Positions 1 to 64,000 of a stretch of DNA of 64,000 nt are shown piece after piece. The stretch is from NCBI GenBank assembly GCA_000708835.1, contig DF237388.1:12986-76985 (forward strand). The letters run 5' to 3'. The stretch's first letter is position 1. Each line of letters opens with the position of its first letter. The notes below the pieces were generated by a model. The model was not told where the DNA came from. It saw only the letters and a list, made by a program, of their open reading frames with translations, and searched no databases. The stretch comes from Klebsormidium nitens. Lineage: Eukaryota; Plantae; Klebsormidiophyceae. Made by a program: the position numbers and the translations under genes.

Positions 1-1112
1 CGCTGGCTCAGAGTCAAAGCTAATCCTACTCAGTCTGCAACCTAATGTTGGTCTTCTGGGGTGACAAAAGACAAACCCACCTACACTGTTGAGTGCAATC
101 TTGATCACCAGATCCTTGGTAGGTCTTTCAGTTTCTTCTTGAGCTCGACAGTCTGGTGCATGAGCTCACGGTTGACCACGAATACCTACCCACTGCCTTC
201 GTTAGCTTGGATCCGAGTTCTATACCTACCTCGTACAGATCAGCTGATTAGACCGTACTTTCCATTTGTGCAATCTGGTTGACAACCTCGACAGACTTAC
301 TGTTTCTTGGCACCTCAATTTCGCACATTCATGGAAGCGACACCTCAACTCCCTACAGAGCTTGAAACGTAGCTGCATTTCCAGCTTATCCCATGAGAAG
401 GGAGCTTCTGCAAGGAGCATTGAGTGCGTCTGTCTGTCTTGGACGGTTCATCTAGCTGCAAGCGCGAGGCACGCGCAACCCTCGCAGCACGCCTGCATGA
501 TCTTGTACCAAGGTGAGCTCATTCTGCTGCTTTCGCCGCACGATTCTTTCACTTGCGTCTTTGAGCTAGCAACACGACTTCAGATCATCTCAATGCGAGC
601 TCTGCCCGCTTCAACTACAATCTGTTCTATCAGATCTGCAGCTACCTTGTTTGTAGCTCGCTGTGTTTGTGTCCTTTGTCCGAGCTGACAAAGTTCGCTT
701 GTGGAACCTGATTACCCGCTCAATTTCGTCATACCCGCTCCATTCTAGCTGGACCTGACAATATTGCTTGGCGGCACATTGGGTCTGGCTGATCAATCTA
801 CAATGAGTTGCCCAACTTATGATCCACCGCAAGTCGAGGTGTTTTGCTTGCCGTTTCAGTGCACAAGTTTATGCAACTGAAAGGTTCTGGAAGTCTATAC
901 TGACTACCACTCTACTTTGCCTAGAATTGAAGCTGCCAGTAAAGTATAAGCTTGAGCTTGCGGAGCTCAAAACAAGGTCGATTCCCGTCAGCTAAATGAT
1001 ATTTTCTGCAAGCTCCTGTTCCAACTGCACCCCAGACTAAGAGCGTGAATCTGGAAAGTCAGCAGAAGGGGCAAACCCCAGAAAAGCAGTCACAAAGCTG
1101 ACCGGATTCACC

Positions 1113-4100
1113 ATGGGTTCTCTTGTAGGATTCATCCTATCACGCCTTTGGAGAGCCATCATTAGAAGACCGCCCCTGAAAGCAGACCCAATGGACTCGG
1201 CCGTCTTGGACAACGGCCCCAGTTCCGCTTCCAACACTCCGACGCGCCGGCGTATCCACGGCTTCTCCGACAAACACGTGGACGAAGCGCGCGCGTCGGG
1301 CTCGCTCCAGCGCGCAGTTTGGTCGAGCCTCGCGGAGAAGTCGTCGCGGCAATGGACCCACACGTGGGAGAACACGGTCTTCTCCCCCGAGAAGAAGCTG
1401 GGCAACGTGCTGCTAACCACCGCTAACCACCTCCGGAGTGCGGCCAACCACGTGCAGGACTCGATGGGTAGCGGGGGGAGCGGGTATAAGGTTGGGGCGG
1501 GGGTTAAGACCGCGTTCTTGCTGTTGCTTCTGGTGGGGGTTGTTGGGGTTAGTTTGTATGGAACGAAAGAGAGCGTTGAGGGGGAGTGGAGTGTGGGTGG
1601 AAGGAGGTTGCAAGCGGGAGGGGGTTTGAGGAGGGGACCGGAGCTGCCAAAACCAGTCCTGAGGAAAAAGTCATTGCATGTAAGTCTTACACACCTTCTA
1701 AGCAGTAAAGCTAGTCTTAAAGCTGCTAAGCTTGACCTTTCGGCTCTGCGTTTGAATGTAGGAAACAGCAAGCTCAGCGCAGGTAAGTGTCACAGGGCTT
1801 GAACATTTGAATGCAATGGTTTCTATGTCTTTGACATTCGATCTGAGGCGCCTTCAAGTTATTCAGTGTCAAGCACCTACTCTGAGTCACGACCTTGACC
1901 TTGCTTGCTTGTGAGTTCAAGTTGAATAGGCAAGCTAATGTCAGAGGCTATGTTTCAAACCGCGAAACATGAGCAGATTGCACAAACAGCAGTACCAACG
2001 AGAGCGTAGTTTCTCATGTTTTCCTTCCTTTGCAGGCAAGGCGATACCTAGCTGACAAATTGCTCATACCGGCACAAGACCCCGTGCCAGAAAGACTCAA
2101 ACAGCTGGCGGGCAGCAAAAACAAAGCGCTTCGGAAGATTCTGATAGATGGTGGCAAGGGGACGACAAACGGGCTGGACTCGTTGACTCCCCTCAACTCG
2201 ACTTGCAAAGATGGGAAGAGACTCATCGTCGACCCAGGTTAGACATCTTCTCTCCGCAGTCTCAAAGCGCTTCACGAACTTTGTTACTCCAAACTTGTAA
2301 TCCCAGCTTTGACGCCTTTTCAGATGTTGTATGGAAAGACGGCTCTAGCTTTCGTTTCCTAATCACTAACCAGCTGGACTGTCTTTGATGCGTGACGCCT
2401 TCTCGAGTACTGAATTTTGAATGCAAATCATCGTTGCGCCGTCGACTAAGCTGCGGACCATTCCCTTCGAAAAGCCAATGATCACAACAAACCCAATCGA
2501 AGGACTTCATATCTGCGAGACTGCAGGACAGCATACTTTAGAATAGGCGGATTTCGAGCGTTCCATTCTCTCCGAAAGCTGCCCACAAAAGCAGACAGCC
2601 CCACTAAGCCTTATAATGTTTGATTCTCTTGCAGTCCTTCCGGAGAGCAACGGTTATCTCATGGTTCAGCTAAACGGGGGCCTTAACCAGCAGAGGGCGT
2701 CTATCGCAAACGCTGTCGCCGTTGCGTGGATGCTGAACGCGACGCTAGTGCTCCCGTCGTTAAGGGAGAACGCCTTTTGGCAAGACAACAGGTGAGACCT
2801 TCTTCCCGTGATCAGTGCCGCTTTTCTCCCCGATGCAGCTCGTTTGCCAAATACCTCGACGTCGAACACTTTACGGACGTCCTCAATTCTCGGACACCGT
2901 TCTAGCGTCCTCTTTTCAAGCAAATCAGGCTAGATGTTATAAAAGCACAGCTCAACTGATCGCGCCGAAAAGCAACCAGCTTTCTTCAACACGCCCCTTC
3001 CTTTTCCGCCACAGCTCGTTCGCCGAAATCTTCGACGTCGAACACTTCACGGACGTTCTTTCGGACACCGTCCGCGTCGCGTTCCAGCTGCCGATGCCGC
3101 TCCAGTACATCAAGGCGACCAAGATCGACCCGCCCGCTGACGCGAGCGCCGAGTACTACCTGAAAGAAGTGCTGCCGGTGCTAAAAAGAGAACAGGTCGT
3201 CACGCTCAGGCCTTTCACCGACAGGTGAGGACCCAGTTCTAAATGGATGGTTTGCGAGGAGATGGGTCGAACTTGGTTGCGAGACTGCCCAAAAGAAAGC
3301 CCTTTCTTGATCCTTGCTGGGCGAGATTCTTTCGCTCGTTTACGTAGTGGGTCCAAACAAGGCCGCGCCTAAATCAATCCAGCCCCCTCTCCCCCCCCCC
3401 CAAAGTTGCCCCACACAGAAAAATGTGGGGTCAAAAGCGTGTCCTCAGACAGCGCGACTAACTCAAATCCCATTTTTTCCTCCGCCAGGTTGTCCCACAC
3501 GGACGTCCCACCCGTTACGCAGTGGGTACGTTGCAAGGCCAACTTCGAAGCCCTTCGATTGGCGCCCGCGCTCGAAGAGATCGGGCGGCGCATCGTGCAA
3601 CGGCTGACGTTGTACGGACCGTTCGTGACGATCCACCTGCGCTTCGAGGACGACATCCTGGCGTGGTCCGGCTGCCGGTATGACGTCAGCAGGAAGGAGC
3701 AGCAGAAGTTCAAGGGTGAGCTGCGGGTGGTCGTGACGTCAGTAGGAGTGAAGATGAGCGTTTTCTACACCGGTACAGATGCAACCCAGGATTCTATCGT
3801 TTGGAAGGCGTTAAAGTCACACGAACAGCATCGATGTAAGAGTAAGGTGTGTTGTTTAGTGAAAACGAGATTTATTTCTGATGGCCTTTTTATCGTCACC
3901 TTCGCCGCCAAAAAGGGCCAGCAAAGGACGTTGCGCGCGCACATACCGTCAGAAAAGAGTACCCATTCTTTCGTTGAACATGCGGGGGAAAAAAGGTCCT
4001 TGAAACCGACCTGTCAAGTTGCGCAGCGAGAGGGCCCGAGACGGAGACGGAAGTGTACAGACACGCGACTGACATCTTGCCACGTGTCCTCGCGCAGACA

Positions 4101-6172
4101 TGCGCAAGATGCTCGGGTGGTCGTACCGGGAGGAGCTGGGATCACCGGAGGAGAAGCGAAGCGAAGGGCAGTGCCCGCTAACCCCGGAGGTGAGGAAAGA
4201 AGCCGGTTACACCGCCTATTCTTTGTGTTTCTCATTTAACACTCTCTTTTTGTAGCTTTGCCGAAATGTGTAGTTCGAACGGCTGCGCTCTGTCCTGCGT
4301 TCGGAAGTGCCTGGAGGCTTTTTCAATCTAGTATCTTTAAACCTCTAAGACTCTCAATCGATTCGTGCGGAGCTTCTTCGAGTCGAGGCCTCTCAAGTCG
4401 TTTGCACTGGTCACGAGTTACCACAAAGCCGCGATATCGAGATTTAGATATTAGCTGCGGACAAGAGTTCTGATCTTTGCAGTTTAGCGATCGAAGGAGT
4501 GAAGCGGTCAAGTGACACACTTTGCTCAACTCCCTGCCCGTGTCATGTATCAAACGGACCGGTTTCTTCTCAGCTGCTAATGTGAGGCCGCATTTGCGTG
4601 TGCACATCGGGCCCCGGGGGCCGGGGTGGGGCCGTACAGTGTACACCAAACCTGACCCGGCCGGGCCGAAACGGGGGAATCGCTGTCGCCAAAGATCGCA
4701 ATTTCGACCGTCTCCACTGGTCTTTTAACTCCAGACGACAAAGCCTCGCATTTATTGCCGATCTCGAACCATCACAAATGCTTGTTCCTCACTCAGTTTA
4801 AGAGCCCCAAAGTTTAAGCACCCAGAAAGTCACTTCTGGCTCAGAACTAAACCGTCCATCCTAAACCCCGCAGGAAATCGGGCGGTGGCTGCGCGGCCTC
4901 GGCTACTCGTCGCACGCGCAGATCTACCTAGCGTCCGGCAAGATCCACAACGAAGAGGAGTCGCTAGCCAAGCTGCGGACGATCTTCCCCAATCTGCGGC
5001 GGAAAGAGAACGACCTCATGAGCCGCGAGGAGATGGAGGTGTTCGGCGGGCACGCGTTCCAAATGGCAGCGCTCGACTTCTACGTTGCCGCGCACAGGTG
5101 AGCGCGGAGTATGAAACTTAAAATGAAAGGCAATCGGTGAAAACTCGCCAGCTCAACTGCACAAGTCGACCTCTTGTTTGGAAACGGAATCAATTGCAGG
5201 CAGAAGCTCGTACATCAAAACGTTCTGATCTGGGCCAAATAACTTCCATCACGCAAAGTCATGGGCATCTTGTTCTTACCAAGATGCGCACGGACTTCTC
5301 AATCAAGGTCGTTCAAAGAGCAGCATTCATCAGCCAGAGAACTTATGCTGCCCGGCCAATCACCGGCCGCCCTCTTTTCCTCACCGACTTCCGGTAGAAT
5401 CCATCCTAACCCCCGTAGATGACTTGGTGCTCAAGCCGCCAATCCCACCAACTTCTGTCCCTAATTGCTAAACCCAACCGCTGACGTCCCTTTGTCCGTT
5501 CGCAGCGACGTCTTCGTGGCCCCCTTCCCGAGCAACATGGCGGACCTAGTGGTCGGGGAGCGCGTTTACACTCGGCGCCCCGGGCAGGTGCTGGTCCCCG
5601 AGGACCGCAAGGAGCTCACCCGTCTGCTCGACGACACTGACCTCAGCGAGGACGAGTTCGCGGCGCAGGTGAGACGACGTTACGTCAACTGGTGCAGGGT
5701 TTGGTGGCGTTGAGGTAATGATAGAAGGGACTCCGATTTGCTAAAACCACAACTCTTTGAACAGGGTACTGAGAAGAAGCAGAAGCCTGACCCGTCCCAT
5801 AATGAATTCAATAACGGTCCGGAATTAGGTATCTTTCGGTCCATCCAGACAAACAGATTCTTTCCAACTGATTTGCTGGAGAGAGGGACGTTGCGATACA
5901 CTCAACTTTCAAAGGTCGGCGAAATGCGACGCCAAGAACCTTCTTGAATCCAGATTCTTCCGGATGATACTCATAAAAGTTGCAGGGCCGCCTTGTGTAA
6001 GTTGGGATCTGACAGCTGGCATCTTTTCCCGCAGGTGAAAGCGCTCCGCAAGACGTCCATGTCGAAATTCGGCCCCGAGGGGCCGGTGTACAGTAACCCG
6101 CAGAGACCCGACTCGGTTTACGCTAACCCAAGGAAGCACTGCCAGTGCGACGACTCGGTTTCAGAGATGTAG
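1113..6172 (+). CDS. O-fucosyltransferase family protein (plant GT106/O-FucT type, type II membrane), 9 exons, ~659 aa
   Basis: Exons 1113-1679, 2036-2237, 2635-2791, 3015-3224, 3489-3715, 4098-4189, 4874-5097, 5506-5668 and 6035-6172, all GT-AG and phase-consistent (1980 nt). Family motifs SNGYLMVQLNGGLNQQR..NATLVLP, FAEIFDVEHF, IHLRFEDDILAWSGC, GQCPLTPEE, ALDFYVA and SDVF..SNMA. Hydrophobic segment TAFLLLLLVGVVGVSLYG in exon 1. The start Met and the exon 1 donor are less certain. Confidence 0.88.
2821..2900 (+). repeat. Degenerate intronic copy of the O-FucT exon 4 acceptor and exon start
   Basis: tgcag|ctcgtttgccaaatacctcgacgtcgaacactttacggacgt (2839) versus acag|ctcgttcgccgaaatcttcgacgtcgaacacttcacggacgt (3015). 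Confidence 0.85.
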
Positions 6173-7529
6173 ATACCCTGTACCAATTCCAACCACTTTC
6201 CAGTCCATATTTATATCGTCCTACTTTAGTCATGCCAGATCTGGCAACCAGACGTCCTCAGTTCTCTAGGTAGAGACCGCTATGCTAGTTTGATACGCAG
6301 CATCGCTTTGCTCTTGGTTCCCTTTCACCAATCGGACCGTCGTCCCGTGACAACGAAAGTTGTCAACTTTCACTCCGGGGAGTTTAGGTAGCACGAGAAA
6401 GGATCGTAGAACGGGGTTTTGGTCCATGCAGAGTTTCACACTTATCTAACCCACGCTTACTTCGATAGTTGAAGCTGAACAATTGACGGTTCTCTCTGCA
6501 ATATCGGCTATGCGCACGGCGGCGTGCAAACTTGAAGGCACGCGAAACGGACGTATTTTTAAGGGTGGCGGCCAGCGGCTAGCATAAATAGGCCTGCAGA
6601 TCAGCAAGGGTCGTTGAGTGTTGGACAAGAAAATGATCAAGCTATAGAGCAATCAATTGTGTCAGATCGCCCTAATTGCTGATCCGATCGACTCGGGGTG
6701 ACCACCGCAGTTCGTGAATTCGTGAATGTTGAACGTGTCCGATTTAAAAGCAGTTTCAACCTGTAACAGTTGATTTATCTTGCGCAGAGCTTGGCGCAAA
6801 TTGACGATCGGTATCGGACATGTTATCATCTAAGCGGGCCCTGTTGACCTCATGACTATGCCTCAGTGCATGACACTAGTCAGGCCGGCCGCCGGCTGGA
6901 GATAAGCTCCGAGCCTGCATGTGTCACTCCACCAAATCGATACGTACGTCTAGCCTGGCTGCACGTGCCGGTCAAAATCTCATGCAGCATACGCTTTTCA
7001 TCATGATGATGAGTCTGTAGAGACGGGCCCAGCATATATCGTCTCCGACAGTTTTGGCAGCAGCCTGGCTGGCAAACGTTGACAGTGAGTGAATCGCTAG
7101 GCGCGCTTGATCGTGATCATGCACACGCGCGCGCGACCAGACGAATCTTGTCAAAATGCATTAAATGTGGCCCGGTATTCGCTAATTGTCCTGCATGTCG
7201 GACGGTTCAATCGAGCCCATTGAACCGTCCCGACCACAGCTATGTCATAAGTTCGTTTCTTATGCAAGTGAGACTGTGGTGGTGACAGTCGGGGGCTCGG
7301 GTGAAGCGAGCCACAAGCACGGTAGCCCATTGCTAAACCGGTTTTGAGATCTACAAACGGCAGTCGCGCGGCGTGTCCGATCAATGTACATCCACCAAGC
7401 ACTGGTGGACAATACCGACTGAAGCGCACTCTATTGCGTTGGCAGCTTTGGCTAACCTGAATTTCTGCTAGACGACGCACGTCAGCACGTTATGCGAACA
7501 AGGTACCCTCGTTTGCGAGCTTAACAAGA

Positions 7530-10500
7530 TTACACTTTGTCTAATTGAGCTACTGGTCGCTTGAGACCTGCAAAGGAATGAAAACGCGTCAGCAAAACCC
7601 CGCTTTCTTCCAAGAGGGTCAAACCGATCATTGAGCGGAAAGTATGTGAACCCACTGGGGTATTCTGTCGGCAGAAAGCACAAAGAGAGGTGACCGGACC
7701 GTCGTTGTCATTCCCTGTATCCTGGCACTTCTACTTGGCTGATTCGAGTCAGTTGCTTGCTCTCCAAAACCCTCGGGCTGGCCACTGTGGTACCCCTTCT
7801 GATTCTGCTCCAGATTACAGCCATGAAAGGCTTCGGCTATTGCCACAATTTACCTTGGTAGCACACTCGACATGGCCGCGTTCATTCTTGAGTAGACGTT
7901 TTCCACGATTGCTTCGATTGCTCCATGTACTTAAATTGTTAGGAAGGCTCACCTTCTAGCACGCTTGCGATGGCCGGAGTCGGCACGTGCACCCCCACCA
8001 CGCGGCGCCCATCGTCGGTCATCTCCAGCCGCACCACCCGCAAGCGCCGGTCGCCGATTCGTTCCTGCAAATCAAAAGCGCAATCATTAGGCGCAGTCAT
8101 TAAGCACCCGTTACCAAAGCCTGCGGCGCCATTCCAAGACTCACGGAAGGGACCGACGCGAGGGTCGTCAAGCGGACCGAGCTCGTTCGAGTACCCATGA
8201 AAACACGATGTAAGTGCGGAGAGCAATAAACGAGGTGTCAGAAGAACGTGCCTTTGGTTGATAACAGCTGATCAATAGCAGATTCGCCTTTATGGAAAGG
8301 TGCAAACCCGTCGCCAATCGTCGCGAACAAGGTTACAACCCGCAGCCTTGATCTAGTGATGCGGGAAAGTGACTCGCATGGCAGATCAATGCATCAGGGC
8401 GACATAAACTGCAGAGACATGGAACACGTAAGCCGGAACGACGACTTGATCAAGGAGCACAGCAACGGACCTGTTTGGAGAGGGCCTTTTCCACGATGCC
8501 CCACACCGGCAGGATTAGTCCGTTCAAGATGTGGAGCTCGTTGACGCGCCGGCCGACCGAGCACGCGGACTGCCACTTGCACTTGGGGCCGTGCATGCAC
8601 TGCACAGGGGATGAAACGACCTTCAGGAACGGTGCGCGGGATCAACCTCTGACCGAGTGTTGCTTAGAAAGATGGTAAGAATGCATCTCGGAGACTGGGC
8701 AAGAGGTACATACATTATCTGCAAAAGTGGTCAAAAATAGGTAATAAAATTATCTTCATGTACTTTTTTGTTCAGCGCAAATGATAAAAAAGAAGATATG
8801 AATAAGACTTACATAGTCAAACTCAGATACTTTGGAATCCTATGTCCTCACTAGCGACCGGCCCCCCCTGCAACTGCTCAGCAGCTTGGCAAACGAAGGC
8901 CTCCTCTATCAGGTGCGGAAGAATACAGCTTCCTGAGATTGAATAATCAAAGTAGCTGTTTCTCGCTCATCTGAAAACACACCGACAAGACAAGTCTGTT
9001 CGCGTATCCGGAGCTTCACCCACTCAACCATGTCCAAGGTAGCTAAAGACGATGTTTTGGCGGTCTTTTTTCCGGCGCACCTGGCTGGCCGAAGCGTCGA
9101 AGTCCATGGTCCAAGCCGCTTTCGCTGCGTCCTCGCTCGCCACTTGTTCGTACTTGAGCCGCAGCTCCGCCTGCGGCATCTCTCTGCTCGGAAACGGAAT
9201 TCAGCTATCAGCTTCTGGTATCAAAATTACATCCTGCCCTTTGACAGATCGTTGACACGAAGCAGTCTGCTTTTCAAACGAGCCGTGCTCGGTCGGCTGC
9301 TCGAGGTTGATCAGGAGCGAGAAACACGAGTAAGTACGTCACGCAGAAAAGTATCCAAAAACACACGCAACGTACACAAGAAAGAAGCGGGCGGATCTGT
9401 GTGTGGCTCGCGAATTCCGTTCAAGGAACTTTCTTTTCAGCTTGCGCACTTCTTTATTTACATAAGATACCATTTACTCCAAGCAGAATCAACGCTTGAT
9501 TTTTAGCACTTTTTGCATCAGACTGTAATCCTTCCGACAGACTCCTGACCTCAGGGGGTGAAGGGTGAGAGCGTTGATGGAATTAGGGACGTACCTTCCC
9601 GCACGCCCACTTGCCGGACGATAGATGGTGAACAGGGGCGCCGAGGAGTCAAAGCTGCATCCAACAAAGCGAACGCTCAGATCTGCAGCTAGAGGTTTCG
9701 TCTCGTTCATCGAAGCGTGCAGCATTCAAGGCACGGAAGATTCCATCGGCTTTCCCTTAACTGCGACTGCTTCTGCTTGTCACGAAAGTCTACATGGACT
9801 TCTGTATACTGACGGCCCCAAAGAGTCGCTAAAAATAAACGGTCGTGTCACCAGCTAGACCTGCTAATTTGTTGGCTCGTCACTTTTTCCGGAATGTTGC
9901 CTAGACAATCGTCAGAAGACGCAACGTTGAATTGAGTCGATGTAACAGGGTGACAGACTTCTCACCTTCGCACAGCCAGCAGTGAGTGTTTCCTCCCAAG
10001 CCACTCCCGTCGCGAGATGTAGAACCCGTTGCCTGGGTCCTCAGCTGGAGCCGCTTCCAAGGCCGCGCTTGCGTCCTGCAATCAGCAGACAACAACAATC
10101 GATTGCATCGTCATGCCCCCCTCTTTAACAAGTGTTTTTCAGATGGCCTCCCCTTAAGTGGAGCCGTTCTCTGAACGCCCTGAGCAGCAACCCGTTTGCC
10201 AAATTAAGGATGTCCTGCGCTGGAGTCTATTGACTCACGTCGACGATACCTGACGTCAGTCTGGCTGCACTGTGGGCCCAAGGCCAGCCATGCTGACCAG
10301 GCCTCTTGTCACCGTTCCTTAAGTTGCAGCTTTAGTACACTGACTGCATCCAACGGATATACTAAGTTGTCAAAAAAGAAAGAGAAAGCGTCTTTTGAAG
10401 TCCTGATCGCTGCTGAAATCCTGAAAGCGCACCAGATGACGGGAAAGACAGGCCAGCTTCGGTCAAGGGCGACAAAGCCCGTTACAATGCAAACCAGACG

Positions 10501-13500
10501 CTCACCTCAAACGGCAACCCCCGGTCCACCTTGACCACGCAGTGCAGCGTGGCGGCCGACCCGGACGCTTCCCGGAACACTTCCTCCGGTTCTCCGTCGA
10601 GAGCCACCCGGGCTCCCCGCATCTCGACGATGCCCGTGTCGAAGTGACCGGTGCGCCGCGCCTCGAGAACCAGGGCGTCGAAGTTGGCCACGAAAAAGTC
10701 GAATAAGCTGCGGGGAGGACACTCGCTTCAATAAGAAGTTGAGCGGATGCACGGCTATGAGTAAACCCCACACCCTGACAATCTCATAAGTGCGAGCCGA
10801 CTGACAACGAAACTGCGAGAAAACCGAATAGCCAGCACCGAAATGGCCGTTACGCTATGCTTCGAGGACCAGGGCGTCAAAGACGGAGTAAGTCAAACAA
10901 GCTGCGGAAATGACACACGCTTCACCAACAAATGGTGTAAGGAGTTTGCATAGGCCACGTCTAAGTGGGTGACGACAACGAAAACAGGAAGAACCAATCT
11001 TGGAGGCGGGGCGGGCCTGCATGAATTGTGGCCGTCAGCAAGCAAGTGGAGCTCCAAAAATAGAGTTACAGGGCGTCTTGTTCTGGTCTCTGCCACTATC
11101 AAAAAGGTTCCTTTCCACCACTCTGACAACATCGGCCAAGACAACAGGGAAAGAAGCGGGCAGCTTATATGCTTCGCCGCGGCGCTCCGTCTGTCTCCTA
11201 AACAATCTGATTTTTTTTGTTTTTCTTTTTTTTTTTTTGGCTCGAAAGCAAGAGTATCCAAAGCAAGAGTATCCTCACCTGTTTTGCAGGCCCGGCTCTA
11301 AGCCAAGCAGGCGGTTGAGGAACCGGGCGACGTCGTACATGTCGCTTTCGGTAATGCGCCCGGAGGCCATGCCCCGTATCGACCCCGCACGCGTGCTGTC
11401 TGCAAACGAAACGCGAGCCTTTTCAATTCTGCTTGACGAAGCGTCCCCATTTTGGGCTATTGGCCTTCACCAACCTCAGCCGTCCTGAAAAGACTTAGCC
11501 ACTTCCAACCGACTTGAACCATGGAACCGTCTTGTCACGGACATTCTAAAAATACGAAGAGAAAAACTGTCGAAGGGATTCTCACCTGCGGATCTCACAA
11601 GGAACAAAGACAAGTCCAAACGGTCAAAATGATAGACAGCTCAACGGTCCTCTGAAGGTGGCCCACCTTGTATGATGTTGCAGGACACCAGGGCTGCCCG
11701 GGCATCGGTGATAAAGCGCGCCTCCTCAGGCGAGCTGCGCTTGCAGCCGGGTGGAGGGGCTGGGGAAGGAATCTACATCAAAAACAAGAACTTCAACTTT
11801 AGTGCGTCGTCAAGCACGCCCCGTCGACAGACATTTGAAATTTCGTCTGCAGGAAGACGTTGGAGTCCAAGGACAAGTGTAAGCACGTGATGAGAGGCCT
11901 TGTGCACAGAAGATTGTGCAACGGGCAAGCGTTTCGTGCCACTGCAAAGAACGCCCGTCTGCAAAATCAGCACGGCTTTCATTGTCAACAATCAAACTGG
12001 GGCTACACACGAATGCTCGATGCCTTCGCTTCAAATCGGGAGTAGGAAGACTGCGCTCAATACAATACTTGGATGCTAAACGTCTCATACCTGCGCATTT
12101 ATGGCCTTGTACACAGCTGCGAGCGCTCGCTTCCCCCAGTAGCTGTCATAATTGTATGCACCTAAGGAGGGGCCCGCTCTGAATGGATCCGGAAAATAGC
12201 AGGTAAGTACGATGTGCAATGGACCATTCTCAGAGATAGATGAAGTCAACAGGGCGCCACTTGTACAGCGGAAGCTCGAAACGGGACTCTTCTATGAACC
12301 AAGGCGACCAGGGGTCTTCAATAGAAGGTGCAACGCAGATGCTAATGCGATGCATCGTTTCCATATCGAGACGGCATCTTGATAAATATAACGCTCCTTC
12401 AGTCCACAGCTTGGAAGACTAGCAGTTCTACCAAAACCGTTTGAGGGAAAGGATGGCCCTACCGTCTGTCCCCTTGTGTCAGAGCACCTAGGCTTTCGAG
12501 TCGCTTTGCAACGATCGACGCAAACCGCTTCTCTCCCCCCAGATTTGTAAAGAGGAGCCTGCAAACAGGAGGTTAGCAGTTGCTTCTCCCACTCGGCATT
12601 TGTGAGCTGTGCAGAATAAGTCTAGTCAGATGGCAGCGGTAGCCGAAGCTCATGTGGACGAGGAGTCAAGACGTATGGCAAGGAGAAGGGCTGCCAAAGC
12701 GGCTTGAAGCATGAAGCAAGCCAGAGAGCATTGCCAAACGCACCTGTACTCAGGAGCGCTGGCTTGGTTCGACCGATGCGTGCGTCCAAACTGCTGGATG
12801 GCCTTGTCCGCACTGCATCCAAAGTCCAGCAGTCAGCACATAGATGGATTCTAGAAGTCTAAATTCGCGAAGCAGGAACTTATGACCGTCTCTTTCGTAA
12901 AGGTGGTACTGATGCGGACAGCAAGGGGAAGCTTGTCTGTACAGCTTACCTCCAGGGCAACTCGAGAGTGATGTGGACCCGGCGTCTCTGCAGAAATTGC
13001 CGGAACGTGTCAGACAACCACGGCAGCAGACGAGAAAGACAGGGAATGCTGCGTTTGACTACGCAGTGTGCAATGGCCAGTGCTACTTCGCCAATGAACG
13101 GTACACAACTCGTTAACTCCTATGTGTCTTAGCGAACGTGCTGTCATCCCAAGCAGTGCATTGGAGTCGAACAAAAGGCGCCGACAAGACGGCTTAGCTT
13201 ACTTGGTTCAGCGCCCTCCTGTCGGCTTGAATCGAGATGCCCGCAGAAGCTGCTTCCGAGATGACGGCCACCAACTGTCACACCACAGCATGGCGTAAGT
13301 CCACCCGCAGCTTGAAATACGAGCTATTTCAGTAAGGATGCTCCAGCCTATCGTCAAAAATCGGTTTGATGCGAGGATCCTGGCAAGCGGTAGCTGACTA
13401 TAGAGTAGCGAATGACCACCAGGGAGACTCCAAGGGGAACGTGCTAAAGCCTAAGTACGCTGCAAGCTGAAAAGCGCGTTTTCGCCCACCTTCTCCCCGT

Positions 13501-16500
13501 CCATGAACTTTTGCTTCTCCACCATGTTGATCATCTCCAGGCTGACCTCCTTGCTGTTCCGGGCCCGCCACGTGACGCCCTTCCCGTCCAAGTTGCGCAC
13601 CAGCATACCTTTACGCCCCGTCATCTCGGCCACCTTCTCCGGGCCCCCAAGCTGGATAGAAACAACCAGAGTGAGCAACCTTGGAATATTCTTCGCAAGA
13701 TCTGTCGCCGTGTGAGGTCTGCCCTACAACCAGGTTGCTGCAAGCTTTCTCATGCTTGCGCAACGTATATTTCTAAAATGCTTCTCAGAAATAGACGCTC
13801 TGGGCAAGGCCCAGCTCATTTGTCTTTGTTGCGACAGAAGCTTTTGATGACGACTGCTGCAGCGCAGACTTGAGCAGTGAGCAGGGTCCTAGAGACGTTT
13901 CTCACTTGGTCTATGACTTCGTCCAGTGGGTTGTTTGGCAGCTCAAGTTTCGTCCTGATGATCTCCAGCCAAAGCTCTTTGGCCGCTTTCATCTTATTGT
14001 ACCTGCATCCAGAAAAACAGAAGCAGATCTCTGTAAGTCAGCATTCGTGCATGGCCCCTGTCCTACAGATGAACCAATGTACCGCGCTTCGGGGCCTGTT
14101 TGCAGGCTTTAGAGCCCGCATTGGTGCAGCGAGCTGGAAAGGACCACCTTTACGAAACTTACTTGCTAAAGACATCAAGACCCGAATCTGGACCTACTCT
14201 CCCAATGCAGAAGGAACGCAGGGACTAGCGCCGGACACCGTGCGAGCTTTGATTAAATCATGATTGAATCAAGCAGATTCCATGCAAGCACATAGTACGA
14301 CGCGTGACTTACTTTGCCCACTGATCCTTGATCAACGCCTCTCTCTGTGCCCTCGCCTCCTGATCTGTCTTATCGCAAGCAGGGCACAGCCACGGGGTGT
14401 CTTCTTTCGGGGGCATCAAGGGGGGCGTCAGACAGGCGGCATGCGCCGCTTTGTCGCATTTGCTGCACTTCAGAAGTAGGACGTCGCCCTCCTGTTAGGC
14501 ATCGAAGAAAAAAGGTCCTCTGTTGTCGACATACAAAATTTGAGGGGGTTCTAAGTGAACGAAGCGCTCGATAAGATGTGTGAGGTCGAAGTAAAGTTCT
14601 CCTTAACTTACGTTTCCGACAGCGAGGGTCCCGTAAGGAAGTCCCTTCAATCAACGGCATCAGCAGCAGTAGGAACGGAAATCTCAGCTACGATGCTTTT
14701 GGACCCATGGAACCTGCTCAAAGAATTATCGATTGCCAACGTCGATGGAGAACTTGCTTTTATAAGCCGTGCTTACCTGTTCTTGTAAACAGACATAACA
14801 CGGCCGGAACAGCTCCACCTCCTGGTCGGAAGCCTCCCCGTCTTTGCCTTCCTCTGCATATCCGCAAATGTTTCAGCAAGAGAGCAGGATTGGGCATGCA
14901 GTGTTGCCAGATCAAGACATTTAAAGCTGTGCCGCCCTTGAAGACAAACACAATCAAATGCGAAAGACGCAACCTTTTCGCTGGCATGAAGGTGGTCGTC
15001 AGTACCGCCCACCAGGAGAAGGCTACCTTTGAATGAAGACACGTTCGAGGAGCATTAGGACCGAAAAAAAGAGCTTGCTCAACACGCAATTGTCTTATGG
15101 ACATCCCTTCCAAAGGTCGGAGAAAGCGAGCGGAAGCGTCTCAAACGAAGCTCTTACCATCAGTGAACCTTTTGAAACGCGATCTGAATTGCAAAGTCGT
15201 TTTCATATTTGCTAACGCTTTTCCGATCTCATGCCGTTTCCTGCCTCGGCAGACAAACTGTTACTCCTCACAGAGAATTCGGCAGCACTCACCTTCGGAC
15301 GACGTCTCCTCTTCTTCAATCCACAGCTCGTCGTCACTGTCCGGCTCCTCATACTTTGGCTTCTTCAGGACCCGGCCTCGAGACGACCTCGTGACCTGTG
15401 GCTCCGCTTTGCCACGCTTTCCGTTCCGGCCGGAGGGGCCCGCCTCCGGAGCTCCGCCAGCACGGGTTTTGCTCCGGGAGCTCCGAGCGGGCAGCTGAAG
15501 AGAGGCGACGTGGCCGTCGGCACCTGCACAACAACGCGCCAGCGAGCGGTCATTACCAAAGGTAGTACGGGAAGAGCTTCCACTTGATCAAGTTCCAATA
15601 AGTAAATAAGCACAATGATGCAGAGTAGGGAGTGAGGCCATGCTCACCTGCGGAAATAGAAGCAGGAAGACTTTCCATTGTATACGCTGTTCAAGTTAGC
15701 TTCAAAGTACGACTGGGTTTTCGGGCCCAGCCCAAGATAGTCCTTAGCGTAGAAGTTTGCGAGCCAAGGAGTTGGAAACGAACGGTTCGAGTGCGCAGCA
15801 TACTAGAGCAAATGATTTGACTGGGACGCTACTCTCTCTATAAGTACGACAAATCCATGGGGCTCCATCACGAGTGCGGGTCTTACCAATCTCATCACTT
15901 GGTTCGTCGAACATGGGGTAATTGTCTTCCACTAGCTTGATCAGCAGCTCCCTGGGGCCAGACACGAAGTCGTCCAGCTCCTCGCCCTGCAATGATAAGG
16001 ACAGATTGCCTACGCTTGGTCTTCTGTGAAACGATGCGCATTAGCAGTAGGGGCATCCAGAAAAGAAGACAACCTACCATCTTAGACTGTCCGTAAAACT
16101 TTGCTCAAGTCTTGCCAGCGCGTCCTACGGCCTAACAAAAATACAAAGGAGCTGTGTCTTATGTCAATGTTCCAAGCAAGCCAAGCAGAGATGCGTCTTT
16201 TCTACCTGCTTTCATTGCTAGAATCCTCGTTTATGAAGGTTGCCGGCAAAAGTTAAATGGCAGCCAAAAGGGGCCTGCCGTCAGTCTCACGTATTTGCTA
16301 ACTGCCTCCTCCGTCCTGGCCTCGCCCGTGCTTTGCAAACCGATGACCACGGAACGGCCGCTGGCCACCGCGTCCTTCGCCAGAGACACAGCACGGTGAA
16401 CTTTGGCCGCCATGCACATGTGCCGGAAGAAGCGCTACAATAGCCACAAATATCGTCCATAAGTTGGTGAAAGTTTCCGTATGTTCAGGTTATGAAGGGC

Positions 16501-19500
16501 CACATTCGATGTCTTTCTGGTTGGCAAAGCCCTCTCAAGCAAACAGCATGTAAAATGTGGACAACTGGCCTTGTCCAGATAACAGCGTCTTTCTAACCCT
16601 CAAGGGAAGATCAGGACGAATTGCTTCAAGGCAAAGAGAGACAATGACCATCTTCTGAGAACCTGGAGTCGTCAGGAGGTTGAGTCGAACGTAACCCTCA
16701 CTTGGTGAGAAGCCCAGAAGTAGCGCCACAAGGAGTTGCTTTTCTGTTTTCCATCAGCGACTGTCTCGATGGCGAGGAGCAGGTCGAGCCGAAGCCGATC
16801 CCAGAAGGAGGCAGCGTGTGTGTACATCTCCTGCAAGACACGCAGAAGCTTTTCAGACCATGCAAAAGATGGGTTACAAAGCTCTCCTTGCAACGAAAAA
16901 GGCAACGGCAGGAACCAATGAATACGAAAGCGTCGAAGTAGCAAATGCTCAAATGGAGAATGAACACACGGCAAATTTTCCAAGTTTCTGATGATCACTA
17001 GGAGGCCGTTGGCCTCGAACCCTTTGTAACGAGCTGGATCGCACCTTCATTTTTGGTTCCAATGGTACTTCCACAATGTCGAAGTCTGCTCCCTTGAAAC
17101 TCAGAGTTCGACAGACATACATACCCCTGCGTCGACCGAAGGCTTGAGGTAAGCTGTGAACGCTTAAGCAGGCAAAAGGCAGTTGCGTCACGTTGCACGG
17201 GCCTGACACTAGACTTTAGCCAGACAGGAAAGATGAATGCTGCAAAGCAGATTGCGATATTTGATGCCGTACAATCATCTAGGTTCCTATGAACAACCTC
17301 ACCGTGCTTTCATGTCCATCGCAACCAGCTCCAGCGCACCCACGCCTCGCTTTTCCAACATTGCTGGATCAGAGAAGGAAACACTGGTCAAAATGCTCTA
17401 AGCACTTTCCAGATTGTATCTGCTTCACTTGCCCAAATCACGAATGAACTACGGGCTCAAGTGGTCAAGGCATTTCACGAAGCTTTGGTGTAAGGAGCAC
17501 TCACTCAGGAAATCGGGGAAGGAGCTGAACGCCGTGCGTGGGCCCCAGAGGCCGAGCCTAACCATGTACCTGGATTTAACAGGTAGTATGCTCGAGGCGG
17601 CACATATCGATAGCATGACAAAGTCAACAACAAACAGAGTCTGCTCAACGTGGCAGGCCAAACCGGCTGACTGATCGAGCAGGCTGAGAATTAAAGTGGT
17701 ACGAAACAGTGGACTATCAACCTTCGCAGGTCTGCGGACGCTCAAACATGAAGAGAAGCGCGTGCCGCAAGCACTAACGCTTGAAAGTTTCCTCTATGGT
17801 ACGGGAACATAGGAGAAGCAGCAAAGCAATGTTATGATTTTCGGATCTGCTGCAGTCAAGGCATTAAGCATAACTGGAGGGTGTGAAAGTCTTAATCCTG
17901 TGTGACTGACAGGAACGGCTCACCCGAGATTGCGTGGCTCTGAAGCGCCCGTTGCCGAGCAGTAGACGATCCGGGCATTCGGCAACTTCGTCTACAAAAG
18001 TCCAGAAAGTACTATGATTTTAAGCACAAGCTGAAAGTGTGAAGTCAGCACCGGAATCCACCCAGAAAGAGTACGCAGGAGATTTTACGACATGCTCAGG
18101 CTGCAGGTGATGCAGTGATGCACAGCACAGCAATTACGGACGAGTCGTTGGCGTACCTGCAACTCTTGCACGGCTTCTCCTGTTCTGGTCGCGTTGCCTC
18201 CACTCTCAGGCACTAGGTTCTTGGCTTTGTGACACTGCAGCCAGCCGAGATACACAATACAAATGGTCGAATTCATGAAAAACCGGCTATGCGAAGAACA
18301 GTAAGGCGAGCGTACACGACTGTACAGGCCAATACGCCCCAGCTGATCAGACTTCCATGTTGAGAAAAGGAACAGGTGTCTCCTAGAAACACGGATACGA
18401 AGACGGATTTGCACTTTTTGAGCCGCAGAGCGCTCGACTTCGTCAACAAATACAAAAACAGTTGCTGGTTGACGGCCCTGGTGTTACTTACCTCGTCGAA
18501 AACAATGAGTCCGTCAAAGTCCGGTTTAAACCACTGCACGAGCTGCTGGAGCCTGCTGCGCCCCTTCTCGGAGGTGGCAATCAGACTGCTGTAGGTCAGG
18601 AATACGACGCCCTCGTGTATGCCGATCGACTTGGAGTCCAGCTTGCCGTACGGCAACTTGTTGAGGGCATGCACTGGAAAACGACAGACATGAGTGATTG
18701 ACGATGGCAAGGATCAGGTTTTGCAATTTGTATCGTCGTGCTTATCCCGAAGATGTTTGTATGAGTAAACAATAACGACAGCAAATTTCTACCGTAAACA
18801 TCAAGGGTGCAATTCCATATCTACCACTTTCAAAAAGTTGCTGACGGGGTTGTGTCCAAAGGTGGATAAATGGGAAACTGTAAAACAAGAATAGTGCGTG
18901 AGGGAATGAACAACTGCCAGAGGTGTACGCCTCCTGAGACTACCGTGAGTCCAGTCGCACGAACGCACGTACCCTCCACCTCTGAAGCTCCGACGTCGTC
19001 CAAGTCCCTTCGAGAGTCGAACTTCAGATCCGATGCAACAGAGAGCCATCTGCAGGACAGACAGGAACTTTCTACAACCTTCCTTTTTGTTGGATAAATC
19101 GTTCTTGATCTTGAAAAGCGAGAACGAAAAGTAGCGTATGAATGAGTCTCTTTCATGTTATACTTTCTCTTCCATCGGATCCAGCAAACTTAGACAAAGA
19201 AGAAGCTGACGAGGTGCATGAGAGCACGGTCTAGCGCGTCTTGATAGAGCAGAAGTACAGGACTGGTGTAAAATTGCCAAACGACTTACAGCGCTTTCCG
19301 CCTGCCCTGCAGCCAGTTCTCCCATACAAGGCCCGCCACTGTTCTTCCTTTCCCGACTCCCGCTCCATCACCTGAAGGGCGTTGACAACATAAGAACGAA
19401 TGTTGGAAACCCTTCGTCCACAACAACTCTTTCGGCATCAGTTTGTCGGTCGCAAGACGTCACTCTGCTCGACTACAACCATTTGGTTGCCAGGCAATAA

Positions 19501-21933
19501 ACACGCGAATGGATCAAGAAAGTGGTCTTACCCAGGAAAAACCCTGCTCGAGATCCATCCGGAAGCATCTGGTCATGTCGCTGCATGCAGAAAAGAATCC
19601 TCTATTTCTCCTGTATTCACGGTGAAAACTTGAATCGAGCAAACTTATTGGATTGCTGTCGCAACAGTCAACATCACCTTCAGGATACTCCTGTAAGAAG
19701 TGCTGAGAGGCAAAGGTCGGGCAGTAAGCATTCTCTGGCAACTTTCTCTTTGTTGGCCAACAGCAGGCTTTTCAATAGAAGCAGCGAAATTGAAATTGAC
19801 ACAGCTTTATACAGATTCAAAAAGGTCGAGATGCCACATAAACCACCCAGAAGCTCCCTGCAAGTCCTTTGTCACAGCTTTCGTGGGGAGAGCATTACAC
19901 AGGGAATCCCCTTCATGTCCTTTTGATATAAGAGTGGGCCTACCTGACTGGCGTACACAATGCTTTCCATCTGTAACGAGGACAAGCAGCCGCTTGTCTC
20001 GACTTCGCCTCTTATTTTCGGCTCGTATGTGGGGTCAGGAGGTTGGACAGCAGACAGACTGGTCGTCTCAACGATGGGGTCTGGATGCGGAAGACCATAT
20101 GCCAGCTTCGAGGCACGCTGCAGGGGGTCGGAATCAGACCGAATCAGTACTGGCTTATCGTCGAAGTTTGTTCCAGCTGCCTCTTTAAAGATTCTGTCTA
20201 ATCGCTGACTTCTGTTCCTGACCAAAGACATGGTTTTCTCGACATGTTTGCAGAACGAGTATAAGTGGTAAGAAACCTACAAAAAATCGTTGACTGCCGT
20301 GTTTCAAGAGTTCCAGCTTCACCGTCCTTGGGTGGCCTAATCACTTGTCAGGCAGCTGGAATGTTGGTCTTGATGCACTGCAGGGAGACTCCGCAGGCAT
20401 TGACATCTTCGATAGAACATCTTCGAGATACTCAATCTATTTGATTTGGTCAGGTCACAATATGAAGGAGTTGAAACGATGCAAGCGATTCAGCTTGAAA
20501 AATGGTATAGTCTCCCTACTCCACAGGTCAAGATACCTATTCAGAATGGTTGTGGAACCTACGTAGTCCATGAAGGTGTCCCCCGCCCCTGCCTCCTCTC
20601 CTTCTTCCCGCTCCACATCCAGAACCATCTGCACAGAGCAAGTGGAACTAATTTTCACGGGAGATCTCGAGACTGTACCTTTTCAAGTGGCTGCGTCAGG
20701 AGTCAGCAGGTTACATGATTGCCAGGACGTCGCAAAAAGATCGACTGATGCTAGGCTTAGCCTCGCATCTGTACATCGACTGTCACTTCTGATCACATCT
20801 TGGACGACCTGATGAAGATTGTAAAGGAGCAAAACCAGTCAGCAAAGCCTGCAGACTTGCCTCGTGGATCTCCTCTGGTGGTTGAGCAGGCATATGGAAG
20901 GGGTACCGTCCGGCTGCAAGATTCCCAGGCCCTAGCGGCGGCGCAAGGAAACCAGCGGCTCCTCGCATTGGTTGGGATATCGTCGAAGGCCCTCCATTTC
21001 GACCGACTGTGATTGGCTTCAAGCAACGGGGGCAAAGGAAGTTCTGGAGGCCAATCGGGACGTTGAGAAGCGAGTTGCAAGTGGGGCTTGGGCAATGAAA
21101 CTGCAAGAGTTGGAAAGAGAGGCTCAGAAGGACTTTATGGAAGGGTCTCTTATGGAAGTTCGATTCATGTTGGAAGAATAGGTGGCCTCAAAGTTCGCGT
21201 TTTTGTTGGCAAGTCCGGGTCGTTGCCACATCTTCAAAAATCTGGGGTGGTGTAGCACCCTGATTACAAGAAAGAGAGCTAGCGAGCTAGTAATTCTGAT
21301 CAGTAGTTGCCCCTTTTGCTTGTGAGAGAAGAACATCTCTGCTTCTTTTAGGCAAGGGAAAGGGAGTCAAACGACAAGTCCTCTTGTCAAGAATCTTTAG
21401 AGAACCTTGTATAGACCAATCAAGTGATCATGGATTCATTGAGAGCAATAAGATCAAGATATGCGACTTTGAAATGATCATCCTCTGCCAGGCTCAGCTT
21501 CAACTCTATTTTCAGAAGATTCTTAAAGAATGCTATTCATTCACAGTCCTGGGACCTGCGGCACAAGCTCTTTTGAAGACCATACGGCTCCAGTAATAAC
21601 AAGACAGGTCAAGAATGAAACCCTCTGGTCCCCTGAGATCTGACACTCCCAGATCTACGAATGACATACCTGCGTGCTCCTCAAAGGAGCCTGCGCGCCT
21701 TCTGCCGGTCTTCTCAACTGCTCTGGCAGCGCTTGAAGCTGGCGGCAGAAGTCGTTGGGACAGGTGAAGGTGTGTGAACTTGTTGATACGTTCAGGTGTG
21801 CCTTGCACTTAGCACATTCGACTTTGACAAGCTGGTGACCCCCAGCAAGGTTCAGGCGGGGAGCGTTCAAGCCTGGGGGTTGGGGGAGCTGCCGTGCACT
21901 GCTTAAACTGGGGCTCGGTGGGGGGTCCGCCAT
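7530..21933 (-). CDS. FGT1: Strawberry notch homologue / FORGETTER1 (EMB1135)-like: N-terminal Zn ribbons, P-loop NTPase, PHD finger, helicase-C-like domain; 35 exons, ~1316 aa
   Basis: Exons (high to low) 21670-21933, 20861-21100, 20563-20628, 19944-20117, 19532-19580, 19290-19371, 18973-19049, 18492-18673, 18157-18234, 17924-17991, 17505-17569, 17303-17363, 17045-17126, 16702-16830, 16291-16434, 15887-15986, 15293-15523, 14777-14853, 14313-14491, 13906-14002, 13490-13651, 13203-13274, 12950-12987, 12744-12812, 12463-12558, 12091-12178, 11667-11772, 11279-11399, 10506-10707, 9966-10075, 9595-9654, 9081-9183, 8471-8599, 7953-8064 and 7530-7567 (3951 nt, in frame). Motifs [103 protein letters not shown] and CMHGPKC. 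Confidence 0.93.
10858..10925 (-). repeat. Degenerate intronic copy of the FGT1 exon 29 acceptor and exon start
   Basis: Plus-strand cttcgaggaccagggcgtcaaag..aagtcaaacaagctgcgg..gacacacgcttca versus cctcgagaaccagggcgtcgaag..aagtcgaataagctgcgg..gacactcgcttca at about 10660-10730. Confidence 0.8.
11245..11274. repeat. Perfect 15-bp tandem duplication (aaagcaagagtatcc x2) next to the FGT1 exon 28 donor, beside a T-rich run
   Basis: Seen directly at 11245-11259 and 11260-11274, with a T-rich tract at about 11211-11238. Confidence 0.85.
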
Positions 21934-23498
21934 CGCACCAAGGAAATAGAATCGTTCAGACAGCAGATATTGCCCTTTCAAGGCAGGCCCTCTGGAAAGC
22001 TTAAGGTCCTATAGGCTTTAGGCATTCAGGTAAGTCCTGCAAAGGAGCAAGTACATCTGGTGAGTTTCAGGAGAGACAAGTCACCAAGTGGTGAGGGGAG
22101 ATGCGACTAGAACGAATACAACGCCACAGTCAGTTAGAAAGTGTGCAGAATAAGCTCCCTGGCTTGACCACCAGAGTGCCAGTGCACCCGAAGCCTTTGT
22201 TTTAAGAAGTGACCTTGAAAGAGAGGATGCGAAGGTGATTTGTCATAGTCAATCAACAAAGACTGCCCTCACCTTCAGAATGCCAACGAGCTAAAGTTTT
22301 GTGCAATCACCAAAGGGGTGCACATTTGTATAGACTGCTTTTCATTTCCTTTGCATGCTTTAGAACACATCAGGATCCTTGCAAAGGGAAGGATCCTTTG
22401 TACTGAGTGTTGATGCCACACAGCATAATACCACCTGGTCCTCTTGCAGGGAAAGAAGTTGCAAAACTCACCCGAACAGAACCCCACTCCACTATTGAGA
22501 GGACACATTACATCAAGAAACGGCCTCCATCCATATATGTTCCAGCTATAGCCAGCACGCTTCTTCGCTGTACCTCCGGAAGCTGTGCCCCTTCAGATGA
22601 GGGATCATTGACTCTCTCATCAAAGCTACCCAGCTCTGAATGAGTTCCAAAAGTAAGCCTAGAGCTGTAAGGTGGAGGCTCAAACTTCAAAGCGCTTCCT
22701 GAGGTGTTCACTAGTTCAAGCCCAGCTTCCTCATGCAGGCTCAGTTCCTGGTCAGAAACCGAGAAAGGGCACCCCTCAGCAGAATAGAACGTACACACGC
22801 GCACGCGCGCGCTGTCATTCATGTGGGCGGCTGGACCCTGGTATGTACCTGACGGCCATGCGGTACGCACGCGCGGTGTGTATGGGCGGGGCCCGGCATT
22901 CCGCAAATGAACTATACCTAACCCGGGGCCTTGCTGAGCGCTCACTTTGGACGGGCAGGAAGCTCGACTCTACATTTGATTTGTCTCAGCTGCCAGGAGA
23001 CTATTTTGCATGCCGATGCATTAAGCTAGGCCTCATGAAAGGACAAGCGCTTCCGTGATCGTGACGTGCTTCATACCCGAGCAGATTGCTATTGCATGAC
23101 TCTCAGAATCTGCATCGACCAATTTTGAAGGTATCAGTGCGACGGTTCCCGCCATTCCTCATTCCTTAAATACATGATTGCAAAAAGCATACGTAGTCAA
23201 ATTCCCAGTTGGATTGCTTATATGCAGCAAAAGAGGTCCTCGAGCTACAGTTGTGCAATGATCTTTGTGCAGCCGGGTGTCCAGCTTTGAAGTCAATACC
23301 CACTGTCAACGTGCTTGCAACCAGGAACAGTTGAGCCCACAAGAAATGCACCAGAAGTGAAAGAAGCGACGGTCTTTCGACTACGGCGAATTGACAGCAC
23401 TAAGCATGGACGCCTGCACGCTTCCTCCGGCATCCGCTGTACTCCTCTTGCCCTAACATGCGCTTTGAAGATTTGTGACACTGTTTTTCCCTAAAAAG

Positions 23499-26400
23499 TT
23501 ACAAGGCTGCTTCCTTCACGCTCGATGCAGCTGAGGTCTCCTTTGACGATGTTGTTGTGTGAACAGCCGCCGGCATTTCGTCGTAGCTGTCCAACACGCT
23601 TTCCAAGATGATCGCGGAGTAGCCGAGCATGGGGTACGTGTGCGCTCGCAAAAGGCCCGCATATTGTTCCGTTGCAATCTTCCTGTGAAAGCAGAACGAA
23701 TCACAACTTCAGGAGGCAAGTCGTGTTACCCTTAGCTCGTCTTTCAGGATCCAGCTTCCTAGGAATTTCAAGGATCTCATAAGTCGGAAACAGGACTACG
23801 AAGATGTACATGTCCAGACTGATGTCATATGCGAGCAGAGCCTACCATACGCCAAGAATGAGTGGGTCTACATTTGAAGATGCAGCAAACTACAATAACG
23901 ACGGCTCGGCTCTTCAGAAGCACCGTCTTGCCACGACCGCATCCCGTCGCCCGGCAGATTGGATTCCGACTAGGAAATAACACGGCAAACGAAGACCGCG
24001 AGAGAAGAAACCGGACACGAGATGACAGCTGCGCTGTAGTACGACAGGCGTCCGTACCTGTCCGGAACATCGTCCGCGAGGAAGTCGTACGGCGCGAACT
24101 TGGCGGTGTCTACTATGGGCACCCACTTGCAGCTCCAGTGCTCGGGCAAAGTGACCATCACGGGCAGGTGGCTCGCGTTGAATGCAACGTACAGGTCGCC
24201 CTTGTTCTCACGCCGCTGCAGGAACGAACAGAGGTTTTGAAAAGGAGCATGAAAGGACCGAGGCCACAGATGTTGCACCTTTCTGATTTGGACCTTACTA
24301 CCCCCATAAAAAGTAGTAGAAAGCTCCATTGTAGGCCGTCAAACGCAACCGAACACAATGAAAACAGAGCAAACCTTCAACGCTCACCAGCGAGTAGGCA
24401 ATGAAGCGGCTGGTTTCGGACCAGTCCGGCGCGCCCGGTCCGTGTCCGTGCCAGTCCAGGTTCCAGTCGCTGGGGTAGTCCTCCATCCGGAAAACCGCGT
24501 TGTCTCTGCACGACACGTGTCACCCGTCAGGACCGTGTGCATCAGTGAGGGCCAAGATTTGGTGTCGAGCGGTCTCATTGGCAACCGTTGGGAATGCTGT
24601 TAGTCCACTGACAAGTGCAGTTTCTGGTTTTCGGAGAGCTCATTACACCGCATCCTCCATGGGGGCCGCGGAACCTCGTCTCCCGAACTGACCTACACCC
24701 ATGACGTGGTGTTCGTTCGAGGTTTAGGTTTCTCGAAAGAATCGTTTTCTTGAAAAGCACCGTACCTCGCAAGGATTTTATACAACGTTGGGGCGGCATT
24801 AAAAACGTGGGCACTTTGGATCCAGGTATGTGTTCATCGAGGAGCACACTCTCGAATTGCAAGAAACTAGAACTGGGTCGTCAATATGGTAATCCAACAC
24901 CCCGAGGGTTCTTCAAAATTGAGATCCAGATCCCACTGAGTTGGTTTCAAGGTTCTTGAAGTACCCGAACTTCGAAGCTTTGTAACGCTGGATGCCCTCT
25001 TTCTCCGACCCAGCATTAGCGGCCTAGTGGGTACATCAAAAGTTTGTACGGAACGTAGACACTTCGTCGCTTATAATGTCGTCGTTTAGATTGGTTAACC
25101 TGTCCCGATAAAGCCCTAGGCTTTCAGCATTTCACTATGCTGAATTGCTGATTCTGGATACTTGAGTGAAAGGGAGGTCTTGACAGGGCTCTGACCTTCT
25201 TAGCTTCACCATGAGCTTGAAGAAGCGGACGAATCCGGTGGTGTCCTTCTCCAGCTTGTCCCACCGGAAGTAGTTCACCTAAAGGTACCATCGACCAGAT
25301 ATTAAGCAGCTGACGACATGGCCATCTAACGGCTAGTACAAATGGCCGACGGTCGATCATGTACACATCACGTCCCCTAGCAATCAATCTCTCGTTTCGA
25401 AAACCTTACAGCAACGGAGACAGGAAGAAGAATGTAAACGATACATGCATAGAAGAGTTGCGTCCGGAGCGGAGACTGCATTAACAGCTAGCCAACGTTG
25501 GACAGGGACAGATTTGCCTATGGTGGAGAGCGCCATTACTAGGTTGCGTCGTTCGCCATTTGACACCGACAAAAGCATACAGAGGTACGCAGTATTCTCC
25601 AAGGTATCCGATGAGGTACCCGATGGCAGACTGGGAGCCCAAACCTTCGCCTCCCTGTGCAATTGCGCAACAATTACGCTAGCCTTGGCAAACCGTTTTT
25701 TGACACCTGCTCTCTGCAGGTGACTTACCGCACTGTCGTGGCAGTACGTGTTGTTGTTGCCGCCTTTCGTGTGGCCGTACTCGTCGCCCATTGTAATCAT
25801 AGGAACTCCCTGCAAGCGAGTCGCGAAGCCGTCAGCGAAAGTCATCAGAGTTTTCGACTCAATTGCTGGGACTTCTGAGCACTTGGGAGCTGACAGAACA
25901 AAGGGGAGACAGAGCCCGGAGGACTCTGCTATGATCAGACCGCTCCTTGCTGCCCGCTTGAGGAGGCAGGTAAAGTTAACAAGCGCTATCTCAGGCAGAC
26001 CGCGGACGAATCCGTCCGGTGCCTATGACCCTGAAGAAAACATGGTATTGCATAATCGACCTGCGCACAAGGTAAGACGGACGGATGCCGCCATTGCAAC
26101 TCGACCGCGCTGTCTTGTGTGCACAGCAGAACCTGCTATGTAAAAAGGAAGTGCACAAACGGCCTCTGCCGGTGCGGCGCAAATACAAGAGGACCGTACG
26201 AAGGCAGACTCAGATACGAAATGTTGAGCAACGCGCACCTGTGCCAGTAGGAGCGCCATCACCAGGTTTCGCATCTGCCTCTGCCGCAGCGTCTGGACCT
26301 GCCTCGTCACGTGCTCTCCTTCCTGTTATTGCCAGAAGAATCGCAAAACGTCATGCTACGAAATGCAAGAGAGCTCAGCAAAGTTGCTCTGAAGCAGAAT

Positions 26401-29400
26401 CGAACAGGTGGTTTGACGACTTCGTCTGCTGTCACTCTCCAAGATCCCTGTAGAGAAGAACGGCAGTTGCCTACCGGAATTTGCTGCATATCGTTCTTTC
26501 AATCTCTGGATAGCGTTGGCTTCCTTCTGAAAGGATCCAAGCAACGAGCCAGGTCTGGGGCACGTAAACCGCTGGCAACCCTGTCTTCATTCTCAAAAAG
26601 CTGTCCCAAACCTTGCGCTAATCCTATATGCAGACAAATGTCAGGCACTCACCGCCCCGCAGTTCCAGCTCAGGTTGTGCGACTCCCCGTCCATGTTCCG
26701 CTCCCCGTTCGCATCGTTGTGCTTCTCGTTGTACGACACCAGGTCGTTCAGCGTGAACCCGTCGTGCGCCGTCACAAAGTTGACGCTGTGCTTGGGCTTC
26801 CGCCCGCCCGCCTGGTAAATGTGCGGCGACCCGCAGAGGCACTGCGCGAAGTCGCCGGCTTGGCCGTCCGTGCCCTTGACGAACATGCGGACGACGTCGC
26901 GGAAGCGTCCGTTCCATTCGGACCAGACGCCCCAGTGCGGGAAGGAGCCGACCTGGTACAGGCCGCCGCAGTCCCACGGCTCCGCGATCAGCTGCGAGCG
27001 GATCAAAGGTCGTGAGTAAGATATTGTGAGACCTTGAGCTTCCGGATGTCTACATGTTTGATCGATCGTTCTCCTACGGTTTTTGATTCAAATAGCCGCA
27101 CATGTTTGGTGTTGACTATGCCAGGATCAGCAACCTTATGATGGGTGGAATGCAGACGAAGAACGAACCACAACTTATTTTGGGCGTTATTGCGATGTTG
27201 GACGCATTTTCCTTTTGTAGCTTTTTGAACTTGCGGGTACCAAAAGATAGTTTGGCTCGCAGTCCAGCATATGTGAGGAGACTTACAAAGAAGGGAGCTG
27301 AACGGGAAGCGAGAAGATACGTCCTGTCTAACGATTGGTTACGTTCGCACCCACGGAGCGCCGCTTTTCCGCAGTTGTTGGCGCTCATGAACGCTAAGCT
27401 TCCTTCAGGCGGACCAGTACATGCATTGTGTCGTCTCACCGTGATCCTCGTCATTCTGTAACTGTACAATCGCTGCCACGTTCCACTCTCGTTCTTCCAA
27501 ATCAGCAGATTCGCAGAGACCGTACGTTGAAAACAACCTTGCCTGTTTGGCACCTTGCTCAAAACTTTCGACCTCAGGTCACCATTCCGTAGCCCAATCC
27601 AAGAACCCTTGACGATCTGCAGATGGTTATCTCAAGCTCATTTTGACCCCTCGGAGAATTCTGTCGTCCATGTCAACCATGTCAACCATAACGGCTTGGT
27701 CAGCGGTGTTTCTCTCTTGATGAAAGGATGTAGATCTACTTTGCAACCCAACGGAAGGAGACTTTGACTTTTAGTCTAGCTCTTTAAGCTCACCTTGACT
27801 CCTCTGAGAATCCCGTCGTTGCTGGCCGTGTCCACTAGCAGCGGGTCCTTGAACGGCGTTCCTCATTTCTTGAAAGGAATCGGATTTATTTCAAAGCAAT
27901 GAAAAAAGACCAAATGCTTGTAGTATGGCTATTTTAGCTCACCTTGACCCCTCTGAGCCCCCCGTCGTTGCTGATCATGTCCACTAGCAGCGGCTCGTCA
28001 AAAGGCGTTCCTCTCGTCTTGAAAGGAATCAAAACTTCTCGCTAACCCAATCCAAAAAGACCAAATGCTTGTAGTATAACTATTTGAAGCTCACCTTGAC
28101 CCCTCTGAGCACCCCGTCGTTGCTGATCATGTCCACGAGCGGCGGCTCGTTCAGCGGCGTGCCGGTCGTGACGATGTCCGTCTCCTCCGACGTCCCGAAC
28201 ACCTCGGACCGCTCCCACGTGCCGCTCGCGCGTGTGAAGATGGAGCCCAGGTCGAAGCGGAAGCCGTCCACGTGCATCTCCAGCACCCAGTACCTGTCAC
28301 ACCAGGATCTTTTCAAAATAGGAGACGAGGGTGTTGAGTTACTTTGGTGTGACGTTCAACTTCTCGAAGCCGCCTGCTCGGGCAGACATACAACGGGATC
28401 TCCCAACGAAATTGCCAGCGACCCTCGAAGTGAGGCGAAGACGAGACCGCCGCATGACCCAGAATATGCTCTGCCGTTCGCATTTCTATAGGCGACACAG
28501 AGATTGCATGTAAAACTTTGTTGAGTCCGAAAGTGGTTGGTGAGGAATCACCAGACCAGGAGATGCAGAAGTCAGGAGATCCATCGAAGCAGCAGAAAAA
28601 GCGGCTGGACAGGCGAGCAGATACTCTAAACGAACGGACAGGAAAATATGCGAGGTGCACCTTAAACAGTCGACGATGAACTGCCGGACAACGGGATGGT
28701 TGATGTTGAGGGTGTTGCCACAGCCAGAGTAGTTGTAGAACTCGCCCTGCAAAGAGCGACATGACAGGTATGAGATCAATCGGCCCTTTCGCAGAGTTCC
28801 GCGTTTCAAAACAGTCTGCCCCCTAATGCATCTGTCCCTGTGCTCCAAATTGCCGTTCCTCTGGGCAGAAGCTTTGGTCATTCAGGGAACGAAAGTAGCA
28901 AAAAGCGGAAGCGTCTTGGTACTCTGTGGGATGCATTGTTGAGTTTGTGCGGCCTTATGACACCCTTGAACGGAATCGGAAGGTCAAGCCAAACGACTGT
29001 GCTGCCATTGTAGGAGGGGACTAAGGTCGCAACGAGCCTAATGCGTTTCAAGAAGTGTGAACAGGCACTATATTCCTTTCTGCGTCTATGCCTCTGCTGC
29101 CATTGATTCACCACCAAACTGCCAAATGTTCGAGGCACTTGCTTATTTCAACTGTTGAAATAAGCTTCCCCCCCACCTGAGGAGCCACCATATAGTACAC
29201 CTTATTTGCCAACCCCCGGAACGAAATCGTCGGCCCCATCTCGTTCCCCTCGGCGCTGTGGTTGAAAACCACGTCCATGATGACCTCGATGCCCTGCTTG
29301 TGGCACTCCTTAACCATGGTTTTGAACTCGGTTACGGCGTCCCAACCCCGGTTAGCGGTTCCAGAGGCGGCATAACGGGTCATGGGGGAGAAGAAATTGA

Positions 29401-31976
29401 CGGTGGAGTAGCCCCAGAAGTTCATCCTGAAGAACCGGGAAATACCGTGTGAGGAAGCGTGCTGAGTGTGTTTTGGCGATCCCATCTTCCTAGATGGCAC
29501 TGAACTCAGTTCCTCAACTGATGCAATGACGGCTTGCTTTGCCAACCGAGCAAGCGGTCTTTAACCAGCTCTAAATGATTCCAAAAGGCCTCAGTTGTCT
29601 GTATGCAAAATGTTTCGCTTGATCCAGGAGGACAAACGTAAGTTTGAGATGCAAAATCTCAATTCTTTCGGCCCGGATTTGAGGCTGTTGAGCAGGCTTG
29701 CAATCCGCATGCAGCAGAAGCCACCTACTGAGCAGATTCCCAAGGTCCGTTTTGAATATTCTCCGTTGGAGGAACCTGGTGGACTGTCTTTGCTGAGGCC
29801 ATCTGCTTTCAAAATCTTGACTTCTTGTAAGGCAGTCATTTCGAAGATGCTGACTGGCTTGAAACCGTCAAAGCTAGGTGCTTGACCGACTGTCTGATCC
29901 AGAACACAAGTAAAGTGCCACTTACTTGTAGTCGTTCATCACGCTGTTGTATGCATAGTACTCCAGCTCGTTGAACTCATGCACCGGCATCAGCTCGATC
30001 GCATTAATGCCAAGCTGCTTCAGGTGCGGCAGCCGTTCAATAAGACCCTGGTATGTGCCGGGCGCGGAGGTCCCGCTGGATTCGTGCCGAGTGAAACCGC
30101 GCACGTGCATCTCGTAGATGATGAGGTCCTTCTGAGCAATGTTGGGGGCAATGTCGCCCTCCCAGTCAAACTGCAGGGGTACACACAGGGGCGTTGATTT
30201 TTGTGCCATGCTCTTCTAAATTTTCTGCTCAAAAGGTGTGAATCTACCAGTCCTACTGCGAAAAAGTGCTTCTTCAAGGGGTTTCAGGGGTTGCGGTGTT
30301 TGGCGAAGCTGTGAGCCCACACTAGGTTCTCAGTTGTACTCTGTACAATGAACCTGATTGCCAAGGGACTCTTTGAGCTTTTTAAGTGAAGTTGCTCAAA
30401 AGCAGAAACTTACCTCGTCCTCCTGATCCGGAACTGCCCCTGCGAGCTGTGGCCAGCAGTTCCCGTCTCCACCAGGGATGCCATATTGGGACCTGCTCAC
30501 AACAGCCTGCACACAAACCAGAACATCACCGACTGAACAGGCATATTAAGGGGCCTCTTTCTGCTGACATGTTCGATTCAAGGTTTCAGAGATAGCAAAA
30601 TTAATGGCCAGTTGCAATCAGACAAGAGCTGGCTCTTGATGTCAGCAGACTCCTACTGATTTCTCGATTCTGTTGCGCATAGATGTGCCCCGCAATGGGA
30701 AGCAACGATCAGGCGTTTAGCAAACTGCAAACTTGAGCCACGATAGGTCCTGTAGCTATTTCTCTCTCCGATTTGCAGAAAGTCTGAGCAGAAAGCACCG
30801 CGATTCTGCAGCAGATAGACCACCTGTCAGCAGCATGTTTAGGGGCGTGCCCTCAATTTGCAGGCACAGTAAACTCTTCATGCTCTTCACGGCTTTCATG
30901 AGCTTCACATTCAAAAAAAAGATTGCAGGCACCTTTGCATACGGATCTAGCATGATCTTGGTCTCATCAAACCGCTGGCCGTCCTCTGGAAGGAAAGGTC
31001 CCCCAACTCGCCACCCATAGAGCAGGTTCTTGGACAGTGCAGGCAGGAGCACATGCCAGACATCGCCCGTCCGGTTGATGAGTGGATCAAGGGGCACCTC
31101 TGCTGTCACGGTTCCCTGGAGTGTTGGAAGATAGAATACGTTGGCCTTTCGGCTTGAAAATGTAGGGAACTGAGACGCGATCATCCAAGTTTCATCAACC
31201 ATTGCAGAGGCAAAGAGCTGTTGAAGACAGAGACCTGTGCAGGCACCCTCCTCGACCACATTGCTGAACTAGGTCAGGGTGATTGGCATTGCAGAGACGC
31301 CGATTGCGGAACAATCTATAACATCGTTGCAACTGTTTGGGATCCCTAGTTTCAAGTCACAACTCTCTCCTTCGAATAGCGATGTAGAGGAATGCAGCGA
31401 ATCAGGGAATGCTGAAATGAGGTCTGGCACAGCATTCCATTGCCTCAGCCTGCAACATTGTCTCCTCACATTCTGAAGGTCTCCCTCCGTAAAGAGGCAT
31501 AGCGACACTGTGTCTGCGCCGTCTGTTGTAATTGCAAAGTTGACTCCAACCCTTCCTTGCGCCAGAGAGGCCCCTAGTGGACTGGCAGCACCCCTCTGAG
31601 GGGTATCATAGAGCACATTGAGTCCATTGCCAAAGTCCCTTCCATCACTCTGTTGAAGTGTGCTGTATCTCCTGGGGCCAGCGGTTGGGTCTAGAAGAAC
31701 TGCTGTGGTCACACCAACTCTTGATTGAGACAAGTGAAGCCCTCTTCTTTGATCACGCGCAATGCGACTTGAATGAACATTGTGGAGCGGAACAGCCTTG
31801 AAGGGAATGGAACTTGAGAGGTGACTGCAACTGCTCAAAGATTTTGAATTGCTCTCAAGCGGACGCTGACTGATGAATGCAGCATGAGGGCGACTGCTCC
31901 TGTGTTGGCACTGACTGGCGCTTGCCCCTAATGAAGTGTGCAAAGACCCCTGAACTGCCAGACAGAAGCTCTCCAT
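23499..31976 (-). CDS. ISA1: Isoamylase 1 (GH13 starch debranching enzyme) with plastid transit peptide; 14 exons, ~869 aa
   Basis: Exons 31470-31976, 30933-31115, 30414-30506, 29926-30170, 29177-29426, 28661-28746, 28095-28293, 26653-26991, 26239-26322, 25729-25809, 25196-25278, 24388-24505, 24058-24215 and 23499-23682 (2610 nt). Motifs [37 protein letters not shown], catalytic DGFRFDL / IAEPWD / FVTAHDGF, and [25 protein letters not shown]. Ser-rich N-terminus. The ELEYY..NFWGYST segment is ISA1-type. Confidence 0.93.
27787..28160 (-). repeat. Tandem triplication (~150-bp unit) of the ISA1 exon 7 3' end plus donor and adjacent intron
   Basis: agctcaccttgac..ctctgag..cccgtcgttgctg..ggcgt occurs at about 27787, 27936 and 28088 (the real exon). 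cttgaaaggaatc and aaaaagaccaaatgcttgtagtat are each present twice. Confidence 0.9.
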
Positions 31977-33410
31977 TTCAGCCAGTCCGGCAGAGATCAG
32001 ATGTCGCACTCGTGCTGCGAGCCCCGCCCAGCATTAGCATTATACGCAGAGAGAGCTATATCCTCCCATGTATGGTTCTCCGAGAGAAGCTGTTTACCCC
32101 CTCCCCCGCAAAGATTTCAAATCCTGGTCGCTGCTGGACAAAACTACAAGCAAAATGTCTCAACCAGCATCGCTTTTGAAGCGAAAGGCTATCTTTTGGG
32201 GATGAGAAGAAGCGCCTGAGGCCTAGCAGGAGGAATGCAGGATCCACTCTGGACTTGCTTTTTCCATTCAGACTCCGACAGAGATTCTTTTTAATAGGAG
32301 AGCCCTTGACCACCGTCCGATAAGCTGGCTTCGACACTCACGGTTCTGTGCCGGCTTCTTGAAACCGTCAGATGATATCTGAACCATGGTCATCGGACGG
32401 CGGGAACTAAAAGCGCCTCAGGATCTGCACTTTTTGGCCACGTCATCCGAAAAGCGTGCATGAAGCATTGCGACCATGATGGTTCCAACGGGCCTGCTCA
32501 AACTTAAAGTGTCTCAGAAAGCCGCCGTCTCCTCAAGGAGGATGCATGGAACACTGGTTCACAGGACATCTGTTTTGCTAGCTTCTTCGCCGACATTTCG
32601 CCCCACGAGCCACTAGTTACAACCGTCCAGGCCCCCACTCCTTCGAAGCTGGATCTATCAGCGTGTGATCGTATTAATTGCGTGAGCCCAGTAAAGAGCT
32701 GTTCAACAGTGACATGCACGTCTCCATGCGGCTCAAGCGCAAAGCATGTAATTGAAATCTCAGGGACTTGCAGCACAGCCAGCGTCTGCAGGACCTATAA
32801 AAACGACTCGTAATCTTTTGTTTATCACATCCAGGACAAAGGTTGTGTAGCTGGCTAGAATGAATGCATGCGAGATAAGTCCAATAAAAATGTCTGGCAA
32901 TGTTGGGTCATACTAGGAAGGAGCGTTTACAAGATAAAACAGGAGACTGACATTGCTAAAGCTGAAACAAGTCGAGTTTCCATTCTTTATAATTATAGAC
33001 GATGTTGTACTAATTGTACAATGATTGCACAAGAACACGAGTCGGTAACGCTCTCAACATACGATTTAGCACATGTGACTTGCAATCCGAGTCCTGTCTG
33101 CCCAGTTTGCATCATGAACGTCGCTCACCATGATGTTTAGAAATCTTTTCACAGTTTCGGGAGACAACGGTCATGCAAATTCCCAACCCGTTGCTAGTAC
33201 CTACATGGGGGCTACACAGCGAGAAAAACATGACTCAAGTATGTTCAACCCATTGATCTTGAGTTTACCCACAAATGAGACGCTGCTCATACGTGAGACA
33301 CCGTCCAACCAAAATGGTAAAATGTAGATTTTATGTTCTGTACAATCGTCCAATCGCTAACCCTCCGCTCTAAGGTCGGCGGCCCGCCCTACACAGAGCA
33401 GCAACAAGCC

Positions 33411-36400
33411 TTACATGCGCCAAGATTCGGCCCCTGTGAAGTCTACAGGATCGTAGACGGATGGCGTGTACGACACAGGCACGTAGATTTCCTCAATCTT
33501 CTTGTGCGGCCAACTCGAATCCAAACGCCGCACTTCTTCCTTCTCGGATTTCAACCTGCACGGAGCAGATCAACGGTCACAAGCGTTCAGACCTTCTGTC
33601 ACAAGCTTTCAAACCTTCTATTACAAGCTTTCAAACCTTTTGTCACAAGCTTCCGAACCTGAGTCCCGCTGGAAACGCAATTAGAAGACCCTCACGCGAC
33701 TGCTCAAGCTTTTCCGGACAGAAACAGCGTTTCCCTGTCGTAAAGTTTACAGTTGTTTTGGCCCTATCTGATACGATTGACTCTTTGACGACGAAGCAGT
33801 ACACGTTTGATCGTTTGCTTGACTTCGTCCACCTTAAACCATGTTGAAACTGGCTATGTAACCCACTTTGTCAGGAGTAGATGTGGCCTGTCGGACAACC
33901 ATTAGCATGGGTTACAAGTAACTCTTTTCGAAGGAGAGTGTGCATATAAACTAGATGCATCCAAGGCCATAAGCTACAACCAACTATCACTTACTCGATA
34001 CCATCCTTTTTCAGAGCCCGAAGGAGAGTCCCCTTGGCACGCTCGACTGCGATCCACTCCTCTCCCTGTGACGACGAATCAGTCAAATCCATTGCGTACC
34101 GCCTGCGACAGAACAAGAGGAGACCGCTTTGAACTGCCCATCAATCCGCTCTCTCGACTTCGTCTGTTAGTCTCGAGACACCATCAAGACTGCTCCGTGG
34201 CCTCACGATAAACCCTGAACGACCGGGCATATGTCTTGAGAAAGTTGGCAAGGAGAATGGAATGAGAGCAATACTCATAAACCGCTCAAGAGCGAACGAA
34301 ATAAAAACTCTCCGTGAATTGCAATTTTGAAAGGTACGAGCCCCGGGTGACGTTGACGCTATGCAATGGTCTCACGGTTCTGACACGAAAGATTGTCGGA
34401 ACGTCACGCGATGTCAGAGGACCCCCTCAAAACCTGTCACCCAGGACAAAATCGTCCTGACAAACGGAATGTAAAGAGAGCAAAATTGTTCCCCACCTGA
34501 TCTCGTAATACTTGGTCTTCCTGATGACTTCGTGGGGCTCGTCCCGGGGGATATTGAACGCCGTCATCGGCTGGAGCTGCTTGATGACCGACGAAATGGC
34601 GGCCAGCGAAACGGGCTTTTGCTGCAGCAGCAAGCGATGCAAACGATGTCACGAGCTCATTCAGAGGTTACCAATGCGCAGAACTTGTTTGACAGGTCAA
34701 ATCGAACCCTTTCGGCGGTTAAGTCCTCGGATGAACTACGTCGCTTGAAAGTAAGTTCTAAGAAAGACCGGCAGAGAACCCAAGAGAAGCTGCTCAATTG
34801 CGGCATTTGAAAACGTGTATCTCGCTTCTCGACAGTGTTCTCGGCTGGGAACATTAACGCGAGCGACTGTCAATAGCACAGACAGCCCACTTTACGAAGC
34901 CAACTCAAACTGGTGACGAGCCACCTGAAGTGGATATTTAGATGGTTTCAAAAAGAAGCGCTTCTGAAATAAACCTTGCTTGCGTACCTCCTTTCCTGCC
35001 AGGTTATCCCAGTAGTCGATGTGCGCGTTCAGCTTGGCATTCTTCAGATCCACGCCATACTTGGTGATCCCAGTGAGAATCACAGTCGGCGTCCTACAAA
35101 ACACAATGGCTCGTTCTTCTATTCCGGTCTCAGACCCAGAGAAATTATCACAATCGAAGTGTTACAACCAAATATGACTCGTACCATGTTTCGGTTTCGG
35201 CAGCAAACAGCGCAAGGACTTCTCTTCCAAATACTCACTCGACTGTCAAAGTGACTGCGAAGTGCATAGACACGGTCGGCCTTCTGCATATCCACGGTTT
35301 GAATTGCAACAAACAAACGCCGCTCCTCAAATGGCATCTACAGACGTTCTTGACTCCTTCGACTGACTGTTTATTGGCTGAACTCTTGGAAGAAGTGAGC
35401 TCTCATTGGTGAACCGGCCAGGTTTGACTCACCAGGGCCAGAAACGTGCGGGCAGGTCGAACGTCCACCTGGCAGTGATCTCGTTCTCCCCGGTGGCCTT
35501 GATGTCGTGCAGCAAATACTTGCCCCCCGCAAAGACGAGGCGAAGCACCCATACATTGAGTTTGAAGCCAATCAGACGATGCCAGTTGTTCTGGGGGTCT
35601 TGGAAATGCACCTGTACGTAGTCGAATTCTGAGAAGTTACTGAAGTGCATTTTGTGTATCAGATCAAAGCCAGATCGCAGAGTGACTGGAAAACTGTCAA
35701 CAGAGCCACCCCATTCAAACCAGAGTTTCCTGAACCAACTTGCGCTGAGCGCAATGCTGCCCAAAAGACTGGACTTGCCCAGATCGCAAAATAGGAGCAC
35801 ACACAGGGGAAGTCGTCCCTCCAGCCGGCAAGAACGTAAACATTATTATGCAAATGCAGCTTGCCAGCTGCCACCCTCCCCATCTAACAGCTGTCAGACG
35901 AGCTCTCTAATCTTGTAGTAGCGAACCCCTTTGGGAGAGACGCGATAACTTGGTTAGACCGTTACATATCACATAGTGCTCTGCTTGAAGGAAGACTATC
36001 CGAGGGCACTAACAAAAGTAATCACATGTGAAGAATCTAATCTTCCGTGATCCCCCAATCATCCGAACCCAACCAACGCTGAAGAACATGCACTTACATC
36101 CTCTCTGTACATTGTGGTAGTGATCCCGTTCTCCGAGAAGAACTTCGGCATCTCCTCTTTTAACACGTCAATCAGCAACTGCACGGATGGATGCACATCC
36201 TCAGGAACCAGTTGGCGGCCCCTCTCTTTGTCAGGATCATTCAGAAAGTCTGCACCGCCCACACCCAATCTGGAGGCAGCCTCCTCCTGAGTACTCGCTA
36301 TAGAATCAGTGCGTTCCTTGCTGCTAGTCCCAGTGGCTTGCATGGTCGTCTTCTGGTTGGAGCCCCGTTTCCTGATCACTGGGGAAAACCCAGGCACAGT

Positions 36401-36652
36401 TGTTTGAAGAGAATCTGCTTTGTCCATGCTGAAGAGCTGCGAGTCTAGTGCTATCCTGGGCCTAATAACTTGCGGTCCAGTCTTGTCACAACGCGTCTTC
36501 TTGCTGCTCAGGCTTGCTGCAAAACCTGACGTGCCAAACGCTGCGGTGCAAGTCAGCGGGCGTGCCTGCTTTGATGGTATTGCTGAGGCACCAGAAACGG
36601 AGCTCAGGCGGCCGAGAATCTGCTTTGAGCTGACCAATGAAGTCACTGCCAT
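33411..36652 (-). CDS. Plastid-targeted DUF2358 (SnoaL-like) protein with a shortened SOUL-like C-terminus (HBP5-like architecture); 6 exons, ~405 aa
   Basis: Exons 36098-36652, 35433-35611, 34988-35093, 34497-34621, 33995-34102 and 33411-33555 (1218 nt, in frame). MYREDVHFQDPQN, EITARWTF..PW, TGITKY, HIDYWD and SLAAISSVIKQL resemble the DUF2358 part of plant HBP5-like proteins. HEVIRKTKYYEIRRY resembles the start of a SOUL domain. Transit-peptide-like N-terminus. The last two exons are less certain. Confidence 0.72.
33576..33660. repeat. 22-bp minisatellite, about 4 units (gtcacaagctttcaaaccttct)
   Basis: Units start at 33576, 33598, 33620 and 33642, in the last intron of the DUF2358 gene about 20 nt from its acceptor. 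Confidence 0.85.
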
Positions 36653-38720
36653 TTTCAGACAGTTGAGTATGAAGGACGACGCTACACAGCCTAGCTCTCC
36701 GCTGAGATCAGACGCCAACTGGTCAACTGATTAGGTTCAGACAGGGTTCATTCAAAATGGTCTACTGTCAAAAGTGCTCAACGTTGATCCTGGAACTCGT
36801 AGTTGAGAAGCGGCGTCCTCTGAAGCACCACTTTACATGCAATAACAAAGCAGGTTTCCTTCCAAATCAGACTGCTTTGAGTCGTTGTGTGGTCTTGCTT
36901 CTCCTTGGAAACAGAAGTGTCCAGCTTCAGGGCCCGTCATCTACAACCTCGTCCAGATTGCTCCAGCCAGGTCGCAAAAGTGAGCGTATTCATGATCGAC
37001 ACTGATCAGGGCTCTAGGATCCCCATTCTTGTCAGCTGCCGAAAGTCAGTCAGTCGTGGCAGCGAAGACAGTTGCAAGCGTCTCCGTGCCTGTTGCATGC
37101 AGTGAAAGTGCATGCAGGCATTCATAAAGTGCGTGCATGCAGGACCGAGCAGCTCGCTGAGCCTTGCTCCGAGCCCCCGCAGGGATCCCTCTGGGGGTGT
37201 TCAACTCAAAGCTCCATCTTTAACCCTCCGATGATTAGCATCGGACGGAGCATGTGCCACCAGAACTAAATCACTTGGCCTCCAGTGTTGCCTTTGTAGT
37301 ACCGACCGGTAGGAGGTACGGTACTTCTCAAGCCATGTTACTCCTCTGGTATGTACCTTGGGTTACCACGTGGATCTGAAAGGCCATCCGATTGGCTAAG
37401 AGATATGGAACGCACTGTACGTGCAGCTTTTCGGTCGACGCGCACCCTTAGCCCAGCTGCGCGGTCTGAAGCGAATTGCATGAGGCGAATTTGTCCGAAC
37501 GAAGCCCCGTCTACCTGCTTTTAGTCTCGTTGGGTTTTGCATGGAACTTTTCAAACATTCAAGTTGAGCAACTGAAAAAGGAAGACCTTGGGGCTGCTTC
37601 ATCAGTCTATTCATTGGCAGCTACCGAGCAATTCCTCTTTACAGTGACAGCTGCATGGCATGCTTGTGACTTGTGCGGCATTGTTGGCAGCCTGCTCTTT
37701 GTGTGTATAAAACTTTTCCGGGCAGCAGACTTAGTCAACATAGCATGCAATAGCATACTTCGCATTGTGGGCCACCATTGGAATCGCCAATCAGTAGATT
37801 AAAGATTGGATATTGGGGCCGATCCTCATTCCAGGCCCGACGCGAAATGATTTGCAATAAATGCTTCAGCTATGCGTGGTCTAGGACGTGTGATGAAGCA
37901 GCTCCTTGCAGCGAACTTGACTCGGGCCTCAATTTGATGTATACCACAATTGCCCGGGGGGCCCGGGCGTTTGCAAGGCAGACCAGTCAATTACATTTAT
38001 ATAACATGCTTCTAGAGCATAATAAGTTCATGTCAGTACCGTCAAAATACTTCACCTAAGTTGCATGGTATCCGGGTTTATAAGAACAAGTGACCATATC
38101 CGGCCGATGATCACCTTCATATGGACGTTTCTATGCATTTGAATGCCGCATGCATGCATCACATGATCAATTAATGTATGTGGATGGTGACACGTGACGT
38201 ATGCAAAAGAGCTGCAGGTCCGTCACAGCCCGCCGGCAGCTGGCGGCCATCATCTTGGATGATCTAATGTAGATCATCGGACTATAGCACGCTGCTCAGT
38301 CACAGAGAGCTCAGCTGCGGCCGAGCTTGCAAAACAGCTGTGACGTAAGCTTAAACCAAATCGAGCATGATAGCTTTTACCAATCCTACGTTGATCCCGG
38401 CTAGGTTGATCCGCAGCATTGTCTGCCCAATCATTATATTGTGTTGGACACTAGGTGCTCCGACATTGAATGCGTTTGGCGAGTTTGGTGTTACTCTGGA
38501 CAATATTCAACCTCTCATGCACTGAAAGGCAGCGGTAATTGATAGCATAACCTGGTTAACCGGAGCCTGCAGGCAGATACAATGCCAGATACAATGACGG
38601 ACGATTCATCAAAGCGTGCACAGTCGTCAGGACAGACGGTATCATCATAGTATGCACTTCCCGAGCAAAAGCAACATAAATCAGTGGCTAACTGAAAACC
38701 CAGCAACACGCAGGTTACTC

Positions 38721-41700
38721 TTAAGGGGCTGTAAGAATTTCGACCCCGTTGTCAGTAATCAATAGCGTATGCTCGAACTGAGCACTCCAACTTCCGTCCA
38801 CTGTGACGGACGTCCAGTTGTCGCTCCACACCCGGTCCCGCACTCCTCCCAAAGTGAACATAGGTTCTATACATGCGAGACAGTAGTGAGTGAGCAGAGA
38901 CCGTTTCATTCAGCAAAGTGCAGCTTCGTACACCAACAGCTACAAGAGAGACTATAAGGAAGACTCTGTTGGCTCACGTGCACGGAAAGCGGATCATTAA
39001 AAGAGCGCATCTTTCTTGGACTTTCTAAGTGGGTCAAGACGAAGTCGCTCTGGCCCGAGAGCTTCGTGGTCCGATAGTAAAAGGTGAACGCAACAATTCC
39101 CAACAGATTAAACAAGCCAATCAGGTCGGGACACAGCGACTTGCGGCTCACCTATCGTGAACGTTTGGTTCTTCACCATAACACCAGGCTTGTTATTTCC
39201 TGCAGGCAAACACATGAAAGCGCTCGGTATACCTTCTTTCGCGACCGTCGCCAATGCTTAAAAACGAGCAAGCGGGATTTCAACAGCCGCACATTCTGTA
39301 GCTAGTAGGTAGAGCTCAATAAAGAACGAAACTAGCTAGACACGTCTGTAGAAAAACCTTAAACTCTGAGGAGCTCAAGGGGGCCAGGCACGGCCAACCA
39401 GACCCTTCGGATGCTTCTGGGGGATGCTGACGACAGAAATTCCTCTCTATTACTCAAAACGCCTTCGGTTGTGAATAAACTCAACTAGCTTGTACAGGGC
39501 TTGCAAAAGCAACTGCGCTGAACACGATCCCGAACCGGAGAACTTTATGGTGTGCGCTTTTTGTTCGGTGCACAATTCTATGAATTGTCTGGAGATGATA
39601 ATGATTCTTCGGTGGGAAAATTTGACTACAGTTAAGAGGTCTGACAAACGTGTGTTGTGGACTTGCTGGAGGCAGATCAAGCTCGGATGAGAGGGCTGAC
39701 GGTGTGTTTTTATCACGCTGAAAAAGACAGGTCCAACCTATATTACCCCGCCGAGCACCTAGGAACTTCAGAAGGGCCCATCAAAGAGACTTCAGACGGG
39801 CGCACAAAAAGGACGTCAACAAAAGCTTCGCAGAAACCCTTCAGCTCGCTCCCCCTTTTTCAAGGGCCGAAGATGCAATCTAGTGAGACGACTCGTTCTA
39901 CAACGCATGCCGCAACTTTACGCTTTTAGAACAGCAAAGCCTCTTGACGAGTCTCTGAATCCAGGTAAACTTTATCAATAAAGCAGAGCCAAGTCGCAGA
40001 TCGCAGATCCGGCACATCCGACGTTCAAACTTCAAATAGATTTTAGCCGCGTTTTGTTGAAAGGACTCACGATTATGTAGGATCGTGGGGCCGGAATGAA
40101 AGATCTGCCCGACTCCATGGCCAATGTACTGATGCACAACGCCCAGCTTGTATTTGTCACCAATGGCACTGCACACAATGATTCGGGTCAGCGGCAAACC
40201 CTCAACAGCAAGTCTTGACCCTCAGGGTTAGTCCCTGACCCTCGATGGGGTGAGATCCTTGACAGTCCGGACCGAAACCTCAACGGTCAGGCCCTAACTT
40301 TAAACGGTCGGAATTTCACCCTCGACCAAATCCCCGGCGATTGGGGCCAAACCTTTGACAGGCGGAAAGCCCATCTTGATTTCAGACCGCCTTTTGAAGC
40401 TCTGATTGAGAACAGTCGACGATCCGGACTAATCTTGCATAGTTGGGAGTCTAAAAACCCAGAGTCAGGCCGGCTCCCTTGCGCACGCCGATTTTAATCG
40501 CCCATAAGGAGGAGAAGTTCATTTGTGTCAATTTGTCCAGTATACATCCAGTCCCGAATAGAGTGCACTTCCCGCAGTTGCTTGCAAGACCCAAACAAGA
40601 AAGGGGACAACGGCGACGATTTCAACTTACTGTATCGTCTTGCCAATCTTGTTGTACGGCACCCCTGGTGCACAGATGGCAATCGCAGCGTCCAAAGCCT
40701 CCTTCGTAGCCTGACAGACGACAACAGGAGACTCAAATTCAGTTCCTGATCCATCGTTTGTAGAAGGCCTAGTCGCTACTCCCCGCGAATGCAATCCAGT
40801 AGCACCAAGCGGTCTTCGATGTTCGAGCGGAAATATAAACACCCAACTTAAAGAGGGGCATCTAACGTAGCTATCCAATTTCCCCAAAAGTCAACGGCTC
40901 AGGATAACCGACTCTTATTCCGATCAAGGCGCTGGGACTTGGAGACGAAAGAAGCAAAAAGTAGCGAAGAATGTCGCCTATGGGTTCGTAAGGCAACGTA
41001 CACTTCGGGCTGCGAACAAGTCGCTTTTCAGAATGCTGCGTAACTCACCGCCACTAATCTTCTGGCCTCCGGAGCAACGTTGCCGCAGAAGAAGGTGGCG
41101 GACGTGTCTCCGTGGTAGCCCTGATTCACAAAGCGGAAGTATTTCAGTGATAACTGGTTGTAAGGTTCCGAGGTCGTCATTGACAAAACGGGCTGACAAC
41201 CGAACAGGAGTCAGTGATGAACCTTTGCGAACCTCAGGAAAAAAGTGTCAGCGAACCTGACTTTGAAAGGTCCAATCTTGCACTGCATTTAAATCCAGAT
41301 GTACGAATCTAGGGACCTTGCAGAAACCTGACAAAACTCATTTACCGTCTCTAAGAAAGAAAGACATACCAAGAGCGTTAGGCGGTGTCTCAAGCCTAAG
41401 GCAAGGGTTCAAAAAATAGGCTTCATGGCCATTTCAGGGAGATATAAAGCAGCGAAGAGCCTTATTTGAATGTCGGCGCCTTTTTGCCTACTGTTTCGGG
41501 GTTGTTTGGCCTCACTTACATTCAGGAAGACTGTCACATCGATGTTGATGATATCGCCATCCTGCAACGAGAAACGGGCTGATTCAGCGAGTAATTCCTT
41601 GCAGGTTGACCGTAAGAGGTCTTCACGACGAGAGATTCCGTAGAAGCCCCTAACAGGATTAGGAAAAACTTCCGCTTTTCCAGACCCGTATCCGATGGAA

Positions 41701-44123
41701 AACACATGAACGTCCCCTACCGTCTTGCCAACAGCGGGTTTCAACCTCTTCTTTCCTGTTGCAGTCTTTCAAAATAACAAGAAGATTAGTCCGTCCGTGC
41801 GTATCTTCCGATCCATTCTTCAACTTCCTCCCGTCACCTCAAGCCCTTGCGCTATGCCACCTCCAAACGATTGCACTATGTCGGAAGCCTTTGGCAACTG
41901 AAACTCGTATCTCAACCTCGAATCAGCTAAAGGCAGGTGAAAACCGCACCTCCAGTGGTCTCGAGTCCGGTATGCCATGGCATATGCACTCGTTGACAGA
42001 CGTGCAAACGCTCTTCGGAAATCTGCCGTAGTTGAGGGGGGAAGGGTATGCGCCAGCTTCGATGATCATCTTATGCACGGCCTTGTCGATGGAGTCCGTC
42101 GTGACACCAGGCTGCAGGGGCAAGGGAACAGTCAGAATGGCTCCTTTTGAGTAGTCAGAAATGTACATTCTGAGCTTCAAGAGATTGACAGAATATATCT
42201 TGCGCCCTTTATTGAGAACACACGAAGCCTCTCTTAATCTCCCTGCTCCAATCCCGCAGCTTCGAGCATTCTCCTGCGTTCTAGCGGAGAACGCAAACGT
42301 CCGTTGCTCTTCTTTCCTTGGAGATGGGGGCTTACATGTGCGGTTGCTGACTTGTGAGCGACCATTTCCAATCGGTGGGCTCATACGTTTCAAATTGAAC
42401 CCTATGACGCGGGTAGTTGAAAATCGACTCAAGTCAGTAGGAACATTTCTGGAATATCATCTTCAACGATAAAAATCTCGGGTCTTCGAAATGTCATCCA
42501 CAATCGGCTCTTTTGACCAGTCCAACAGTTATGGGGTTTCGCACCAGGAGCAGTGTTTCAACCGCCCGGACTCGCACACCCTACCTCAACAGTAGCACCC
42601 ATCAAGTCACGTGCGCTTAGAAGGAGACGGCGGTCTCAGTAAAACGGCCAGCATGCAAGCTCCAAAATCAGCGACGAAATCTACCTAGGCTGGGCCCCCT
42701 CAATCAACGCAGACGGGTCTGTGATTGTTTTACACCCACCTTGACGAGCGTCCCCGCATAGTCCCGCACCTCCGCCGCCAGTTTCCCCGCCGCGCGCATC
42801 CGCTTGATGCCCTCTGCGTCGTGGATCTGAAGGTGGTCCTCCTCAAAAGGGGGGGAGACGCCGCTTTCAGCGTATGAGGGACGGGGGATGTTGGGGGGGA
42901 CAACTAGGGTGGGGGAGACCTGCCCTCGCTCCAGGCGCTTTGATCCTGGGCCCCTGCGGTACGTTAGGAGGGGGTTTGAAGTCCTTAGTCCTCTTGCAAA
43001 GCATAGAATCACATGCACACGCGGGATTTGTCGACCTACAAGACGTGTTAACCTACTAGTCGCAGTCTTGTTTGATGGCGATGGACAAATCCGATGTTGC
43101 GAGGTCTCTGTGGAATAGAGAAAGGCAGGACGGTTGGGCATTCTGGTTTGTAGATTTTGTGTACCGGTAGCTAAAAGCAGCAGCAAATACCACTCAACTT
43201 TGAGGGGGTCAATCAGACCTGTAAGGAGACCAATTGAAGCACATTGTCTCGCAGACAGGGAAACATAAGGAAAGGCCACGCGCCTACCTCTCTCGGGTTG
43301 GCTTCATCAACTCCATCAACCCAAACTTCCTTGCCGTCACCATAAAAGAGCGCTGGGCCTCCCTCGGCCTCTCTGCACGGTCAAGAAAGCAGACTTAGGG
43401 GCCGACCAACTAAGCTTCTTGAGGACCGGGGGGGCTTTCGAGGAATCAAGGCGGGGAGGGAATATGTGTGTCATAAGGGTTGCACTAGGGACTTGAAACC
43501 CCCAACTTCGAAGGTGATGCTTCATTGTGGAAGCAATGGAATCCTCAAATGGCATAATCAAGAACCTGTCAGAGCATCACAAAGCAAGAAGAACAGAGTT
43601 GGCGATTGTTGGGGTTGAGTGCTGGGGGCCCTTGAAAAAACTTTTCACACTGGTGACAGCATTGCATCTTTTCAAACGACCCGCTCTGTCTATGCTGTTT
43701 CACACTTTCTTTTGCCTATCCAGATACAACTTCGACAAGTGCAATGTTTGTACGTGCCGGGCCCCTCATTGATCGAGTCAGTCCGGTGTATAGATAGTGC
43801 CGAACAATAAGATCTTCAGAACTACATACCAGTCTCCAATTAAAGAAACCTCTAGAGGACAACAGACCAGCTTTCACAACTCACAATTGAAAAAGGAACT
43901 TCATACCTGTGCTTTCTTGAAGCAACTGGGCCCCGTTCGCAAAGTCTGAAGCAGCAGAACCAGACAGTTCCCTCCTCTGCACCCTAGCACTCGTCAGACA
44001 CAACGCGCTAGGAACGACGATGCCGGGTGGCAAGTCCTGAATCCTTTGAAGACTAGCTGGGCCCGCCAACTGCAAGCGCAGCGACGAAGCACAGCGGAGA
44101 GAGCCGCTTGTCATGGAGGCCAT
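38721..44123 (-). CDS. MAP1D: Methionine aminopeptidase 1, organellar (MAP1D-like); 10 exons, ~387 aa
   Basis: Exons 43907-44123, 43288-43372, 42740-42953, 41950-42111, 41520-41561, 41049-41120, 40631-40710, 40071-40168, 39152-39199 and 38721-38866 (1164 nt). Motifs [19 protein letters not shown] and metal ligands [39 protein letters not shown] and NQTFTIEPM match the MAP1D subtype better than MAP1B. The exon 2 choice is less certain. Confidence 0.9.
40195..40340. repeat. Degenerate ~20-bp minisatellite, about 7 units, in a MAP1D intron
   Basis: accctc / ccttgac / acctcaac cores recur at about 40198, 40218, 40238, 40258, 40277, 40297 and 40318. Confidence 0.55.
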
Positions 44124-44545
44124 ACCCTTCCCTCAAAGAGTGACGCTTTCCGTGTCTCCTACCTATCTCAATCTTCTCCGGTTCCCTGGAGGAATCTTGC
44201 TACTTTAACAACAGCGCCTACAAGCTCACTCCCTGGATCCCTTTTGAAACTAGCTTGGCAAAAGTTGTAGCCCTAGCCAGCATGAGCAAGGTGTTTTGCC
44301 TTTTACTAAGTTTTAGGGTTTGCTTTCTAGGGTTTTGAGACGGCATTGATTAATATTGATAACCAAAACGAGCTGGCCCCCGGGCCCCAGCTGAGGAACC
44401 AGGGTGAATAGTGGCGGCGCGCCCTTTGCATGAGCGGCGCAGGGGACGCAAGGCCTCTCAAGTTCTGCTCAAGAGTGTCCTCGGGGCTTCAGAGGAGAGG
44501 AGTTGGTCTGCAGCCAGTCACTTATAAACAGTCTCTCCTGCCACC
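44124..44545. promoter_or_regulatory. Candidate bidirectional promoter between MAP1D and EB1-like, with two telo-boxes and GGCCC site-II-like motifs
   Basis: The start codons are 422 bp apart, head to head. TAGGGTTT occurs at about 44314-44321 and 44328-44335, and a GC palindrome agctggcccccgggccccagct at about 44371-44392. Confidence 0.5.
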
Positions 44546-47500
44546 ATGAATGAGGTCAAGGTGCAGCAAGTTGTGCGGATCGAGAAGAAGCTGGGACGCT
44601 TGGTGAGGAAGACACACCAATTTTGCGAAATGCAGGTCTCAAAATGTGATCTGCTATGTTGTACGACCTATGACAGCTGGGAATGTGGAAAGAGGGAAAG
44701 TAAGCAATCTGCATATGGTACGGTAGCATGGTACATGCGCTGATTGAGTAGCATACTAACCAATGTGTCTACGATGTCCAAGAAAGTGGACTCTGGATGA
44801 TGCGAAAGTTGCAGTTTCGTTTCTATTCTGCTTGATTGGAGAGACGTCGCTGAGCTGCATTGAAGAGAGGGGGAATAGAGCAAATCTTTCTGGTGGTGGT
44901 AGTTTTAACCACCAGCGCCTAAAGCAGCGGACCAAGACATGTGGACAATCTTGTGCTTGAGGTACATCCCAAGATTGTCCATGCACACTTGGAGTTTTCT
45001 CAGTATGGTACCGATGTTGATTTCCAAGAAAGGGCGCAACTGAACATCTCCATGATGTACTTACTTGTACAATACTGGAGAGGAGTTGAGAGCTAGCCTG
45101 AGATAGACTTTCAATGGACTTCAATCAAGTGCTGACGACATTGTCTTTCTTCTTCAGGAGCTGCTCAATTGGCTAAATGAAACGCTTCGGACTGACTATG
45201 CGAAGGTTCAGGACTGTGCCGATGGTGAGGCTGAGCTTAGTCTATCAGATCACTTAAGATTCACTCACTTGCTTGGCAGTCGTAATCAAAGCAAAAACTT
45301 TTGCAGTGCCACCTCTTACAAACCTTGACCTACCGGAAAGCTCGTTTTACTGTTCCGCAAAGGGGAGAAAGACACACTGTACAGGTTTACCTTTCTGAAA
45401 CACATAATATGATTATGCGATTTCTAGACCTTGTCTAAGTATCTCAAGTGCGTCCTCCTTATCACGAAAGCTGTACTTTTCTCCACTGTCGCCACCTCAT
45501 GAAAGCTGTTCTCGACACCTGATGATTTGTTGCAGTGTGATTGTAATTCTTGTGTCTCTGTAGATCTCTTCTATCTTGATTATCCACTCTCATCCCTTCA
45601 CGAATTAAATAAGCAGGGCCATCAGTTCTCTATAAGAAACTTCCGTTGACTTTGCTCTGCAGTTTACAATGAGAGTCTCTACTTTTCTAGTGTGGCTCAA
45701 ACCAAGATGCAACCTCTGATGCTTCTCTTGTACCTTTTCCCAGCCTTGGAAGAGACTCCACTTTACTTTGATACGCTCGTCTTTGTCAAGGCTGAGCCTA
45801 ACAGTCAGTCGTCGCTTCTCAGCTTATGATACCTGGTCATTCCTCCAGGCATAGCTTATTGCCAGCTCATCGACACCCTGGCACCGGGGCTCGTTCCCCT
45901 CCATAAGCTGAGCTTCACAGCCCGGACGTTGGATGACAACATGAAGAATCTGCGGATCCTGGAGGAGGCAATGTATAAGCTCGGGGTTCGGAAGGACATT
46001 GACGTGCCGGGACTTGCAAAGGGCAAGTTCCAGGTCAGAAGACTCTTCCTTACGTGTCAAACATGCCACGCTCCTTCCAATTGACGCTACAATCATGAAA
46101 GAGGTGGTCGTTTTCGCGGCAATTGCTCGGAAGCGAGTGTTCATGAGCTGCAGACAGCACCGATTGCAGTGCGAACAAAGCTGACAGAGAGCCTGAGGAT
46201 TGTGCAAGTGAAGCCAAATGACTTTTGAATACCTGTGAAGGAAGCTTAACCGTCGAGAAAGTCCTCGCAACAAAAGGAATGCGTTCTGTAGACGCGTGTC
46301 ATCTTGAACGGCACATAATACTATATTCAGAAAGGCTTCCAGCGCGAAGGCTGTGAATCGGTATCAAGGGGAGGTTCGACCAAGTCATCTTTTCAATGTT
46401 GTCCCCGTCTTATCGGTCGTTCAGGAGACTCATCAAGGCGAGAGCGAGATCCGTTCACGTAGCCTCACAGGTTGCTCTCCCCTGACGCGAGCAGGACCGC
46501 CCCTCAAATGCTCGACAGACGCTCCCTCTCGAACACACGAAACAGACCGCTCCTGCGGCAAAAGCCTGACAGACCGCCCTCCCTGAAGCACTGCTAAATC
46601 GCCCCTTTGCTGAGTCTGACGGACCGCCTCCATTACACTGTGCAGGAGAACAACGAGTTTTTGCAGTGGCTGCATGCGCTCCTCCAAAAGAACAGTTACG
46701 TCCCTCCCGATGCATATAAGGTGAGCACCGCAGAAGCAATCAAAATTCTTCTAACTACGAAGGTCGACGCTGGATGTTCAAACCCAGCGCCAAGCAAAGT
46801 GTTACGACTCCAGCCGGTGCGCATTTGTCTTCACCGAGCTGTGATGTATCATTCCTTTAAAATCTAACAAAGAACAACCAGTAACAGCGGAACTTTGATC
46901 TGATCTTCTTTGATTAAGGACGGCTGGCAACCTGTGAGCACGCACCTTTGCCTGCAACACCCAGCACAGTCTTGACGATCAAAGGAATGAAATACGGAAG
47001 TTCAACGGAGAAGGGCCGCGCCATTTCTTTCTGATTGACCACACAATCAAAACGGAGGTTTGCAATTGTCGAAGTTCTAGAATTCAAATTGGAAACGTCT
47101 TTGCAGGCTTTCGAGAGGCGCTGGGCGGCTCAGGAGCGCCAGAAGAAGGGCGCGGGGGGGGTTGGGAGTCGGTCTAAAGGGCGGCAGCACCAGCTGAATA
47201 ACAACCTGGTGCCGAACGAGGTGAAAATCAACACCGTCTGAACTCTCCGGTTTCAACCAGCAAAGGGCATCTCCATAGCTCGACTCCTTTTTCGAGACGT
47301 GAGATTCCCTTTTGACGGATGGTTATCAAAGTCAGCATAAACAGGATCTTCGCCCATTCCTGCCCACCGGAAGCGGTGTCTCCTCCGACCGTTCGAAAGT
47401 TTGGTTGAGTGGTTTCAACCTGAAATCTTTGTGAAAGACAATCTCTGCGCTTATTTAGTCTCAGCTCCACTGAACTCTCCCGCCCCCTTGCAACTTTAAC

Positions 47501-49280
47501 CACACGGTTCCCGTCTGCAGTATGAATGGCACGAGGGCCCAGTACGAGACGCTCCCCCTCAGGCCAAACCCCCCATTCTAAACGGCGTCAAACCCGCTCG
47601 CCCTTCCGTGGACACAGCAAAGCGACAGAGCAGTAACGCAGCCGAAAGCACCGGTCTTGACCCCCCGAGAAGACCGAGAGGCCCTGTTGGCGAAACGCCG
47701 AGCCTGGCCGCCCCTAGTAGAACTCGTCCCGACAGGGCCTCAGCTGACGGGCCGGTGTTAATGGAGAGTAGAACGGCTGCTCGGGGGAGTGACGATTGGA
47801 AGGGGTTGGATGAGCGCGTGAGCTGGATCGGGGGGACGCTCGGGCGCGGTAAAGAAGCCTGGTTGGCGGACCCCCTTTTTGCGGAGTTGGAGGATTTGCA
47901 GTTCGAGGGGGGCAACAGCTTGAGAGACGCACGGGGAAGCGAGATCGACGCGAGAGAGGCGTCGCGAAACGCGAAGGGGGATGCGAGAAACAAGAGAGAG
48001 GATCTAGGAGGAGAGCGACTTTCAGGGATTGAGTCTCATCGAACGAGCGAACTAGACCGGGGAGCGAGAGCGTCGAGCGAGCAAGAATCGGGGAGTGAAC
48101 GGATGAGCGACGCCGTGGGGGGGTCGAGAAGACCTAGCGGCACAGGCGGTGAGAGTCGGAGAGATAGCGAGCAGAAGGGGGGCAAAATAAAGTCGAGCGC
48201 GCAAGAGCGGGGGTCAATAGCGTCAGGCGGCGGGGGGGTGGCACAAACGAGGCGGCAACAAGCGGAGCTTGAGAGCCTGATTGCGTACTTGGAAAGCGAG
48301 CTGGTCTCGCGGTTGCGGGCATTTGCGGACCTCAAGAAGGAGGTGAGGGGTGCGACTCGGCATGAGCACTTGTAGCGCAGCTTCCGTGAGTGAGAGAAGT
48401 GTTGCGGGTTCCGTACTTGGAACTTTTGGCGAAGTTGTCTTCATCGGTAGACGAAGTTCTTGACTCCAGGCGGGTCCAAGCCCGCTCTCCTGAGTGGCGG
48501 CTCAGATCCCCTCTTTATCCCTCCGTCAGCTCTTCCTGGATAAGATCGTTTTGTCGATTCAAAGCTGTGCCCAGTGCTAGGAATGCGAGAAGAGTAAAAC
48601 GAGGAAAAGTTCGTTGAGATTGGGTGACACTAGGGCTACAGCGACCTGCCAAATCCTGATAACGCAAGATATGGAGACCCTTCGGTGAAGGAAGGACCAG
48701 ACCTCGACGTCCGGATTGACATTCAAAAAAAGGAGGGGGGTTGGGGGGCACACCATTTTTGCGGTCCAGTAATCTGCTTAGTTCCTTTGCTTCGCTGGCA
48801 GGTGAAGCTGGTGGACGAAGAGAGAAGGTTCTATCACGAAAAGCTGCGGAGATTGGAGAAGGTGAGCTATCGTACTGCTAAGAGTACTGTTTAAGAAGAA
48901 AAATGCTTATGAAGCAGCGCTGGTTCATTCTCCAGGTGCCTGATCTTTCTCGTTCGCATCCAATCGCAAAATGAACGCCTGCGGGGTGAGGGTGGCACAG
49001 GTTTTGCAGGGCTCTAGAGCAGCTGAGCATATACTTACAGAGAGGCAAATTTTCTCTCAATCACTTGTGTAACGTGCATCATGAAGCAACATCTTGAAGG
49101 TCGGATGGTGCTTTGTTGTGTGCAAAAGCACCAAATGACATTATGCTGTTTTGCTGTGCGCAGCTATGCGAGCATGCTCACTCCGTTGATGCCGTCACTG
49201 AGATGGTGTTGCACGTGGTCGACATTCTGTCCAATGAAGACGACTGTCCAGCCATTAAGGACGTGTTGACAAGGACTTGA
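44546..49280 (+). CDS. EB1: Divergent EB1-like microtubule plus-end protein (CH domain, long low-complexity linker, EBH coiled coil); 8 exons, ~498 aa
   Basis: GCCACCATG start. Exons 44546-44602, 45158-45224, 45849-46033, 46646-46720, 47107-47220, 47521-48342, 48802-48861 and 49164-49280 (1497 nt). CH motifs GRLELLNWLNETL, GIAYCQLID..PLHKLSF and KGKFQENNEFLQW. EBH motif VKLVDEERRFYHEKLRRLEKLC. Confidence 0.8.
46490..46632. repeat. Degenerate ~26-bp minisatellite, about 6 units, in EB1-like intron 3
   Basis: cagaccgc(c/t)c-like cores at about 46492, 46516, 46543, 46570, 46596 and 46620, ending about 13 nt before the acceptor at 46645. Confidence 0.55.
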
Positions 49281-50433
49281 TCTGCTTTTTACTAGAAAGT
49301 AAGCAAGGGTCAGGTACTAACAAACAGGCGCGTTTCGACGACCAAGGTCACCGTATTGGGTGGTAGTCAATATCTGTTCACAACGTCCTTAAGCTTTGGT
49401 TGCGGTGCACGGTCTTTGCTGAGACCCCTCTACCGAGGCGCTCAGTCACTCCCAGTGATTTGTTGTGAGACATCGTTGAGGAGATGTTGGATCACTAGGC
49501 AGGTCCTGTAAATGCTGCCTAGCATGCCGCTGCTGTTGATGGAATTCACTGGGCCTAAGGTGCACAACTGTAATCATACATGTGCTTTCAAGTTTGCCCT
49601 TGATTAGCATGCCATACGTGCAGCTTACTGACTGCAATGACGCCGATAATTGAGTGACCGTGACCCGGCACATACCTCAGCTAGGGACAACTGTGGCATG
49701 CTCTATATGGATAACTCGCATATATTCGATTGACTGCGTGACATGTGTTCTAGTGCCACAATACAGGTTATACTCAGTCACGTAGGTATACGGTGAACTC
49801 AAGCTTTCAACCACGTACACCAAACTTATCATGCAGCGGGCCCCTGGTAATACAAACTGTTCGCAATTGGAGTAACAGGTCGCAGCTGCCTCCAACCCAG
49901 CCATGCGCACACGTACCTTTTGCACTTGATGGATGATGTGGAGGGGACTCTTGCAGATTCCAAAGATGTTCAGAAGTTCGGCGCGACCCCAGGCGGCTAT
50001 GCAGCTCCTGCACCTAAAATTGAACTTTGGAATCCAGTCCCCACGTGCTTTGCCTCGTCCCTCAACTTCTCTAATTGCGCTTACAGGCTAGCTGTCACAT
50101 GATGATACCTCCGCTGGCAAAGTGCTAGGTCTTACACCATGTGCCCACAGCGCCGAATTACACATGCAATGGTGCAGCTCGCCAGTGCAAACGGCCGGCC
50201 GGTGACAGGTCGGAAAGGGAGGATTTGCAGATAGCAGATTAAGCAGGCTCAGCTGACTCTTCATTCCCAGGCCCTAAACAACTCGACTCCCCATGACAAT
50301 TTACTTTGCTCAGACCAGATCGACTTAACTAGCGATTCAACTGTGTTTTGTCTCTCTGTGTTCCAATTACCCTGCCGCTGCAAGGGTGGAACACTCTCAA
50401 CTAGCGCCAGATGTCTGTGAGGACCTCCTAAGG

Positions 50434-51347
50434 TTATGCAAGGTTCTCTGGCATGATGACATACACAGCTAACTTTTTCCAGACTGGGCCGATCACACTT
50501 TCTCCCCCAATGGCGAAGGTGAGGGTCCATGGAAGAAGAAGAGCAGTGAAGAGGGTGAAGCCGATGAGCGAATGTACCGTATCTACAGAAACAAGCGCAG
50601 AAAGTATCAACAACAAGTTTTGGGGCCACGAGTAATGCGCCCTGCAATATGGGAAAGTTGACTGAACAGAAATCATTGGGTCGTGCGAGCACTTTAGGAC
50701 TGCTTGAATCCAACCTTCTTTGTCTTGCAACAGGGCAAAGCAAAAGCTTCTGAGCTCCACTCTAGCTAGAGTCAACAATTACAAAGACTAATACAGTCAG
50801 TAACCTGCACCAGGTCTTGTAACATAAGATGAGAAAACGTTTCTTCAACAACCGCTGTTGAGATCTGGTGCTTACTTTTCCTGATGACGGAGTCGCCCCC
50901 ATAGCGCAGGACCGGCCAGAAATAGTAGCAATTGACGAACCACAGCCAGGGAAGCGCGAAGAACCCCCCAATGAACAGTGCACATCAGTCAAGGAGCTCA
51001 GCTTATGTGGAGATGCAAAGGTCATATTGGGCTTGCAATCAGAAAAGGCAACTGTCTGCAACTTGCGAAGCATGAAGACAAGCTGGCTGACACAGAAACC
51101 CAAGGGCCTTAAGCAGAATGCTCCAAGGCCTGTCCGATAGAACACAACAGTCACATGCTTGATGATCACTCAAGCATATCCCCTTTCAGCATCATATGCG
51201 TGGGCGTGCCACAATGCAGAGCTCTAAGTTTTTGGCGCTCTGGTTGAGGATATTGTTTCTTGACAGCTTCCGCCCCTCCTCCTCCTCCAGCCCGATGTCC
51301 CCATCTACAGTTAAAAAGCGCGTCTCTGGTGACACCTGCAGGTCCAT
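50434..51347 (-). CDS. PEN2: Gamma-secretase subunit PEN-2; 3 exons, ~114 aa; intron 1 is U12-type AT-AC
   Basis: Exons 51254-51347, 50876-50977 and 50434-50582 (345 nt). Translation includes FLTVDGDIGLEEEEGRKLSRNMFIGGFFALPWLWFVNCYYFWPVLR and HSLIGFTLFTALLLPWTLTFAIGGE..WKKL, matching plant PEN-2 (FALLPWLWFVNCFYFWPVLR..IGF..FTALL..WALTFSIGGE). Confidence 0.9.
50978..51253 (-). other. U12-type (minor spliceosome) AT-AC intron in PEN2
   Basis: 5' site ATATCCTCA at 51253-51245, branch site CTCCTTGAC at about 50996-50988, and 3' end ..TGTGCAC at 50978. No AG lies between an in-frame TGA and the conserved GGFFALPW, so no GT-AG model works. Confidence 0.88.
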
Positions 51348-52249
51348 TCTGGTCTCAAACGGTACGCTTCCAAGTTAGACACCCGGAACCCTAATCTGTG
51401 ACCCCTAGACACGCGATGCCAGAAGGAGGATTTTCTTTCCTTACAATCCTCGGCTCCGTATACTATTACAAGAGAATGCAGGAACACAGGCACCGCCTTC
51501 CTTTGGAATCAGCTCAGAAAGAAGTTGGAGCATGGCTGAGAAAGCGCAAATAAGGCCCGGCCGGCTTGGTGTGGAAGTTGTTGCCAGCGTGGCGCATTAC
51601 GGCCTTCCGATTGGACACAAGATGAACTTCATACTAGCGGCCAGTACGTTCCGAAATTTTCCAGCCCTAGTTGCGAAATGATGGGGATCCCCCTACATCG
51701 AGTACGGAACTGCCATTGTGACTTTTGAAAGGGGTTCAACCATCGTCTCTTTTCCGCATCTTTGAGGTAACGGCTTGGTCCTGATGAAGCATCTCTCATC
51801 TTAGTGCGGCGCTCACGACAGACTGCAATCAGCTAGCGATATTCTTGGCGGTGACTGATTGGCGTGGCAGCCGAACTATAATCTATGTACGTCCAATCAA
51901 ACTGAGAAACGAGGTGAAACCGGCACATGCAGTGGTCAGGGATCCCCGTTGACCGTCTCTGTACCCAGCGCGCTCTTCCGCCAGCTACGTGCCGCTACGC
52001 AAATCTCTCAGTCCCTCTGCAGGTCGGCCGGGCGAATCTACAACAATTTGCACCGCCTTGGAATTGCAGAACAACGGCAGCTCCCAACACTTAGTGTGAC
52101 GTTTGCCCTAAAGCCTCAGCTATAAAGCGGCAATACGATCAGAGAACGAAGCGGAAACTCTGTCGCCTATGCAGCAGCCATGGAAAACCTGGAAGCGCCC
52201 TCTTGCAGAAACCAGAGTTCTGTATTATATGCTGAGTTTCGCTTCCCTT

Positions 52250-52269
52250 NNNNNNNNNNNNNNNNNNNN
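52250..52269. other. Assembly gap (20 N)
   Basis: Run of N seen directly. Confidence 0.99.
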
Positions 52270-53517
52270 ACGCCATACGCGCGCGGACAATATACTGGGA
52301 CGAGTTCGATATGAAGATTCATAGACTCGAATCGTCACACTTAGTGCGTCTTAAACTGCGCCAGGCCGCCTTGTAGTTGAGAACTCCTTAGTTTAGCTGC
52401 AGAATCCGGCTTTTGTTGAGAACTCTGGGTCTCGCTTGGATGCCATCATTGCAGTGACTTGTTTGAGCGCTCCAGGTTGGTCCAGGCAATTCTACAATTC
52501 CGTCTGGGCACTTTGGCATACGAGGGGTAATTGCAGACACAAGAAGGCTCTGCAGATCTACGCTCAGCAAGGATTGTGAAAGTACAGTCCGTGGCCACAA
52601 CAAGGGAGTCCCGAACGCTGCCTATGATTGGAAGTAGGCCAGGCACTGCGATTGTCACAGCCTCAGAGGTAAGGGGCGCTGTACCAGAATGGATTGCCGG
52701 CCCGTTGACTTTTTAACTCATCTCATTGCTTTTATGTGATCATCCTTGTAAAGCCCTACTAGGTCAGGTGTTCGCTTTGTAAGGAACATCGTTTCCAAAA
52801 TCTCGTGGCTCACAAGACAAGGGCATGAAAACCCTGTTGTTTTTCTTGAAAAATTGTGTCCACATATCTGTGACAAAGCCCGGATGATAAAGGAAAGATG
52901 ATACTCCCCTCGGGACAGCTTTTCAATCTGTGACAGGTTGACTTTCTGTAACCAGTGGTTCTACCCAAGGGGGACGACCTCTGGTTGAATTTAATGCAGG
53001 AGTCGCATATCCCAAAAGTCGTCAATTGATTAGGCTTCCTATGTTGGCTAGATGCGCGTTCTGGGCTCGTGAGACTGACCAGGAACGAAAGGTCAACCGT
53101 TAGTTAGAAACGAGCTAGTTTTGGACCGACTGCAATTGCTCAAGAGAACCGCACTAGGGCCACTCAACGCTGTACTGGACTGATTGGACTCTGTTTGTGA
53201 GAGGAGGCCTGATATGGACGTCTCATAAAGACCCTCTTCCTTCTCATCTCTTTCTGTGAGACTTGCTTCCCGCTTGCAAGCGTTTCCTGACAGTTAACCG
53301 ACCGTTTTTCTGGCGGTTCACGAGGGTCGATTACGGGCTGGTTCGAAGCTGGTTCTACTGATTTCAGTGACCAGCCTCGAGCAGGGACCAGACTCTTCAC
53401 ATGGTCACAACTAGTCTGGATATTGGCTGAAGAACCAGACTCAAGTCTGGTTATCCAGCCTGATTAGCACGCTAACCCTTCCTGTGTTGATTCGATGCAG
53501 CTTTTGGAACTACAGGA

Positions 53518-53564
53518 ATGGGCTGCTCTTGCTGTCTCTCCTGGGGGAGGCGGCAAAACCCGAG
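53518..53564 (+). CDS. Candidate leader exon of paralogue 1 encoding MGCSCCLSWGRRQNP(R), a myristoylation/palmitoylation-like signal
   Basis: ATG in good context (gga ATG g). The exon ends in phase 2 at AG|GTGAAG, matching the phase-2 acceptor at 54246 (intron 53565-54246). No transcript evidence; other donors such as GTAAGT at 54058 exist. Confidence 0.4.
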
Positions 53565-54247
53565 GTGAAGGCCGACGTGAATGTTTCGAAGCCCATTTCG
53601 CGGTCACTTTTCCGATTGGTAGATATGTTGGTTCAGCATCTCAGACCTCAGGTCTTTGCGGTATATTAGCTGTTGAGTATCTCAAAGCTCAAAGCATGGT
53701 TCCGGATCTTGGACCATTTACGAAGAGGAAGAGGACACAGCATCAAACGGACAACGGCTTACGATTGCAAAGAACTCGACAGTGGGGTGTTTGACGCTTA
53801 TAGAACTTTAAAGTGGTCGAGCTTACATTCGAAGCCGCAAAGTCCAGAAGGGAGGCTCGCCTCTTGATTTGGCTGTTACGAAAGTCCTCGTTAAGGACGT
53901 CTTTGAATTCGTGTCGAAACGCGCTTCAGATTGTTCTGCAAACCGTCAGATTCACACACCTGGTTGCAGAGTAAGATACGTTTGCGCGTCCATTGCACTA
54001 CATAATGAATTTATAGTTGAGCCCTGTAGAAAGGGTGAGAGTAAAAGGTCTGGAGGTGTAAGTGAGAGGTACGAACAAGAAGCGCTGCCAAGAGGGACTA
54101 GTTGCAAAACCCAGGCAGTGCGTCCCAACTGCGAAAGCCAAGAATGATGATCTAGAATTTCGAAGCCAGAGCGCGACGCTATCTTCAATTCAAGTCGCCA
54201 GGTGTCTCCGTCCACCACTCTGATTTACCCATTTCACATCTTGCAGA

Positions 54248-55321
54248 ATGGATGCGTCTCTAGTGCAGACAATCGCGTCCCTGGATATGAACACCAGCAA
54301 CATGAGCCTGGCCCAGAGTTACGGCCTGGCCATCCAGACCGATTCTTGGGAGGACACCGCCCGCACCAAGAACAGCTGCTGGGGCCCCAACATTGCTGAC
54401 CTCACCCTCCACGTGGCGGGCTCCCGTCTCCCGATGATCCGCAAGCCCAACTTCGCTGACGTCACCGCTGACGTCCCAATGAGCTTCTTCAGCGTGACCA
54501 CCGGCAACGAGAAACCCGCTGGAGCCCTCAAGCGGGTCAGCTTTAAGGACTACGTAACCGAGACCCTGGGTCTGCCTAACCTGATTCTTAACCGCGATGA
54601 CGTCTTGCTGGCGTCAGCGCATGCGTGCGTGTTGCCATGCGGCGTCGGCGGCGAGACTGAGTTTTGCCCGCAGCTCTTCAGCTACCAGGCGCGCCCGGAC
54701 GACCCCGCCATTCTAGTTTTCGTTGCGAGCTCCCAGGAGACGTCAGCCCACGTCATCACCGGGGCTGCCGACAAGCTGCTCTTCAACCGCGGCGGCGCGG
54801 CCGCAATGTTCCTAGCGAAGCGCCTGTCGCAGGAGCGGCGCGAGCGCGGGGTTTCGGAGGCGGGCGCGATGACGGATGACGAACTAGATCGGAACGCGAT
54901 CCTCCTGTTCCAGATTCCGCTCAAACAGCGGTCCGAAGCTACCGGCTTCGTTAGACCATACATCCCCATTGCAACTGGAAGCCGCCGCCGCGCCTCCCCG
55001 CTTGCGGGCCTGGAATTCGCGACGCTGCGCGCGTCCGAAAAAACCTACGGCCCCTTCCGAGGTTTGGCAAGGTTTAAGCTCGAACGCAACGCGCGCTTCC
55101 CGATCCGCGTCACGTTCCAAATGTATACGGTGACGGACGATCCGGTTCTGAAGGAGAGCCAAATAAAAAGTCTGGCGGACAAAATCGAAAAGGTGTACGT
55201 GCGCGGCAAGGAGACGGGGAGTCTGGTGACCAACACAACGAACCGCGCAACGGAGCCGCGCCCGCTCGGGAGCGTGATGGGAGCGGAGCAGATGCCGTCC
55301 TTTAACCTGCGTGCGGAATAG
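54248..55321 (+). CDS. Uncharacterised ~357-aa protein, paralogue 1 of 3 (intact, domain in a single exon)
   Basis: Open GC3-rich ORF immediately after a 3' splice site (cacatcttgcag|a ATG). Motifs WEDTARTKNSCWGPNIADLTL, IRKPNFADVT, GNE, QLFSYQ, LLFNRGG, FQIPLK and FPIRVTFQMY. Two paralogues lie at 56225-57341 and 59924-61020. Confidence 0.85.
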   Translation: MDASLVQTIASLDMNTSNMSLAQSYGLAIQTDSWEDTARTKNSCWGPNIADLTLHVAGSRLPMIRKPNFADVTADVPMSFFSVTTGNEKPAGALKRVSFKDYVTETLGLPNLILNRDDVLLASAHACVLPCGVGGETEFCPQLFSYQARPDDPAILVFVASSQETSAHVITGAADKLLFNRGGAAAMFLAKRLSQERRERGVSEAGAMTDDELDRNAILLFQIPLKQRSEATGFVRPYIPIATGSRRRASPLAGLEFATLRASEKTYGPFRGLARFKLERNARFPIRVTFQMYTVTDDPVLKESQIKSLADKIEKVYVRGKETGSLVTNTTNRATEPRPLGSVMGAEQMPSFNLRAE

Positions 55322-56224
55322 CTTGGGAGGGAACGGAACGGAGCAGTTGTCATGGGAAGAAGAGCGGCAGCTTTGCAAGTAAATCTTAGGGGGCCGCTCA
55401 GGAGATACGGATTTTTACTGGACCCGTCGATAAATCAAGTGAAAGATAGTGGTTTGTACGATAAGCAAGGAAACAGGCCCGCCGTGCACGTTCTTAGGGG
55501 CGTAAGATCTAAGCAGCTAAGCATTCATAGTATGCCGTTGAAAACCCGTTAAACACCAACCTCAAGCATCGTGGGTGGCACTGCGGACGACGATGCAGAC
55601 TTATGAAAGTTCAATAAGTAGTATACATAGGGTATATATAACGACGGCAGGTTTTGGGACCATAAAATTTGACTCCATCTTAGTCTTAAAAACCAAATCT
55701 TGATCGAAAGCAAAACGGTTTCGTTCGAAAGCCCCAGAATGAGACCGTCTTGGATAGATATGGACGCAGATAGCAAAAGGGTCTCAAAAGCCAGTAACCT
55801 CGGGAAACTGTTTTCGAAACCAGAGACTATATCTCTGATTTCAAAAGGATTCTCGTATATAGTGAAACATTAAAATGGAGGTTCAAATAAGAGAAAGAGA
55901 GCAGCAGTGTGACGCGCATGTTTTTCGAGCCTTCGGTCAGAGCCAAACAGCACACGATGCACAATGCACATGAGCTCAAAAACCTTCCAGTTCGTGACTC
56001 AAATTCAACTAGTCACGTCCACCAGTTGCATATGTTTTCCAGCAAGTGTGCAGCGCTTGTCGATCCCTTGAGCACTAATTTCCAAGATCACCACCTCACA
56101 CACATCTTAACTTGCTTCTGTCGACTCGATCTAATACGTATCTTCTATTTCCATTATTGGTTCTTTCAAGAAACTTATCGACCAGGGTCGCCCCTCATCC
56201 AACCAGCGGCTGCTCCTTCAGACG

Positions 56225-57347
56225 CTAAAAGTTGAAGAGCGGCATCTGCTCCGCTCCGGTGACGCTTCCGAGCGGGCGCAGTTTCGTCACGCGGTTCGTC
56301 GTGTTCGTCACCAGACTCCCCGTCTCCTTGCCACGAGCGTACACCTTCCCAATCCTCTCCGGCAGACTTTTTATTTGGCTCTCCTTCAGAACCGGGTCGT
56401 CCGTCACCGTATACATCTGGAACGTCACGCGGATCGGGAAGCGCGCGTCGCGCTCGAGCTTGAACCCTTCCAAACCCCGGAAGGGGCCGTAGGTTTGGTC
56501 GGACGCGCGTAGCGTCGCGTACTCCAGGCCCGCGAGCGCGGCCTCGCGGATGCGCTCGTCGGGAGCGGCACCCGGCATCTCGCAGGCGCCAGCGAACACT
56601 GACATCTCACAGCATTCGTCACAATCCGAGTCGTACCGCCATTCAGGCGCCGGGCGCTGCTTGAGCGGGATCTGGAACAGGAGGAGCGCGTTCCGATCTA
56701 GTTCGTCGGCCGTCATCGCGCCCGCCTCCGAAACCCCGCGCTCGCGCCGGTCCTGCGACAGGCGCTTGGCTAGGAACATTGCGGCCGCGCCGCCGCGGTT
56801 GAAGAGCAGAGCTCTTGTCGGCAGCCCCGGTGATGACGTGGGCTGACGTCCCCTGGAAGCTCGCAACGAAAACTAGAATGGCGGGGTCGTCCGGGCGCGC
56901 CTGGTAGCTGAAGAGCTGCGGGCAAAACTCAGTCTCGCCGCCGACGCCGCATGGCAACACGCACGCATGCGCTGACGCCAGCAAGACGTCATCGCGGTTA
57001 AGAATCAGGTTAGGCAGACCCAAGGTCTCGGTTACGTAGTCCTTGAAGCTGACCCGCTTGAGGGCTCCAGCGGGTTTCTCGTTGCCGGTGGTCACGCTGA
57101 AGAAGCTCATTGGGACGTCAGCGGTGACGTCAGCAAAGTTGGGCTTGCGGATCATCGAGAGACGGGAGCCCGCCACGTGGAGGGTGAGGTCAGCAATGTT
57201 TGGGCCCCAGCAGCTGTTCTTGGTGCGGGCGGTGTCCTCCCAAGAAACGGTCTGGATGGCCTGGCCGTAACTCTGGGCCAGGCTCCTGTTGCTGGCGTTA
57301 CAGTTCAGGGACGCGATCTCACGAACTAGAGGCGACTCCATTTTCAC
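56225..57347 (-). pseudogene. Paralogue 2 of the uncharacterised family, frameshifted by a 4-bp insertion near 56808-56815
   Basis: About 98% identical to paralogue 1 over roughly 430 nt by eye. Copy 1 gacaag-ctgctcttc versus copy 2 gacaagAGCTctgctcttc. The downstream half continues in another frame to TAG at 56225. Acceptor ttctctgccag|GTG AAA ATG. Confidence 0.75.
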
Positions 57348-58131
57348 CTGGCAGAGAATGGAAAGCGCTGTCGAAGGTTGAAGGGCGCGAACTTTTTCTT
57401 GGAAATGTTCTCCCTTTACTGTTGTTTGGCGTGCGAAACAGAAAGGAGTCCAAGGACACAGACAACGGTGAAGCTCCTGCAGAATTGCAGAACTTCCAAT
57501 ACGACATCGGACAAGCAGAAGCCTAATTTCGATCACGAAGGTTCCCGAGGCGTCTCTGGATTTATCACGTTGGCATGGTTTGATCTGCTTTCCAGTTGTG
57601 TGTTTGTAGCATACGAAGCTCCGCCAAAGTCTATGCACAGCGGAATCTGAGCTCAGAACAGGAGCAAGCTACCTCTTTTTATGAAATTATAGAAAGGCCA
57701 CAGAGTGCTGCTAGAATGACTCATGCCTGTGCCGAGCGGGGGTTTCTATCTGCGAAACTGAAAGAGGTAACCAATCCTCCGAGCTTTCGGGAGAAGCTGT
57801 GACCATTTGACGACACTGATCTCAAATCTGTTAATTTTAATCTTTTCCCATTTTGTCGTTCTTCTCCCTTTCAAGAGTCTAATCCGTCGTTAAGAACTTC
57901 AGTCTCAAGCTTGTGGCAAATCACTTCACATAAATCAAGTGTTCTCAAGCTCTTTACAACATGATCTTTGAACAAACTCCCTCAAGAAGATTCCGAGTCT
58001 TCGTCTCAACGTGTAAGCCTCGAAAGGTTCCTCTTGCGACAAATCAGCACCGACTCTAGATTCCTGAAGCAGGGACATAAGAGCAGCTGAAAAACGACAA
58101 AAGGTTGAACAAAATTTTTGTGTGCACTTAC

Positions 58132-58299
58132 CGTGGTCCTGTATGCTGAAGCTCCTTGTCCGGAAGGGGTGGCGTTCAAGACTCCCTGTAGTGTGAGCGC
58201 GGGGTTTGCTTTCACGATAAACCTCCTGGCTGCAGTAGACGGTCTTACAGCTTTTGGTAAAAGGGATTTGCTCAGCAAGCGCAGACTTTGAAAAGACAT
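58132..58299 (-). CDS. Candidate leader exon of paralogue 2 encoding a transit-peptide-like sequence (MSFQSLRLLSKSLLPKAVRPSTAARRFIVKA...)
   Basis: 56 codons, rich in Ser/Arg/Lys/Ala/Leu with no acidic residues and a VKA-type cleavage motif. It ends ACG|GTAAGT in phase 0, matching the phase-0 acceptor at 57348 (intron 784 bp). Confidence 0.6.
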
Positions 58300-59923
58300 T
58301 GTGGCCGCCTTCAAACCTCACAGCAGTAGGCCCGCTTCACCAAACAGAGTGATCTGGCGTAGTAGTGAGAGTTTTGACACTTTTCGAGGTCAAGAGTCGC
58401 GTCAGCAGTGACGTTTCCGCGCGGAGGGCACACGCAGACGTGTTTGAGCAATCACAGCCGTCGATTCACAAGCTGTGCGGCTGATCGACGGCTGTCAGGT
58501 TGTTGGGTAGAGTTGGGAGAGCGGGGTTTCACGGCTGACAACTTAGGAATTGGAAGGCCAACATACACCCTCAAGCCGCTTGCATCATAGCGCCCATACT
58601 GAGTATCTAGATGCAGGAGAAGAGGTTGCAGTACCTCAGGAACCTGCGAAGTGCACCTGACGTCTCACAACAGCTTCCAAATTTCGCCGTCGATTCTGCA
58701 CAGCGTGCATTGACGGCTATCGATTGCTCAGGCACGTCCCTCCATGACCTCAGGTCACGTTACTGCTGACACGGCAAACCTGGCATCCGAGTAGCCGACG
58801 GCCGTGCTGTCACGACCTTCTTTTGTGACACTCACATCGCTCCAAATTCCAATCCTCGATCAGCTTTGCAGCCGGGTAAACTACAGCGCATGGGTCAGTC
58901 AGTAACGGCTGTGAAAGTGAAGGAGCTTCTGAAGGTGGTGTCCACAATCAGCCTGACAAAGCCTGCGCTTGCTAAGGGACCTAGTCACCAGAAGATCTGC
59001 ACATGACGGTGCAGCGAGGAAGTTTGAAGCGCTCACAAAACTGGGGGTTCAGGTTCAAGTTCTGATCGCCGCCCGTTCCTGGAATAAGGAAGCAAATTTG
59101 CCCGGCAAACAAGCACAAAGGTAAGGGGACTTCACCAGAGCTAGCCTAAAGTTTGTTTAACCTTCTGACGCTTTTCATCCGCTTGTATGCCGATTTTGAT
59201 TGTGAAAGCCCAGGTCAGTGCTCCTGCGTTGCACGAAACATGTAACTAGAAATGTATTGGCTTGCACAAGACCAAGACGAGTCTTTCTTCCTTGAAAGAC
59301 TTTGTTCAAGAGTTCCGTAACAAGGCCTGAGGACGATCGTCTTTGCACAGCAGCGGTCTGAAGTCACATCGCGATGTAGTGTACGGTTTTGTTCATGAAA
59401 AGGAAGACGAAATACAAGATGAGCAACGTGAAGAATCACAAATTCTGAGTCGTCAATTGGTCACAACTTCGAATTTCTCTCAATGCAAGGATTATTGTCT
59501 ACTTCTTGCTCCTGGCAGCGGTAGCTTGGAGGTATCTACTCTCGCAGCGCTTTGTCTCCGGCTTTCTGACTTGACAATTGACATTGCATTCAAACTTGAC
59601 CATGTCTTCCGATCGGGTTCCGCTATCATTTGTCATGGACGTTTTGTACCTTGCATTGGAACAAGTTGTCTCTTTTCTTGAAATCCTGGACAAATGCAGT
59701 CACTAGACGAACATTTCAAACCTAATAAGCAGCCAAAGACGTCTCGAGAATCTCAGTCACCAGAATCGGCGTATAACATGACCACTTCTTCCTCGTTTGT
59801 GCCAGGACTCACAATAGCTTCACCTTATGTGTCCCTCTGAAACCCCTGGATCTCAAGAGGGAGAGGAGTAATCCGCCAGGTGGCTTCACCTCATCAAATA
59901 CTCGTCCACATCTGCAGATAACA

Positions 59924-61020
59924 ATGGACTCGTCTCTAGTTGAAGAGATTGCGTCCCTGGAGGATCTCGCCAGCAACATCAGCCTGGCCCACAGTTACGG
60001 CCTGGCCATCCAGACCGTTTCTTGGGAGGACACCGCTCGTACCAAGAACAGCTGCTGGGGGCCCAACATTGCTGACCTCACCCTCCACGTGGCCGACTTT
60101 GATCTCCCGATGATCCGCAAGCCCAACTTCGCTGACGTCACCGCTGACGTCCCAATGAGCTTCTTCAGCGTGACCACCGGCAACGAGAAACCCGCTGGAA
60201 ACCTAAAGCGGGTTAGCTTCAAGGACTACGTAACCGAGACCCTGGGTCTGCCTGACCTGATTTTGGACCGCGATGGCGTCCTGCTGGCGTCAGCGCAGGC
60301 GTGCGTGCTGCCCGGTGCGGCGTCAGCGGCGAGACGGAGTTCTGCCCGCAGCTCTTCAGCTACCAGGCGCGCCCGGACGACCCCGCCGCTCTAGTTATCA
60401 TGGCGAGCTCCCAGGGGACGTCAGCCCACGTCATCACTGGAGACGACGACAAGCTGCTCTTCAACCGCGGCGGCGCGGCCGCGATGTTCCTAGCGAAGCG
60501 CCTGTCGCAGGACCGGCGCGAGCGCGGGGTTCCGGAGGCGGGCGCGATGACAGACGACGAACTAGATCGGAACGCGCTTCTCCTGTTCCAGATCCCGCTG
60601 AAGCAGCGCCCGGCGCCCAAACGGCGGTACCATTCTGGGTATGAAAGCGCCAAATGCAGTTTCAGAGGCGGCGCGGCGGCCGGGTCCGCGCGCAAAGCAT
60701 GCAAACACGCGCGCGATGCCTCCCCGCGCGCGGGCCTGGAGTACGCGACGCTGCGGGCGTCGGACAAAACGTGCGGCCCCTTCCGGGGTTTGGGAGGGTT
60801 TAAGCTCGAGCGCGACGCGCGCTTCCCGATCCGCGTCACGTTCCAGATGTATACGGTGACGGACGACCCGGTTCTGAAGGAGAGCCAAATAAAAAGTCTG
60901 GCGGACAAAATCGAAAAGGTGTACGCGCGTGGCGAGGAGGCGGGGAGTCTGGTGACGAACATAACGGAGCGCGCTACAGAGCCGCGCCCGCTCGCGAGCT
61001 CCGCCGGAGGGGAGCTCTAG
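59924..61020 (+). pseudogene. Paralogue 3 of the uncharacterised family, frameshifted near 60313-60315
   Basis: Copy 1 ttg cca tgc ggc versus copy 3 ctg ccc GG tgc ggc (+2 nt). The homologous reading continues in ORF 60301-61020. Acceptor cacatctgcag|ATA ACA ATG. Confidence 0.75.
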
Positions 61021-62854
61021 CTCAACACGCGTGTAAATCAAGGCGCAAAGAACGGATCTGAATCAGATGTGCCAATATGAGCGGCCCACTTTTTCAATAG
61101 ATACACTGAAAGTAAGAACTAGAGGACTCATCAGATTTTATTCCGAGTTTGTGATGATCTTGTGCTGATAGGTTCAGCAAGAGATTGATGAGCGGTACGG
61201 ATCGGAACGAATTTGGAACCGCGAAGACTGTACTTTCATGATCTGCAAAGCTGGCCAGTATAATCGCTTAAAATGTGCATTTTCTTCACTTGGTGTTTGC
61301 TCTTGCCAAGGGCAAATTCGAGGTGCAGACAGATCGTGGCACTTCGAGCAGGTGTCCCTCCAGGTACTCACGAGACTCGATCGTTGAGGGCCACTCCGCA
61401 GGGGCTGTTGAGGCCTCACTTTACAGAAGCGCACTTCTAGCGCAAGCGCAGTGTATCACCTCCGTAGAATGTTAGAATCTGTGTCGGTACCAGGGCGAAT
61501 CGGATCACTTCAAGCAAATATCCCCTCTCCTTCTCCTTTGCTCAAGCTCTTCGTTCAATTTCGAAGATTCGTCGTCATCGTCATTCAGAACCAGATTCAT
61601 CGTTACAACCCTACAAACGATAATCGCACCCAGTGCTTCTCGTGCCCGCCCTTCAATCAATCCTCTGGTTTCAATGTAAACCTCGGTACCCCGCCACTGT
61701 GCGCGCGCTCGTGATGCATGCCAGGAGGTTTTTACCGGGCACCGGCTTGGCAAGTCGAGCCTCCCGGTGCATGCGCTCCTTTCACGCGGACAATACCAAG
61801 AGCACCGTCTCTATGTTCGTGCCCGGGGTAAACCATGGTGAGAGCCGCAGAGGACTTTTCGCTTCCGGCAGGAATTTTCTGCGCGAAAGTGTTCGCGAGC
61901 ACGAACGCTTGTAAGAGCTGCTAAGATATGACTGTAAATGTTGGTTTCCGAGCGCGCCGTCCAGCCAGCTTACGTGCCGCCGAACGTTTTGTTGGAAAAA
62001 TTCGTTTGGAAAGTCGTTTCGAACTAGTGGAATCAACGGCAAAAATGTTCCTCTATGAGCTTTGGCACTAATTTCGCTATGATCCGGCAGTCAGGTTGGA
62101 TGTCAATGACGCCCAAAATCACCCCGTTTGGTTTACAGTATAAACAGATGAATCTTCGTCCTCGCCCGAGATTCTCGAACGGCTCTGTCCAGAAGGATAA
62201 AAGGATAAAAGGATAAAAGCGGAAGCTAAGTTTGAGATTACTATCGTGCTTTCAAACCAGGCTCTCCATGCAGAGGCTCCATTCGGATCTTGCGATGCAC
62301 GACACCGCATTCCAGGCTTTCATAGACAACGGTTGAACATATCCACTTACGCTGTAAAACCGGTTCTAAAGATGACACACGGTAAATGCGCGTGCGCGTA
62401 GGTGGCACCAAAGAGTACGGCCGGCCACACCAGGTGACAACTTTTCGACGATACCGGCCAGGTATTGAGCGAAGCACAACTTTGCCGCAGTGCTGCTGTG
62501 ACGGCCGCGTTTCTAGTACCCGATCTTTACCTAGCGCGACAGCCGCTAAACTGGGCGTACTGGCCTTGTGACCCTGTCATAAGGCTTGCTGGCGGTGCAA
62601 GGAAACAGCTAGACGTCAATGATTTTGGTCGTTTCAGATGCATACAGACGTCCCAAAGACGTACTACAGCAGACCCCGTTATTAGTATGAGAAGAAAAGG
62701 AGGCCTTTCGAGTTCGCGGAATGTCTCTGAGCGTTTGGCCGGCATCCCAGATGTTTCCCTGACAAAGGGCCTCAGGCCCTCGATCTGTCACGACTTTGTT
62801 AAATGTATCATTGTGGCTTGAGGATAAGATATGGGACATAGGGTGCACAAAGAG

Positions 62855-62920
62855 AAGTGTACTTCAAATCTGTACCGAGTGTACTAACCGAGAGGCAGTT
62901 AAAGTGTACTTCAAATCTGT
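62855..62920. repeat. 19-bp perfect direct repeat (aagtgtacttcaaatctgt x2) with a 28-bp spacer; an aaggataa x3 microsatellite lies nearby at about 62193-62219
   Basis: Copies at 62855-62873 and 62902-62920. Confidence 0.8.
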
Positions 62921-63144
62921 TATCTAATCTTTTGCTGATCTTGCCTGTACGTTCCGTTTTCGAAGGTCATGCATCTACCAAACACGGACGAGTAAAAGGT
63001 TGATATGAAGAATGCATTACTTAGACTTCGAGTTCGCAAGATTCCGCATTGCCCAAGACGGTCGGGCAATTATTGAATTACGGCTCTTAAGTCACGGTAG
63101 CAGCCAATCTTAAACTACTTATGTTAGTACGCATGCCATCCAGA

Positions 63145-64000
63145 GTTTGTCATGCGGTAGGCTTATGTCGGTGCGATATCATGTCAATGAATAGACTGAG
63201 GCGCTCAAGCTAACGGCGGAAATGAAAAAGATACGTCTTTCCAGGTCACTCATATGGCATGCACACATCATCCATGATCCCATAAAAAGCTTGGCACAGG
63301 CTGAAACGAGTAGTGGAGCGTGGAGTCGATGGCAATACTGGCTGAGTTAGGACAGTGTCAAGAGTGTGGCGACTCTATCGCTGGAACGTGGTGTTCGGAC
63401 CTAACTCGCGCAAAGTTCTAAACTGACATGAGCAAATGTCTACGATTATATAGCTACGGTCGAATATGCTACCGAGTCTGCAATCTCAAGTCTACACAAT
63501 ACTAGCTAGGAGTCTCGTGCGTAACCTAGTCTATATAAGCTGAGTCTACGATGCAATCTAAAAGCTAATGGTAGTCGAGTCGATGGTAGTCCCGCAACTC
63601 GGAACCGGATATTCGCATAGCGCAACCTCGGAGTCGTGTCGCGCGTGCGGTTATCCAACCTTATCTCAAAAGTACGTGTACCCGGTACGTACCCGATTTG
63701 GTACTCGCGATAGCCGGGCACTAAAGTGCACGCCGGGTCGACGTGGCTCAACCGCGGTCATGGGCGGCGGATAACCGGGTGGCTCAGCGCCACTCTCATG
63801 CAATCATGCGGATGTCTGGCGATCATGCGATATCCGGCAACTTACAGAAACCCTATGGCCGCAATGGGTGAAACCCTATATAGCTAATGGCGGAAAGCCC
63901 TAGTAACTAGCATGAGGCATAGCTGGCACGTGTAGTCGAGCCGTCACAGCAACGAGCCCATACAGCGTGACAGCTGTCATGCGGTCTTATGTCGGTGCGA
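63145..64000. repeat. Non-coding repeat-like tract of paired short direct repeats, possibly the edge of a repeat or transposon that continues beyond the window
   Basis: tgtcatgcggt(agg)cttatgtcggtgcga at about 63148-63176 and 63975-64000. Paired words atggtagtc, gtggctca, atcatgcg, gaaaccctat and tatatagcta. 12-bp palindrome tgacagctgtca at 63968-63979. Confidence 0.4.

Follow-up and report, generated by a model that had tools for sequence, protein, structure and literature searches.

The window analysed here, a stretch of 64,000 nucleotides that forms the terminal part of scaffold DF237388.1 of the green (streptophyte) alga Klebsormidium nitens, contains three adjacent copies of one gene family (Table 1), with a fourth paralogue located on a different scaffold (L003). 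The initial annotation had recognised two paralogues, both of which are present as described; it noted neither the third copy, at 59924-61020, nor the frame breaks of copies 2 and 3, copy 1 alone being intact. Starting at the domain ATG, the reading of copy 2 loses the frame after codon 176 and reaches a stop at 56643-56645, giving 232 codons in total, an early termination that removes the conserved C-terminal part. In copy 3, about 2 extra nucleotides are present near 60313, and the reading from the ATG extends for 156 codons before a stop. The corresponding public models omit about 49 conserved residues at the frame break of copy 2 (P0005) and about 45 residues of copy 3 (P0006). By comparison with the intact paralogue and with the family, both copies would be classified as pseudogenes on their frame breaks, which could instead be errors of an assembly built from 454/Illumina reads (PMC4052687). 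The dN/dS ratios among the copies (0.13-0.63) suggest some constraint. The adjoining genes, EB1 and O-FucT, are of the ordinary intron-rich host type, and no further long intronless ORFs or viral Pfam matches were detected in the window; with host genes as neighbours and no viral Pfam matches, the notion that the window represents a large integrated virus was rejected. A literature search by gene identifier returned no paper mentioning these genes.

Table 1. Features of the three-copy locus, in coordinates of the window (a slash marks the predicted exon/intron junction)
Feature	Coordinates	Strand	Remarks
Copy 1, remnant of shared upstream exon 1	52490..52668 (5' limit approximate)	+	donor CAGAG/GTAAGGGG; no in-frame ATG ORF
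Copy 1, putative ancestral intron	52669..54246	+	1578 nt; contains the MGC mini-exon
Copy 1, leader mini-exon	53518..53564	+	47 nt; MGCSCCLSWGRRQNP + 2 nt, phase 2; donor GAG/GTGAAG; annotated
Copy 1, domain exon	54247..55321	+	intact ORF, 357 codons, ATG 54248
Copy 2, domain exon	56225..57347	-	ATG 57341; frame broken by 4 extra nt, 56810-56813
Copy 2, intron	57348..58131	-	784 nt; homologous to copy 3 intron over first ~500 nt
Copy 2, leader exon	58132..58299	-	168 nt, 56 codons; phase 0; donor ACG/GTAAGT; transit-peptide-like
Spacer separating copies 2 and 3, whose first exons diverge	58300..58946		nested mirror-image matches
Copy 3, counterpart of shared exon 1	58947..59120	+	donor AAAG/GTAAGG, wrong phase
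Copy 3, intron	59121..59917	+	797 nt; acceptor CTGCAG, 6 nt from ATG
Copy 3, domain exon	59918..61020	+	ATG 59924; frame breaks near 60313-60315

Sequence searches of Pfam, NCBIfam and the PDB returned no match to the encoded domain, for which the AF2 model of copy 1 has a pLDDT of 90, and a fold search of the PDB likewise produced no convincing hit, the highest TM being about 0.15. In BFVD, two uncharacterised proteins, M1PVX0 of Moumouvirus goulette and A0A481YYX2 of Marseillevirus LCMAC202, share the fold of the whole protein (E-values of 3e-42 and 5e-38, TM of 0.88 and 0.85, 32-41% identity). Among the 61 homologues found are distant ones in giant-virus-like surroundings: one (P0065) is encoded 5 kb from a Capsid_NCLDV gene, and two others (P0032 and P0012) belong to tightly packed, intronless arrays that also carry F-box/RCC1, ankyrin and D12 methylase genes; one member of the family contains a P11_C capsid segment. 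Sequence, fold and genomic context thus associate this domain family with giant viruses (Nucleocytoviricota). Unlike their viral relatives M1PVX0 and A0A481YYX2, the Klebsormidium copies possess a host-style intron before the start codon and upstream exons, and they are flanked by intron-rich host genes, whereas the metagenomic homologues reside in intronless giant-virus-like arrays. Genes derived from NCLDV have been described in K. flaccidum/nitens scaffolds by Gallot-Lavallée and Blanc 2017 (PMC5294986), where viral-type genes are likewise embedded in Klebsormidium scaffolds; that survey appears to have scored five core markers only, and the present family is not among them.

A predicted intron lies immediately 5' of the domain ATG at 6 of 6 loci, with a conserved acceptor 1-9 nt from the start codon, an arrangement like that of plant and algal genes with a leader exon and an intron in the 5' UTR. 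In copy 1, a pyrimidine-rich tract and CAG ending at 54246 are followed by a single base and the ATG, and in copy 2 the CAG ends at 57348, 6 nt from the ATG; both acceptors had been correctly located by the initial annotation. The exon and intron upstream of the domain are themselves homologous among the copies. The leader exon of copy 2 corresponds to the first exon of copy 3 (z=12), and their introns are similar over the first two 250-nt blocks (z=15-18), the last ~290 nt reaching a z of 2.5 only. Copy 1 retains an old donor at 52668/52669 which, together with the next 250 nt, aligns to the start of the copy 3 intron (73% identity, z=18.6), and its upstream exon shares with the copy 2 leader a 47-nt block (72%, E=0.004), and in the fourth paralogue a matching 15-mer plus donor is present at L003 11418, the frames there being closed. 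In the spacer separating copies 2 and 3, which presumably acts as a bidirectional promoter common to both, inverted pairs I1-I3, I5 and I6 have a common centre near 58590-58620, and blastn across the mirror region detects 71% identity over 96 nt.

Copy 2 alone has an in-frame ATG within the shared exon; neither the other two copies nor the fourth paralogue nor two loci from a related alga possess one. In copy 1, the exon is closed in all three frames, and the single in-phase ATG ORF at a GTRAG donor, the 5-codon MRVLG at 53052-53068, lies outside it; at such donors no in-phase ATG leader was detected for copy 3, the fourth paralogue or the two loci of the related alga. Copy 3 has ATC at the position of the copy 2 ATG and a TGA directly 5' of the homologous frame, and no translation of its predicted exon 1 would continue into the domain. 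When exon 1 is compared between copies 2 and 3, mismatches are distributed over the three codon positions as 10/12/12, with many indels, and the identity is 77%, compared with 70-73% in the intron; like 5' UTR leader exons of plants and algae, exon 1 has diverged at the pace of the intron, and the comparison reveals no signature of coding constraint. The usual start of the family corresponds to the domain Met, which is followed at a median of 37.5 residues (33 in copy 1) by a conserved Trp. The best overall explanation, which we regard as probable, is that a cluster of genes of giant-virus kinship derives from one ancestral unit with exon 1 as a 5' untranslated leader. The ancestor of all copies would have consisted of a short upstream exon, a single exon with the whole protein and, between them, about 0.8 kb of intron, the domain ATG most likely being the translation start, as is usual in the family. 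Unlike the 5' UTR leaders of plants and algae, two of the copies contain an upstream ATG that is, by chance or by later change, in frame with the protein.

Copy 2 is the sole copy in which an ATG in exon 1 is followed by an open in-phase frame resembling a transit peptide. The exon ends in phase 0 and would specify, as initially annotated, an acid-free 56-mer with the motif RRFIVKA (0 D/E, 12 S/T, 8 R/K and 8 Ala). Chloroplast transit peptides have a V-x-A cleavage motif, to which IVKA at residues 28-31 of the leader conforms, and the composition, rich in Ser/Thr/Arg/Lys/Ala, is likewise similar. In 25-32% of shuffled sequences, a GTRAG donor within 1.5 kb had an exon in the required phase that begins with ATG and has at least 15 codons (the GTGAAG donor of copy 1 being weaker than those counted), and one of at least 56 codons in about 4%; among the open 56-codon ATG frames of the window, 4 of 260 (1.5%) are acid-free, S/T-rich and R/K-rich. 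With these two frequencies, the copy 2 leader ORF is unlikely to have arisen by chance. Its GC3 of 0.50 is lower than that of the domain and of an O-FucT exon (0.78-0.85), but long host ORFs have values of 0.48-0.66, and an argument against coding from GC3 was therefore withdrawn; codon usage is compatible with a coding role.

The initial annotation proposed that both leaders are functional targeting signals acquired through separate captures of foreign exons, directing copy 1 to the membrane and copy 2 to the plastid. The ORFs, phases and splice motifs are indeed as it described them, the leader compositions are unusual, and the copy 1 leader is part of a public model. Nevertheless, we consider this model as a whole highly improbable. 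The upstream exons of copies 1 and 3 share homology with the copy 2 leader exon, and the intron likewise has its counterparts there, which indicates that the leader came by descent and not by capture. A search for a donor gene found none: tblastn of the leader in the window and the related loci gave only a weak match in copy 3, no relatives appeared in metagenome contigs, and phmmer against 1.84 billion representative proteins retrieved only three long low-complexity repeat proteins. Moreover, since the body of copy 2 is frame-shifted and truncated, no full-length plastid form can be produced from the sequence as assembled, and plastid targeting through copy 2 at present is unlikely. In contrast to genuine transit peptides, this leader precedes a broken body, its counterparts in the sister copies are probably non-coding, and the codon-position comparison reveals no mark of coding constraint; the public model of copy 2 does not include the leader exon.

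Alternatively, exon 1 could have been an ancestral, translated transit-like leader of the whole Klebsormidium family that was kept in copy 2, the body of which was broken recently, and lost through decay in the other two copies and the fourth paralogue, copy 1 having later gained a new acylation leader within the old intron. The complete in-phase ORF of copy 2 and its transit-like make-up are compatible with such a history, as is the homologous frame of copy 3, which is open for 54 codons. In our reading of the alignment, the spacing of the four conserved blocks of exon 1 differs by net lengths of 3, 15 and 12 nt. Each of these is divisible by 3, a hint that the exon was once translated, and around R-x-IVK the frame is preserved in copy 1, where the length differs by 6 nt. 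However, there is no excess of third-position mismatches and exon 1 is conserved no better than the intron; the leader start is replaced by ATC in copy 3, where the alignment is good, and by ATT in the weakly aligned copy 1; the fourth paralogue and both loci of the related alga lack an in-phase ATG leader; and most family members have no N-terminal extension. We therefore regard an ancestral translated leader as unlikely, albeit considerably less so than exon capture. A fuller version, in which a domesticated protein of viral kinship was given a host intron and a translated transit-like leader that decayed in most copies and was once replaced by an acylation mini-exon, amounting to serial retargeting through leader turnover, appears more doubtful still.

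In copy 1, the upstream in-frame ATG would be provided by the 47-nt mini-exon situated within the old intron. This exon, which the initial annotation placed correctly and in phase 2, is also the start of the public coding sequence KFL_004390080 (protein P0001; gene range 53518-55321), where the MGCSCC leader is joined to the domain. Dual-acylated MGC N-termini occur in plant CBL and CPK proteins and in the SH4 motifs of the Src family. The predicted Met-Gly-Cys start of copy 1 resembles these: MGCSCCL fits the PROSITE myristoylation pattern PS00008 and has Cys again at positions 5 and 6, in agreement with the acylation signal initially suggested. Among the 1824 ATGs on both strands of the window, ATG-GGN-TGY occurs once, at the copy 1 start, and 13 fit PS00008, with Cys at position 3 in the copy 1 start alone. 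No other family member starts with MG. If the mini-exon is included in the mRNA, the protein would begin with MGCSCC and, by a slight balance of probability, be myristoylated and palmitoylated and hence membrane-bound; anchoring of copy 1 through dual acylation is thus plausible as a sequence-based prediction.

It is also quite conceivable, although we lean somewhat against it, that the MGC start was created by gene prediction itself, with the mRNA joining 52668 to 54247 or starting elsewhere and the protein beginning at the domain ATG. Nothing corresponding to the mini-exon was detected in the other copies: it does not align significantly with the copy 2 or the copy 3 intron and has only an 18-mer in common with the fourth paralogue (z=3.1). 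Its GTGAAG donor does not conform to GTRAG and is weaker than the old GTAAGG donor. The public model of the fourth paralogue has a first exon of 6 nt, which is typical of cases in which coding exons are forced onto 5' UTR introns. Against an artefact, the MGC start is a 1-in-1824 event in the window, and the exon has a GC content of 64%, compared with 48-50% in its flanks. The public models were built by Augustus with mapped transcripts (PMC4052687), which is compatible with a prediction by-product; if intron hints drove the model, on the other hand, the junction 53564^54247 would be backed by transcripts. A look-up of the exact products, the 357-aa and 373-aa forms, recovered the genome scaffold only, with no transcript contigs on record.

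The three clustered copies would accordingly represent, under the untranslated-leader explanation that we prefer, a family otherwise known from giant viruses and now resident in the Klebsormidium genome, with copy 3 as a frame-shifted member. Retargeting by leader exons, as initially interpreted, is partly supported, and the observation behind it is mostly explained by one leader being publicly annotated and the other preceding a broken copy. The locus illustrates how a 5' UTR intron allows turnover of upstream ATGs before a fixed protein body, and how gene predictors and human readers alike may see targeting signals in ATGs of this kind. Use of the copy 1 leader would bind a virus-related protein to membranes of the alga, which would offer a first clue to the role of this widespread family.

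The initial annotation assigned separate targeting leaders, spliced onto the same one-exon protein body, to two of the three neighbouring paralogues, and both leader exons and both 3' splice sites are present where it had placed them (see the table). The copy 2 leader contains no acidic residues, 12 Ser/Thr and 8 Arg/Lys, and is followed by a strong donor. The N-terminus of the public copy 1 protein P0001 (gene range 53518-55321) is exactly the copy 1 leader, and therefore the copy 1 half of the observation had already been annotated publicly; the K. nitens gene models were generated with Augustus after assembled transcripts had been mapped (PMC4052687). Of the shuffled sequences, 25-32% contain within 1.5 kb an ATG exon that is in phase, ends at a GTRAG donor and spans 15 codons or more; for 56 codons or more the share is about 4%. 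A transit-like make-up comparable to that of the copy 2 leader is found in 4 of the 260 open 56-codon ATG frames of the window, and an MGC start at one of its 1824 ATGs. At these chance levels the content of both leaders is unusual, but when any type of signal may be recognised, there are many chances to find one.

Positions of features at the paralogue loci (window coordinates, except those prefixed L003, the locus of the fourth paralogue)
Feature	Position	Strand	Description
O-fucosyltransferase exon	3406-4239		GDP-fucose protein O-fucosyltransferase match, E=1e-14; ordinary host exon
Assembly gap	52230-52249		20-N run, about 240 nt upstream of copy 1 old exon 1
Copy 1 old donor	52668/52669	+	CAGAG/GTAAGGGG
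Palindromic motifs	53386-53455		CCAGACT...AGTCTGG, directly upstream of MGC mini-exon
Copy 1 leader (MGC mini-exon)	53518-53564	+	MGCSCCLSWGRRQNP plus two bases; donor GAG/GTGAAG
Copy 1 acceptor	ends 54246	+	pyrimidine-rich tract and CAG, one base before ATG 54248
Copy 1 intact ORF	54248-55321	+	100% identity to K. nitens KFL_004390080
Variable linker in window copies	54940-54990, 56555-56650, 60610-60720		
Copy 2 extra bases	56810-56813	-	four bases
Copy 2 acceptor	ends 57348	-	CAG, six bases before ATG 57341
Copy 2 leader	58299-58132	-	56 codons, phase 0; donor ACG/GTAAGT
Mirror-image motifs	58398-58495, 58705-58773		rich in GACGGCT, ACGTCAC, CTGCTGAC
Perfect 12-nt hairpin	58454-58495		in the interval separating the copy 2 and copy 3 first exons
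Copy 3 match to copy 2 leader	58947-59120	+	z=12
Copy 3 extra bases	near 60313-60315	+	about two bases
KFL_001700150 model features	L003 10001-10006, 10679-10735, 12527-12704		
18-mer recurrence	L003 10744-10761		17/18 bases; right 3' of exon-2 donor
Candidate old exon 1 donor, fourth paralogue	L003 11418/11419		

Strong similarity between the copies (86-95%) extends from 1-9 bases before the domain ATG to near the stop, and a more sensitive alignment relates their upstream regions as well. Copies 2 and 3 are arranged head to head, and their upstream regions are mirror images whose nested inverted matches have one common centre near 58590-58620. The copy 2 leader exon aligns with the region upstream of copy 3, and the introns of copy 2 (784 nt) and copy 3 (797 nt) align with each other over their initial 500 nt (z=15-18). 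Copy 1 keeps the same old donor; the 250 nt 3' of it align with the copy 3 intron (73% identity, z=18.6), and its old exon contains a 47-nt block matching the copy 2 leader. In the fourth paralogue, on another scaffold, a 15-mer and a GTAAGC donor are found 330 nt before the acceptor, and two loci of a related alga (JGI metagenome) have the acceptor at the same position as the K. nitens copies. The copy 2 leader had been attributed to leader-exon capture; since exon 1 and its intron are homologous among the copies, it is instead an inherited exon, and no donor gene for it was found. The MGC mini-exon sits within the old intron of copy 1; copies 2 and 3 lack any equivalent of it.

The evidence on whether exon 1 was ever coding is mixed, and codon usage is not decisive. 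It is more likely that the ancestral exon would have been a 5' untranslated leader. A transit-like ancestral leader that has since decayed is improbable. In favour of past coding, copy 3 retains a 54-codon open frame homologous to that of the copy 2 leader, and in the alignments as read the four conserved blocks are set apart by distances that differ by 3, 15 and 12 bases. Against it, differences between copies 2 and 3 are spread evenly over codon positions (10/12/12), the alignment has many gaps, and the exon identity of 77% barely exceeds the 70-73% of the intron. Where copy 2 has its ATG, copy 3 has ATC; a TGA stands directly 5' of the homologous copy 3 frame, and the copy 3 donor has the wrong phase. 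In copy 1 none of the three frames is open from an ATG in old exon 1 into the domain; the frames of the fourth paralogue are closed, and at the two related-alga loci no ATG leader in phase ends at a GTRAG donor.

Several further features surround these exons. Because of the assembly gap, the 5' end and promoter of copy 1 exon 1 may be incomplete. Copies 2 and 3 have divergent first exons, and the mirror-image motifs in the interval separating these could be promoter elements common to both copies. An 18-mer from the palindromic region recurs at the fourth paralogue, a match attained by 2 of 300 shuffles; this may be a small repeated element. KFL_001700150, the public model for the fourth paralogue, opens with a coding exon of 6 nt and places an intron within the variable linker; both look like prediction work-arounds, and a better candidate for its old exon 1 donor lies at L003 11418/11419.

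The domain has no match in Pfam, NCBIfam or PDB sequences. A structure model from an alignment of 58 homologues is confident (pLDDT 90, pTM 0.89); it has no fold match in the PDB and matches uncharacterised proteins of Marseillevirus LCMAC202 (TM 0.88) and Moumouvirus goulette (TM 0.85). Residues 233-248, in the linker that joins the two conserved parts, are its sole long low-confidence stretch; between the copies this linker differs wholly in length and sequence, with flanks 86-95% identical. Elsewhere in the family the variable Cys-rich linker harbours an inserted ubiquitin-like domain (P0012, P0014, P0015, P0020) or a chlorovirus minor-capsid P11 C-terminal segment, P11_C (P0031, residues 295-339), and P0036 has an N-terminal DUF2934 (residues 17-47). 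Among the homologue loci surveyed (L007 957-2234 and 7049-8234, L005/L006, L008), distant homologues adjoin an NCLDV major capsid gene; others lie in dense, intronless, giant-virus-like arrays with F-box/RCC1, ankyrin, 2OG-Fe(II) oxygenase and D12 methyltransferase genes. NCLDV-type genes in Klebsormidium are the subject of an earlier report (PMC5294986). The K. nitens window, which is algal and not human sequence, lies on scaffold DF237388.1, whose end is the last base of the window; the neighbours are ordinary host genes, the upstream one being an EB1/CH-domain gene, and apart from the domain copies the window has no long intronless ORFs. The usual start in the family is the domain Met, and an MG start is absent from all members compared.

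Relative to copy 1 and the whole family, extra bases interrupt the bodies of copies 2 and 3, so that from their own ATGs a stop follows after 232 and 156 codons, respectively. The public models P0005 (copy 2) and P0006 (copy 3) begin at the domain ATG and bypass the breaks by omitting about 49 and 45 conserved residues. When the in-frame segments were treated separately and compared piece by piece, dN/dS was 0.13-0.63 and dS 0.09-0.34, values that make the breaks look recent or the copies patched by gene conversion. The leader exons are confirmed as observations, and the proposed retargeting is borne out in part: on the assembled sequence a plastid-targeted copy 2 lacks credibility, its body being frame-broken by the four extra bases, and copy 1 may well make the predicted dual-acylated form.

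Follow-up and report, generated by a model that had tools for sequence, protein, structure and literature searches.

A three-copy gene array in Klebsormidium nitens, probably derived from a giant virus and encoding a putative ligand-binding two-lobe protein

Gene flow from giant viruses to algae is established, and several distinct phycodnavirus-like inserts have been described from the genome of Klebsormidium flaccidum/nitens (Gallot-Lavallee and Blanc 2017, PMC5294986), so that as an event the array reported here is one more case. The array has in common with those inserts the host genome, the proposed direction of transfer, and the presence of duplicated, diverged copies. However, whereas viral genes, hallmark genes among them, predominate on the contigs that make up those inserts, the array consists of a single gene family of host-like composition with no hallmark gene nearby. 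The family itself is large yet uncharacterised, lacking a Pfam model, a solved relative and a PDB fold match; it is common to several giant-virus lineages and patchily distributed bacteria, and some viral versions carry a ubiquitin inside the linker. A streptophyte keeping intact, host-adapted copies offers a rare foothold for studying such a widespread viral protein. From the analyses below, we consider it probable that the array represents duplicated host copies of a giant-virus-derived gene, the product of which may be a ligand-binding two-lobe protein.

Based on a repeat search of the K. nitens window (i.e. the whole 64-kb stretch of DNA analysed), we identified three copies, in the order +/-/+, of one coding unit of ~1.07 kb, annotated as KFL_004390080 (copy 1), KFL_004390090 (copy 2) and KFL_004390100 (copy 3), in agreement with the local amplification put forward in the original prediction. 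The features are as follows:

52250-52269, no strand: assembly gap of 20 N, with the array on its right side
53518-53564, plus strand: predicted leader exon of KFL_004390080, in public model P0001 only; 16 codons, starting MGCSCC
53565-54246, plus strand: predicted intron of copy 1 between leader and main exon, GT..AG, with donor gtgaag and acceptor ...cttgcag
54247-55321, plus strand: main exon of copy 1, an intact 357-codon ORF with its ATG at 54248 and its stop ending at 55321
about 56225-57350 (aligned part to 57341), minus strand: copy 2, convergent with copy 1
about 59915-61020 (aligned part from 59924), plus strand: copy 3, divergent from copy 2

The ORF of copy 1 is the longest of the window and matches K. 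nitens KFL_004390080 (GAQ88560.1) at 100% identity; its homologues were recovered by word search at E = 1e-45 to 1e-156, with values down to 1e-156 for members from outside Klebsormidium, which places the observation of the array far beyond chance. DNA identity among the three copies is 84-90%, corresponding to a divergence of 10-16%, and rises to 95% between copies 1 and 2 over the 5' half of copy 1. Spacers within the array span 0.9-2.6 kb at a GC content of 45-50%. The region had been described as a gene-poor block to the right of an assembly gap, and the 20 N at 52250-52269 together with an ORF scan, which revealed no further convincing ORF and confirmed no host gene between 52.3 and 64 kb, support that description. 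Only across this gap is the array tied to the left, intron-rich side of the scaffold, where host-type genes are visible as ORF fragments only (O-FucT, 3406-4239; CBM_48, 30756-31259), which fits intron-split genes. No viral hallmark genes were found near the array, and the flank genes of 16 viral loci had no match elsewhere in the window, in which no other viral genes were found. The features that mark a giant endogenous viral element (GEVE), namely capsid, polymerase, packaging ATPase, VLTF3 and D5 genes and a surrounding of densely packed intronless ORFs, were not found in this setting. Comparison of flanks revealed neither homology nor synteny between the array, the locus of a fourth paralogue (KFL_001700150) and a related metagenomic contig, and no publication was retrieved by literature searches with the locus tags or the protein and assembly accessions.

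The expectation of a single-exon domain in three copies held for copy number, orientation and the lack of any insertion of intron size, length differences among copies 1-3 being confined to the variable linker; it did not hold for the reading frames, as a single open frame occurs in copy 1 alone. Copies 2 and 3 need two frames apiece, each having one uncompensated frame change as assembled, and their aligned pieces lack in-frame stops. These frame changes could reflect either very recent decay or assembly error. Taking as a reference the 35 positions with a conservation of 95% or more among 291 family members, all 35 are encoded by copy 1 and, with the pieces read apart, by the DNA of copy 2 and of copy 3. 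The public spliced models of the latter, P0005 and P0006, respectively, span the frame changes by predicted introns and thereby each lose four conserved positions (31/35 retained); the public gene models KFL_004390090 and KFL_004390100 are probably wrong. It had also been suggested that the gene was domesticated through the gain of upstream leader exons, a proposal that the sequence does not support beyond one predicted 16-codon exon, in copy 1 only; copies 2 and 3 have no upstream counterpart, and in all copies and the paralogue the shared homology begins at a common ATG. The two-exon protein of copy 1 is public model P0001, of which the main exon was searched, the leader falling below the minimum search length. 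As read from its residues, the MGCSCC start of this predicted exon is a possible N-myristoylation/palmitoylation signal. With two of the three copies frame-broken as assembled, the term "domesticated" applies at most to copy 1 and KFL_001700150.

Profile searches indicated a family of no fewer than 1,207 clusters (50% identity, E<=1e-10), or 1,563 at E<=1e-3, with lengths of 265-670 residues among the matches listed. The bulk of matches are unlabelled metagenomic proteins, viral nature having been checked for about a dozen. Viral members include nine IMG/VR loci, among them complete genomes of 617 kb, 1.02 Mb and 1.26 Mb, and BFVD homologues from Marseillevirus LCMAC202 (E 5e-43) and Moumouvirus goulette (E 3e-38), such that Megavirus-, Moumouvirus- and CroV-sized genomes are covered together with a Marseillevirus-like MAG. 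Bacterial members comprise 279 loci scattered across many phyla, all single-exon and equal in length; their hosts include Lyngbya confervoides and Spirulina sp., as well as MAGs of Myxococcota, Planctomycetota, Spirochaetota and Armatimonadota. Clustering of ORFs around 80 of the bacterial loci revealed no conserved neighbour, with only abundant families (e.g. histidine kinases) recurring, and hence provided no operon clue to function. The motif series quoted in the original prediction is present in copy 1 and corresponds to the conserved core of the family; the resemblance noted there to proteins of giant viruses, some bacteria, and protists or fungi was recovered for viruses and, patchily, for bacteria, while no named protist or fungal protein appeared among the matches listed. 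Across two word searches, K. nitens was the sole eukaryote-named or EukProt-labelled member among the matches listed (61 and 120, respectively). The nearest matches outside Klebsormidium reside on compact contigs that also bear genes of NCLDV or virus type; adjoining genes encode NCLDV major capsid, D5 primase, aminoacyl-tRNA synthetases and eIF-1a, and further neighbours include viral rhodopsin, RNase HII, and a D12 methylase with an EcoRI-like gene. Given that giant viruses and scattered bacteria are the other carriers of the family, a giant virus is the most likely source of the alga's gene.

Phylogenetic reconstruction, by neighbour joining only, placed 78 of the 79 bacterial loci included in one clade (bootstrap 99) with Klebsormidium outside, and a Klebsormidium-type clade (bootstrap 100) among sequences of compact virus-like contigs. 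The horizontal acquisition originally proposed finds partial support in this position, although the nesting is weakly supported: the nodes successively tying the Klebsormidium clade into the virus-context sequences have bootstraps of 36, 13, 12 and 51. Over trimmed columns, virus-context sequences reach identities to P0001 of 0.54-0.59 at best, and no bacterial sequence exceeds 0.43.

Further evidence concerns integration into the host. The fourth paralogue, KFL_001700150, is flanked by intron-rich genes within 23 kb of gap-free sequence, and it also keeps all 35 conserved positions. GC3 of copy 1 is 0.78, far above the 0.11-0.59 of viral relatives, as expected after a long stay in the host genome, and a 67%-identical gene is found on a related metagenomic contig whose composition is similar. 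Estimates of dN/dS are 0.22-0.45 against the paralogue and the related metagenomic gene, and 0.35-0.72, moderately below 1, between array copies. Together, the high GC3, the dN/dS below 1 and the paralogue on a gap-free host scaffold suggest that the gene was acquired long ago, became integrated in the host and was then duplicated locally. Judged by dN/dS and the kept residues, copy 1 and KFL_001700150 look functional.

With the availability of a confident AlphaFold model (pLDDT 85.9, pTM 0.85), the protein could be divided into a two-lobe core and a disordered linker, with coordinates in copy 1 as follows:

54317-54934, plus strand: beta-rich N-lobe, P0001 residues about 40-245, holding most of the invariant polar residues
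54941-55009, plus strand: linker, variable and disordered, pLDDT below 50
55013-55234, plus strand: C-lobe, beta-beta-alpha-beta, P0001 residues about 272-345, with a short conserved tail after it

The structure check that had been advised yielded this model and no PDB fold match (Foldseek best E 0.013, TM below 0.2 for every match). A profile search against PDB sequences gave a best E of 1.7, and the core had no match in Pfam, NCBIfam, PADLOC or PDB sequences, bearing out the description of the domain as uncharacterised. The 35 near-invariant residues include six Arg and five Asp, along with Ser, Thr, Asn, Tyr and Gln; His is absent from the conserved positions, and neither of the two Cys reaches 95% conservation across the wide alignment. 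Alignment of the family shows the linker to be hypervariable. In a minority of members, viral/eukaryote-type relatives, the core is fused with ubiquitin, PB1, ZZ, CUE or SAM modules, with ubiquitin-like and P11_C insertions located at the linker and ZZ fingers C-terminal of the N-lobe; the Klebsormidium proteins lack ubiquitin, PB1, ZZ, CUE and SAM modules.

Four other explanations were weighed against a giant-virus gene retained and duplicated by the host. The copies might be inert, that is, the silenced and decaying remains of a viral insert and not domesticated genes, a reading which we find somewhat unlikely. Decay of this kind would be consistent with the broken frames of copies 2 and 3, an inter-copy dN/dS that is moderately below 1 only, a predicted leader exon confined to one copy, and the enrichment of repressive methylation on viral-ancestry genes of K. 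nitens (PMC12344493). It accords poorly, however, with the full set of conserved positions encoded by three copies and the paralogue, the dN/dS relative to the paralogue and the related species' gene, the elevated GC3 of copy 1, and the lack of further viral debris close by. Quite improbable is transfer in the reverse direction, in which an old eukaryotic gene, of the Klebsormidium lineage or wider, was captured by giant viruses and lost from other eukaryotes: no second named or EukProt-labelled eukaryote occurs among the 181 matches listed, the family is spread over several giant-virus lineages, and the domain lacks introns while the genome is dense in them, even though the nesting of Klebsormidium inside viral sequences is weakly supported, eukaryote-type modules (PB1, ZZ, CUE, SAM, ubiquitin) are fused in relatives, and the origin of many metagenomic relatives is not labelled.

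A bacterial donor might be envisaged from the 279 single-exon loci of equal length in many phyla, but the bacterial clade leaves Klebsormidium out at a bootstrap of 99 and its members are less similar to P0001 than are virus-context sequences, making this source very improbable. Finally, viral or bacterial DNA could have been scaffolded into the algal assembly through contamination or mis-assembly. The link of the array to host sequence across the 20-N gap only, and the lack of a confirmed host gene in 52.3-64 kb, would allow for this; yet the paralogue sits in a gap-free host stretch, the spacers are long, genes in the region are not densely packed, no viral relative has a comparable GC3, the copies have diverged from one another, and the 67%-identical gene occurs on a related contig of similar composition, all of which render such an artefact scarcely credible.

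Under the favoured reading of duplicated, giant-virus-derived host copies, an ancestor of Klebsormidium would have acquired the gene from a giant virus (Nucleocytoviricota), the donor probably being kin of the phycodnavirus-like viruses with known inserts in the K. nitens genome. After integration, codon usage would have turned host-like, and duplication, at least three times, would have produced the +/-/+ array and KFL_001700150 elsewhere, with gene conversion between copies 1 and 2. The product would be a soluble two-lobe protein of about 360 residues, in which the 35 near-invariant residues most likely form a site binding, and probably acting on, an anionic phosphate-bearing ligand. The fusions to ubiquitin, PB1, ZZ, CUE and SAM in relatives may indicate action at ubiquitin-marked or scaffolded host-cell assemblies, and the predicted acylated leader of copy 1, if real, could place the protein at membranes. 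From residue chemistry and a small number of domain fusions, confined to a minority of members, the conserved Arg, Asp, Ser, Thr and Asn together with the ubiquitin, PB1, ZZ and CUE modules suggest an enzyme or ligand binder linked to ubiquitin-type scaffolds. More tentatively, and in our view doubtfully, the family may represent an undescribed enzyme fold with which giant viruses, and now and then bacteria, would bind or alter a phosphate-bearing ligand at ubiquitin-marked host assemblies, and of which Klebsormidium co-opted a viral copy as a cellular gene, perhaps membrane-anchored by the acylated leader. If true, the alga would be the one cellular eukaryote offering the viral activity for study as a resident gene.

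A number of known activities were also considered and rejected. A gasdermin-like cleavable pore former, suggested by the layout of N-lobe, disordered linker and C-lobe, found no fold match, and its candidacy was further set aside on polar conserved residues and the lack of a protease neighbour. A cysteine protease or deubiquitinase was dismissed for want of a conserved His and a universal Cys, as were known ubiquitin-system enzymes (deubiquitinase, E2, E3), the core having neither a Pfam/NCBIfam match nor a conserved Cys/His set. Solved enzyme or pore-former folds (e.g. ADP-ribosyltransferase, gasdermin) were negative in Foldseek and PDB profile searches, and a known anti-phage defence protein was discarded in view of no PADLOC match and no conserved neighbour in the 80 bacterial loci.

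Among the known systems compared, a few family members carry PB1, ZZ or CUE modules in the manner of p62/NBR1-type scaffolds; unlike in p62/NBR1, these modules are accessory, present in a minority only and in none of the Klebsormidium proteins, and the core is unrelated to any p62/NBR1 domain. Significant but poor local Foldseek matches (E from 1e-6 to 1e-4; TM, taken on the shorter partner, about 0.3-0.5) were obtained to Wsv390-like, AcORF17-like and P22.2-like proteins of arthropod large DNA viruses, and likewise to small proteins of Pithovirus, Sylvanvirus and Yasminevirus. These may share part of the beta-rich N-lobe, as judged from the predicted model, but are much shorter than the family protein and have no sequence similarity to it. 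Bacterial members are equal in length, possess the same conserved positions and are likewise solitary genes, but form their separate tight clade at 31-38% identity. The viral proteins A0A481YYX2 (Marseillevirus LCMAC202), M1PVX0 (Moumouvirus goulette) and their relatives share the same full-length two-lobe core, invariant residues and variable linker. Their genes lie in AT-rich, gene-dense genomes, some with an added ubiquitin, P11_C or ice-binding-like repeat, whereas the algal copies are GC3-rich and kilobases apart, one of them with a predicted leader exon.

The window belongs to a scaffold of Klebsormidium nitens, a streptophyte alga. Its longest ORF, at 357 codons (54248-55321), is 100% identical to KFL_004390080 (GAQ88560.1), and a repeat search of the window showed that this coding unit is present three times. 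The relevant features are as follows:

3406-4239: ORF fragment matching GDP-fucose protein O-fucosyltransferase (O-FucT)
30756-31259: ORF fragment matching carbohydrate-binding module 48 (CBM_48)
52250-52269: assembly gap of 20 N, with the array to its right
53518-53564, + strand: predicted leader exon of 16 codons, from the public model of copy 1
54247-55321, + strand: copy 1
about 56225-57350, - strand: copy 2
59915-61020, + strand: copy 3

Copies 1 and 2 are convergent across a spacer of about 0.9 kb, while copies 2 and 3 are divergent across about 2.6 kb. The original prediction had set the array among intron-dense neighbours, and the left part of the window agrees with this: the O-FucT and CBM_48 genes in the left part of the window are intron-split host-type genes, seen solely as ORF fragments. 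In the public model of copy 1, the leader exon is joined to 54247 through a canonical GT..AG intron, and the predicted leader peptide starts with MGCSCC, which would resemble a myristoylation/palmitoylation signal. A counterpart of this exon is absent at copies 2 and 3, and viral and bacterial homologues begin at the position corresponding to the ATG at 54248. The array copies, a paralogue at an unlinked site (KFL_001700150) and a related gene from metagenomic data are similar from a shared ATG onwards, with no alignment between their upstream regions. The main exon of copy 1 served as a search query, and P0001 denotes the joined model as given in the database.

The core had no match among Pfam, NCBIfam, PADLOC or PDB sequences, whether queried singly or through a profile. 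Profile searching recovered 1,563 clusters at 50% identity (E<=1e-3), of which 1,207 were retained at E<=1e-10 and 505 at E<=1e-30. A confident AlphaFold model made from 33 homologues (pLDDT 85.9, pTM 0.85) predicts a beta-rich N-lobe connected through a disordered linker to a C-lobe of beta-beta-alpha-beta order. For this model Foldseek found no relative in the PDB (best E 0.013, TM <0.2), and in a database of viral structures (BFVD) it found two true homologues, from Marseillevirus LCMAC202 and Moumouvirus goulette. BFVD also yielded weak but significant local matches, with E between 1e-6 and 1e-4 and a TM of 0.3-0.5 relative to the shorter partner. The proteins matched are small and uncharacterised and come from many large DNA viruses, including Wsv390-like, AcORF17-like, Pithovirus, Sylvanvirus and Yasminevirus proteins; judging from the model, these may form a wider viral superfamily with a common N-lobe. 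An alignment of 291 members has 35 positions with conservation of 95% or more, including six Arg, five Asp, three Ser, three Thr, three Asn, two Tyr and two Gln but no His, and two cysteines of a smaller alignment are not universal. These residues suggest a putative site that would bind, or act catalytically on, an anionic ligand carrying phosphate. Most members in alignment A1 also carry a short proline/hydrophobic/phenylalanine motif at the C-terminal tail, after the conserved core, that could represent a short docking motif.

The three copies of the array differ in state. Copy 1 retains an intact reading frame. Copies 2 and 3 each occupy two reading frames, with one uncompensated frame change per copy and no in-frame stops in the aligned pieces. 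In their public models (P0005 and P0006, respectively), predicted introns span the frame changes and a block of the conserved core is lost, removing 4 of the 35 family-conserved positions from each; when the DNA is read in pieces, all 35 are encoded in both. KFL_004390090 (56225-57341) and KFL_004390100 (59924-61020) look mis-modelled, their introns deleting part of a core that the DNA still encodes. Since both copies still encode every conserved position, the frame changes are either very recent or assembly errors. The 5' halves of copies 1 and 2 (54247-54775 and 56814-57342, respectively) are 95% identical with a dS of 0.06, compared with about 86% and 0.35 for the 3' part, and this lower 5' divergence suggests that gene conversion acted between the inverted neighbours. 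Computed per piece, dN/dS among the array copies is 0.35-0.72; comparison with KFL_001700150 gives 0.36 and 0.45, and the related gene of the metagenomic contig L090 gives 0.22.

Homologues were identified in both bacteria and viruses. In a one-genome-per-species collection, 279 bacterial loci (identity 31-38%) were distributed among Cyanobacteria, Myxococcota, Planctomycetota, Spirochaetota, Armatimonadota, Omnitrophota and others, and clustering of the ORFs around 80 such loci found no conserved neighbour gene. Nine viral loci were identified in IMG/VR, including complete genomes of 617,453, 1,021,348 and 1,259,197 bp. The nearest matches outside Klebsormidium share 47-60% identity and come from compact contigs, with a GC of 32-48% and virus-type content comprising an NCLDV major capsid gene; a D5-type primase; aminoacyl-tRNA synthetases and eIF-1a; F-box, RCC1 and ankyrin genes; a viral-type rhodopsin and RNase HII; a D12 methylase, sometimes accompanied by an EcoRI-like gene; and a kinase, a methyltransferase and a cellulase. 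K. nitens was the only named or EukProt-labelled eukaryote found by word searches among the matches listed (61 and 120), the second search having been run because the claim of transfer rests on the absence of relatives.

A neighbour-joining tree of 290 sequences (301 trimmed columns, 100 bootstraps) placed 78 of 79 bacterial loci in one clade with a bootstrap of 99. The exception, a 2.7 kb contig labelled 'Bacteroidetes MAG' (L010, JAAGZN010000066.1), falls on the non-bacterial side and may represent a viral contig that was binned wrongly. On this side of the tree there is also a Klebsormidium-type clade (bootstrap 100), which unites P0001 and P0004 with three metagenomic proteins (65-68% identity) whose GC3 is likewise high; its neighbour-joining sister relations are weak (bootstraps 36, 13, 12, then 51 for a 26-member group).

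Composition and genomic context bear on how long the gene has been resident. Copy 1 has a GC of 0.62 and a GC3 of 0.78, compared with a GC3 of 0.11-0.59 among viral relatives; the array spacers are 45-50% GC, and flank genes of 16 viral loci have no match elsewhere in the window. KFL_001700150 lies in a gap-free 23-kb stretch with intron-rich genes on either side. Its coding region (L099:11711-13070) occupies two frames about 180 nt apart within the variable linker, representing either a true intron gained there or a further frame change. The K. nitens genome contains several distinct phycodnavirus-like inserts (PMC5294986), and repressive methylation is enriched on its genes of viral ancestry (PMC12344493). 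The best-supported reading is of a giant-virus-derived gene whose residence has been long enough for its composition to become that of the host. It would have been duplicated within this locus and a single time at another site, with gene conversion homogenising the copies in part. As to whether the array has been domesticated, the retained residues and dN/dS below 1 would speak for it, and the two frame-broken copies against.

A minority of non-bacterial members possess accessory modules, which were not found in the Klebsormidium proteins. In five members the linker harbours a ubiquitin-like insertion, and two of the five retain the terminal di-glycine. In P0012, P0014, P0015 and P0020, from viral contexts (L092:5754-7373), the insertion falls exactly at the disordered inter-lobe linker. 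P0015 and P0020 keep the terminal arginine-glycine-glycine, which might therefore be a cleavage site for ubiquitin-processing enzymes of the host. Other modules joined to the core are PB1 (two members), ZZ (two), CUE, SAM, C1, the C-terminal region of capsid protein P11, and DUF2934 (P0185, P0160, P0194, P0199, P0170, P0189, P0031 and P0036), in combinations including PB1 with CUE, PB1 with C1, ZZ in one or two copies, SAM, and C1. Such modules hint at possible action on ubiquitin-marked or scaffolded assemblies.

Several environmental contigs, among them L042 and L057, bear unlikely Klebsiella/Enterobacterales bin labels. A single NCBI assembly (L096; GCA_013566075.1, JACCDY010085657.1) carries five variants at least 90% identical (cluster P0061, P0064-P0067), and 5 kb separate one variant from an NCLDV major capsid gene; such variants could represent giant-virus DNA in several copies, either within a genome or accompanying it. 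On two of the closest contigs, a D12-class adenine methylase adjoins the family gene (L091:1593-3382 and L092:4765-5601), accompanied on L091 by an EcoRI-like endonuclease. These methylase neighbours bring to mind the restriction-modification genes that algal viruses carry.
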